A stretch of DNA of 41,232 bases from a virus (Duplodnaviria; Caudoviricetes): IMG/VR virus record IMGVR_UViG_3300044698_000136, positions 1-41,232 of that record, one strand, 5' to 3'. A program made the position numbers and the translations under genes. Of this stretch, positions 1-41,232 are shown piece by piece (position 1 is the stretch's first letter; each line of letters opens with the position of its first letter). Under the pieces are notes generated by a model, which was given only the letters and a program-made list of their open reading frames with translations, did not search any database and was not told where the DNA came from.

Positions 1-127
1 GTTCGATGGCCTGCTGGTGGTTGAGCGCCATGTTCTCAAGGTTCGAGTTGGGGAAAGCGCGGCGTTCCGCATCCAAATCAGCCCAACGACCGTCGAGGAT
101 TTGGAGGACGAGCCGGGCCTCCTGGTC
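1..127. repeat. 127-bp direct terminal repeat, copy 1 (assembly overlap, circular contig)
   Basis: 1..127 is identical to 41106..41232; 127 is a common assembler k-mer; an ORF reads through the join. Confidence 0.95.
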
Positions 128-211
128 CGTCAACGTCACCCTGACTTCAGGGCGGTCCTTGTGGTTCCATCCCAGGTCGAGGGGCGGGTGGTCACCGAAT
201 GAAGCGGTCAT
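1..211 (-). CDS. 80-aa hypothetical protein crossing the circular junction (ATG at 211, stop at 41074-41076)
   Basis: Manual translation MTASFGDHPPLDLGWNHKDRPEVRVTLTDQEARLVLQILDGRW...IQNKLRTVL; GGAG upstream; stop overlaps next start (GTGA); absent from the ORF track. Confidence 0.8.
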   Translation of the reverse strand, partial: MTASFGDHPPLDLGWNHKDRPEVRVTLTDQEARLVLQILDGRWADLDAERRAFPNSNLENMALNHQQAIE

Positions 212-446
212 AAATCTCCGGTGGAGTGTGAGCCGGGCAGTAAGCGACAGGAGCTTCAAAACGGGGGTCGTTGTTGCGGAGGGACGCGGTGACAACCGCA
301 CGTTCCCGGTGGAGGGGTCCGGTGGTTGTGCAAACGACGCAGAGGAGGGGTTCACCGTTCGGCCAGGTGACACCTTCCGGGAACCGTTCAACGTCCTTAA
401 ACCAGAAGCCGGGTTCAGGTCTCGCAGCCAGGACCGAATCGTTCAC
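192..446 (-). CDS. hypothetical protein with CxxC/CxxH
   Basis: Stop/start-coupled to 443..652; CVVC and YCPAH. Confidence 0.7.
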   Translation of the reverse strand: MNDSVLAARPEPGFWFKDVERFPEGVTWPNGEPLLCVVCTTTGPLHRERAVVTASLRNNDPRFEAPVAYCPAHTPPEIYDRFIR

Positions 447-652
447 GCTGACACTCCGAGAGCCTGCCGGGGGCGGGGACGACTGGGAGGAAAGGAGGCT
501 TCCCCGGCCCCGGCAAGACTTTTACAATCAACACAAACCAGCTCAGACCCCAACCGCACGTACACAGGTGCGTTCAAACCGCAGGAAGGGCAAGCGGTAG
601 GGGAGGGCAGGTCAGAGAAGAAGTCGGGAGTGAAACCGTTCACCCAACTCAC
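443..652 (-). CDS. small Zn-ribbon protein
   Basis: CPSC...CVDC; GTGA coupling. Confidence 0.7.
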   Translation of the reverse strand: MSWVNGFTPDFFSDLPSPTACPSCGLNAPVYVRLGSELVCVDCKSLAGAGEASFPPSRPRPRQALGVSA

Positions 653-822
653 GATTCCTCGTCCTCATCGTCAAAGTTCCAGTCGATGTATTCCCGCATC
701 GCCTGCGCCTGCTCCTTGAAGGCGTGATCGCCCGTCTCCCCAAACCGGTAGTTCCACTCGTCTAGCCAGAACTCGGCCTCGTGCTCGTCCGCAATCGGAA
801 TCTTGAAGTCAGGGTGACTCAC
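649..822 (-). CDS. 57-aa acidic protein, paralog of 28410..28592
   Basis: GTG at 822 aligns with the paralog start; PDFKIPIADEHEA shared. Confidence 0.8.
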   Translation of the reverse strand: MSHPDFKIPIADEHEAEFWLDEWNYRFGETGDHAFKEQAQAMREYIDWNFDDEDEES

Positions 823-889
823 AACGCCCGCCCGTTGGAAACCAGCCCGGCCGCGGAAAGGGACGCCTCCCCGCGGCAGGAATTCAGAC

Positions 890-1045
890 TCACGACGCCC
901 GCTCCGTCGGAAGTTGCTCACCCAAACGGTGAAGATGCTTGTAGACCGCCTGCGGTGAAATGTTGAGATGCCGGGCAACCTCAAGGACCGTCAGCCCTTT
1001 GCCGAGAAGCTCTCGCACTCTGTCCTTTGTGGGTTTGCTTGGCAT
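890..1045 (-). CDS. Cro-like small HTH regulator, first gene of the early operon
   Basis: GLTVLEVARHLNISPQAVYKHL helix-turn-helix; ATG 9 nt after the -10 box (near-leaderless). Confidence 0.8.
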   Translation of the reverse strand: MPSKPTKDRVRELLGKGLTVLEVARHLNISPQAVYKHLHRLGEQLPTERAS

Positions 1046-1140
1046 GTTGGTACCAACGTACCCTATAATCACATAGTTGTCAACCACCTAAAGTGGTTAA
1101 TGTTCATAGGCTCCAAGGTGGCCTAGAGGTTGACAACCTT
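1046..1140. promoter_or_regulatory. candidate operators with GTTG/CAAC inverted half-sites
   Basis: GTTGGTACCAAC 1046-1057; GTTGTCAAC 1076-1084; AGGTTGACAACCT 1127-1139; the last two overlap the -35 boxes. Confidence 0.6.
1055..1083 (-). promoter_or_regulatory. leftward sigma70/SigA promoter (early lytic)
   Basis: TTGACA-N17-TACGTT on the minus strand. Confidence 0.75.
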
Positions 1141-1158
1141 CCAACCTTTGTGTATAAC
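1130..1158 (+). promoter_or_regulatory. rightward promoter for the repressor operon
   Basis: TTGACA-N17-TATAAC. Confidence 0.85.
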
Positions 1159-1197
1159 AAGCAGACAAGGAGGGCTAAGCCCAAGGAGGCAACGGAA

Positions 1198-1533
1198 ATG
1201 ACGACGAAGTTTCGATCCATCGGGGACATGCTCAAAGACCGTCGGGGCGACGGACAGAAGTCCGACGTGTACCGGAAGCTCAACGTGAGCGCCGGTACCT
1301 ACAACAGTTGGGAAAGCGACATGTACGTTCCCGGCGACGAGTACGCAGAGGAACTAGCCGACCACCTCGGCATCGAGTACAAGGACATGGTGTGGTACCT
1401 TCACCTCGCCCGCAAAGCAAAGGGGGGGGCGGGGCCACTTGACATAACGTGGACTCCGGGCATTCACCAGCCGGGATGGTTCGACCGGCCTATAGAAGTG
1501 TTCGCCGGTGATGGGATACTCAGAGTCGCATAA
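1198..1533 (+). CDS. XRE-family HTH repressor (CI-like) with an unstructured C-terminal tail
   Basis: AAGGAGG SD before ATG 1198; KSDVYRKLNVSAGTYNSWE...P...LADHLGI matches the XRE pattern; divergent from the Cro-like gene. Confidence 0.8.
   Translation: MTTKFRSIGDMLKDRRGDGQKSDVYRKLNVSAGTYNSWESDMYVPGDEYAEELADHLGIEYKDMVWYLHLARKAKGGAGPLDITWTPGIHQPGWFDRPIEVFAGDGILRVA
1437..1464 (-). other. dif-like XerC/XerD site, candidate attP
   Basis: Minus strand AATGCCCGGAG-TCCACG-TTATGTCAAGT; the right arm matches the mycobacterial dif XerD arm as I recall it; the left arm is degenerate. Confidence 0.55.
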
Positions 1534-1554
1534 ACCCCAACCCGAGCACTCCCC

Positions 1555-1827
1555 ATGTCCTCCGTCCACCGTGGCGACTACCAGCGGATGCGCCACCACA
1601 TGACCATCGCCCTCCTCGAAGCCGAAACAATGGAGCCCAAAACCCAGATCGCATACGCCAGAGGAGAAGTACCCGCTGTCCTCCCCGCGAACATGGGGTT
1701 AGTCCGGTTACTGCTCATCAGAGCAGACAGGGTCACCAGGGACACGCTGGACCGGCTGATAGCCACCCACTACGACATTTACGCCGACCGGACGTACACC
1801 GACCGGCAGCTCGCCGAAAGCGCATGA
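1555..1827 (+). CDS. hypothetical protein in the repressor operon
   Basis: 90-aa ORF filling the gap between repressor and lipoprotein. Confidence 0.65.
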   Translation: MSSVHRGDYQRMRHHMTIALLEAETMEPKTQIAYARGEVPAVLPANMGLVRLLLIRADRVTRDTLDRLIATHYDIYADRTYTDRQLAESA

Positions 1828-1843
1828 CTAGAATGGAAGGGCC

Positions 1844-2131
1844 ATGAGGCTAATGATCGCAGCCGTACTCCTGTTGGCAGGATGCAGCGGAGAACCCCCG
1901 ACGATCGACAACACCGACGTCGAACAGTTGCAGGACGAGCTTGGCGCCATCAACGAATGCACCGCCGAATGGGATGCCTACGTCGACGAGTGGAACGCCC
2001 TGACCGTAGCCAGAGACGAGGCCGGTGACGACAACGTCGTTGTCGACGGCGTAGCGTACGAGGACTATGAGTCGTACGCCACGGCTAAGGGGTATCCACT
2101 CAGCTTCGAGGAACACTGCCCCGAAAGCTGA
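1844..2131 (+). CDS. lipoprotein, possible superinfection exclusion
   Basis: Signal peptide with lipobox LLLAGC; acidic mature region; position in the immunity operon. Confidence 0.75.
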   Translation: MRLMIAAVLLLAGCSGEPPTIDNTDVEQLQDELGAINECTAEWDAYVDEWNALTVARDEAGDDNVVVDGVAYEDYESYATAKGYPLSFEEHCPES

Positions 2132-2134
2132 AAC

Positions 2135-2157
2135 CGCATAAAGCTAAATCATGCGGA
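2135..2157. terminator. weak hairpin between convergent operons
   Basis: CCGCAT...ATGCGG inverted repeat between stops at 2131 and 2168. Confidence 0.35.
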
Positions 2158-2167
2158 CAGGGGGCAA

Positions 2168-2401
2168 CTAGTAGAGGGGACCGTTCGTCGATTGCCCGAG
2201 GCTGAGGATCTTCGACAACACAGGGATCTTGTCCTCCAACCAGTTCAACCCGAACGTCACAACACCCAACGTGACAGTCACCGCAGCAGCCTGCAACGCC
2301 ATCTCATCCAAGTCGACACCCTTCGACGCCAACCAGACAACACCAGCAGTCACAGCACCCTGCACCGCAGTACGAATACCAGCCGTTATATAGTCTCTCA
2401 T
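2168..2401 (-). CDS. holin-like two-TM membrane protein (frame stays open up to 2581)
   Basis: IRTAVQGAVTAGVVWLASKGVDL...WLEDKIPVL pattern typical of actinophage holins; purine-rich SD before ATG 2401. Confidence 0.7.
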   Translation of the reverse strand: MRDYITAGIRTAVQGAVTAGVVWLASKGVDLDEMALQAAAVTVTLGVVTFGLNWLEDKIPVLSKILSLGQSTNGPLY

Positions 2402-2577
2402 CAATCTCTCTTTCTGTTGTTTTGGGTACGGTTCGAGGTAACACCCCGGTCTGAAAACGAGTTTGAGGATTCCCATGCGACCACCTTCCTCAATAGGTTC
2501 ATGGTTCAAGTCGTAGATCAACGTGGCGAACACCCGTTCAACAATCCGCGCACTCTCCGAAGAGGTCAGGTAGGTGA

Positions 2578-2760
2578 TCATTTGACTTCGAAATGTCGGG
2601 TGAGCCAGCCGAACACGGCGACCACGATCACCGCTCGAGCAGCTCGTGGAAGTCGGCGCACCAGCGAAGTGATGGTGGGAAGGCGTCCGCTTATGAGCGC
2701 AGCAGCCTCATACGAAGACACCACTGTCAACGCACCAGATTCGAAAGTGACATCACGCAC
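2578..2760 (-). CDS. small membrane protein
   Basis: GGAGG SD; C-terminal hydrophobic stretch. Confidence 0.55.
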   Translation of the reverse strand: MRDVTFESGALTVVSSYEAAALISGRLPTITSLVRRLPRAARAVIVVAVFGWLTRHFEVK

Positions 2761-2873
2761 AAGGAACCTCCAAAGATTGGCCGGGAGAGGGAAGGGAGAG
2801 GCTTCCCCCGACCCGGCTTCGGGTCCCGGCCTGCTGGCGAACGGAGAACCAGCAGACCAGGAAAATGAACGGG

Positions 2874-2978
2874 CGGCGAGAGAAGGATTCGAACCTCCGG
2901 AGGGTCGGGGAATAGAAGAGCCCCAACCCCCACCGAGTTAGCAACCCGGCGCATTCAACCAGACTCTGCCATCTCGCC
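2874..2978 (-). tRNA. tRNA-Ser(GCT), 105 nt, extra-long variable arm, CCA not encoded
   Basis: Acceptor GGCGAGA/TCTCGCC, G73, D-loop GG, anticodon arm CCGGG-TTGCTAA-CTCGG, T arm GGAGG-TTCGAAT-CCTTC. Confidence 0.92.
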
Positions 2979-2984
2979 AGACTG

Positions 2985-3659
2985 TCAGAACGGTGCGAGC
3001 GCAGCGTTGACCACCGCCTGCACCTCATCGGAATACTTCGGGTTCCCCACCTCCGAAACCACCGTCAGGTCACAGGGGATACGATCCGACTCCGACTCCG
3101 ACGAATGCTCATACGGCAACCCCCCCAACCGTGAACGCCTGACACTCTCCGAAGCTTCAACCCTGACGAGGATCCCGTTGTTGCGGCGGATCATGTCCGC
3201 CTCGTTCCCAAACCGAACGTCAGTGAACACCGGAACAAACCCCTCGCCCTCAGCGCTGACCGCCTGCAGTTCCGCTTTGTTCACCCAATACTCATCGTCC
3301 TCCGACCGCCGGAGGTCGGTACCCCACCACTGCAAAAGTCTTCGTATCTCGTCGGGGTAAGGCTTGTCCCACAGCACATCGATACCCGTCACCTCGAGCG
3401 CATCTTCGATTTCGTAACGGACTTCATCTGCGAAGCTCACGCGGTGGAACCGTTCGTCTCGGGCGCTCATAGCCGCCACTGTGTAATCCTTTCCGACCCC
3501 GGCCCGTCCAACCAAACCAATCCAACTCACACTGTTCTCCTTCAAATGTTTGGGTGGTGCCATCGGCCCACCCGGTTCGTATCGTTCATCCGGGTTCGGC
3601 TCCCCGTTGTCATGAAAGGGGTGGGGCCTTCCGTCCAGGCACCGAATGCAGACGGTCAT
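2985..3659 (-). CDS. deoxynucleoside monophosphate kinase with a short Cys/His N-terminal extension
   Basis: GRAGVGKD P-loop, SFAD, RRLLQWWGT, TDVRFGNE, HSSE. Confidence 0.9.
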   Translation of the reverse strand: MTVCIRCLDGRPHPFHDNGEPNPDERYEPGGPMAPPKHLKENSVSWIGLVGRAGVGKDYTVAAMSARDERFHRVSFADEVRYEIEDALEVTGIDVLWDKPYPDEIRRLLQWWGTDLRRSEDDEYWVNKAELQAVSAEGEGFVPVFTDVRFGNEADMIRRNNGILVRVEASESVRRSRLGGLPYEHSSESESDRIPCDLTVVSEVGNPKYSDEVQAVVNAALAPF

Positions 3660-4255
3660 TCAGGACGCCACACCTTGGGGGGTCCCAACAGGCGCCGGTC
3701 GATCAACGCCTGACGCAAAGCGATGTTTTGGAGCACGTCATACACCGCCCGCTCAACACCCTTCTCCAACCCTTTCACCGTCAAACGGTTCGCCTCCCTC
3801 CACCGCGGCACGTTCATATGCACCTTCGGAGCTTCGAGTCCGAACATCTCAGAGAGGTTCTCCTGCGACTTCGAAATCCCCTTCATCGGTGGCAGGTCGT
3901 TTTTCGTGTCCTGAGTGAGCTTCCGACCGAGGGCCGATTCACCCAATTCGACCAGCATCGCGTTCACCAACGGCAGGTCGTAGTTGCGGATGTAATGCCC
4001 GCAGACAAGGTCGGCTTCGTCGTAGGCTTTGCGGAACGCTCTCAGCATTGAGAGCCTCGAGCGGTCGTCCTTCGTCAACGCCCGAACCTCAACCTCGCCC
4101 GGTTCCCCGATCCACTTCCAAGCGATCACAGTGATCTCCTGGTGGACGAAGTCCGAAGCCAACCAGCCGAGAGGCCGGGATTCACAGTCGAAGTCGAGGA
4201 GACGCAGGGACCTAGTTCGAACCCGCACGGTCCATACCCTGCACTTCCAGTTCAC
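3656..4255 (-). CDS. RNase H-like (DEDD-type) 3'-5' exonuclease
   Basis: DFDCE, GHYIRNYDLP, YDV motifs; start uncertain. Confidence 0.75.
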   Translation of the reverse strand: MNWKCRVWTVRVRTRSLRLLDFDCESRPLGWLASDFVHQEITVIAWKWIGEPGEVEVRALTKDDRSRLSMLRAFRKAYDEADLVCGHYIRNYDLPLVNAMLVELGESALGRKLTQDTKNDLPPMKGISKSQENLSEMFGLEAPKVHMNVPRWREANRLTVKGLEKGVERAVYDVLQNIALRQALIDRRLLGPPKVWRPE

Positions 4256-4496
4256 CGATCTTCGTACCCAGCGCCTCGTTCATCGCCTGATCCACCCACT
4301 GAGCGAAATCAGATTCGAGTTCCAACCGCTGCCCGGTTTCGAGACTCTTGATGTACTCATCCCAGGCGCCGGTCAGCAGCTTGTTAAGGACCGCCTCCCG
4401 GAAGTCGCTGATCTCCGTGTCGAGCTGTCGGGTTATCCTTCTCCTTATCGAGTTCCATCGGAGGTCCGTCTCGTCCTTCTCGCGATATCTGGCCAT
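4212..4496 (-). CDS. hypothetical helical protein
   Basis: ORF in operon context. Confidence 0.65.
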   Translation of the reverse strand: MARYREKDETDLRWNSIRRRITRQLDTEISDFREAVLNKLLTGAWDEYIKSLETGQRLELESDFAQWVDQAMNEALGTKIGELEVQGMDRAGSN

Positions 4497-4499
4497 GGG

Positions 4500-4901
4500 C
4501 TATCCCCGGTCCTTTCTCGTCCATGCAGCGAATGCTGCTAATCCGACCCCGGAGGGCCGGAAACCTTTTTCGGACTTCAGACGACGCCGGTAGCGTGCCT
4601 GGGCGAACAGGTGTTTAAAACTTTGCTGCGGGGTTGCCATAAGGTCGGCGTTACGGTCGGCGCACTCCCGGCAACGTGTCTCCGTATCAGCCGGGGCTCC
4701 GCAGTAAATGCACAGATCGGATTGGCGGCGTGCCTCACGACGGGAGTTCTGGTATTCGAGGAAGTCGACCCGGCAACGGAAGTACCCGCCAGCAACAACC
4801 CTCGAATCCCCGTTCCACAGGTTCGGTTGGCTGTGGCATTCACAGGTGGGCCACGGTGAGCCTTCGGTTTCGAGCTGGGAGCGTTTCTCCGCTGTCTTCA
4901 A
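4500..4901 (-). CDS. Zn-finger protein
   Basis: TTG at 4901 overlaps the upstream TGA; CECH, CIYC...CREC. Confidence 0.6.
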   Translation of the reverse strand: MKTAEKRSQLETEGSPWPTCECHSQPNLWNGDSRVVAGGYFRCRVDFLEYQNSRREARRQSDLCIYCGAPADTETRCRECADRNADLMATPQQSFKHLFAQARYRRRLKSEKGFRPSGVGLAAFAAWTRKDRG

Positions 4902-5092
4902 AGAACGACAGCTATGCCGATGATCGTCAGGATGAGAGGGACGAGCGCCGCCCACGACACTTTCTCGCCGTGTTGGTGGCCGTCGAGTTTCGAGTCGATC
5001 CGGTCGAGGCGTTTAATAACCTCCGCGTGGCGTTCGTCCAAGAAATCGCGGAGGGGTACACCGTTGTAACCTCGGCTGCTTGAAGGGGTCAT
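4898..5092 (-). CDS. small lysis-associated membrane protein (coiled coil plus C-terminal TM)
   Basis: Directly follows endolysin; RLDRIDSKLD followed by a hydrophobic helix. Confidence 0.7.
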   Translation of the reverse strand: MTPSSSRGYNGVPLRDFLDERHAEVIKRLDRIDSKLDGHQHGEKVSWAALVPLILTIIGIAVVL

Positions 5093-5964
5093 CAGACGGC
5101 TTTCATGGTGAGGTTGTTTAACTCGGCGGCGACAGCAGCCCGGAGAGCAGGTGACATTTCGGCGACAACCGCCTGAGCAATAGCAGCCTCGTCTACGGAG
5201 TCGAGGGCACCGACCAGATCTTTGGTGGCAACAGAGTTCTTATAGCCCTTGACCAACGCCGACAAGACAGAGATCTTCCCTGTTGGACTGATGCCCTCCT
5301 CGGTCCATTCACGAGACAGGACGGCGTCCGCCGACGCTTTCGGTATGGTTCCCACAGCGGCGAGCACCGCGTCTAGCTTCGCTTCCTGTTCGGGTGTCAT
5401 GGTGTCCTCCAATGCTTCACGGATTGCTTCGATGGCCCGGTTCGAGCCGTTCCAGTTCGGGTCGTTCTTGCGGGTGGTCCACTCGGCGTGGGAGACCACG
5501 TTGCCCGGACCGAGTCCGTAGTGGTCTAGGACGACGCGGGTTGCGGCCACAATGGCGTCGTGTTGGACTTGGGGGAGTGGTCCGCCGTCGCCCGCGTGGT
5601 CGTTTTCGAAATTGAAGTAGTAGGCGTTGCCGCCCATGTCGTCGGAGAGGCCACGCTCGCGGGCGTTCTGAGTCGGTGGTTGACCGGCGCGGACCTCTGA
5701 GAGCACCACGCTCGACCCGGATCCCGACGAGTAGTTGCACGCCTTCTGAGCGATCAGCCACACCGTCCCGTCAGGTTTGGTGTTGATGTTGGCCTTGAGC
5801 AGATCCCCGTAGAGCTTGGACACCGGGTAGGGGACTGGTGCCGCGGTGTGATGCTCCATGATCCCGACGGGTTTGCCGACAGCCCACGCACCGCCGCGGG
5901 TGCCCCATCCGTCTACCACCTTGACGTTGAGCCCGGCGGCTTCCAGCTCGGTGCGTAGGGACAT
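5092..5964 (-). CDS. endolysin, N-acetylmuramoyl-L-alanine amidase (Amidase_2)
   Basis: HHTA, FENDH, SHAEWTTRKNDP Zn-amidase motifs. Confidence 0.9.
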   Translation of the reverse strand: MSLRTELEAAGLNVKVVDGWGTRGGAWAVGKPVGIMEHHTAAPVPYPVSKLYGDLLKANINTKPDGTVWLIAQKACNYSSGSGSSVVLSEVRAGQPPTQNARERGLSDDMGGNAYYFNFENDHAGDGGPLPQVQHDAIVAATRVVLDHYGLGPGNVVSHAEWTTRKNDPNWNGSNRAIEAIREALEDTMTPEQEAKLDAVLAAVGTIPKASADAVLSREWTEEGISPTGKISVLSALVKGYKNSVATKDLVGALDSVDEAAIAQAVVAEMSPALRAAVAAELNNLTMKAV

Positions 5965-6003
5965 CTAGAAACCCCCTCAAGTCGGCCTTGTTCGGTGCCG
6001 ATG

Positions 6004-6082
6004 TGTATACTGAAATAAGAAAGCGCCCGCAACTACGCAAATAGTCCGGGCGCATGGCCAACACTTACAAGGAGTGTCAGCA
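6004..6082 (+). promoter_or_regulatory. moron promoter (extended -10) and structured leader
   Basis: GTGTATACT; hairpin GCGCCCG...CGGGCGC; second hairpin ACACT...AGTGT overlapping the AAGGAG SD. Confidence 0.5.
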
Positions 6083-6169
6083 ATGCCAACCGTACTAGTC
6101 CGTTGTCCCGAATGTGGGAACCTCAGCTTTGACCCTCGGGTCGGAGTGTGCAGCGAGAAAAAGAAATGA
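6083..6169 (+). CDS. 28-aa CxxC peptide
   Basis: AAGGAG SD; MPTVLVRCPECGNLSFDPRVGVCSEKKK; ATGA-coupled to the next gene. Confidence 0.6.
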   Translation: MPTVLVRCPECGNLSFDPRVGVCSEKKK

Positions 6170-6558
6170 AGGCCCCGATACTTGTATTAGGAGCCCTAAT
6201 CGGGGCTTCGGTCGCCTGGTTTCTGATCCCCCGGATCGAAGTGGTAGAAGCCGCCGGATACGATCCCGTCCCCCAAGTCGCAACCTCATGTGACGCCTGG
6301 ACTATCAGAGAAACCGGACCCGACTACTACTGGGACGGAGAAGGTACCGAAACCCAGACATCCACCGCGGATTACTGGACTGTGGAGACTCTCGACAACG
6401 GGACACCCGTTCTGTCAGAACCAGCCGAGCAGGGAGAGGCGATCGTCATCCGACCCGCACCCCTCCTCCTGGTGTTCTCAGTGGTGTGGTGGGATGCCGA
6501 CCGATCAGGCGAACCCGAGGAACTGTCACGGGTCAGAGTATTCGTGGAAGACTGCTGA
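6166..6558 (+). CDS. membrane-anchored or secreted moron protein
   Basis: N-terminal TM helix (ILVLGALIGASVAWFLI); opposite to the late operon. Confidence 0.75.
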   Translation: MKAPILVLGALIGASVAWFLIPRIEVVEAAGYDPVPQVATSCDAWTIRETGPDYYWDGEGTETQTSTADYWTVETLDNGTPVLSEPAEQGEAIVIRPAPLLLVFSVVWWDADRSGEPEELSRVRVFVEDC

Positions 6559-6567
6559 CCACTCCCT

Positions 6568-7446
6568 TTAGGTGGCGTAGCCGATGATGATCCCCCACAC
6601 AATGGCGTTGGCGGTCAGATCATCGCCCGGACTAGTGCCCGTATGCCTCCCATAAGCGCTGATCTGAACACTGAACCCATCGACCGCTGTGTCGATTGTC
6701 GACTCGTCAAGGTGAACCGCTTGGCCAACCGAGCCGTTGGGTACAGACACCTGGGCCGCGCCGTCGTCTACGTCGTTGACTCGACAACTCGAAAGGATGG
6801 ACAGTTGACCACCAGAGGTGTTCGATGCCTGAGTGTAAGCGGTTGCCAACACCTTCGCCGAGGCCACCCACGACGGCAGAGTAAATGTCGCGTTTCCAAA
6901 CTCTGCGAACGTGTCAGTGAGAGTGATACCACTAGCGCTACCCTCCTTTACGTCTGTGTAGGTAGCGACCACGTCCCCGCCTTCAACGTGCAGCCCGGTC
7001 GAGTCGATCACCACGTCGGTGCCGACCGTCACCCCCGTCGACGTGATGGTCGTCAGCCCGGCACCGATGTCTAACCCGTCGCCGTCCAACACCGACCTGA
7101 CAGTGGTCCCGTTCGCTGCGTACACCTTCAACCCGCCGGCAGGCGTGATCTCCAGTTGACGTGTCCCGTCCGCCCGGTTGAACCTCAGCTTGCCAGCGTC
7201 GAGCACCGACATCTGCGACCCGTCGGCCTCGAAGGTGATAAGCCCGTTCTCATCGATGGTGAACAGGGTGTTACCGGAAGTGTCGAGGAAGGTCGCTTTG
7301 CCGCCGTCCTTGAACGTCAACCCACCAGCACCAATAGACGCGGATTCGAGACGGCGCGCCAACTGGATATCCCTGATGGCGATCTCGTTGCGTTTGATCC
7401 GGTCTTCAAAACCGCCATGCTCGGGCATGCCAGGACGGGCGGGCAT
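6568..7446 (-). CDS. minor tail / tail-tip protein
   Basis: Last tail gene; coiled coil then beta-rich repeats; start at the TGATG overlap. Confidence 0.75.
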   Translation of the reverse strand: MPARPGMPEHGGFEDRIKRNEIAIRDIQLARRLESASIGAGGLTFKDGGKATFLDTSGNTLFTIDENGLITFEADGSQMSVLDAGKLRFNRADGTRQLEITPAGGLKVYAANGTTVRSVLDGDGLDIGAGLTTITSTGVTVGTDVVIDSTGLHVEGGDVVATYTDVKEGSASGITLTDTFAEFGNATFTLPSWVASAKVLATAYTQASNTSGGQLSILSSCRVNDVDDGAAQVSVPNGSVGQAVHLDESTIDTAVDGFSVQISAYGRHTGTSPGDDLTANAIVWGIIIGYAT

Positions 7447-8465
7447 CAGACGTTCACCACAGGCGCCAGGAACAACACGGCACGTTCGTCTCCTTGTTCC
7501 CACACAATGTCGAACCCGATCAGCCGCCTGAACTCATTGACCGGCCTGTAAGGACTTGCGTATTTCAAACGTCCCTCCACTCCCAGCGGGTGTTGGAACG
7601 GGTTGTATTCGGCGGTGCCGATAGTCACACCGACCGTCTGCGGCGGGGTTTTGTAGTACGCCAGTTCGTCGAGCACATGACCCTCCAAAGTGGCAACGTT
7701 GCTGATCTTCGAGTCGGAAAACACTCGTTGGGTCAGCTTGTACTCAGCGACAGCGGAGGAGTCCTGCCGGTTCAGTTTCACCTGGTCGTCACCCTCTCCT
7801 AAACCCAACCCGACAACCTGCGAAGCTTGAGCTTTCGCATCCCCGGAACGGGAGAATTTGCGGATACCGTCCTCTATTACAAGGTCGGGTTGTCGTGTCC
7901 CTTGACGGGGGTAGAACAATTCGAACTCGCGGGTGGCGGGGTTGATCGCGAAGTCGAAACCGTCCTCCACTTCGGAGAGTTGTTCGAGGGCTTGTTTGAT
8001 GTTCTGCCCTGCGGCATAAGACCGGTCGCGCAACACACCTGAAGTGGTTACTGCGGACGTGTCGATGCTGAACCCTGCGCCGGCTTTGTCCAAATGGTGG
8101 TCCAGTAGGGCCCGGGCGATGGTGAACTGGTCGTCCTGGGTGAACGTCAGCGGAGCGGTAAGCACCCACTGGTCTAAGTAAGACAGCAACCCTTCCCCGC
8201 CGAACTCGACCTCCGTGTCACCCTCGTTCGAAGTCCACACCGGGCCAGCCCAAACCAGGGCTTTGTTCCGTTCGACCACTACTTCGTGTTTGCCCTCTTC
8301 GATGTTGGTCGAAGTGCACTTCTCGTGGTCGATGGCTAGTTTGAAACTGATCGACCCGGGACGGGACTGCCGGTAGCCGTAGCGGATCAGCTCGACCGGC
8401 AACTCTTGGACGGGTTCGGTGTCGCCTTTCAACGTTGTGTAAACAACCGTGTCAGAAGACGCCAT
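7446..8465 (-). CDS. minor tail protein (ReqiPepy6 Gp37-like baseplate hub)
   Basis: VERNKALVWAGPVW, QDDQFTIAR, LEQLSEVEDGFDF. Confidence 0.8.
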   Translation of the reverse strand: MASSDTVVYTTLKGDTEPVQELPVELIRYGYRQSRPGSISFKLAIDHEKCTSTNIEEGKHEVVVERNKALVWAGPVWTSNEGDTEVEFGGEGLLSYLDQWVLTAPLTFTQDDQFTIARALLDHHLDKAGAGFSIDTSAVTTSGVLRDRSYAAGQNIKQALEQLSEVEDGFDFAINPATREFELFYPRQGTRQPDLVIEDGIRKFSRSGDAKAQASQVVGLGLGEGDDQVKLNRQDSSAVAEYKLTQRVFSDSKISNVATLEGHVLDELAYYKTPPQTVGVTIGTAEYNPFQHPLGVEGRLKYASPYRPVNEFRRLIGFDIVWEQGDERAVLFLAPVVNV

Positions 8466-9385
8466 CAGCTAGGGCCGATATCTTCAACCAGTAACGAGAT
8501 GGGGGCGGTGGAGTTTCCGATAACCGTAAGCGAACCTGTTCCGGAACGCCGGGAGGCTCGCAAGGAAATCGTCGTCAACCCTCCACTGGTGGTGGAGAAA
8601 GTGGCGACGATGGTCCCACCGAACGCTACGACACCGGAATCAGGGTTCTTCTGGGTCTGCTCCATCCGAACCACGGAAGACAACAGGTTAAAGGTGATCC
8701 TGTCCCCGGCCACAGTGGAACTCCACGACTCCCATGCCCCGGTGAGTTTGATCCTCCGGCTGGCGGGAAGTGTGACCGCCACAGAGGCTAACGTAGTCAT
8801 AGAGGAGAACGGCCCCACGTTCGACGGGGTTTGCACGTACCCCAACTGGCCCCAGGGACGGTTGAGGAGTGCATTGTCGGGAACCGTCGCCTCGCTCCGC
8901 AGGTCAGTAATGTTGGCGTCGGTGATCGCCGTAACCCCCGCCCCTACCTCGATGGTTGCCAGGCTTATCGCCCCCGATGGGAGAGCCGGAGCAGAGGGCG
9001 CACCCGAAGGGGTACCTTCAATAATCTCAACGTCCGAATACGTGTTCCCCGATGAATCCGCCTCATCGTCGTACGTCCGGTAAACCACCCGGTCGATCCG
9101 ATCATCCGAAGGGTCAGACGCCGCAACAGGGAACGTGTGAGTAGCGTTCGAATGTTCCCCGATGTACACCCGTCCGCCCTCGCGGATTACAGCCTTATCC
9201 CCGGCCGTTCCCGAACCGACCTTCACGTTCATGTCAGAACCGGTGTTCTGCAAAACCTCGAACGAGTCACCGGCCACGTCAACAACCCCCTCATTGAGGA
9301 GGACATCGTTGATCAACCTGTCCGTATCCCCAGACAACGATTCGGATTGGAGCGAACGCGTTTTGATAGTGGCTACCTGAGCCAT
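8465..9385 (-). CDS. minor tail protein
   Basis: SDPSDDRIDRVV...GTPSGAPSAPALP...ITDANITDLR, actinophage minor tail pattern. Confidence 0.8.
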   Translation of the reverse strand: MAQVATIKTRSLQSESLSGDTDRLINDVLLNEGVVDVAGDSFEVLQNTGSDMNVKVGSGTAGDKAVIREGGRVYIGEHSNATHTFPVAASDPSDDRIDRVVYRTYDDEADSSGNTYSDVEIIEGTPSGAPSAPALPSGAISLATIEVGAGVTAITDANITDLRSEATVPDNALLNRPWGQLGYVQTPSNVGPFSSMTTLASVAVTLPASRRIKLTGAWESWSSTVAGDRITFNLLSSVVRMEQTQKNPDSGVVAFGGTIVATFSTTSGGLTTISLRASRRSGTGSLTVIGNSTAPISLLVEDIGPS

Positions 9386-9402
9386 GAGGAACTCCTAAAA
9401 AG

Positions 9403-10275
9403 TTAGATGCGAGCGGAGCGGGCTTCCACGTCGACCGTGGAACCCGTGGTTGTTCCCGTAGCCCTGAACCGCAGTTCGTTGGCTCCGGCTTCAAGGGGGA
9501 ACCAGTCGGAATCGTCGGACAATTTCCCCCGCCGAGAAGCCCCGGTAGAGAAGGCAATCGACCGGCGGGCGGGATGAGTGTCGATCAGCAGGATTTGACC
9601 AGCGGACATTGAGACACCGCCGTTGGCGGAAAGGTCCAGTTTCTTGCCGAGCGTGACCGACTCGATCACAGGGTTCGTCAACGTTCCGGAGGTCGGGCCA
9701 TTAACCGCGAACGTCGGCCAGGTTTCCCAATCTCCGGTGTTGGTGACGGTCACCCCACCACCCGAACCACCAGACCCGTAAACTTTCGGGTAGGTCACCG
9801 GGTAAGACAACCCGGCCGCCGAAGTGAACGGTGTCAGCGTCCCGGTGATAAGACTGTTGTCGTAGATGGCTGGATCCGAAGCCACCAAACGGAACGGCAC
9901 CTTCTCCGACTTCGACGCCCAATCGGAAGGGTCCAAATCGGAGTCGCCTTCCTGCGGCCGCAGGAAAATCACCCTGTCCGACTGACCCGGCAACCCGAAC
10001 ACAAACGGCAGTTCAGAATCAACAAGAGGAGCGAACGCCGAAAACAGGGAGTCCAAATTGGTGACAAGGTCTTCCGCGGTGGAGGCTTTCACACCGAAGT
10101 CGACTTCGACAATGCGGGCCGCCTCATACGACGCGCCGATCAACCCTCCGTGGTAGCGCGGGAGATCCGGTGTGAGAACCTGAGTGGACCGGCGGTACCA
10201 CTTCAACCGTTGGACAGTGAAATCAGTACCCGCCCCGAAGGTGAGCCCGTTGAACGTCCCGGCGTAGTCCGTCAT
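9403..10275 (-). CDS. distal tail (Dit-like) protein
   Basis: Follows tape measure; ASDPAIY, NTGDWETWP, WFPLEAGANEL; ATGA coupling at 10275. Confidence 0.85.
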   Translation of the reverse strand: MTDYAGTFNGLTFGAGTDFTVQRLKWYRRSTQVLTPDLPRYHGGLIGASYEAARIVEVDFGVKASTAEDLVTNLDSLFSAFAPLVDSELPFVFGLPGQSDRVIFLRPQEGDSDLDPSDWASKSEKVPFRLVASDPAIYDNSLITGTLTPFTSAAGLSYPVTYPKVYGSGGSGGGVTVTNTGDWETWPTFAVNGPTSGTLTNPVIESVTLGKKLDLSANGGVSMSAGQILLIDTHPARRSIAFSTGASRRGKLSDDSDWFPLEAGANELRFRATGTTTGSTVDVEARSARI

Positions 10276-11873
10276 GTTCCCGCCGTTCGCATTTTCCAAG
10301 CGGCCAGATCAAACACGGCGGCAGCGTCTATCGGCTGACTGATATACCAGTTGTGAGTTACCCCACCACCACCAGCAGGAGTCACCGTCTCACCGTCCTC
10401 CAACACAGCCAAACCTTCGCGCTGCCCGGTGGGTGCACGGAACACTCCGCCCTCGTGGAACGTCGGGATTTGCGGGACGTTGAACTTGTTACCGCCGACA
10501 CCCGGAACCCAACTCGGAATCTCAAATTTGAGTTTCCCGACCGTGTTATTCCACAGTTTCGCGATCGCGTTGAAAGCCGCTTTGAACGGGGCAGTAATCA
10601 GATTAGCTACCCCACCGACCACACGACCGATACGGCCCGGCATACCCGAGAAGAAGTCTACGAGAGCGTTGAAACGGTCCCGAACCCAGTTAGCCGCACC
10701 CGCAGCCAACTCTTTGATCTTGTCGAAGGTACCCGTGAAGAAACCTGTGATCGAATTCCAAATATTGGACGCACCCCGTTTGATCTGCTCCCACGTTTCG
10801 AACAGGAAAGCCTTGATCTTGTCCCAGTTGGCGATGATGAGAACTGTCAGAGCAATCACCGCGGCGATCAGAAGTAGCCACGGGTTGGCCATCATCAGCG
10901 TTGACATCGCCGAGAAAGCTCTCATCACAAGTCCGAAGGAACTGACCAGTTTCCCCAGGATGAAAAGGACCGGGCCCACCGCCGCCGCGATAGCGGCCAT
11001 GCGGACAACCATCTCCTTCTGACCCGGGGTGAGGTTCTCGAACCACGCCGCAAGACTTTTCAACGCCCCCGACAGTTTCACCAGAACCGGGGTTATGATC
11101 CGTCCCGCAGACTCAGCCGAGTCGCCGATAGTGTTCATCGCCTGTTTCATTTTCCCGGCGTCAGTCCCGGCCATCTGTTCGGCGGTCCCACCGAACTGGC
11201 GTTCCAACTCGGCGAGGATGATCTTCTGAGCGCCCAGCTTGTCGCCCGACTCGGCCATCACCTTGATCTGGTCTTCTTGCTGTTTGGTGAACTGGATACC
11301 AACCCGGCGCATCGCGGTCAACCCGGCGATCGGGTCGTTCAACGCTTTGCCGACCATCACCGCACTCTGTTGCAAATCCTGACCCATTTTCGCCGACAAG
11401 TTCACGATGGACATGGAGGCCTTGTCGAAAACGTCGTTGCCTTCCCCGACCTGGTTGGTGACATCACCGAACGTAAGGAGTACAGCCTGCATGTCGATGA
11501 CCGCTTCGTCACCGAAAGTTGAAATGCCTTGGATGGCCGCAGCGTTCGCTTTCAACGCGGCGGTGTTCGTCCACGCAGCTGCACCCATCGAATCGAAGGA
11601 CGATTGGAGTTTCGCTTCCGCGTCGGCTTGTTTGTTCGCAGCGAGAACAGCCGCCGTCCCTATCCCAATCAGCGGCAAAGTCACGTTGCGGGTCAGACTC
11701 CGTCCAGCCGACTGCATGCCTGCACCGGCCCGCTTAGCCCTGTCCGCCATCCGCTCGAAGTTGTCGCCGATCTTCCCGGTTGTGGTCCTGGCGTTCTCCT
11801 GGGCTTTCTTGAGGACGCGACTCATCTCGTCCTTGGCCTTTAAAACAGCCTCAATCTCGGCAACAGTCGCCAC
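10272..11873 (-). CDS. tape measure protein (533 aa)
   Basis: Ala/Gly-rich helices, GKALNDPIAG, W/F-spaced repeats, position after chaperones. Confidence 0.92.
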   Translation of the reverse strand: MATVAEIEAVLKAKDEMSRVLKKAQENARTTTGKIGDNFERMADRAKRAGAGMQSAGRSLTRNVTLPLIGIGTAAVLAANKQADAEAKLQSSFDSMGAAAWTNTAALKANAAAIQGISTFGDEAVIDMQAVLLTFGDVTNQVGEGNDVFDKASMSIVNLSAKMGQDLQQSAVMVGKALNDPIAGLTAMRRVGIQFTKQQEDQIKVMAESGDKLGAQKIILAELERQFGGTAEQMAGTDAGKMKQAMNTIGDSAESAGRIITPVLVKLSGALKSLAAWFENLTPGQKEMVVRMAAIAAAVGPVLFILGKLVSSFGLVMRAFSAMSTLMMANPWLLLIAAVIALTVLIIANWDKIKAFLFETWEQIKRGASNIWNSITGFFTGTFDKIKELAAGAANWVRDRFNALVDFFSGMPGRIGRVVGGVANLITAPFKAAFNAIAKLWNNTVGKLKFEIPSWVPGVGGNKFNVPQIPTFHEGGVFRAPTGQREGLAVLEDGETVTPAGGGGVTHNWYISQPIDAAAVFDLAAWKMRTAGT

Positions 11874-11877
11874 GGTG

Positions 11878-12087
11878 TCACCTCCTACCCTTTGCTGCTT
11901 TAGCGGCCTGCAACGCTTTCAATCTGAGTTCGGCCGCGGCCTGGTCCTTCGCGGATTCCGCTTCGACTTCCTCAGCCCACTCGAACGCCTCCGCGATCAC
12001 CGACGTGGGAGTGGCCATCAGGTCAGGCCACGACCAGCGCATATAGCGGGCGAGGCTTAGGAGGGCTCTGCGGCTGAAACTTTTGGG
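11878..12087 (-). CDS. tail assembly chaperone, -1 frameshift extension (gpGT-like)
   Basis: Slippery C CCA AAA at 12087-12081; -1 frame open as SFSRRALLSLARYMRWSWPDLMATP...AKGRR to stop at 11878. Confidence 0.8.
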   Translation of the reverse strand, partial: PKSFSRRALLSLARYMRWSWPDLMATPTSVIAEAFEWAEEVEAESAKDQAAAELRLKALQAAKAAKGRR

Positions 12088-12431
12088 TCAGCCACGTTCT
12101 CCGTATGCGCGTCCAACGCGGCGGACAGTTCCTTAGCCGTCGCCTGGTTCAACCTGCGGATCGACTGCTTAGTTGGCGGTTCCCTGAGCCCGTCCGAATC
12201 GGTGAACGACCAGTCCGAAACCCACGCCGCCAACCGACACACCTCGAACTCCGGCCAGTCAACATCAAGGTCCAACTCTTTCGAGTTCGGGTTGACCTTC
12301 GAAACCATCGCACCCATCTCAACAGCAGCCTGCTCCGAGAACGACAGTTCAGACCTGAAGTCCACCCAATCCCCGTCGGAAAGTTCGAACCTGGACACCG
12401 CCGTGAAATCGGTGAAACGAGGTCCGCCCAT
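12057..12431 (-). CDS. tail assembly chaperone (gpG-like)
   Basis: Between major tail and tape measure; ends in DPK at the slippery site. Confidence 0.85.
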   Translation of the reverse strand: MGGPRFTDFTAVSRFELSDGDWVDFRSELSFSEQAAVEMGAMVSKVNPNSKELDLDVDWPEFEVCRLAAWVSDWSFTDSDGLREPPTKQSIRRLNQATAKELSAALDAHTENVADPKVSAAEPS

Positions 12432-12838
12432 TACGTGACCGCCCTAGTCAGGGTTCCGGAACCTTGCAGCGAGACGGGCGCCATCACCGCGTCACCAATT
12501 GACCCGCCGATCGGCTGGTAGGAGGTGACAACCACGTTCCCCTCATAGGACGGGTTGGTTGTCGTGGTTGTGGCGTCGTCGGCTTTCAACTCGAAAGCGG
12601 TGACCGTCCCGACAAGTGAGAACATGGTGATGTCCACTTCGCCCGCGGCGTAGTCCTGGTTGAATTCGAGGGACACAGACCACGCTTTCAGGCCACCCAA
12701 ATATTCGCGGGTGCCGTCACCCGACGCGGTGAACTCGGGGGAGTCCGCTGTGTAGGTGAGTGTCGCCGACTTCAAATGGTCGGACAGGTCCACAGAGTTG
12801 ATCAGTACTTGCGGTGTCAAAAAGACAAATTCCGCCAT
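12431..12838 (-). CDS. major tail tube protein
   Basis: INSVDLSDH...REYLGGLK...NPSYEG...GGSIGD; strong SD. Confidence 0.85.
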   Translation of the reverse strand: MAEFVFLTPQVLINSVDLSDHLKSATLTYTADSPEFTASGDGTREYLGGLKAWSVSLEFNQDYAAGEVDITMFSLVGTVTAFELKADDATTTTTNPSYEGNVVVTSYQPIGGSIGDAVMAPVSLQGSGTLTRAVT

Positions 12839-12881
12839 GGTGTTTTCCTTTCAGAAGACGGCCTAGACCGTCGGGTTTGGT

Positions 12882-13598
12882 TTAGGCGATGCCTACGGAG
12901 ACAGCGATGAGTGCGGAGTCGGTGTTGACACCCAACACCCAACTTGCCCGGTACCAGGTATCGGTGATGGCGCCGTCCGCTGTTGCGTACTCACCGCCAA
13001 CGTCTGTGAGTTGGGCGAAAGTGATTTGGGTTTCGGGAGTGTCAGTGAACGCTTCCAGCGTGTCCGACTCGACAATGACATCCACCTCCGGGGAAGACCC
13101 AGCAACAGCCAAGACATGAAGCGACGCCCGGAGTTTCTGCCCTGCGGCGACAGCCCCCAAATTGAAAGCCGTACCATCATCTGTAGCGACTTCGCTACCG
13201 TTGTTGACGATCAGTCCCCTAGTGACGAGCCCTGATACCTGGTTCGAATTCGAGAACTCATAGGCTTCGCCGATCTGCGCACCCGGCGCATACGACGTGG
13301 TGAGCTGATTGAAAAAAAACGCCACGTCACCTTCCACCCCTCCGTCCGGGGTGATCGTCGTGTTCCGAGCTGCGGCGGCCATGTTCGTGAACAGGTCGTT
13401 GTCCACGGGCCCATCGAAGAACCCTTGATGTTCCGATCCGGCGCCGATAAGCCCACCCTTGTATTCTCTTGTGGTGTCGCCGAAAGCTGTGAACTCGGGT
13501 GCGTCAGCGTCGAGAACCAGTGCGTGTTGTGAATACGACCCGGACAGGTCCAACCCGGCCACGTACTGTTTCGGGTTGAGAAGGACAAGTTCACCCAT
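12882..13598 (-). CDS. tail tube-like protein with an extra C-terminal domain
   Basis: N-terminal half aligns with 12431..12838 (DLS...D.PEFTA.GD.TREY.GGL). Confidence 0.75.
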   Translation of the reverse strand: MGELVLLNPKQYVAGLDLSGSYSQHALVLDADAPEFTAFGDTTREYKGGLIGAGSEHQGFFDGPVDNDLFTNMAAAARNTTITPDGGVEGDVAFFFNQLTTSYAPGAQIGEAYEFSNSNQVSGLVTRGLIVNNGSEVATDDGTAFNLGAVAAGQKLRASLHVLAVAGSSPEVDVIVESDTLEAFTDTPETQITFAQLTDVGGEYATADGAITDTWYRASWVLGVNTDSALIAVSVGIA

Positions 13599-13607
13599 GA
13601 GATTCCT

Positions 13608-13982
13608 TTACTGGTTTTTCCATACGAAAACGTCGAGGCGGCGGCGGTGCAGCAGCGCTTCGCTGTCATACGAGTCGTCGTCGTTCCCAGGGACCGCCGC
13701 AGCCAACCCGGTAGGCGAAGCCATATCCAAAGCTGCATGCACCTGTGCGGCGACAGCGACAACACTCAGATAAGAGTCGTCGTAACAGTCGAGTTGCATC
13801 CGGGCACGTATCAGAGGCACGTTCCCCGACGCCAGGTTGTGGTTTGTTGTGATCCGCTGGTAGACGACCGCGGGGAGTGTCGGGTTGTCAGGCAGCCGGT
13901 TCGGGTAGATCCTGGTGCCCACCAACGCGGACAGTCCGCCGTGAGTGCTTAGGGCTGTGTACAGGTCGCTCTCGAGGCTCAA
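13608..13982 (-). CDS. tail terminator / completion protein (DUF3168-like)
   Basis: LVGTRIYP...PAVVYQRI...RMQLDCY. Confidence 0.85.
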   Translation of the reverse strand: MSLESDLYTALSTHGGLSALVGTRIYPNRLPDNPTLPAVVYQRITTNHNLASGNVPLIRARMQLDCYDDSYLSVVAVAAQVHAALDMASPTGLAAAVPGNDDDSYDSEALLHRRRLDVFVWKNQ

Positions 13983-14371
13983 CTTCGTTTAGCCCCTTTC
14001 CCCGCGATTGCTATCGCCTTCTTGAGACGAGCACCCATCTTGGCCTTCACTTTGGAAACTGTTTCGTTCGAGTCAGCAACCACGCGAATGGTCGGCGTAG
14101 CCCCGTGGTGGACCGTTCCGAATTCGTGAAATCGTACGATGTGGGCGCGTCCGCCGGCTTTCGACGGACCCACTCCCACCGTCGTTTTCCGTCGGTCAGC
14201 GGTGAACGTGTCGTGTGCCACGTTGAGCCGGTCGATCGAGTTCATCGTTTCGGCCATTTCGTTGCCGACTTCTTCGAGGCCGTCCATGATCATGGTGTTG
14301 AGTTGGTCGTCGATAGATTTGAGGGCGGCTTCGATGTCGCCCAACCCTTTGAGTTCCACGTCAGCGTTCAC
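13979..14371 (-). CDS. HK97 gp10-like neck protein
   Basis: ELKGL...RFHEFGT; GTGA coupling at 14371. Confidence 0.8.
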   Translation of the reverse strand: MNADVELKGLGDIEAALKSIDDQLNTMIMDGLEEVGNEMAETMNSIDRLNVAHDTFTADRRKTTVGVGPSKAGGRAHIVRFHEFGTVHHGATPTIRVVADSNETVSKVKAKMGARLKKAIAIAGKGAKRS

Positions 14372-14691
14372 GGCGTAATCTCTTTGCAGAGAAGTTCCAT
14401 TTCGCGGACCCTCCCGGTTTTGTCTATAGGAGGTGCAGCCAGCTCCAACGTGCGTGAGCCAACAATTATTCTTTGGCCGGACAGGATTCCTTCCCGGTGG
14501 CGGATGGTCACAACGGTGGTTATCTGTGCGGAAAAGGCTCCGTCTCGCAGAACCTCTTTGCCGGATAGATCTTCGACCGAACCCCATACCGTGAAGGCAT
14601 CAGTCCACGTATCGAGGGGTTCGCCAGAGGCATCCTGTCCGGTCGATTGAGTCTGAAAAGTCAACCGTTTCCGCAGGTTCCCGGCTCTCAA
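14368..14691 (-). CDS. head closure protein (SPP1 gp16-like)
   Basis: MRAGNLRKRLTFQ...QDASGE...W...TVW. Confidence 0.9.
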   Translation of the reverse strand: MRAGNLRKRLTFQTQSTGQDASGEPLDTWTDAFTVWGSVEDLSGKEVLRDGAFSAQITTVVTIRHREGILSGQRIIVGSRTLELAAPPIDKTGRVREMELLCKEITP

Positions 14692-15272
14692 AGAAATGCT
14701 CCGACGCGCCTGTTGCGTAGCAGGCTTTCGATGGTGGGCAGATTGGCGACGATGGTCCCGACCACCGCTGTCTCCCGGTTCTCGTAGAGGTTGCCGACCA
14801 TGAGTTTGATGGCGGACTTGTAGACATCAGGGACCGCGGAGGCTGCGCCGTAGCCTGCCGTATAGATGACTCGGACAGCGGCATAATCGCGGGTGTCCGT
14901 CGGCCACGAAAAGGCGTCTTTCAGAACGATCCTGTGGCGATCCAAGTCGTCCTTGTTGTCTAACACGTAGTCAGTGGAGGTCACCGTGTCCGTTGACTCG
15001 TCGGACTTGGTGTAGGTGATCGAAGTCACCGAAATGGCTGGGGGGCGGGGCAGTATGATCGGAGTGTCCCACCTAGGGAACCTGTCCAAGGTGAGCAGGT
15101 AGGTTGCTGTGATCAACTGTCTCCCGCAGAACTGTTCCACCCACGAAGTGGCCGCTTGGATTTGGGCGGTTATCAAAGCGTCGTCGTCCGTCACATCAAC
15201 CCGGAGATGATTCTTGGCTTCCTGGAGGGTGACAGGATAAGTTGTCGGAGCGGTAGTCTGAGAGAAGGTCAT
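14688..15272 (-). CDS. head-tail connector (gp6-like)
   Basis: PVTLQEAKNHLRVD...AGYG...YENRE; ATGA coupling at 15272. Confidence 0.9.
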   Translation of the reverse strand: MTFSQTTAPTTYPVTLQEAKNHLRVDVTDDDALITAQIQAATSWVEQFCGRQLITATYLLTLDRFPRWDTPIILPRPPAISVTSITYTKSDESTDTVTSTDYVLDNKDDLDRHRIVLKDAFSWPTDTRDYAAVRVIYTAGYGAASAVPDVYKSAIKLMVGNLYENRETAVVGTIVANLPTIESLLRNRRVGAFL

Positions 15273-15586
15273 GCTGGAGCCTCCGTTGGTTCCTCTGAAA
15301 TCGTGAAATCTCCTTTGCCGACGGTTCGCACCTGTCCGCCGAACGTCGCTACCAGTTCCCACGGGTAGATGCCGGGTGTGATGTCCAGTTCGGCGGCGGT
15401 CAAAGTCAAGTCAACGTCGAACCCGGTTTCAGTGTCATCAGCGGACAACGACGTTTTCTCAACGGCGCCGACGCGGAAAGTGATCACAGTGAAAGCGGTT
15501 GTCAGTTCTGAGGTGACTACAGCGATACGAAGGTCGAGTCCCCGGTTGGCGTAAGCGTGAATGTTCCTGACAGTGACATGGCTCAA
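15269..15586 (-). CDS. small beta-rich virion-associated protein
   Basis: PGIYPWEL...RTVGKGDFTI, Ig-like pattern; position. Confidence 0.65.
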   Translation of the reverse strand: MSHVTVRNIHAYANRGLDLRIAVVTSELTTAFTVITFRVGAVEKTSLSADDTETGFDVDLTLTAAELDITPGIYPWELVATFGGQVRTVGKGDFTISEEPTEAPA

Positions 15587-15589
15587 CGC

Positions 15590-16996
15590 TCAAACCTCCA
15601 CGGTTTCGAAGGAGACGGGTACAACAATCTTCGGGTCGAACGGAACAACAACGACCACAGGGATGAACGGCGGGTTGCCCTGTTGGATGACACTTGCTGA
15701 TACGGTTATGACAGCGGGTACGGCTTCCACAACCAGGGGTTCAACCGTCACCGTCAACAGCTGTGCTACGGCGGTCACGTTGCCGGGTGCAGCTTCGACC
15801 ACGACCGGAGCCCGGACCACCGTCACAGCCTGAGCTTCCACGGTGACCGACACCGGAACCGCCGTGATAGCGGTCGGCGCGCCTGCTACCTGCGGCGAAA
15901 CGGGCTGCGCGGAAACCGTCAGGCTCGCAGGAGCGGCGGTGACAGCAAGAGAACCCTGCTGCGGGGTCACAGCCTGGGCGTTGACGGTCAGGCCAGCGGA
16001 TGCGGCTTCGACGGTGACACTGCCCGCCTGCGGGTCGACCGTCTGAGCTGAGACTGTCAACTGTGCCGGAACGGCTTCAACAGCCAACGCTACCGTTTGA
16101 GGCGAAACGGTTTGCGCGGTGACCGTCACCGTGGCCGGTGCAGCTTCAACAGCTAACGGTTCGACAGTGACCGAAACGGCCTGGGCGCCGACGTTCAGCG
16201 TTGCCGGACTTGCAGCAACCGTTACCGGGTTATCGCCAGTAGACGGAGACACCGGCTGAGCCGTCACTGTGAGACTCGCCGGGGATGCTTGAACAGCCAA
16301 CGCACCCAGGGTCGGCGTTACGGTTTGCGCACCGACCGTAAACCCGGCAGGGACCACTTCGACAACAGCGGCGGCGGGTTGAGGGGTGACTGGTTGGGCG
16401 GCAACCGTCGCTAACGCCGGGGCTGCGGTAATGGCGATGGCTGCAACAACCACCGAAACCACTTGGGCGGCGACACTGAGAGGGGCTGGAGCGGCCTGCA
16501 CTACGACCGGGGCTGCGCCTGCCGGTTCGTAGTCGATCGTGACGGTCAGGTCACCAACCCCGATGGTCAGTGTCGTCCCGTCCTTGCCTTTGCTCTGCTG
16601 GTAGGTGGCGTAGGCTTCCGCGATCGAGATCCCCGCCGCGACAACCCTTGTCGCTTCCCAACCAGCAGTCGACAACCCCGTATCAGGAGCTGAGTCGAGC
16701 AGGTTAAAAGCGTTGAAAGCGTTCGCCAACCCCGACGCGTCGGTGTCGTCAACCGTAGCGAACACCGTCGAAGGGTCAGGGTCAAGAGAGCCTGTACCCA
16801 GCGACGCACGCCGTAAGGCCGTCCATCTGTCGTCGCCGAACCCTGCACCAGTAACCGACAACTGGAAACGGACACTGTTAACACCCGCCGGGTCGAAATC
16901 ACCCGGAGCGGTACCGTTGTCGAGAGTGAGCGCGCCGGCCAGGTTGGCGTCAGCCGACTGTATCTGATTGGTGTTGGTTCTAACCCAGGTGGCCAT
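15590..16996 (-). CDS. Ala/Val/Thr-rich repetitive virion fibre protein
   Basis: N-terminal globular region then about 13 degenerate ~21-22-aa repeats (V.A.PA.LTV.AQ.V.P). Confidence 0.75.
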   Translation of the reverse strand: MATWVRTNTNQIQSADANLAGALTLDNGTAPGDFDPAGVNSVRFQLSVTGAGFGDDRWTALRRASLGTGSLDPDPSTVFATVDDTDASGLANAFNAFNLLDSAPDTGLSTAGWEATRVVAAGISIAEAYATYQQSKGKDGTTLTIGVGDLTVTIDYEPAGAAPVVVQAAPAPLSVAAQVVSVVVAAIAITAAPALATVAAQPVTPQPAAAVVEVVPAGFTVGAQTVTPTLGALAVQASPASLTVTAQPVSPSTGDNPVTVAASPATLNVGAQAVSVTVEPLAVEAAPATVTVTAQTVSPQTVALAVEAVPAQLTVSAQTVDPQAGSVTVEAASAGLTVNAQAVTPQQGSLAVTAAPASLTVSAQPVSPQVAGAPTAITAVPVSVTVEAQAVTVVRAPVVVEAAPGNVTAVAQLLTVTVEPLVVEAVPAVITVSASVIQQGNPPFIPVVVVVPFDPKIVVPVSFETVEV

Positions 16997-17250
16997 CAGC
17001 CCTCCTTAAAGCAGCATTGGCCTGTGCCTGGTCCAAAGGTTCCGCAGTTCAGAGTCGGGTTGTGCTTCTCCCACAGCGGCCTGACATGGGTCAGGTATCG
17101 ACTGTCAACATGGACCTTGTCCCACGACCCCAACTCGCGGCGAAGGCCGCACACCCAACGTCTGCCCGGAACGGTGTTCTCCTCCAGGAAGAGACAGACC
17201 TTCCCCTCTATCCAGCAACAATGCTCAGCGCCGTTGCCGTGACAGGTCAG
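16996..17250 (-). CDS. 84-aa Cys-rich protein with an apparent CTG start
   Basis: (M)TCHGNGAEHCCWIEGKVCLFLEENTVPGRRWVCG...QCCFKEG exactly fills the gap; CTGA overlap at the 5' end, TGATG at the 3' end. Confidence 0.7.
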   Translation of the reverse strand: MTCHGNGAEHCCWIEGKVCLFLEENTVPGRRWVCGLRRELGSWDKVHVDSRYLTHVRPLWEKHNPTLNCGTFGPGTGQCCFKEG

Positions 17251-17669
17251 GAGATACGGAGCAGGTCGTTGGGGGTTGTGACCGTATACCCGGCGCCGTT
17301 CGCGGCAGCACCGAAGTTCGAGTCGTAGATAGCTACAGGAATTGAATCGGAATCAGTGGTCACCTGACGGAAGATCAGCATCGCGGTCGGTGTCTCGTTG
17401 TCGAGCGCACCGAAGTCGATGGTTGCAGCGTCCAGGTTGGCACGGTCGTTGGTGTCGTCCTGGGTGTTCGTCTGCGTTCCGAGCGCCTGACGGGCGTAAG
17501 ACCCATCGGAGGCTTCCGTGTTCGCGGCGATCACCGCAGCAACAGTCGCGTCGTCCGGGTCGATAGTCACCGAACCCGTAAGTAACGCTGCGCGGTAGTC
17601 GGCGTTGGGCCAATCCTCGTCAGCGTCAGCCAACAGTTTCTTGTACACGTTGTATACGGTTTCAGCCAT
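17247..17669 (-). CDS. putative virion structural protein
   Basis: Acidic, Ala/Thr-rich; same strong SD context as the major tail gene. Confidence 0.7.
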   Translation of the reverse strand: MAETVYNVYKKLLADADEDWPNADYRAALLTGSVTIDPDDATVAAVIAANTEASDGSYARQALGTQTNTQDDTNDRANLDAATIDFGALDNETPTAMLIFRQVTTDSDSIPVAIYDSNFGAAANGAGYTVTTPNDLLRIS

Positions 17670-17741
17670 GTGTTTTTCCTTTCAAGTGGGGGAGGGCCGG
17701 TCGTCGCATTCCTGCACCCGAGCAGCGGCCACTCCCCGAAA

Positions 17742-18482
17742 CTATTTGATCTGCCCTCGGACCTCGTCGACCAACCCGAGTTCGAGGCATTCGTCGGAAC
17801 TGATCCACCAGTCTTTCCGGTTCCAATTCCGTTTCACCCTCTGGGCGGTCAACTTCCCGCCGGAACGGCTAACGAAAATGTCGGTGATCCGCTTCTCGAT
17901 CCGTTTGATAAGTTGAACCATGTCCTCCACCTCGTAGGTCGACCCGAACGTGAGGAAACTGGCCCGGTGGATCAGCAGCCAACACTCCTTAGTGAGGTAA
18001 CGTGTCTGGCCGGCCTGGACGAGGATCCCGGCCATCGAAGCGGCCATACCCACCCCACCCGTAACAGTCTTGTGTCCACGCTCACCGAGTTCGGTGATGA
18101 AGTCGAACAGTTCCATACCGTCGAAAATGCTTCCGCCCGGTGACGAGAAGATCACTTCGATAGTGCATTTAGGGTCGAGGCGGTGCCATTCGGTCAGTTT
18201 CGACATGCACGCATGCACCGAACTGGCTGACACTTCCCCGTCGAACCTGTACACCCGGTGGTATTCGTCGGAAGCCCGTCGTGCTGCGTCGGCTTCGACG
18301 GCCTGCGCCGACTTCAACTCGGTTTCGATAGTCCGAGCCAACGCCGCCCTGGCCTCGTATCCGAACGTGACGGCTTCCGCCCGGGCTTTCTCAGCCTCGG
18401 CGAGAGCCTTCTCCGCTTCGGCGGCCAGCTTTATAGCGTTCGCTTCCTGCTCTGCAGGACTCGGCACGTAGGCGTCGGACAT
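17742..18482 (-). CDS. clpP: ClpP-like serine protease with an N-terminal coiled coil
   Basis: SSPGGS, GMAASMA (Ser), LIH (His), RKDWW (Asp), LGLVDEV. Confidence 0.88.
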   Translation of the reverse strand: MSDAYVPSPAEQEANAIKLAAEAEKALAEAEKARAEAVTFGYEARAALARTIETELKSAQAVEADAARRASDEYHRVYRFDGEVSASSVHACMSKLTEWHRLDPKCTIEVIFSSPGGSIFDGMELFDFITELGERGHKTVTGGVGMAASMAGILVQAGQTRYLTKECWLLIHRASFLTFGSTYEVEDMVQLIKRIEKRITDIFVSRSGGKLTAQRVKRNWNRKDWWISSDECLELGLVDEVRGQIK

Positions 18483-18644
18483 TTATCTCTCCTTGGGTTC
18501 GTAGTCCATGGTGATGAAAGTGTCGAACCCTTCCCACCCGTTAGCGGTGATAGTGTCGTAACACCAGAATTCGAGACGGTTCAGGTTGTAAAGGTCAGCT
18601 GCACGGGCGGTGAACATGAGCAGCCGCTTGCACAACCACTCCAC
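18483..18644 (-). CDS. 53-aa hypothetical protein
   Basis: Manual translation MEWLCKRLLMF...DYEPKER; fills the gap; no clear SD. Confidence 0.45.
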   Translation of the reverse strand: MEWLCKRLLMFTARAADLYNLNRLEFWCYDTITANGWEGFDTFITMDYEPKER

Positions 18645-18647
18645 AAG

Positions 18648-19025
18648 TCAGACCAGGTAGTGGGCTTTGATCGAATACGTTTTCGCTGTAGCGTCCGACT
18701 TGGTAGCTACCACACGCCACTTGTATTTGAGGCTCGTGTTTTCGGACACGTTCGCCCGGTCAGGAGCGTCCGGGTGCGCCAACAACATGGTCGTACCCAC
18801 GTTGGTGATCGCCGAACCGGCGAGACGTTCAGTCCACTCACCGTCCTCAAGTTTGTCTTCGATGCTGACAGTGACCGTCCCGGTTGTGGCAGCGGTCACG
18901 TCAAGGACGAGCAGCACACCCCGGTAAACGCTCGGGATACCGTCAAGCGGTCCCGACGTTGAAGTGGCGGTGTGGGCGGCCGATGCCAGAATGGTCACCG
19001 GTTGGGCAGGTAATGAATAAGGCAT
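18648..19025 (-). CDS. putative head decoration / structural protein
   Basis: Beta-rich; two genes after the capsid gene. Confidence 0.6.
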   Translation of the reverse strand: MPYSLPAQPVTILASAAHTATSTSGPLDGIPSVYRGVLLVLDVTAATTGTVTVSIEDKLEDGEWTERLAGSAITNVGTTMLLAHPDAPDRANVSENTSLKYKWRVVATKSDATAKTYSIKAHYLV

Positions 19026-19285
19026 CAGCCCTCCTCGGGCTCTTCGGAACTATCGGAATCCGATACGTTCGCAGGGGCGGGCTTCGCGGCTTTCCGCTTC
19101 TGCCCTGGGGTTTTCGTGGCCTGCTCAACAATGCCGAGCACGTCGTTGACATCCTCGAACAATTGTTCGCGGCCTTTCACAATCGGGTTGTCGGAACGGA
19201 CCAACTGGCCGTCGTAGACACGACCGACCCCGCCCACGGAGAACGAGGAGCGGGCACGCAAAGCTCTGACTGGTTTCCTTGCCAT
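19025..19285 (-). CDS. small post-capsid protein
   Basis: GAAAGGAG SD; VEQATKTPGQKR motif often seen after actinophage capsid genes. Confidence 0.75.
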   Translation of the reverse strand: MARKPVRALRARSSFSVGGVGRVYDGQLVRSDNPIVKGREQLFEDVNDVLGIVEQATKTPGQKRKAAKPAPANVSDSDSSEEPEEG

Positions 19286-19302
19286 AAAAGGCTCCTTTCG
19301 GT

Positions 19303-19331
19303 GTGAGGGGGACGGGTTCCGTCCCCCTCAC
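19303..19331. terminator. perfect GC-rich hairpin after the capsid gene
   Basis: GTGAGGGGGACGG-GTT-CCGTCCCCCTCAC; no U-tract on the minus strand. Confidence 0.6.
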
Positions 19332-19345
19332 TTCAATCAGACTGC

Positions 19346-20809
19346 TTATGCAGTGGTCGGGATGTGCAGGACACGGAAGGCGTCGTCGACAAGGCTGTCG
19401 GCTCCGACCCTCCAATGGCCGAACCATCCGCGGGTACCCGACGGCCTGTTGCTGCCTGTGGCGAACATGTGGGGGATGAACTCCAACGAGAAGCCGATCC
19501 TGTCGGCGATCAGGTAGTTCCTGAAAGCTCCGAACAGGAGGATGTGGTTATTGCCGTCAGTCTCAGTGTCGTCAACGTCGGAGAAGGCGTCCATGTCCGA
19601 AGATTCGAACAGGTCCTTGCCCAACATGACCGCAGGACTGTCACCACGAAGGTCGGTGAGGAACCCGTGGTAGTTGTTGGCTGTGGCGAACTGGCGGATC
19701 TCGTTGATCGTGGACAGTTCGGCAAGCCACGACGGGTTCTGACCCCGGAACCGGGGCGGCAGAGCCTGCTGTGTCGCGTAGATGTCGGCAACTGCGAACG
19801 TTTCGCCGGTGGCCGGAGCAACCTCGGAAGCGCCACCGTCCAAAGCGGTGATGATCCCGGTCGGCTGACCAGAACCGGTACCGTTGATGAACGCTGCACC
19901 TTCCAGGCGGTCCTTACCGTCGGCGATCGCCATCGACAGATCGGATTCTATAGCCTGGTAGTCCTGGCTGATCTCAATCGAACCCTGCACGAACGCAGCG
20001 GCCTTATGGACAGGTACGGTCGGCTGTGCGAGCGTCGGTGACGCGTCAGCGGCCTCCGTGTTCTCAGCGAGCCATTCGGCGTCTACACCAGCCGAAGACA
20101 GCCCGTTCCACGAGTCCGTGGTGATCGGCTCAACCCTCGCCAACTGGCGGACGGGGTTCACTGTTCCAGCGTTGGTGAGGATCAGGGTCGGGTCCAGAGT
20201 GAACGGAACAGCGAAACCACCAGCAGTGTCAGACAGTGACATTGCAGTCCTGAACTCCTCAAGGTCGGCTACAGCGGTACGCTCATCGTGTGTCCAAAGG
20301 TCCTGACGGCCAGCCATTGCCTTCTGGAAGGCACGCCGGTAGTCGGAGTTGCCTGTCCTGATGACAAGGTTCGGGATGATCCCACGAGGGTCGTCCACTT
20401 TGGACAGTTTCTGACTGACGGCTTCCTTCTGGTCGTCGGTCATGTACGACTCGACTTCCTCAACAGCGGTCTTCGCACGGGCACGCAACTCTGAGGTAGG
20501 CATGTTCCAACGGAGGTCGTTCAGATCGAACGGGTCCTTCTTCGAATTCTGGCTGACACGAAGGTCAACACCCTCAACAAGATGCTTCTTATCCTCAGCC
20601 AGCTTGTCGAGACGGTCCAACCGCTTCAACTGCGCGTCGATTTTGACACGCTCCTCGGCGAGCTGTTCGAGAACGCCTTCACGCTCCGCGAACTTCTCTT
20701 CGTCCTGCTCCGACACGTCAAGGTCGGCTTCGCTGCGCTGCTCTTCGATGAGGCGCGCAGCCTCTTCGGCAATCGCCTGAAGGCGCGCCTCTAATTTTGC
20801 ACGGTCCAC
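19346..20809 (-). CDS. major capsid protein, HK97 fold with N-terminal scaffold (delta) domain
   Basis: GGFAVP, WLAENTE, AFINGTGSGQPTGI, FGAFRNYLIADR. Confidence 0.95.
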   Translation of the reverse strand: MDRAKLEARLQAIAEEAARLIEEQRSEADLDVSEQDEEKFAEREGVLEQLAEERVKIDAQLKRLDRLDKLAEDKKHLVEGVDLRVSQNSKKDPFDLNDLRWNMPTSELRARAKTAVEEVESYMTDDQKEAVSQKLSKVDDPRGIIPNLVIRTGNSDYRRAFQKAMAGRQDLWTHDERTAVADLEEFRTAMSLSDTAGGFAVPFTLDPTLILTNAGTVNPVRQLARVEPITTDSWNGLSSAGVDAEWLAENTEAADASPTLAQPTVPVHKAAAFVQGSIEISQDYQAIESDLSMAIADGKDRLEGAAFINGTGSGQPTGIITALDGGASEVAPATGETFAVADIYATQQALPPRFRGQNPSWLAELSTINEIRQFATANNYHGFLTDLRGDSPAVMLGKDLFESSDMDAFSDVDDTETDGNNHILLFGAFRNYLIADRIGFSLEFIPHMFATGSNRPSGTRGWFGHWRVGADSLVDDAFRVLHIPTTA

Positions 20810-20839
20810 TTGGGACCTCCTTACAAGTTTTGGGCCGGA

Positions 20840-21694
20840 CTACTTGCCGGCGACGATGCGATACAGCATTTCGCTGTTCGCGATGGCAAGACGCGGCTGC
20901 GCTGACTCAGCGGCGGCGGCGGCGTCCTCTAGGTCACAGGCCCGGTCACGAAGGTCGGGGTCCTGAACGAACAGGTCCCGGATCTCCTTCTCAGGGTCCG
21001 CGAGAAATCTGAATGCGTAAGCGGCACGGGAAGCGTGGCGGGTGATCCCAGCAGCAGTAAGAGAACCGTCCATCGCAGCAAGAGCCGCACGTTTGTAACC
21101 GAGTTGCCGCATCGAAGCAGCAGAAGCCTCCGAAGTGGTTTGCGGGAAGGCGGGGAACACGACGGGCCCCACTTCGAACAGGTCCGCCCGGAGAATCGTC
21201 CGTAAAGGCACTTCCAGGTCGTTGTCCTCGGAAGGTTCCTCCCACATGTCCTTCTCCACCCGGAACCACACGCTTGAACCGGTCACGTCTCGTCTAGCGA
21301 CGCGGGCGTGGATGCCGACAGCGTTCGGGTCGTCAGGGTTCACCTCAGCGTTGTACAGGAGCCCTTCGTCGTCGGGGTCTACCAAACTGAGGGTTCCGGC
21401 AGTGGTGCGGGCGATCAGGTTGTTGATGTCATGGTTGAACGTCGAAACAACATCCACGTCGGCACGTTTGATCACCGAACGCCACGCGCCCGGCGCTACC
21501 AGTTCATCCCACTCCTCGAACCAGCCTTCGATACGGGCGATCTGCCCGTAAGGCGAACCCAACCCGGAAATGGTCAGGGCACCCTCATCGGTTTCATCAG
21601 TGTCGGCACGCACCTCGAAAGTGTGGCCGCGGGCTTCAAGGCCACCAGGGCCGAGCTCTTTGGCGAAAACATCACGGAAATCAGTCATTATCAA
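20840..21694 (-). CDS. HK97-family prohead protease
   Basis: FNHD, GSSVWF, LFEVGPVVFPAF. Confidence 0.9.
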   Translation of the reverse strand: MIMTDFRDVFAKELGPGGLEARGHTFEVRADTDETDEGALTISGLGSPYGQIARIEGWFEEWDELVAPGAWRSVIKRADVDVVSTFNHDINNLIARTTAGTLSLVDPDDEGLLYNAEVNPDDPNAVGIHARVARRDVTGSSVWFRVEKDMWEEPSEDNDLEVPLRTILRADLFEVGPVVFPAFPQTTSEASAASMRQLGYKRAALAAMDGSLTAAGITRHASRAAYAFRFLADPEKEIRDLFVQDPDLRDRACDLEDAAAAAESAQPRLAIANSEMLYRIVAGK

Positions 21695-23060
21695 CCTCTG
21701 GTTCAGATTCAGGGTCAGGGTCCACTACGGGGTCAGCGGCGGCGGGTTCGGCGTTCGGGTCGACAAGCTGCACGCTCACCTTCCCGGTGTGCTCAAGCAG
21801 CGACGGGTTCTCCTCAGTCACAGCCATCACCACACTCTCAGGGGTGAACCCTTCACGGACCAAGTTCGCGATCGTCGACGCCTTCACCGACATGATTTCG
21901 GTGGCGTCCTTCTGGTCCTCCCGCAGGAAGGCCACACCATCCAGGTCGAACCACAATTCAGCGCCCGACGGCGGCGGAACAATCGTCTCATACGACCCGC
22001 AGAGGTCACGCCACATCGGCCGGTACACCGTGTCAGCAACCGACCGTCTCGCCGAGGCATAGTTGCTGTTGTTCAACGGCGACCCTTGGAGCCCTTCGGA
22101 CAGTCCGAGAAGGCTGGCGTGGATACCGGAAGCGACAGCAATCCGGTTCTCGCCCTTCCCTGTGGTCGCAGCGAAATCTATCTGCTGGAAGTTCGCACCC
22201 ACAACAGTCGCATCAGTCCCACCACCAAGAAACAAGGTCCGGTAGGCATTCGCCGCGCCGACATGCTCCTCTAAGAACAGATTCTTGAACTTCTCCGCGT
22301 TGTCCGGTGACACGGCAGGGTCGAACTTGACGACCATGTTCGCCGTGGCGCCGTTCTCAAAAAACTTCTTTTTGAAACGCGTCGTCAGCTTGTCGGCCTC
22401 AATGTCCCGCAAGGCCGGAGTCAGCCACGACATACCCAAGCCGATAGTCAACGGGTCCGGGATCGGAGCGAAATGCGCCACGAATTCCGGCAGATAGGAG
22501 ATCGGTTTCGACCCCGAGTTCTTCCCGCCCGGTGAGTAGACGTAACCGACGACTTCGGCGTCAGGATCATGACGGGCTTCCATTTCGTCTTCGCGGTCAG
22601 ACCCGTAAACGATCGACACCCAATCCGGTCGCAACGGACGGATCTTCGTAGGAGTACGAACCGCGTAGTGGTTCCCAGCCAAATCCGCTTCCAACATGGC
22701 CCTGGCAAGCAGATCCCCGGTTGTTCCCCCCGGCCAAGGGTGCCGCAACCTTTCGAGTTCGGTCGTTGAGAACAGGTCGCCCGGTTTCCCTTTGCGGAGC
22801 TGCCGCCACATGAACCGAGCTTCCGAAAACACCATCATCCGTTGACGTTCGATACCGAAAATGATCGGGTTCGACCTGTACGCCCCGTCCACATACGCCG
22901 GATACGACGAACCGATCGATTCGGTGTCCCCGGTCAGGGTCGTGTTCAACCGCATGGCCGAAGGGTCTGACATCAGATTCAGCCAGTCCTGAAACGAGAA
23001 CCGGGATTCCGCCGAAGGTTTGGAGGCGAACCGTTTGAACAGCCGTTCGAAAGGTGACAT
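21681..23060 (-). CDS. portal protein
   Basis: GNHY...LRPDWV...GMSWL...FFENGA; follows terminase. Confidence 0.93.
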   Translation of the reverse strand: MSPFERLFKRFASKPSAESRFSFQDWLNLMSDPSAMRLNTTLTGDTESIGSSYPAYVDGAYRSNPIIFGIERQRMMVFSEARFMWRQLRKGKPGDLFSTTELERLRHPWPGGTTGDLLARAMLEADLAGNHYAVRTPTKIRPLRPDWVSIVYGSDREDEMEARHDPDAEVVGYVYSPGGKNSGSKPISYLPEFVAHFAPIPDPLTIGLGMSWLTPALRDIEADKLTTRFKKKFFENGATANMVVKFDPAVSPDNAEKFKNLFLEEHVGAANAYRTLFLGGGTDATVVGANFQQIDFAATTGKGENRIAVASGIHASLLGLSEGLQGSPLNNSNYASARRSVADTVYRPMWRDLCGSYETIVPPPSGAELWFDLDGVAFLREDQKDATEIMSVKASTIANLVREGFTPESVVMAVTEENPSLLEHTGKVSVQLVDPNAEPAAADPVVDPDPESEPEVDND

Positions 23061-23068
23061 TCGGCTCC

Positions 23069-24463
23069 TTAAAGAAAGAAGGGGACGAGCTCAGAGTCGA
23101 GAGCTGCGTCGTAAGCAAGCGAACCGGCAGTCAGAATGTCCGAGCCGGGAGCGTCGTTGTTCCACTGCCACAAACCGTCAGCATGACGACGGGCCGCGGA
23201 AGCAACCGCCTTATCGAAACGTTCATCGCTCCGTACAAACATTTTCTGGTCAGCGACACCGTCGTAAAACCGGGAGCACGCTTTCCTCACACCAAGCGAA
23301 TCCACCCACACAACTTTCACACCGGCACGTTCCAAATCGTCGCCGACAGGAGACACCGGCCCCGACTTCGCTACAACAACCTTCGGGTTCGAGAGTTTGG
23401 CGAACGCTTCGACATGCCAGCCGGTACCTTTACGTTGAGCAACCAACCGCACATTCCCGGAACGGTCAGCCTTACACACCGCCGACATCGACCGGTCCTC
23501 CAACCCGTGAATGGCGTAGAGGTCAGAGTCGAAGTCCTGGCCCGGTTTGGACACCTGGTTCCACCAGTCAGCCGGAATGATCCGGTCCTCCGTTTCAGTC
23601 CACTGGTTACCGAACGCACGGCGGAAATCGCCGTCCGTCATAGTCTGACGGGCATGCTTGACGGTTTCCTCCGTGATCGTGATCCCGTACGCCGGCATGT
23701 ACTCGGCCCACACCGCAGGGTCATCGACATCCTCCTCGTCAGGGACCGACCATTCGAAGTAGGCGACACCCTCACGGCGGTCAGCAGCAACAGCAGCACG
23801 ACCCACCTCCACCTTCCGACGGAGATAAGTGGACGCCGGAGTGCCAGCAGTCGACACATTCCACAACTGCGGGGACTCACGGGTCGCCATCGTCGGCAAC
23901 AACGCCTGCTCCCGGCGGTTATCCGCATCAGCGAACGCCTCATCGATCACAGCCAGATCAAGCGTCTTACCGTGGCCCGACTTCTCACCGGTGGACAACA
24001 CCGAAATCCGCGAACCGTTCTTCCAAGTCAACGCCGTGTTATGCGCCGCCCGGTAAATCCGGTCCACCGACAGGTTCAAAATGGACCCCTGGATCACAGG
24101 CACCTGGTCGTCGAGGAACTTCATCCGTCCGTCGAGCCCGGTCTGCGCTGTGTACGCAACGTTCTGCGGTTTCCCCCACATCAAACACCGGGCGCACTGC
24201 ACACCCAGCAGCAGCGTCGACTTCCCATTCTGACGGGGAACAGTCACCACCACTTCCCGGTAAGCCAACTGGCCCGTATCCGGGTTGATCTCCAACCCCA
24301 CCTCGACAACATGACGCTGCCAAGGCATCATCTCCCAACCCAGTTGAGAGAACAACCAGACCACACGGTCGCCGTACGTCTCCCGGCCGTCAGTCCTTGG
24401 AGTTGCGAACCTCGGCTTCGAACTTGGAGCGAAGGTCGGCGACTTCGTCTGCGGCATTGTCAC
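23069..24463 (-). CDS. terminase large subunit
   Basis: PWQ, VPRQNGKS Walker A, AVIDEA Walker B, STAG coupling motif. Confidence 0.95.
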   Translation of the reverse strand: MTMPQTKSPTFAPSSKPRFATPRTDGRETYGDRVVWLFSQLGWEMMPWQRHVVEVGLEINPDTGQLAYREVVVTVPRQNGKSTLLLGVQCARCLMWGKPQNVAYTAQTGLDGRMKFLDDQVPVIQGSILNLSVDRIYRAAHNTALTWKNGSRISVLSTGEKSGHGKTLDLAVIDEAFADADNRREQALLPTMATRESPQLWNVSTAGTPASTYLRRKVEVGRAAVAADRREGVAYFEWSVPDEEDVDDPAVWAEYMPAYGITITEETVKHARQTMTDGDFRRAFGNQWTETEDRIIPADWWNQVSKPGQDFDSDLYAIHGLEDRSMSAVCKADRSGNVRLVAQRKGTGWHVEAFAKLSNPKVVVAKSGPVSPVGDDLERAGVKVVWVDSLGVRKACSRFYDGVADQKMFVRSDERFDKAVASAARRHADGLWQWNNDAPGSDILTAGSLAYDAALDSELVPFFL

Positions 24464-24644
24464 CCACGACCTCCTGTAACGCCTGGAGCATCAGCCGGTA
24501 CTCCCTCCACACCGACACATCAGACGGGTTCAGGTCAACAAGGCCGGCAAGTCCACGAACCGCAGCAACGAAAGCCACCTGCTCATCAGACAGCCGCCCC
24601 TCGAGAGCGGCAACCATCCGGTCCACAGCCTCAACGTTGGTCAT
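24390..24644 (-). CDS. terminase small subunit
   Basis: Small helical ORF directly upstream of terL; AGGAGG SD. Confidence 0.7.
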   Translation of the reverse strand: MTNVEAVDRMVAALEGRLSDEQVAFVAAVRGLAGLVDLNPSDVSVWREYRLMLQALQEVVGDNAADEVADLRSKFEAEVRNSKD

Positions 24645-24773
24645 GCCAAAACCTCCTGCATGAACTCAAAGTTTCCGAGAGGGGAAAGGACTGGCCGGTC
24701 TGCTAGACCAGGGGATTTTTCGTTACGCCGCAGGGGTATGCCCCGGTATGTCTCCCCGGTGGCTGCTGCTGCT

Positions 24774-25058
24774 CTACCAGAATTCCCTGTGGGTGGGTGT
24801 TGGTGTTCCTGAAGATTTGTTGCGCTTCGCCTGGTTGCAGTCGAAGCAGGCTGCTCTCAAATTGTCAGGGTCGAACCATGCACCGCCCGCCCCCGCATCG
24901 ATGATGTGGTCTATGGCCGTGGCTCTGTGTGTGCAGACGCCTGGTAGTTCGATACGGCAGTGTGGGAAGGACTCGTCGAACGTTGAGCAGTGGCGGGTAT
25001 CTCTTGTGAAGATACGGTCCCTTAGTCCAGGGGGCCACCTGTACTGTGGTTCAGCCAT
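24774..25058 (-). CDS. HNH endonuclease (packaging-associated)
   Basis: RD...C...ATAIDHI...NLRAACFDCNQAK; upstream of terS. Confidence 0.85.
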   Translation of the reverse strand: MAEPQYRWPPGLRDRIFTRDTRHCSTFDESFPHCRIELPGVCTHRATAIDHIIDAGAGGAWFDPDNLRAACFDCNQAKRNKSSGTPTPTHREFW

Positions 25059-25097
25059 TCGGTGCCTTCCCCTTGTGGCGCACTGGTCCACTCTCAG

Positions 25098-25691
25098 CTA
25101 AGGGGTGGAGTCGGTGCGTACGTCCTTCAGTGTTGCCATGAAATCCAACAGTTCGGGGTCAGCCCTGAACCACTCACCCATAGTACGCAAATGGCGGAAG
25201 GTGGCGTGGTATCGTTTCTCTTTGGCTTGTCCGCCCCTGACCACAAGTGTTGAGTCAAACTTGCGGCCTGCTGCGTGCTCCAAATCTCGAATGCGTTTAG
25301 TCGGTTGGATCGAAGTGCCGATCTTTATGAAGTCGTCGCGTCTGACAAAGTAGACGAACCCTGTTATCGGGTTGGTGTATTTGCGGCGGTTGGCGACGGT
25401 TTTCTGGTGGGCTCGGGCCGCATCTAACACTTCGGGGATGTTCCCCGCCGGGAGCCCGGCCTGAGCCAGTATCGCATCCACCAGTCGGGAGCCGTGTTTC
25501 TCGCAGAACGGTTGCCACACAGGATCCTGCATGTGGGGTCGTCGGCCCATGGTGTCGACCTCTGAGCTGCGGATGTCGAAGTGGACCGAGGCGATAAAGT
25601 CGCACCTCTCCCCCGTGGAGAGCAAAGCGTTGCACCGACGGGGTTTGGAGCTTTCGTCCACTGGTATGTGGTTTGCGCCGTATTCTCTCAT
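25098..25691 (-). CDS. GIY-YIG-like (T5orf172/MUG113) domain protein
   Basis: VYFV...IKIG.S..P.KRI...E...H..F...GEWF. Confidence 0.8.
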   Translation of the reverse strand: MREYGANHIPVDESSKPRRCNALLSTGERCDFIASVHFDIRSSEVDTMGRRPHMQDPVWQPFCEKHGSRLVDAILAQAGLPAGNIPEVLDAARAHQKTVANRRKYTNPITGFVYFVRRDDFIKIGTSIQPTKRIRDLEHAAGRKFDSTLVVRGGQAKEKRYHATFRHLRTMGEWFRADPELLDFMATLKDVRTDSTP

Positions 25692-25727
25692 CGGCTCAAT
25701 CTGGACACAGGTGTGGCACTGGCACCA

Positions 25728-25756
25728 ATTATACGGAGAAGGGGTGACAAAGTCAG
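25728..25756 (-). promoter_or_regulatory. candidate late promoter
   Basis: CTGACT-N17-TATAAT in the AT-rich gap at the early/late boundary. Confidence 0.55.
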
Positions 25757-25820
25757 TTTAATCAATCCGTTCTAGGAGAATCAGCCACCACGTTTAACGG
25801 ATGAGCTTTCGTTGGCGGAC

Positions 25821-26018
25821 CTACTCATCGGAGTCCTCAGCGTGTTCGGCCTTCGGCGGAATCGCTTCATCTATCGGCACGACTCGGCCCTTCAAGCAGG
25901 CAACCCCTGCCCTTACGTCCATGTAGGGGCAGTCCGTCCATTCATACTCGAACACTTCGTCATAGACCTGACCTGTCCCGTAGCACCGGGGACATTCATC
26001 GCCGACTTGAGCGCTCAT
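25821..26018 (-). CDS. small Cys-rich protein
   Basis: CPRCYGTG; ATGA coupling. Confidence 0.65.
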   Translation of the reverse strand: MSAQVGDECPRCYGTGQVYDEVFEYEWTDCPYMDVRAGVACLKGRVVPIDEAIPPKAEHAEDSDE

Positions 26019-26524
26019 GCTTCGTCCTCCCGGTGTTCGGCCAGCCATGCAGCCCACTTGCGAGCAGCGTCAAGGAGTGTTCTCAAATCGTATTGACCTG
26101 TTGGCACCCCAACGCCATTGCGAACATGTTCTTGGGTTGCTCCATCAACACGCTTTTGGACTCGGTTAATGACCTCGGTTAACTCCCTCACTTCGGTCTG
26201 CACTTCGTCCTCCCTGTGTTCGGCGAGCCATGCAGCCTTCGCAAGGTCCTTGATGGCTTTCGCCGTCTGTGGGGACTCCGCACAGTCGGGGCAAAACATG
26301 TAAGTGTGGGCGTGGCCGCAGTCTGGCCTGTCGCAGCCGCCGAGAGTCCCCGGCCCGCCACAGGTTCCGCACATGACTGTCAATAGGGCATCGACGGCAT
26401 GGGCGGCGTACGACTCAGGTTTCACAGACCCATAAGCAGAGCGAATGACCTGGATGGCTTCGTCCCTTGTCAACACCCGACGAGAACCGCCAGGAGAGGT
26501 TTCTTCAATCACTATTCGTTTCAT
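26015..26524 (-). CDS. modular Zn-finger protein with an internal repeat
   Basis: ATGA start at 26524; CGTCGG...HAHTYMFCPDC; AAWLAEHREDE twice. Confidence 0.7.
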   Translation of the reverse strand: MKRIVIEETSPGGSRRVLTRDEAIQVIRSAYGSVKPESYAAHAVDALLTVMCGTCGGPGTLGGCDRPDCGHAHTYMFCPDCAESPQTAKAIKDLAKAAWLAEHREDEVQTEVRELTEVINRVQKRVDGATQEHVRNGVGVPTGQYDLRTLLDAARKWAAWLAEHREDEA

Positions 26525-26817
26525 GTGTCTCTCCATTCGGCCAGCCATGCAGCCAGCGCCACCCGTTTCATCGGGTGCGGCCAGTTCGTCGCTATCGCTT
26601 TCGCCATTCTCCTCAACACTTCGGGACTGGGTTGCCGACCACGGATGCAGTCGGGGCAGGGGTCGTGGACGTGCCCATCCCGACAGAGGAACCCCAACCC
26701 TCCGCAGGTTGGGCATTCGATGGTTTTATCCATAGCGTCCTCCGCATCCTTCCAGCCCTCGTGGTAGGAACAGGGCTTCCGATACTGAGCACAGCACCCT
26801 TCTCGGTTGTCGCTCAT
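26521..26817 (-). CDS. small Cys-rich protein
   Basis: CPTCGG...CPDC; coupled starts and stops. Confidence 0.7.
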   Translation of the reverse strand: MSDNREGCCAQYRKPCSYHEGWKDAEDAMDKTIECPTCGGLGFLCRDGHVHDPCPDCIRGRQPSPEVLRRMAKAIATNWPHPMKRVALAAWLAEWRDT

Positions 26818-27071
26818 TCCTCTCCTCCGTGTAGGGCAGCAGACAGGGCAGCTTCGAGAGCTTCCTTAGCCCGATAGAGCCAAGCGTCTCCGAACACTTT
26901 GGCTACGGCATTTGCCATCTCGTCGGTGGGGCCGTCAAGGATGGTGCGAGGGCTGCCTACGTAGCAATAAGCGGCGGACGACTCGGGGTGTCCACCAGCC
27001 ACCAGAAGCGCTTCGTAGTGGAAGCGTTCACATTGGGGGCACGCCTCCTCAATGACGATTCTGCGGCTCAT
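26814..27071 (-). CDS. hypothetical protein
   Basis: ATGA coupling; RRIVIEE module. Confidence 0.7.
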   Translation of the reverse strand: MSRRIVIEEACPQCERFHYEALLVAGGHPESSAAYCYVGSPRTILDGPTDEMANAVAKVFGDAWLYRAKEALEAALSAALHGGEE

Positions 27072-27364
27072 TCGGGAACCTCGATGAGCAGCTTGGAGAC
27101 GATACGGCAGGGCGTAGCTAGAGGGTCAACGTATTCGGACCACTCGCACACATCGAGGGTGCCGTCGTCCTCTCGTGCGGGAACAGACTCATGCTGTACA
27201 CACCATTCCATTTCTCTGGTTGTCCCGTCTTCGAGAGCCAACTGACGGCGGGCAGCGTCCTTGATGAGACGAGAAGTTACTGCGGCCCTGCCAGCCACAT
27301 AGGCCGTGTTGTCTCGCCGGTCAAAGATTACGGCGTATTCCAACGCCTTCTCTAGTTCACTCAT
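27068..27364 (-). CDS. hypothetical protein, paralog of 37093..37422
   Basis: DAARR...DGT...WC.QH...VC...PC shared. Confidence 0.7.
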   Translation of the reverse strand: MSELEKALEYAVIFDRRDNTAYVAGRAAVTSRLIKDAARRQLALEDGTTREMEWCVQHESVPAREDDGTLDVCEWSEYVDPLATPCRIVSKLLIEVPE

Positions 27365-27606
27365 GAGTCTCCGACGCTCCCCACTCCCGACAGCCGTTTG
27401 CATGGCTGACAACGGACCTTCGCTTTAGTCATCACCACAATCGGGTCCCGTTTCAACTCCGTTCGGCAGAAGGCGACTATCGGCGCTTCGACAGCCACCC
27501 CGTCCTTGCCGAAAATGGCGATGTTGTAGCGCAGCCCGTCTGGAATGGAGGCGACGTGGGTTTTGTTCACTCCGAACTGCCGAACAACTTCGATGATGTC
27601 GCTCAT
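27361..27606 (-). CDS. hypothetical protein
   Basis: ATGA coupling at both ends. Confidence 0.65.
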   Translation of the reverse strand: MSDIIEVVRQFGVNKTHVASIPDGLRYNIAIFGKDGVAVEAPIVAFCRTELKRDPIVVMTKAKVRCQPCKRLSGVGSVGDS

Positions 27607-27968
27607 TCGTCCTCTATTCCGAGAGCAGCACGCAATGCGTCCTCGGTGTGATCCAGTAGAGCCTGACGATCACGGTGCCACTGGTATGTGCCTTGATAAA
27701 TCGCTTTCATCGCTCGCTCTGCTGCTTCCGGTGAGACAACCCAGCCCCTACCACCACAAGCAGGGCAGAACATGAACGTGTGAGCATGGTCACATTCATG
27801 CTTGGCGCAGCCACCAAGAACACCCTTCCCCTTGCATTCTTCGCAGTCGGTGACAAGCCCCAAAGCATGAGCCAAGTCAAGGCGGTCCACAGATACCCAG
27901 CCGTCAACAGCGGGTGAACCAAACGTACCCCGCACCCGCAGGTCTTCGATGGTTGGACGACCCTTCAT
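27603..27968 (-). CDS. DnaJ-like Zn-finger (CxxCxGxG) protein
   Basis: CEECKGKG...CPACGGRG. Confidence 0.7.
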   Translation of the reverse strand: MKGRPTIEDLRVRGTFGSPAVDGWVSVDRLDLAHALGLVTDCEECKGKGVLGGCAKHECDHAHTFMFCPACGGRGWVVSPEAAERAMKAIYQGTYQWHRDRQALLDHTEDALRAALGIEDE

Positions 27969-28171
27969 TTAATCGCCTCAATGGTTCGACGCTGCCATTC
28001 CAAATCCATGCGAGAGTCTGGATACACACGGTCTCCTGCACGGATCAGATACGCACCGTCGGGGCGTGCTGTCTGGTTCGCCTTAAGCGCCTCAATCAAC
28101 TCCTCGACTATCGCCTCGCCGATCCCAGGTGCCCATTGAGCGTCATCCCATATCAACTCTATTTTCCTCAT
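27965..28171 (-). CDS. hypothetical protein
   Basis: ATGA coupling. Confidence 0.65.
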   Translation of the reverse strand: MRKIELIWDDAQWAPGIGEAIVEELIEALKANQTARPDGAYLIRAGDRVYPDSRMDLEWQRRTIEAIK

Positions 28172-28413
28172 TCGTTCCCTCCCAACGCCGCATCGACAAT
28201 GGCCCTAACGGCTATCCGAGCCACTTCCAGGTCATCGTTCTCCCACAGACGTGTTTCGATTGCTGCTTCGTAGTCGGGTTCGATTCGGGTTGTGGTACCA
28301 CCCGGACACGGACGAAATTCGCCCCCGACAGGATGGCCTTCGATGGGTGTCCAGATCTCATGTGTGTCGAAGATCCCGTGTTCGCATTCGGTGATACGGG
28401 CTAGATAGGTCAT
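28168..28413 (-). CDS. hypothetical protein
   Basis: ATGA start at 28413; CEHG...CPGG module. Confidence 0.65.
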   Translation of the reverse strand: MTYLARITECEHGIFDTHEIWTPIEGHPVGGEFRPCPGGTTTRIEPDYEAAIETRLWENDDLEVARIAVRAIVDAALGGNE

Positions 28414-28592
28414 ACGGTCCGCTCCCATCCCTCGGCATCGTCGAAGTGGGCATCGATGTAGTGAGACATGGCTTCGGCCTGTTCCTTGAATGCCTGGTCG
28501 TCGGTTTGGCTGAACCTGGTCGCCCACTCGTCCCACCAAAACTGAGCCTCATGCTCGTCCGCAATCGGAATCTTGAAATCGGGAAGTCTCAC
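28410..28592 (-). CDS. 60-aa acidic protein, paralog of 649..822
   Basis: Direct alignment of the two ORFs. Confidence 0.8.
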   Translation of the reverse strand: MRLPDFKIPIADEHEAQFWWDEWATRFSQTDDQAFKEQAEAMSHYIDAHFDDAEGWERTV

Positions 28593-29212
28593 TGTTCTCC
28601 TATCTGGCCGGGGGGTACATTGTCCAAAGTCGGTTTACGGGGCGAATCCGCAGGTTCCGGATGCGTCAACGAGGTAGGACAGTCCATCCGCCGACGCCCA
28701 TAATTGCCACACTTCGAAAACCAGCACCGGCGGTACGCCCTCAAAGTCGGAGTGCCACAAAACCGGCAGTACAAATCCTCCAACCCCTTATTCCGACCGC
28801 AGGAATGGCAACCCTCCTTCAAATCCGGGTCAGAAGGTTTATGCAGCCACGCAGCGATCGACTCGCCCTCCTCCCACAGTCTCCGGTCCAACTGGGTCAA
28901 ACGGGTTTCGGCCCATACCGGTTTGAACGACGGAATCCCCGCAGGATCAGAATTCGTCTTGTTCGGGTCTAAATCTTTCAGTTCAGGGTCGAACGGTTTC
29001 TGCCCTTTGCCCGCGGTTGCTGACACCACAAGCGCAGCCAGCTCTCCAAGTAGGTGTTCGACCGTCCTACCGATCTTCGACTCCAACACAGTAAGTAAAT
29101 CTTCAGCTACCGGCACCCTCTGAACCACTTTGTTCAGCAGGGTGACTTCGCGGTGTTTCGTGAGCTGTTTCAGCTTCGACTTCGACAGGTCCTGGTCTAC
29201 CCGATCGGTCAT
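28589..29212 (-). CDS. hypothetical protein with a C-terminal Zn ribbon
   Basis: CHSCG...YCRFCGTP. Confidence 0.7.
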   Translation of the reverse strand: MTDRVDQDLSKSKLKQLTKHREVTLLNKVVQRVPVAEDLLTVLESKIGRTVEHLLGELAALVVSATAGKGQKPFDPELKDLDPNKTNSDPAGIPSFKPVWAETRLTQLDRRLWEEGESIAAWLHKPSDPDLKEGCHSCGRNKGLEDLYCRFCGTPTLRAYRRCWFSKCGNYGRRRMDCPTSLTHPEPADSPRKPTLDNVPPGQIGEQ

Positions 29213-29508
29213 ACGTGCCTCCCACTAGCAGTCAGAACGGCATCGATGAGCGGCCTCTCCTCGGCGAAGCACTTGCCGCACAACTGGCCCCAATTCCCCG
29301 AGGTCGCCAAGGGTGACGGATACGCCTCGCCCTTGCCCACACGCTGCCTTACCATGCTCGCCGGTATCCAGGTTCCGCAGTCGGCCCAGCCGGGAGCTTC
29401 GCCGTCAAAGCGGTGCCAGGTCTTGCCATGGTCGATCAGGACGGCGTTGCCGGTCAGCTTCCAGAGGCGCATTTGAGCGTTCAGCCAATCAGCGAGCGGC
29501 TTGGGCAT
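29209..29508 (-). CDS. hypothetical protein
   Basis: WH...CG...LCGKC; coupled to the next gene. Confidence 0.65.
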   Translation of the reverse strand: MPKPLADWLNAQMRLWKLTGNAVLIDHGKTWHRFDGEAPGWADCGTWIPASMVRQRVGKGEAYPSPLATSGNWGQLCGKCFAEERPLIDAVLTASGRHV

Positions 29509-29905
29509 CGTTCAGCTCCTTCAGTTTCGCGACTTCGGCTTTCCAGTCGACCTTCGCTCTTGACTCCCGGTGCAACCGGACAAGCCCACGCAACTCATCA
29601 AACCGACCCGGCAACAACCCATCAATAAAATCGTGCCAGTGAGCGATACGAGGCGTGAAAAACATGTGGTGGGCCTGACACATCGCAATAGCGTTATCCG
29701 GGTTCACCCGAATCGCGATCTCACCCCGCCCAATGATGTGACAGCACTGAAGGTTCCCCGAGCAGGCCACGTCGTAGGCGCCTGCCGCCCTACAGCGGCC
29801 ATCTCGAGCCCGGATGAAAACGGAAAAGAGTTTGTCGCCCTGCTTCATATAGGCAGGTTTCTTCTTCCGTTTTTTCGGCCCTGGCCCTTTAGGACGCTGA
29901 GACAT
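29489..29905 (-). CDS. NinG/Rap-like HNH-fold nuclease
   Basis: DKLFSVFIRARD..C...QCCHII.R...R.NPDNA...C..HH. Confidence 0.8.
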   Translation of the reverse strand: MSQRPKGPGPKKRKKKPAYMKQGDKLFSVFIRARDGRCRAAGAYDVACSGNLQCCHIIGRGEIAIRVNPDNAIAMCQAHHMFFTPRIAHWHDFIDGLLPGRFDELRGLVRLHRESRAKVDWKAEVAKLKELNDAQAAR

Positions 29906-30570
29906 CAGGACACCGTCGCAAACTGTGAAGCGAACTGCTCGCCTATGAATTTGGTGTACGCCGGAGGAACGGCTTCGGAGAGCTCCCGGACTGTAATTTC
30001 CCAGTCCACCCCCATCGCCGCCTTCTGGCGTTCCAACGGTTCGTCCCACGCGCCGACTTCGATGGTGTACCGCAGGTTCTCCCGATCAGTGGACGACTTG
30101 AATTGCCGAGTCCACCCCTTGTGATTGCACCCACCAGGAGCCATCGCGTCCCAATTGCCCAACTCGAACCAACGGTGACGGCGAACGTCCAGGCTGAACA
30201 TGGAGCCACAGAGGACAAGGTCGGGCCGTATTGGCGCGCCGGGGACGTTCTCGATGATGTAGGGGACACCAGACGCCTCTAACAGTCTCCTAGTGGGCTC
30301 AATGAGGTCTTCGTACCGTTCAGTGATGTCCTTCACCACGTTGCGATACTTGGTGAAATGCTGGCAGGGTGGGGAAGCGTGGATCAGGTCGGGTTGCACG
30401 AACCCGATGCCCCACGGCCCCTCATCTATCGTCATGACATCGGCCTGAAAGAACGTGAACGGATAATTCGGTTGAGGCTCTATGTCCAACCCGACGATCT
30501 CGGAGAACCCGGCTTGTGAGTAACCCATCGCAGCTCCACCAGCTCCGGAATACAGGTCGAGGAGTTTCAT
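29905..30570 (-). CDS. C5 cytosine DNA methyltransferase (short actinophage type)
   Basis: LDLYSGAGG, SPPCQ, ENV, RRHRWFE, EAVPPAY. Confidence 0.88.
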   Translation of the reverse strand: MKLLDLYSGAGGAAMGYSQAGFSEIVGLDIEPQPNYPFTFFQADVMTIDEGPWGIGFVQPDLIHASPPCQHFTKYRNVVKDITERYEDLIEPTRRLLEASGVPYIIENVPGAPIRPDLVLCGSMFSLDVRRHRWFELGNWDAMAPGGCNHKGWTRQFKSSTDRENLRYTIEVGAWDEPLERQKAAMGVDWEITVRELSEAVPPAYTKFIGEQFASQFATVS

Positions 30571-30743
30571 TTCAACCCGTCCATGAACTTGCATTCCCCA
30601 CACTTGGCGATCGTCCTAGCCCTACCCACCAGCCGCGCCGACGTTTCACCACGCTCCCCACACGACAAACATTTGACGACCGCCCGGCCCACCAAGTTCG
30701 ACGGATACAAGTTCTCAGAGCCTGGACGAACCCTGGCTTTCAT
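30567..30743 (-). CDS. small Zn-ribbon protein
   Basis: CLSCG...CGEC; ATGA coupling. Confidence 0.65.
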   Translation of the reverse strand: MKARVRPGSENLYPSNLVGRAVVKCLSCGERGETSARLVGRARTIAKCGECKFMDGLK

Positions 30744-31447
30744 ACTTCCCTGGTACATTCCACCCTCACCATTCCCCTCCCAGACGCGTACACTTCGGTG
30801 AACCCCTTCCCGTCACAAACCTCGCAGTCGATGTGCGCCCACAACCGGGTTGACTCCGCTAGGAACTCCCGGTCGTTCTCGGCTATGTGATGGCCCAACC
30901 CGCCGACGGTCTTGACCGGGATGCCTTCAAACTTCCTTCGTTGAGCTTCGGCCTTCGCCCGGGTCAGGTGGAATTCTGCGAAGCTTTCTGCTGCTGCTTT
31001 GTCACTGTCACTCTCACTGTCACTCTCAGTACTTCGTAAATCCCCGGATTCCGTTTGCGTTTCGGTCGTATTCGTGCGCTTTGACCTGGCGTTTCTTTCA
31101 CGTGTCACTTCACTGTTCGCCGTGTTGTTCCAGTCTTTCCAAGCTGTTATTTGCACGTCCGTGATGCGTCCGCGTCGTCTCTTTCGTGTCTGTTTGAGGT
31201 GTCCTGTCACTCTTAGGAACGTGTCCAGTTCGAACGGCGGTTCGGTTATCCCCAGGCTCGCCCAAGCCTCCGCGTCCGTGGTGTAAGAGAAGGTGCCTTG
31301 GATGTGGGCGCGTTTGGCGGCGGTCAGCATCGCCGTCCACACTCCGATACCGGCCGCGCCGAACTCGGTTTGAAGTCGGGTACCCGTCTTGTCGAAAGGG
31401 AATTCGACCGATAGTGGTATCCAACGTCTACGGCGACCATCCGTCAC
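30740..31447 (-). CDS. putative replication initiator / replisome organizer
   Basis: WIPLSVEF...FGAAGIGVW N-terminal domain, WKDWN, basic helix, low-complexity ESDS linker, C-terminal CEVCDGKG. Confidence 0.7.
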   Translation of the reverse strand: MTDGRRRRWIPLSVEFPFDKTGTRLQTEFGAAGIGVWTAMLTAAKRAHIQGTFSYTTDAEAWASLGITEPPFELDTFLRVTGHLKQTRKRRRGRITDVQITAWKDWNNTANSEVTRERNARSKRTNTTETQTESGDLRSTESDSESDSDKAAAESFAEFHLTRAKAEAQRRKFEGIPVKTVGGLGHHIAENDREFLAESTRLWAHIDCEVCDGKGFTEVYASGRGMVRVECTREV

Positions 31448-31497
31448 ACCGCCCCCTCTCCGTGGGGCATGGCATCATCCAATTTGACCCAAGCCAC
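31444..31497 (-). pseudogene. 17-aa relic of another initiator N-terminus
   Basis: MAWVKLDDAMPHGEGAV; coupled at both ends (TAGTG, GTGA). Confidence 0.5.
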
Positions 31498-32249
31498 TAC
31501 GACACCGCCTCCAACTCACGCCAACAACCAGTAGTCGAATGGTCCGCTACCAGTCCACCGCACACCTCGCAGCGGAGAGTGCCCACCGTTTCGTATTCGA
31601 CCACCGGAACACCCGGAGTAGTCGGAGTGACCCGGCGGTGCCGGTGATCCGGGTTCGGCTGGTACATTTTCCCGGTCGGGGAATGAACCCTCAACGGGAC
31701 AGGTTCCTCCATCAACGCCCGGAGGGTGCGCAAAGTGCCGGCCAACACGGTACGGAAGTTCACGGCCTGCAACGCCACTGCCTGAGGGCCGCTGACCCGT
31801 CTGCCGATCTCTGCTTTCGTCCACCCACGCCGGACCAGCTCACGGACAATCCGTTTCGCCTCCCCAGCGGGCACCTTCGCCCCATCAGCCACGTCCAACC
31901 GGGTCCACAACAGTTTGATTGCTGTCTCCCTCCGCAACCGCCTCGACGGAGCCATGCCTCGGGTGTAGTCGCCGTAGATGAGCTTCGACACAGCGCCATG
32001 AGGAACACCGGAAACCACGGCGATACGCTTCGGTCCCATCCCGGCAGCCATCAACATTTCGCAGTGTTCCCGAACCGGGCCAGCGTCCACCATCGGATGA
32101 CGGGTGATCCCAGCGTTGTATTTGATCCGCCGCCGGTCAGCAGCCTTACGAGCCGCCCCACAGTCGGCGCAGCGGCACCCATCCAATACATACCGGGCGT
32201 TCGTACCGCACTGGTGGTCGGTCTGCTTGTGGAGACAAGGAGGATTCAC
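31497..32249 (-). CDS. HTH DNA-binding protein with a GCRC Zn motif
   Basis: GT.ARY..GCRC..C; VDAGPVREH...GMGPKRIAVVSGV. Confidence 0.75.
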   Translation of the reverse strand: MNPPCLHKQTDHQCGTNARYVLDGCRCADCGAARKAADRRRIKYNAGITRHPMVDAGPVREHCEMLMAAGMGPKRIAVVSGVPHGAVSKLIYGDYTRGMAPSRRLRRETAIKLLWTRLDVADGAKVPAGEAKRIVRELVRRGWTKAEIGRRVSGPQAVALQAVNFRTVLAGTLRTLRALMEEPVPLRVHSPTGKMYQPNPDHRHRRVTPTTPGVPVVEYETVGTLRCEVCGGLVADHSTTGCWRELEAVS

Positions 32250-32728
32250 TTCAGACACCATCCGAGGTTCGATCGGTGGAGGGCTGCAGCGTTCTCCTCG
32301 CCCACAGCCACCAGAAGAGAGGCGAAGCGGGCTGTCCACCCCCGGTCATCACCAGGCTGAACAAACTTCACCCGACCCCGGACAAAACACAGCGCGTCAG
32401 CCTTCTCGGCCGCACTCTGAAACAAACGAGTGGAAGTGTCGCTTTGGATAAAGGCGATCCCGTTGCCATGGTCCATCAGTCGCACCACCCAAGGCGCCGG
32501 GTCGGAATAGGGCGGGTTCAGCCACACACGACCGGACCACGGACGACTCAGGCCGTCCTCGGCCTCTGTGTAATGCTCGGCCGCGGGTATCCACGGCACC
32601 CCACCAACAGGCGCGCAAGGGTCAAGGTCGTATGTCAGACCCAACGCGTCGATGATGTAAGGCGGCGTGTACCAATCGTCGGTACCCATCGCCTCAACCT
32701 CCGGGAGAATTCCGGGCAGTCGACTCAC
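32246..32728 (-). CDS. phage N6-adenine DNA methyltransferase (Dam-like)
   Basis: DDWYTP, LDPCA, DGL..PW, WLNPPY. Confidence 0.88.
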   Translation of the reverse strand: MSRLPGILPEVEAMGTDDWYTPPYIIDALGLTYDLDPCAPVGGVPWIPAAEHYTEAEDGLSRPWSGRVWLNPPYSDPAPWVVRLMDHGNGIAFIQSDTSTRLFQSAAEKADALCFVRGRVKFVQPGDDRGWTARFASLLVAVGEENAAALHRSNLGWCLK

Positions 32729-33696
32729 TCAGCGCCCACGTCGAAGATCAGATCCGAACCCGAACCCGACAAGTAAGTTTTCGGCAAAACTCCGTCCCAC
32801 CTTTGGAGACGAGTCCACTCCAAGTATTCGACTGGAGTGAACCCGAGGGCTGCCGCAACCTCTTCGATCGCTTCGCGTTCCGCCTTGGCGACTTCGATAC
32901 GAGCCTGCGCGGCACCCTTCGCCGTAGCGATAACCTGATCAGCAGCGTGCTTTGCGGCGTCGACAAGCCGTTGCTGTTCGGAAGCCTTCTGATCGGCGAT
33001 GATCTTCGCCTCAACAGCAGCAAGGAAGTTCTTCGCGAATATGGCGTCCTTGACGTTGATGCTTTCGACCACGATCCCGTAAGGTGCCAGCCGGTCCTCT
33101 AGGGCGACTCGCACCTTTTCGGCGAGCGCCGCACGATTCGCAGCAAAATCGATGGCAGCGAACTGCCCGACGGACTGTGTGACCAGCTGGAGGACAGCCG
33201 GGGCGATAACAGTCTGCTGGTAGTTGAGTCCGACCGCCTGATACAACTCCGCTGCCTGGTCAGGTTGAATGTGGTAGTTAACCGCGACAGGGACCGTGAC
33301 TTCCTGCAAATCCAGAGACTGGGGGTAGACCTCAACCTCGTAGACCAGTGTCCGGACGTTAACCATCCGAGCCGACTGCACCCACGGGATGACGAGGGAA
33401 AGCCCTTCACCCCGCTCCACAGGCGACACACCGCCTCCCAGGTTGTAGATTGCCGCCCGGTGTCCAGGGGGGGTTATCACAAGGGCGGGTAGGAGCACAG
33501 CAGCAGCCACAAGGCCGATAACCGCCCGTTTCCCGGCCCCGGCAACGTATTGGCGTTTACCCTTACGAGCAACACCATCCGTTTCCGTGGTGGGCCGGTG
33601 GGAGCCTTTGAAATAGACCACCAGCACAGCCACCACGGCCACCAGGTACAAGAACGGCTGCACCAGTATTTCCAAGCCGAACGAATCAAACATCAC
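32725..33696 (-). CDS. SPFH/prohibitin (band 7) membrane protein
   Basis: Two N-terminal TMs; PPGHRA, GEGL..VIPW, SLDLQEV, AVEAKIIA.Q, RWDGVLP. Confidence 0.92.
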   Translation of the reverse strand: MMFDSFGLEILVQPFLYLVAVVAVLVVYFKGSHRPTTETDGVARKGKRQYVAGAGKRAVIGLVAAAVLLPALVITPPGHRAAIYNLGGGVSPVERGEGLSLVIPWVQSARMVNVRTLVYEVEVYPQSLDLQEVTVPVAVNYHIQPDQAAELYQAVGLNYQQTVIAPAVLQLVTQSVGQFAAIDFAANRAALAEKVRVALEDRLAPYGIVVESINVKDAIFAKNFLAAVEAKIIADQKASEQQRLVDAAKHAADQVIATAKGAAQARIEVAKAEREAIEEVAAALGFTPVEYLEWTRLQRWDGVLPKTYLSGSGSDLIFDVGAE

Positions 33697-33931
33697 TCTT
33701 CTCCTTTGGGTATTCGGTTTTGATGGTCACCCACCCGGCCTTCTCCGCGTAGAAGGCAGTCGCTTCTTCAAGCGACGTGAACTCGTGGCGCTCTGGAGAT
33801 CGGGAGTAATACGGTGATACGAACCCCGGTTTGAAGACGATCCACCGCTTCTTCCCGTTGAGCTCGTTGACCTCGTGGATGATCCGCCACGTAGGACTCC
33901 TGTCAGGTTTGGGCTTACGTCGTAATCTCAT
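33686..33931 (-). CDS. hypothetical protein
   Basis: ATGA coupling. Confidence 0.65.
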   Translation of the reverse strand: MRLRRKPKPDRSPTWRIIHEVNELNGKKRWIVFKPGFVSPYYSRSPERHEFTSLEEATAFYAEKAGWVTIKTEYPKEKSDV

Positions 33932-34386
33932 TGCTCTCCTTCTTCTCTTTCGAAACCGTCACGTTCCCCAGTACGAGAATCGTCCGGAACTACAAACACC
34001 AGATCCCCCGGATACGGCGCGTTCTTCGACCACGCCTGCGTCAACCCTCCATCGAACGTGGGCCAAATCTTCTGGCCGGTCAGAATGCTCATGCAATCCG
34101 ACTCCGACCCGCCGTACCCCTGCTCGCGGATACCCCGACAGAAGCCCGGTTGCACCTTCGTGAGAGCAGGCGCCGAATCGTCCGTACCGCGGCATTCGCG
34201 GGTGGTTTCGGGGTTGGGTGCCCCCTGGTTCTGCCAGAACGACACACCCGCGCAGTACCCTTCGACCTCGCTCTCAGCTAAACGTTGAAGGTTGGCGTCG
34301 AACAGGGGAACCCTTCCGGGGTCGCGGATCAGGTAGAAACCTCCCCCGACGATCGCCAACAAAGCCAGGACAGCAAGCTTCTTCAT
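33928..34386 (-). CDS. single-pass membrane or secreted protein with 4 Cys
   Basis: MKKLAVLALLAIVGGGFYL signal/TM segment. Confidence 0.75.
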   Translation of the reverse strand: MKKLAVLALLAIVGGGFYLIRDPGRVPLFDANLQRLAESEVEGYCAGVSFWQNQGAPNPETTRECRGTDDSAPALTKVQPGFCRGIREQGYGGSESDCMSILTGQKIWPTFDGGLTQAWSKNAPYPGDLVFVVPDDSRTGERDGFEREEGEQ

Positions 34387-35108
34387 GAGAACTCCAGGAC
34401 GCCTTGCGCGAGACGTTGGACGGCTATCTCGCAGTAACGCTCCTCGATTTCGATACCGATGGCTTTACGCCCCAAGTCCTTTGCTGCGCGGAGGGTCGTG
34501 CCGCTCCCCATGAAGGGATCTAGGACGGTGTCGCCTGGCACCGCTGACATGATCTGATTCAGAAGACCGATCGGTTTCTCAGTTGGGTGAATACGTCGAT
34601 CTGGCGAAACACCCTGTTGAGTAAGAACTGAGCCGCGTCCTCGATCGAGCATCTCAGCGGGTTGCCCAGCGGAAGCAAAGATGATGTTCTCGTGCTGATT
34701 ACGCCAATACGACCCCATTCCGAAGTGCGTTTTAGCCCATACCAATGTGTGGTTGACGCGGTATCCGTGAGCTTCCAACATCCCGTAAAGAGTGGGGGTC
34801 ATGCGCCAGTCGGTGAACCAGTACATGTGAGCGTGTTCAGCGATGACCCGACGTAGGGGAGATAAAAGACTGCGCGCGAACCAGTTGAATCCCCAAGTGG
34901 TCATGGCATCATGTGAAAACCAGTCCTCGTCTTCCATCGAGCGCAGCATTGAGCCACGCACTTGCTTATCGGCGTCTCGACGCGCGCCAGAGGCGTAAGG
35001 TGGATCAGTTAGGAGAAGTTCTACGGACTGGTCTGGAATATCCGCGATGACGTCACGGCAGTCCCCGTGGTAGATGGTTATCCCGTCCTCGTCGTAGTAC
35101 GGTTTCAC
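34383..35108 (-). CDS. N6-A/N4-C DNA methyltransferase, beta class
   Basis: GDC, TDPPY, HPTEKP, LDPFMGSGTT, GIEIEERY. Confidence 0.93.
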   Translation of the reverse strand: MKPYYDEDGITIYHGDCRDVIADIPDQSVELLLTDPPYASGARRDADKQVRGSMLRSMEDEDWFSHDAMTTWGFNWFARSLLSPLRRVIAEHAHMYWFTDWRMTPTLYGMLEAHGYRVNHTLVWAKTHFGMGSYWRNQHENIIFASAGQPAEMLDRGRGSVLTQQGVSPDRRIHPTEKPIGLLNQIMSAVPGDTVLDPFMGSGTTLRAAKDLGRKAIGIEIEERYCEIAVQRLAQGVLEFS

Positions 35109-37096
35109 GATGTCGCCTCCATTTCGTCGAGGGTCCGGTGAATCTCATCGCCGCTCACGGTTCCGTGTTCGACCAGCAGCCGGGCGACAGCCTCAACCTG
35201 CTCCTTACGAGGCGCCAGAAGCTCCCAGGTCTTGCCCCACGCATCAGCAAGGACAGATTCGCGCAGCTTGTGAAGTTCCTCCGGGTCACGTTCCGACCGG
35301 AACGACGACAACTGTCCCGACACCTTCCCCGAACCGTCCACAGTGAACGTGTGACCGTTATAAATAATCTGTTCGGCCACCCGAGTAGCGTTGGGTCCGT
35401 CGCCGCCGTGACCGTTCGAAGCCTCACCAACAATCAGAAGTTCAGCCACACGAGAAGCCTGAGACACGCAGATGTTCGCCATCATCTCCCCATGCCGCTC
35501 CTGCCAATCATCCGAATGCGGGGAAGGGGCGACCATGCCCCCGGTGGTTCCGCGTTTCTCGATCGACGCGAACCAAATGTCCATGCGGTCACGTCTCAGG
35601 TAGTGGGAGGCGACAGCATGCCCGGCCTCATGGACGGCCGTATTCCACCGGATATCCTCAGCTTCGGCCAGACCGTCGGATTCGCCGAACCGAACGGCGA
35701 TCATCGACGCCATCAGATCAGCCCGTTCAACAACCCCACTCCCACCACGGCGCATGTTCCGCAGGAGGGCTTCGTTGACAATATCCCGGATCTCAGCACC
35801 AGTCCCCTTGTAGTGGTTGCGGGCAGCCCACTCCACGTCCTCATCGGTGAGGGAGTGGTTCACCTTCCCCAAATACCCTTGGTAGGTGCGGAGTTTCCCG
35901 TCGAACTTCGGACGGCCAACGTAGACTTCCCGACCGAACCGGCCAGCTCTTTTGAGTGCGGGGTCGATGGCTTTCGGACGGTTCGTAGCGCCGATCATCA
36001 TGTACCTGTAATCCGGGGGGGGAAGAGGTTTGAACCCGAGCAGCGACAGGATCTTGTTGAGCAGGCCCCTAGGTTCGGCCATCCCGTCCATACCTGAGAG
36101 GAAGCTTTCGAGGGTGCCCATCTGCCCGCCGCCCGTCACAATGATCGGGTTGGGTTCGACAGGTTCAGGGAGGGCGCAGCAATGGTCAATACGGTCGGTT
36201 TCCTGTTCGACTTCGCCGCCACGGTGCCCGAGGGAGTCGATTTCGTCTATGAAAACGATGACACCCTGATACCGCATCGCCAGTTTCCGGATCGACCGGA
36301 ACAGGACATGCACCTTCAGGATGTTGATCCCGACAAAAGTTGCCTGGAAAGCACCAGGAGGAACCAGGATCAGCGGTTTAGTCGAAGCGTTCGCGACGGC
36401 TTTCGCCAACAGGGTTTTCCCGGTACCCGGTGGACCATGCAACAAGACACCCTTCGGCAAGTAGCCACCCGACCTGGTGAGAGCCTTATCGTTTTCGAGG
36501 AGGTCGACCTGCTCCATCATCTTCGCTTTCGCTTCGTCCTGACCCCACACATCATCGAACGATTCGGTGATCGTTCCCGGATAAACGAATTTGACGAAAC
36601 CGACTTTGACCATGGCGTAGAACATGGCGGCCATCTGAAACAGGGAGAGGGCGATGACGAGGGCGAGTTGGAGCATCATCGGGATCTGCTCCACAACCAT
36701 TTTCGGCGCCAACATCACACACTGGACCGCCGAGTTGCAACGGTCGGTGAACTGGTTTATCAACAACCCAGCCGCGTACACCCCTCCGAGAATGGTGAAG
36801 GTCCGTCTGATGCGGAACCGGGCGTTGCTTGAGAACCGGGATTGGAATTCTGCGAACCTTGACCGCCAATCCGACTGTCGTAACACGGCGGCTTTGGAAA
36901 CTTCCATCCGCCACGTCCACCACTGGCGGACGATCTCCACGACCAAAAGGGCGTACATGAGTTTCGCCATGGTGGTGGTCGAGTAGGGGCGGGGGTCAGT
37001 GGATTCGGCTAACGCGATATACCCGATGATGAACGCCGAGAGGCGTACCCGTTCGAAGGTGATCAGTGGCGGCCGGAGGCGTATCTTCTTGCTCAT
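35105..37096 (-). CDS. FtsH-like membrane AAA+ zinc metalloprotease (AAA plus M41)
   Basis: N-terminal TMs; GPPGTGKT; FVG pore loop; FIDEIDS; ATNRP..IDPAL.R.GRF; HEAGH; RVAE; GGD. Confidence 0.92.
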
Positions 37097-37422
37097 CCGG
37101 AACCCTTCAAGACGACGGCGGGGACAACCTTGCAGGGCAGATGGTTGGGCGGGTTCTCCCAGTCAGCGCCGGTACCCTTGTAGGCGAACAGGATGAACCA
37201 GCAGACCTCCGGCCCCTCTTCGTCGTCGATAACAATGTCCCGGTGCTGCTGACACCAGTTCACGCTCGTGCCGTCTCGAAGTCCGAGAGCAGCCCACCTA
37301 CGAGCAGCGTCGAACATGACGGGCCGGGACTCAACGGCGCGCTGAGCGTTCCAGAGGTATGGCCGACCATGTAATTGCCACTCCTGCTCGAAGTAGTCCA
37401 ACGCTTCGGTGAGGTCGCTCAT
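37093..37422 (-). CDS. hypothetical protein, paralog of 27068..27364
   Basis: ATGA start at 37422; shared motifs. Confidence 0.7.
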   Translation of the reverse strand: MSDLTEALDYFEQEWQLHGRPYLWNAQRAVESRPVMFDAARRWAALGLRDGTSVNWCQQHRDIVIDDEEGPEVCWFILFAYKGTGADWENPPNHLPCKVVPAVVLKGSG

Positions 37423-37718
37423 ACGAACACTTGCCCTCCCCAAACCCCCTGAGGGGGAAACCCTGCCTCAGATAACGTCATGGCTCTCTCCAAACATTCA
37501 GCAGATACGGGGCACGCTTCGCAGTACGCGAACGCTTTAACAGTGGCTTTGAAGAACACGGCAGGGTCGGTGTCCGCACATTGCGCCGAACCCAACCAAT
37601 CCTCAACCAAAGGTGGGATCAACTGTTTGCGGGGGTCGACCAGTTGAAGTTCGGCACGGTGTGCAGAGGTCAGCTCCGTCACTTCCCCAAGGCGGATTAC
37701 CGACCCCTGCACACTCAC
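37419..37718 (-). CDS. whiB: WhiB-family Fe-S transcription factor
   Basis: W...AQC...DPAVFF...CEACPV..EC...A...GVWGG. Confidence 0.88.
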   Translation of the reverse strand: MSVQGSVIRLGEVTELTSAHRAELQLVDPRKQLIPPLVEDWLGSAQCADTDPAVFFKATVKAFAYCEACPVSAECLERAMTLSEAGFPPQGVWGGQVFV

Positions 37719-37966
37719 GCCAACCTCCACTCGGAACGGGAGTCGTGTGTGTCGCCGCCGACACTGCTCCCGTACTTGACGGCGACAGCCCGGTGGTGGG
37801 CGGCGAGCAACACGGTCCGCCGTTCGACAACCTCACCCAGCTTGTAGAGGGTGCGTTTCACGGAAGAGGGTTTCTTTCCGATGACAAGGGCGATACCGTC
37901 GACGGTCAACCAGCCGCCGTCCGTTTCGAGCACGTCAATAATCTGGAGGGACAGGTTCGGTTTCAT
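37715..37966 (-). CDS. winged-helix DNA-binding protein
   Basis: IIDVL..DGGWLT..GIA..IG....SVKRTL. Confidence 0.65.
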   Translation of the reverse strand: MKPNLSLQIIDVLETDGGWLTVDGIALVIGKKPSSVKRTLYKLGEVVERRTVLLAAHHRAVAVKYGSSVGGDTHDSRSEWRLA

Positions 37967-38196
37967 AAGCCACCGAACAGAGCCATGACCACGTTATCGA
38001 CATGAATCAGGCCACCCAAAGACCTAGCTCGGAGCAGTTCGGTGGCTTCCTCCCTGGACATGACCGCACCAGAGCCTCCAGGACAACACCATTCCATGAA
38101 ATCGCATTCGCACCCTTGGGGCCATAGCCCAACCGGGTAATGGTGCCCTCCGTACATGCCGTGGTCTTGGCAGGGCCTCTCTACGACCAACCTCAT
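37963..38196 (-). CDS. small Cys-rich protein
   Basis: RLVVERPC.DHG...CPGGS module; ATGA coupling. Confidence 0.65.
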   Translation of the reverse strand: MRLVVERPCQDHGMYGGHHYPVGLWPQGCECDFMEWCCPGGSGAVMSREEATELLRARSLGGLIHVDNVVMALFGGL

Positions 38197-38636
38197 TTCG
38201 CCCTCCATTCGATACGGGTTTCCATTTCACCGGGGCCTTTCCCGTAACGAGACGACAACCCCACCACACGCCGGCCAACCCGACCCGTACGCAACAACGC
38301 TTCAAGCACCACATCCAAATAGCCCTCCGTGTACCCGACGACCAGTTGGATTCCGGCGGTGGTCAACCATCCGCCGTCCAGTCCAAGAGCGTCCATGACC
38401 CGGACGGCCGCAGGGGTGTCGTCAAAGGTTTGGTGCTGCTTGTAGTGGGTCGAACAGAACCCCTTCGAATGGTGGTCACGGTTGCAATCGTCAACCAGGC
38501 ACCCCACCCACTTAACACCCTTCGGGCGTATCGGTTTGTCCATCGGTTTTCCCCGACGCGACCTCAGGTAGTGCGGGTTGCAGTACCCCTTCGCGCTGGC
38601 CCGACGGTTGCAGTGGTCAACGGCGCAGACTTTCAC
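38193..38636 (-). CDS. two Zn-binding repeats fused to a winged helix
   Basis: C.VD.CNR...KG.C..HY twice; C-terminus similar to 37715..37966. Confidence 0.7.
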   Translation of the reverse strand: MKVCAVDHCNRRASAKGYCNPHYLRSRRGKPMDKPIRPKGVKWVGCLVDDCNRDHHSKGFCSTHYKQHQTFDDTPAAVRVMDALGLDGGWLTTAGIQLVVGYTEGYLDVVLEALLRTGRVGRRVVGLSSRYGKGPGEMETRIEWRAK

Positions 38637-38989
38637 GGCCCCTCCCTTGGTCCGCGGGAGGCAAAACCCACCTCTTCTTTGTGTGCCGCTAGGAGCGATT
38701 GCATGGCGCTGATCTGCGTTCTCCTCGAACGGACAGACTCAAGAGCGGCCTTTGACATCCCCTCAGCCACATCACGCTTATACCGAAGGTCCGCGGTCTG
38801 GCCGTCCACCTGAGATTCACGGAACCCAGCCGTTCCCTCAGTGTTCGACACCCAAGCCTGAGCCCGAGCCTTACGGTAAGCCTGCTCCGATCGAGCCACG
38901 TCCTCGGCTGCTGACCGGAGGATTTCCAGTCCGGCGTCAAGAAGGCCCGACAGCCGGCGGACCTCGGCCTCAGCTTCGGCAAGGATCAT
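38633..38989 (-). CDS. coiled-coil protein next to the annealase, possible recombination mediator
   Basis: ATGA start at 38989; helical; function inferred from position only. Confidence 0.6.
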   Translation of the reverse strand: MILAEAEAEVRRLSGLLDAGLEILRSAAEDVARSEQAYRKARAQAWVSNTEGTAGFRESQVDGQTADLRYKRDVAEGMSKAALESVRSRRTQISAMQSLLAAHKEEVGFASRGPREGP

Positions 38990-39336
38990 TTCTTCAACCG
39001 TTCGTGAAGCCAAAACGACCCGTACAAATGCAACCCGATCCCAGCATGAGCACACGCACGCTTATACGCCTGAGACTCCGCTGAGTCAGCGTCGGAGTCG
39101 GTTCCTACCCCGTCGTACCATTCGTCCTCACCGAGCCACACACGGACAGCCACAGACCACACGTCACCCCCATAAACAAGGTGGGTCACTTCGTAACGGT
39201 GGGCGCCGTGGTGGAGCAGAAGACGCTGGGCGTACTGGTACCACGGAACGTAGTCCTCGTTACGTGGGGGGAGTTGTTTGATCACGTCCGCGGGGAACGG
39301 GGTCGTATCCCTTATCAGGTCGTCGCGGGTTCTCAA
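38986..39336 (-). CDS. Rad52/Sak-like ssDNA annealing protein
   Basis: PFP...YV.W....QRL...DGVG...SAESQAYKRAC...GIGLHLY. Confidence 0.8.
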   Translation of the reverse strand: MRTRDDLIRDTTPFPADVIKQLPPRNEDYVPWYQYAQRLLLHHGAHRYEVTHLVYGGDVWSVAVRVWLGEDEWYDGVGTDSDADSAESQAYKRACAHAGIGLHLYGSFWLHERLKK

Positions 39337-39866
39337 TCCCGTTTCTCCACTATCCGATCGGCTGAGTTCTGGATGAACTTGGGAGCCTTGTTCGCAGGCA
39401 TCTCCACCACCGACACTTCCCCCACGGTCACGTCAAGGAAGTGATCCGAGAACGCCGACCAGCCGACCTCGCCCGTCTCCCTGTCACACCAGTGGTCACC
39501 CAGTTCCCGGAGGCCCGTAATCCGCGCCTGGTTGGGGTTGAAAAGTCTTTGTGCGGCGTTCTCCGCTTTGACCCACTCCCAAAACTCGGCTTTGGTTTCG
39601 TCACGCAGCTTCCACTTGTTATCCGGTGCTGCCCGGTAGACACGCTCACCGAACCGGACAAAACCGCGGTTGCCGAGGTGGGGTTGGAACGCTTCGAGGG
39701 CTTTGGATTGGAGGAGCCGCACAGCCGCGGCGATCGGGGCGAGGCGTGCCCGCAGTTCGTCGAGCGCTGCAGGGTCGTTGTCGAGTTCGATAACAGGTGC
39801 CTCGTCGAATTCGAGGGCGTCAGCGGTTTCCCGGACCAGCTTCCACACAGCTTCAGTACCCGTCAT
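39333..39866 (-). CDS. hypothetical protein
   Basis: 177 aa, coupled at both ends. Confidence 0.7.
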   Translation of the reverse strand: MTGTEAVWKLVRETADALEFDEAPVIELDNDPAALDELRARLAPIAAAVRLLQSKALEAFQPHLGNRGFVRFGERVYRAAPDNKWKLRDETKAEFWEWVKAENAAQRLFNPNQARITGLRELGDHWCDRETGEVGWSAFSDHFLDVTVGEVSVVEMPANKAPKFIQNSADRIVEKRD

Positions 39867-40093
39867 GATTCCGGGTGCCTGGGGTCGGGTGGAGGGGCAG
39901 TTACTGTGGCAACTTTCCAGTCGCCAGACAAGAAGATGACCTTGCCCTCTAGGGGCGTCCCGTTGAAATGCTCCTTGAAGCCATCAGCATCCGCCGCTGA
40001 GATGAGCCTGTGGGTGTGAAACAGGACAAGCTCATTCGGTTGGAGTTCGATCCGGTTCACACGCTCGATGTCTGAGAAGTCGAATCCGCTCAT
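39863..40093 (-). CDS. hypothetical protein
   Basis: ATGA start at 40093, GGAGG SD. Confidence 0.6.
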   Translation of the reverse strand: MSGFDFSDIERVNRIELQPNELVLFHTHRLISAADADGFKEHFNGTPLEGKVIFLSGDWKVATVTAPPPDPRHPES

Positions 40094-40188
40094 GCCCATC
40101 CTCCGTCTGCCCAAGCACCAACCAGCCACATCGCAACAACGAAAACGAACAGGATGATCGCCGTCCGGTTCTCCCGCCACCAGCTCAA
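40090..40188 (-). CDS. 32-aa single-TM peptide
   Basis: MSWWRENRTAIILFVFVVAMWLVGAWADGGWA; TTGA and ATGA coupling; absent from the ORF track. Confidence 0.6.
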   Translation of the reverse strand: MSWWRENRTAIILFVFVVAMWLVGAWADGGWA

Positions 40189-40412
40189 TCGGTTCCCCCG
40201 ATCTTGATGTCCTCAAGGTTGTCGTGCCAGCGGGGGTTGCAGATCGGGCAGTAGGTTTCGGGGTTGCATACCTCGTCCACTCCGTGCCGCGTGCCGCATT
40301 CGCCGCAGGAACACGGCGGCGACCAGCCACGCAGCCGGGCGACAAACCACCACCACAAGCGGGGCCTCCACCGCACTTCCACAACCACCCGAACCGGTGC
40401 CATACGCGCCAT
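40185..40412 (-). CDS. small Cys-rich protein
   Basis: CSCGEC...YCPIC; GGAG SD. Confidence 0.6.
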   Translation of the reverse strand: MARMAPVRVVVEVRWRPRLWWWFVARLRGWSPPCSCGECGTRHGVDEVCNPETYCPICNPRWHDNLEDIKIGGTD

Positions 40413-40766
40413 TTACTCTCCCCCTAACGACAGCACAGACTCAGGGCAGCGCCACTCCACGATCTCCTTCGTGTGAGCGGGCGTGACCTTTTCGGGCACT
40501 TCCTCAGTCCCGACGACGACCCTCTCGCAGACCGACTCTGACGAGAAGTTGACCGCCAAAGCGATGGGGCCGAAGCGCCTGACCAGCGACAGAAAGTTGC
40601 CGTCGTGTTGTTTGTGGAACCCGCCCATGGCGCGGGCGATCGCCGATAGCTCCGCAGGGTCAGCGAAAGCGTCGAGCGTTCCCAAGTAGGGGAGCGGCAC
40701 ATCCGGGCGTGCTTCCAAATAGTCGGCCAGTTCGCGCAGGCCATCAATCGTTTTCGTTCTGCTCAT
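40413..40766 (-). CDS. hypothetical actinophage-type protein
   Basis: GLRELADYLEARPDVP...VCERVVVGTE...VEWRC. Confidence 0.75.
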   Translation of the reverse strand: MSRTKTIDGLRELADYLEARPDVPLPYLGTLDAFADPAELSAIARAMGGFHKQHDGNFLSLVRRFGPIALAVNFSSESVCERVVVGTEEVPEKVTPAHTKEIVEWRCPESVLSLGGE

Positions 40767-41077
40767 CAGTTCCTCTCCTTGCCACACCAATAACATTTCC
40801 CTCCGTACTGCCACCAATGAGCACACGAGGGTTCGTCGGCCGGGCGCTCAGCCTTTACCGGTGAGCCTTTGAACGCGTCACCACGTTCCCCAAGGAGAAA
40901 AGTTGTTCCCGAACGACGAAAAGCAGCCCGAGTCGGCATAGACACAGGCTTTGATTTGAGATCCCAGTAGAAAAGTTGGTGGCCGTCAGCGCATTTCGCT
41001 GTGAACCCGGCCAGGTTCTCCGAGACACTGTCGATGAACACGTCAGCACCGCAGCGGGGACAATGATCGGCCGTCAC
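40766..41077 (-). CDS. Cys-rich hypothetical protein
   Basis: CPRCG...CADGH...CAHWW...CYWCG. Confidence 0.65.
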   Translation of the reverse strand: MTADHCPRCGADVFIDSVSENLAGFTAKCADGHQLFYWDLKSKPVSMPTRAAFRRSGTTFLLGERGDAFKGSPVKAERPADEPSCAHWWQYGGKCYWCGKERN

Positions 41078-41105
41078 AGCACCGTCCGGAGTTTGTTTTG
41101 GATGG

Positions 41106-41232
41106 GTTCGATGGCCTGCTGGTGGTTGAGCGCCATGTTCTCAAGGTTCGAGTTGGGGAAAGCGCGGCGTTCCGCATCCAAATCAGCCCAACGACCGTCG
41201 AGGATTTGGAGGACGAGCCGGGCCTCCTGGTC
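41106..41232. repeat. 127-bp direct terminal repeat, copy 2
   Basis: Identical to 1..127. Confidence 0.95.

Follow-up and report, generated by a model that had tools for sequence, protein, structure and literature searches.

A dif-like site inside the repressor gene of an integrase-negative tailed phage: a candidate immunity switch run by host XerCD

The window is the whole stretch of viral DNA analysed here, 41,232 nucleotides in length. It is a circular, siphophage-like genome of approximately 41 kb with a 127-nt terminal repeat; CheckV puts its completeness (record G000) at 62%, although terminal repeats are present. PHROG and Pfam matches identify genes for terminase, portal, capsid, tail, endolysin and WhiB, and the phage is classed by its gene content as an actinobacterial siphophage-like phage. 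No integrase is found among 65 ORFs scanned with PHROGs or 64 scanned with Pfam. A six-frame search of the window returned no match to PF00589 (tyrosine integrase) or PF07508 (serine recombinase), while control genomes did match; a match to PF00239, also serine recombinase, has 12.4 bits, is under the cut-off and lies antisense to a neck gene. Partition genes are absent among the 65 ORFs. A tRNA-Ser(GCT)-like sequence with a long variable arm (2874-2978, minus strand; 32-nt insert) scores 52.8 bits with Rfam and is missed by ARAGORN. There are two or three genes, adjacent or close to each other, with matches to major-tail-protein families (12431-12838, 12882-13598 and 18648-19025, minus strand), and three DNA methyltransferases are encoded in 29905-35108.

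The control region lies near the start of the window. The cro-like HTH gene (890-1045, minus strand; 51 aa) has PHROG and Pfam HTH matches and is the first gene in the leftward, lytic direction; it shares 65% identity with the gene that occupies the cro position in L019, an integrase-bearing relative. The repressor-like gene rep (1198-1533, plus strand; 111 aa), also with PHROG and Pfam matches, consists of an HTH core, a dif-containing tail and a -VA end. The two genes are divergent, as in integration-dependent immunity of the BPs type. Between them (1046-1197) are an inverted 10-mer (1076-1085 and 1128-1137), the two copies of which are putative operators, and an AAGGAGG ribosome site preceding rep; a promoter scan of this interval found no sigma-70 consensus promoter. 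Rep is followed by a gene for a 90-aa helical-hairpin protein (1555-1827, plus strand), which occupies the integrase slot of the relatives and is a candidate recombination accessory factor. Behind it on the repressor strand lies a lipoprotein-like ORF (1844-2131, plus strand) with a weak Rz-like match only; it is possibly a superinfection-exclusion gene.

The sequence-only reading described a 28-base dif-like site (11-6-11) in rep, and the site is confirmed: 1437-1464 on the minus strand reads AATGCCCGGAG-TCCACG-TTATGTCAAGT. It encodes PLDITWTPGI (codons 80-89), lies behind the HTH_3 domain (residues 21-60) and is followed by 22 residues ending in GILRVA. The XerD arm TTATGTCAAGT (1437-1447, minus strand) matches the commonest Acidimicrobiia dif at 11 of 11 positions. 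The 6-bp overlap TCCACG (1448-1453, minus strand) is the same in the host dif and in three further phages, L021, L142 and L259. The XerC arm AATGCCCGGAG (1454-1464, minus strand) is degenerate, with up to 7/11 matches to host variants, and has lost the inner ATAA, as had been observed earlier. Overlap (6/6) and XerD arm together give 17 consecutive bases identical to the Acidimicrobiia dif, and the whole site matches at up to 24/28. The XerD-arm 11-mer occurs once in the window genome, where about 0.005 exact copies are expected; allowing up to two mismatches, there are 3 copies against 4.6 expected and thus no enrichment. A matrix built from host sites scores the window site at 32.7 bits, compared with 1.2 for the second-best site and a maximum of 8.4 across 10 shuffled genomes. 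Two related contigs which differ on both flanks have no listed change at 1437-1463, a comparison of low power. The dif predicted for Frankia alni has an identical XerD arm (PMC3025954). The sequence-only reading had attributed this arm to mycobacterial dif; the Acidimicrobiia dif is the better match, and the likely host is a member of Acidimicrobiia and not Mycobacterium.

The host dif was predicted ahead of the genome scan, by joining the XerC arm of L021 to the XerD arm of the window. The scan returned 116 loci. Among the 80 whose titles were listed, 56 are Acidimicrobiia or a subgroup, 10 other Actinomycetota, 10 Acidobacteria, 2 Kiloniellales and 1 Clostridia, and 1 has no name; the Acidobacteria-labelled loci probably belong to the same clade, because most have the same flanking amidase. 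The Acidimicrobiia dif reads [A/T][G/A]CGCCCATAA-TCCACG-TTATGT[C/A]AAGT, and bases beyond the query (CGCCC) are also conserved at the host sites. Overlap plus XerD arm are present in 127 of 401 genomes of one order (the 127 include two unpublished genomes, G196 and G282, on which no other result depends) and in none with the reversed control; the arm variant found in L142, TTATGTAAAGT, is common among host genomes of that order. Of 5 genomes tested, 4 have one copy of the host dif; genomes with two copies were set aside, as most appear to be strain or assembly duplicates. The complete chromosome G001 has a single site, 3.6 degrees from the dnaA antipode, and its GC skew reverses between the points sampled at 1.30-1.32 and 1.43 Mb. 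A single site near the terminus, where GC skew flips, identifies this sequence as the dif of the Acidimicrobiia group. Genes resembling xerC and xerD are found in both host genomes searched for them; short tyrosine integrases are frequent in such hosts as well (20 matches in G176). Relatives of the window capsid (up to 50% identity) are present in 13 of the 401 genomes, which supports the Acidimicrobiia host assignment. A weak HTH match 1.7 kb from dif (L067) proved to be a host gene.

Two phages with comparable sites, L021 and L142, were located via the 90-aa gene, which is 87% and 60% identical to that of the window, respectively. In both, as in the window, this gene follows the repressor gene. 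Few other genes are shared between these phages and the window, and each encodes a different repressor protein. The L021 repressor ends in RLRAA and its gene contains, read forward, TGCGCCCATAA-TCCACG-AAGTGACACCG, in the opposite orientation to the window site (peptide APIIHEVT). The L142 repressor ends in ASQAA; its site, AGGGTCCTGAA-TCCACG-TTATGTAAAGT, has the orientation of the window but is read in another frame (VTLHNVDSG). L021 keeps the XerC arm and has a degenerate XerD arm, whereas in the window and L142 it is the XerC arm which is degenerate; in all three phages the kept arm, whichever it is, equals the host arm over all 11 bp. The host-site matrix gives L142 29.5 bits (shuffled maximum 9.6) and L021 17.1 (maximum 10.2; 10 shuffles each). 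Conservation at the nucleotide level, the check proposed in the sequence-only reading, is thus borne out: overlap and one arm are kept as DNA while the peptide differs, L142 using another frame and L021 the opposite orientation. The records of L021 (G405) and L142 (G406) contain no match to PF00589 or PF07508 and no match to PF00239 over the cut-off. G406 has terminal repeats, yet its CheckV completeness is 54%; G405 is linear.

A 15.7-kb complete phage (record G408) has a site matching overlap and XerD arm at 17/17 (L259, 3000-3027, minus strand). This site is intergenic, upstream of an HTH gene, and no integrase match was found in G408. Other searches for similar cases were not productive. 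A codon-degenerate DNA pattern for the peptide LDITWTPG had 0 matches in IMG/VR, and a pattern of the XerD arm with a partial XerC arm had 17 viral matches, none of them within an HTH gene; in L016 the site falls in an unrelated small ORF.

Rep ends in ILRVA-stop (1516-1533, plus strand), an ssrA-like end which is a putative degron on account of the C-terminal bias of its family. A homologue search of 1.84 billion representatives gave 61 matches, from which the short single-domain proteins were retained; with additions from further searches, the family set comprises 49 proteins including that of the window. Their HTH cores are alignable and their tails are not; 33 end in AA and 7 in VA (40/49), whereas such ends occur in only 4 of 273 long ORFs from the hosts and, among 48 genes of the window, in rep alone. 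Window Rep ends in VA where the canonical end is AA, and the host tmRNA tags end in ALAA in 5 of 5 genomes. In L019 and L020, the only homologues for which the metagenome scan supplied DNA, cro and rep are followed directly by a tyrosine integrase gene. The background of the rep family is the layout of integration-dependent immunity. The window also encodes an FtsH-like protein with AAA and M41 peptidase domains (35105-37096), an SPFH/Band 7 protein (32725-33696) and a ClpP-like protease (17742-18482), all on the minus strand, in addition to an S78 prohead protease; the FtsH-like, SPFH/Band 7 and ClpP-like set could act on a tagged repressor.

The tails of the family were also compared with the dif core after back-translation. 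Tails of 14 of 46 homologues fit the core better than all 60 shuffles (the test omits the window and its two closest relatives; controls gave 1/46 and 0/47). The fitting tails, in four frames, are of the types IIHVM/IIHGM, PRYVK, STLCK and LDITW, and one of the 14 (P0058) is probably spurious. Because IIH and LDITW tails helped to suggest the dif core, independent matches come from the PRY and STLCK frames only; all are protein sequences, which are not assignable to integrase-negative phages. One of the family, P0057 (protein only), ends in VPIIHVM-stop, which corresponds to a TAAAG-type host dif in which the stop codon falls within the XerD arm; such an end is what would be expected of a prophage form. 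The longest contigs are equal in size for P0025 and P0081 (4812) and for P0001 and P0070 (864), a hint that the repressors of these pairs also adjoin the 90-aa gene. The rep tail DNA of the integrase-positive L019 (941-960) resembles, by eye, a tRNA 5' end, which suggests that tRNA-targeting members exist within the same repressor family. The rep tail of L020, also integrase-positive, contains a palindromic site around TCCGCG (910-937) which resembles the dif core; it scores 5.6 bits against up to 6.8 in shuffles, and is possibly an evolutionary intermediate.

For the 90-aa protein, neither Pfam nor PHROGs gave a match; matches to DUF3653 (at E<=1) and to HTH are likewise absent. All 25 members of its family end in A (20 SA, 4 IA, 1 VA). 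The structure model (pLDDT 78.6) has two long helices, and a fold search with it returned nothing at E<=0.001, generic hairpins only. Complex prediction with a stand-in XerD from G001 (score 0.00) weighs neither for nor against an interaction. No homologue was found in the genome contigs collection or in GenBank phages, and no close one in 401 and 351 partly overlapping host genomes. Distant homologues are present in 4 host genomes (45-47% for the two scored); three of these adjoin att ends formed by tRNA fragments, and at least one of the islands (10 kb) encodes its own integrase. Such positions point to an att-linked function and imply that the family is not specific to Xer.

Elements which exploit Xer recombination, such as VGJphi and the gokushoviruses, integrate through host XerCD. 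In the mycobacteriophages BPs, Brujita and Charlie, rep contains attP, and an ssrA-like tag is lost on integration (PMC3694055, PMC4557955). As far as the available sections of these papers describe it, the window shares with the BPs type the divergent cro and rep, an att in the 3' part of rep, an ssrA-like C-terminus, a tailed actinobacterial phage as carrier, and a second gene behind rep whose product also ends in A. It differs in that it has no integrase, that the target is dif and that the 90-aa helical protein fills the slot; compared with the same sections, the frame of the window yields no immediate stop. The sequence-only reading knew of no described example of a tailed dsDNA phage combining the two strategies. 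A dif-type attP in a repressor gene is known in inoviruses, but no published case of the combination with a degron in a tailed phage was found. The accessible text on phiRSS0, a Ralstonia inovirus, places a dif-type attP inside ORF13, with integration by host XerCD and loss of 26 C-terminal residues (PMC3816273), and that on XacF1, a Xanthomonas inovirus, places one in the regulator gene ORF12, again used by host XerCD (PMC5666396). The window resembles both in having a dif-type attP inside a phage regulator gene. However, these are filamentous ssDNA phages of Proteobacteria for which the same text describes no degradation tag; the window is a tailed dsDNA phage of Actinomycetota with a repressor of the BPs-type family.

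Excision has been addressed in TLCphi and the gonococcal island, where the degeneracy of one arm restricts excision driven by FtsK, and TLCphi also requires an activator of its own, according to the parts available of PMC6744903. From the same source, a 28-bp double-stranded attP in which one arm is degenerate, accompanied by a small gene next to it, is common to TLCphi/XafT, the gonococcal island and the window. L021 has the TLCphi geometry (degenerate XerD arm), from which the window and L142 differ. Unlike XafT as described there, the 90-aa protein matches neither DUF3653 nor an HTH, and the attP of the window lies inside a repressor gene. The Vibrio dif-type double jelly-roll prophages are integrase-less dsDNA phages with a dif-like attP and a pair of repressor and small regulator (PMC12715192, PMC9966536); they are non-tailed, unlike the window, and an attP within the repressor is not described in the accessible portions of these papers. 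The element would work both like the BPs switch and like an IMEX (an element exploiting host Xer); it departs from the former in that no integrase was found behind rep, and its integration at dif, as in the latter, is a prediction.

The reading preferred here is integration-dependent immunity run by host XerCD at dif, in which the repressor would be stable only once the phage is integrated; its probability is put at roughly 65%. This combination of a host XerCD attP with a repressor switch had been proposed from the sequence and is supported, with integration and the effect of the degron as its inferred parts. Incoming phage DNA would produce the 111-aa Rep, which Clp proteases would degrade via its ssrA-like end, making lysis the default. 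XerC and XerD would then recombine attP with dif. One junction would be a perfect dif, with the host XerC arm and the phage XerD arm, and the other would have the degenerate XerC arm and would resist FtsK-driven excision. The prophage rep would encode residues 1-85 and then continue into host DNA, the tag being gone. The truncation of Rep first proposed stays part of this reading, with one correction to the retained part, given earlier as HTH-LDI: because the overlap is the same as that of the host, the integrated phage would retain 85 residues of Rep, up to ...PLDITW, and 26 would be lost. The 90-aa protein, A-ended and in the integrase slot, likely helps or directs recombination. Excision limited by a degenerate arm, together with a 90-aa accessory factor, is inferred by analogy with TLCphi and the gonococcal island.

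Junctions of the window were built in silico with 121 host contexts. The products have a median length of 108 aa and a minimum of 89, and 2 have an AA/VA end; in the frame of the window, integration gives no immediate stop and the new tail is host-dependent. With the same number of contexts, AA/VA ends arise in 4 products of L142 and in 0 of L021; 47 L021 products terminate in SS or VM, in most cases at the XerD arm. Prophage junctions of these phages, for which a search had been recommended, did not come to light: contigs of 4 runs, of which X1 may be the source and X2-X4 are small shares, contain no loose end at the site, and neither rep nor the 90-aa gene lies next to dif in the host loci fetched. 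The rep profile matched 0 of 401 genomes in a search run without a positive control. Eight inspected contigs from the 13 genomes with capsid relatives contain no rep, 90-aa gene or matching dif. The absence of prophages is weak evidence, because the genomes are mostly fragmented assemblies.

It is unlikely that a dif-type attP works and the phage integrates while loss of the tail leaves the stability of the repressor unaffected. The AA/VA end could be a relic or serve turnover in both states, the window itself ends in VA, the prophage form would acquire an arbitrary host tail, and for phiRSS0 the role of truncation is only a hypothesis in the accessible part of PMC3816273. Against this, the end recurs in 40 of 49 homologues with unalignable tails, compared with 4 of 273 host ORFs, and the L021 and L142 repressors, though different proteins, also end in AA. 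Quite unlikely is a role of XerCD confined to the phage DNA, namely the resolution of concatemers or of dimers formed by a plasmid-like prophage, with rep rebuilt unchanged and no switch. Such a role would agree with the failure to find a prophage junction and with the site of the small complete phage G408, which lies outside any repressor gene with its 17/17 match. It would need two good arms, yet one is degenerate in all three phages; it would leave the overlap unconstrained, yet the overlap is that of the host. The lack of partition genes among the ORFs scanned also argues against it, and the position of the site corresponds to that of attP in the integrase-bearing layout.

Integration at dif could also be carried out by an integrase acting in trans, from a co-resident Xer-like phage or island, with the tag switch unchanged. 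This is very unlikely: host identity of one 11-bp arm in three phages, with either arm serving, is the pattern of Xer-exploiting elements, and XerC/XerD-like genes exist in the host. The TCCGCG-centred palindrome of L020 is the kind of site that would favour an integrase, as is the frequency of short tyrosine integrases in hosts such as G176, but the palindrome scores below the best of the shuffles. Highly improbable is a site that is merely an integration relic, a chance match or a promoter-like sequence. The arm does contain TTGACA, and viral contigs of low GC content can match a 16-mer by chance (5/7 matches). No promoter was called, however, and the matrix score far exceeds those of the shuffles; L021 retains the other arm, which has no TTGACA there, and the lack of change at 1437-1463 in the two contigs with differing flanks points the same way with low power. 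Recurrence in three phages largely refutes this explanation.

Host XerCD acting at dif, the preferred reading, may be extended tentatively to a family of tailed Acidimicrobiia phages. Here a portable module would have replaced the integrase, with either arm and either orientation kept; the module would comprise a dif mimic in the tail of any repressor, an ssrA-like tag and the 90-aa tag-bearing protein. Within this extension, and no more firmly, the 90-aa protein may represent a new family of Xer activation or directionality factors, and catalysis by host XerCD may be the decision step. A search of open-licence PMC and bioRxiv full text found no paper on a tailed phage which uses XerCD with a tagged repressor. 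On that search, the combination of tailed phage and degron switch has no published precedent, while truncation of a repressor by a dif attP is already known from inoviruses. If the switch is real, Xer hijacking extends to tailed phages of Actinomycetota, whereas the literature found covers filamentous, satellite and non-tailed elements. It would also mean a further reduction of what is already the simplest genetic switch known, with a host housekeeping recombinase in place of the integrase, and lifestyle predictors based on integrases would class such phages as virulent. For Acidimicrobiia, the analysis also yields a consensus for dif and a marker of the host, along with a candidate second family of Xer accessory factors.

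Other elements occupy dif in these hosts. Islands bounded by a full dif and a half-conserved copy are found in host chromosomes in both geometries: the L047 element has the geometry of L021, while L083 contains an 8.2-kb satellite-like element and a 3.7-kb island in that of the window, located between trxA and the amidase, which also flank empty dif sites. L083 (1745-13713), L047 (9999-12983) and L082 (from 1812) make up a second family of dif-inserted elements in Acidimicrobiia, with a common gene of about 233 aa just inside the junction that has the degenerate XerD arm. The ORFs scanned in the 8.2-kb element include DUF3987 and small terminase genes and no integrase; its 3.7-kb neighbour encodes a pair made up of an IrrE-like and a DUF4411 protein. 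At another locus (L064 / L207; G278:C61, approximately 28.7-29.2 kb) there are three dif-like copies in 0.45 kb, one of them inverted and overlapping with the full site; these are likely scars of earlier insertions.
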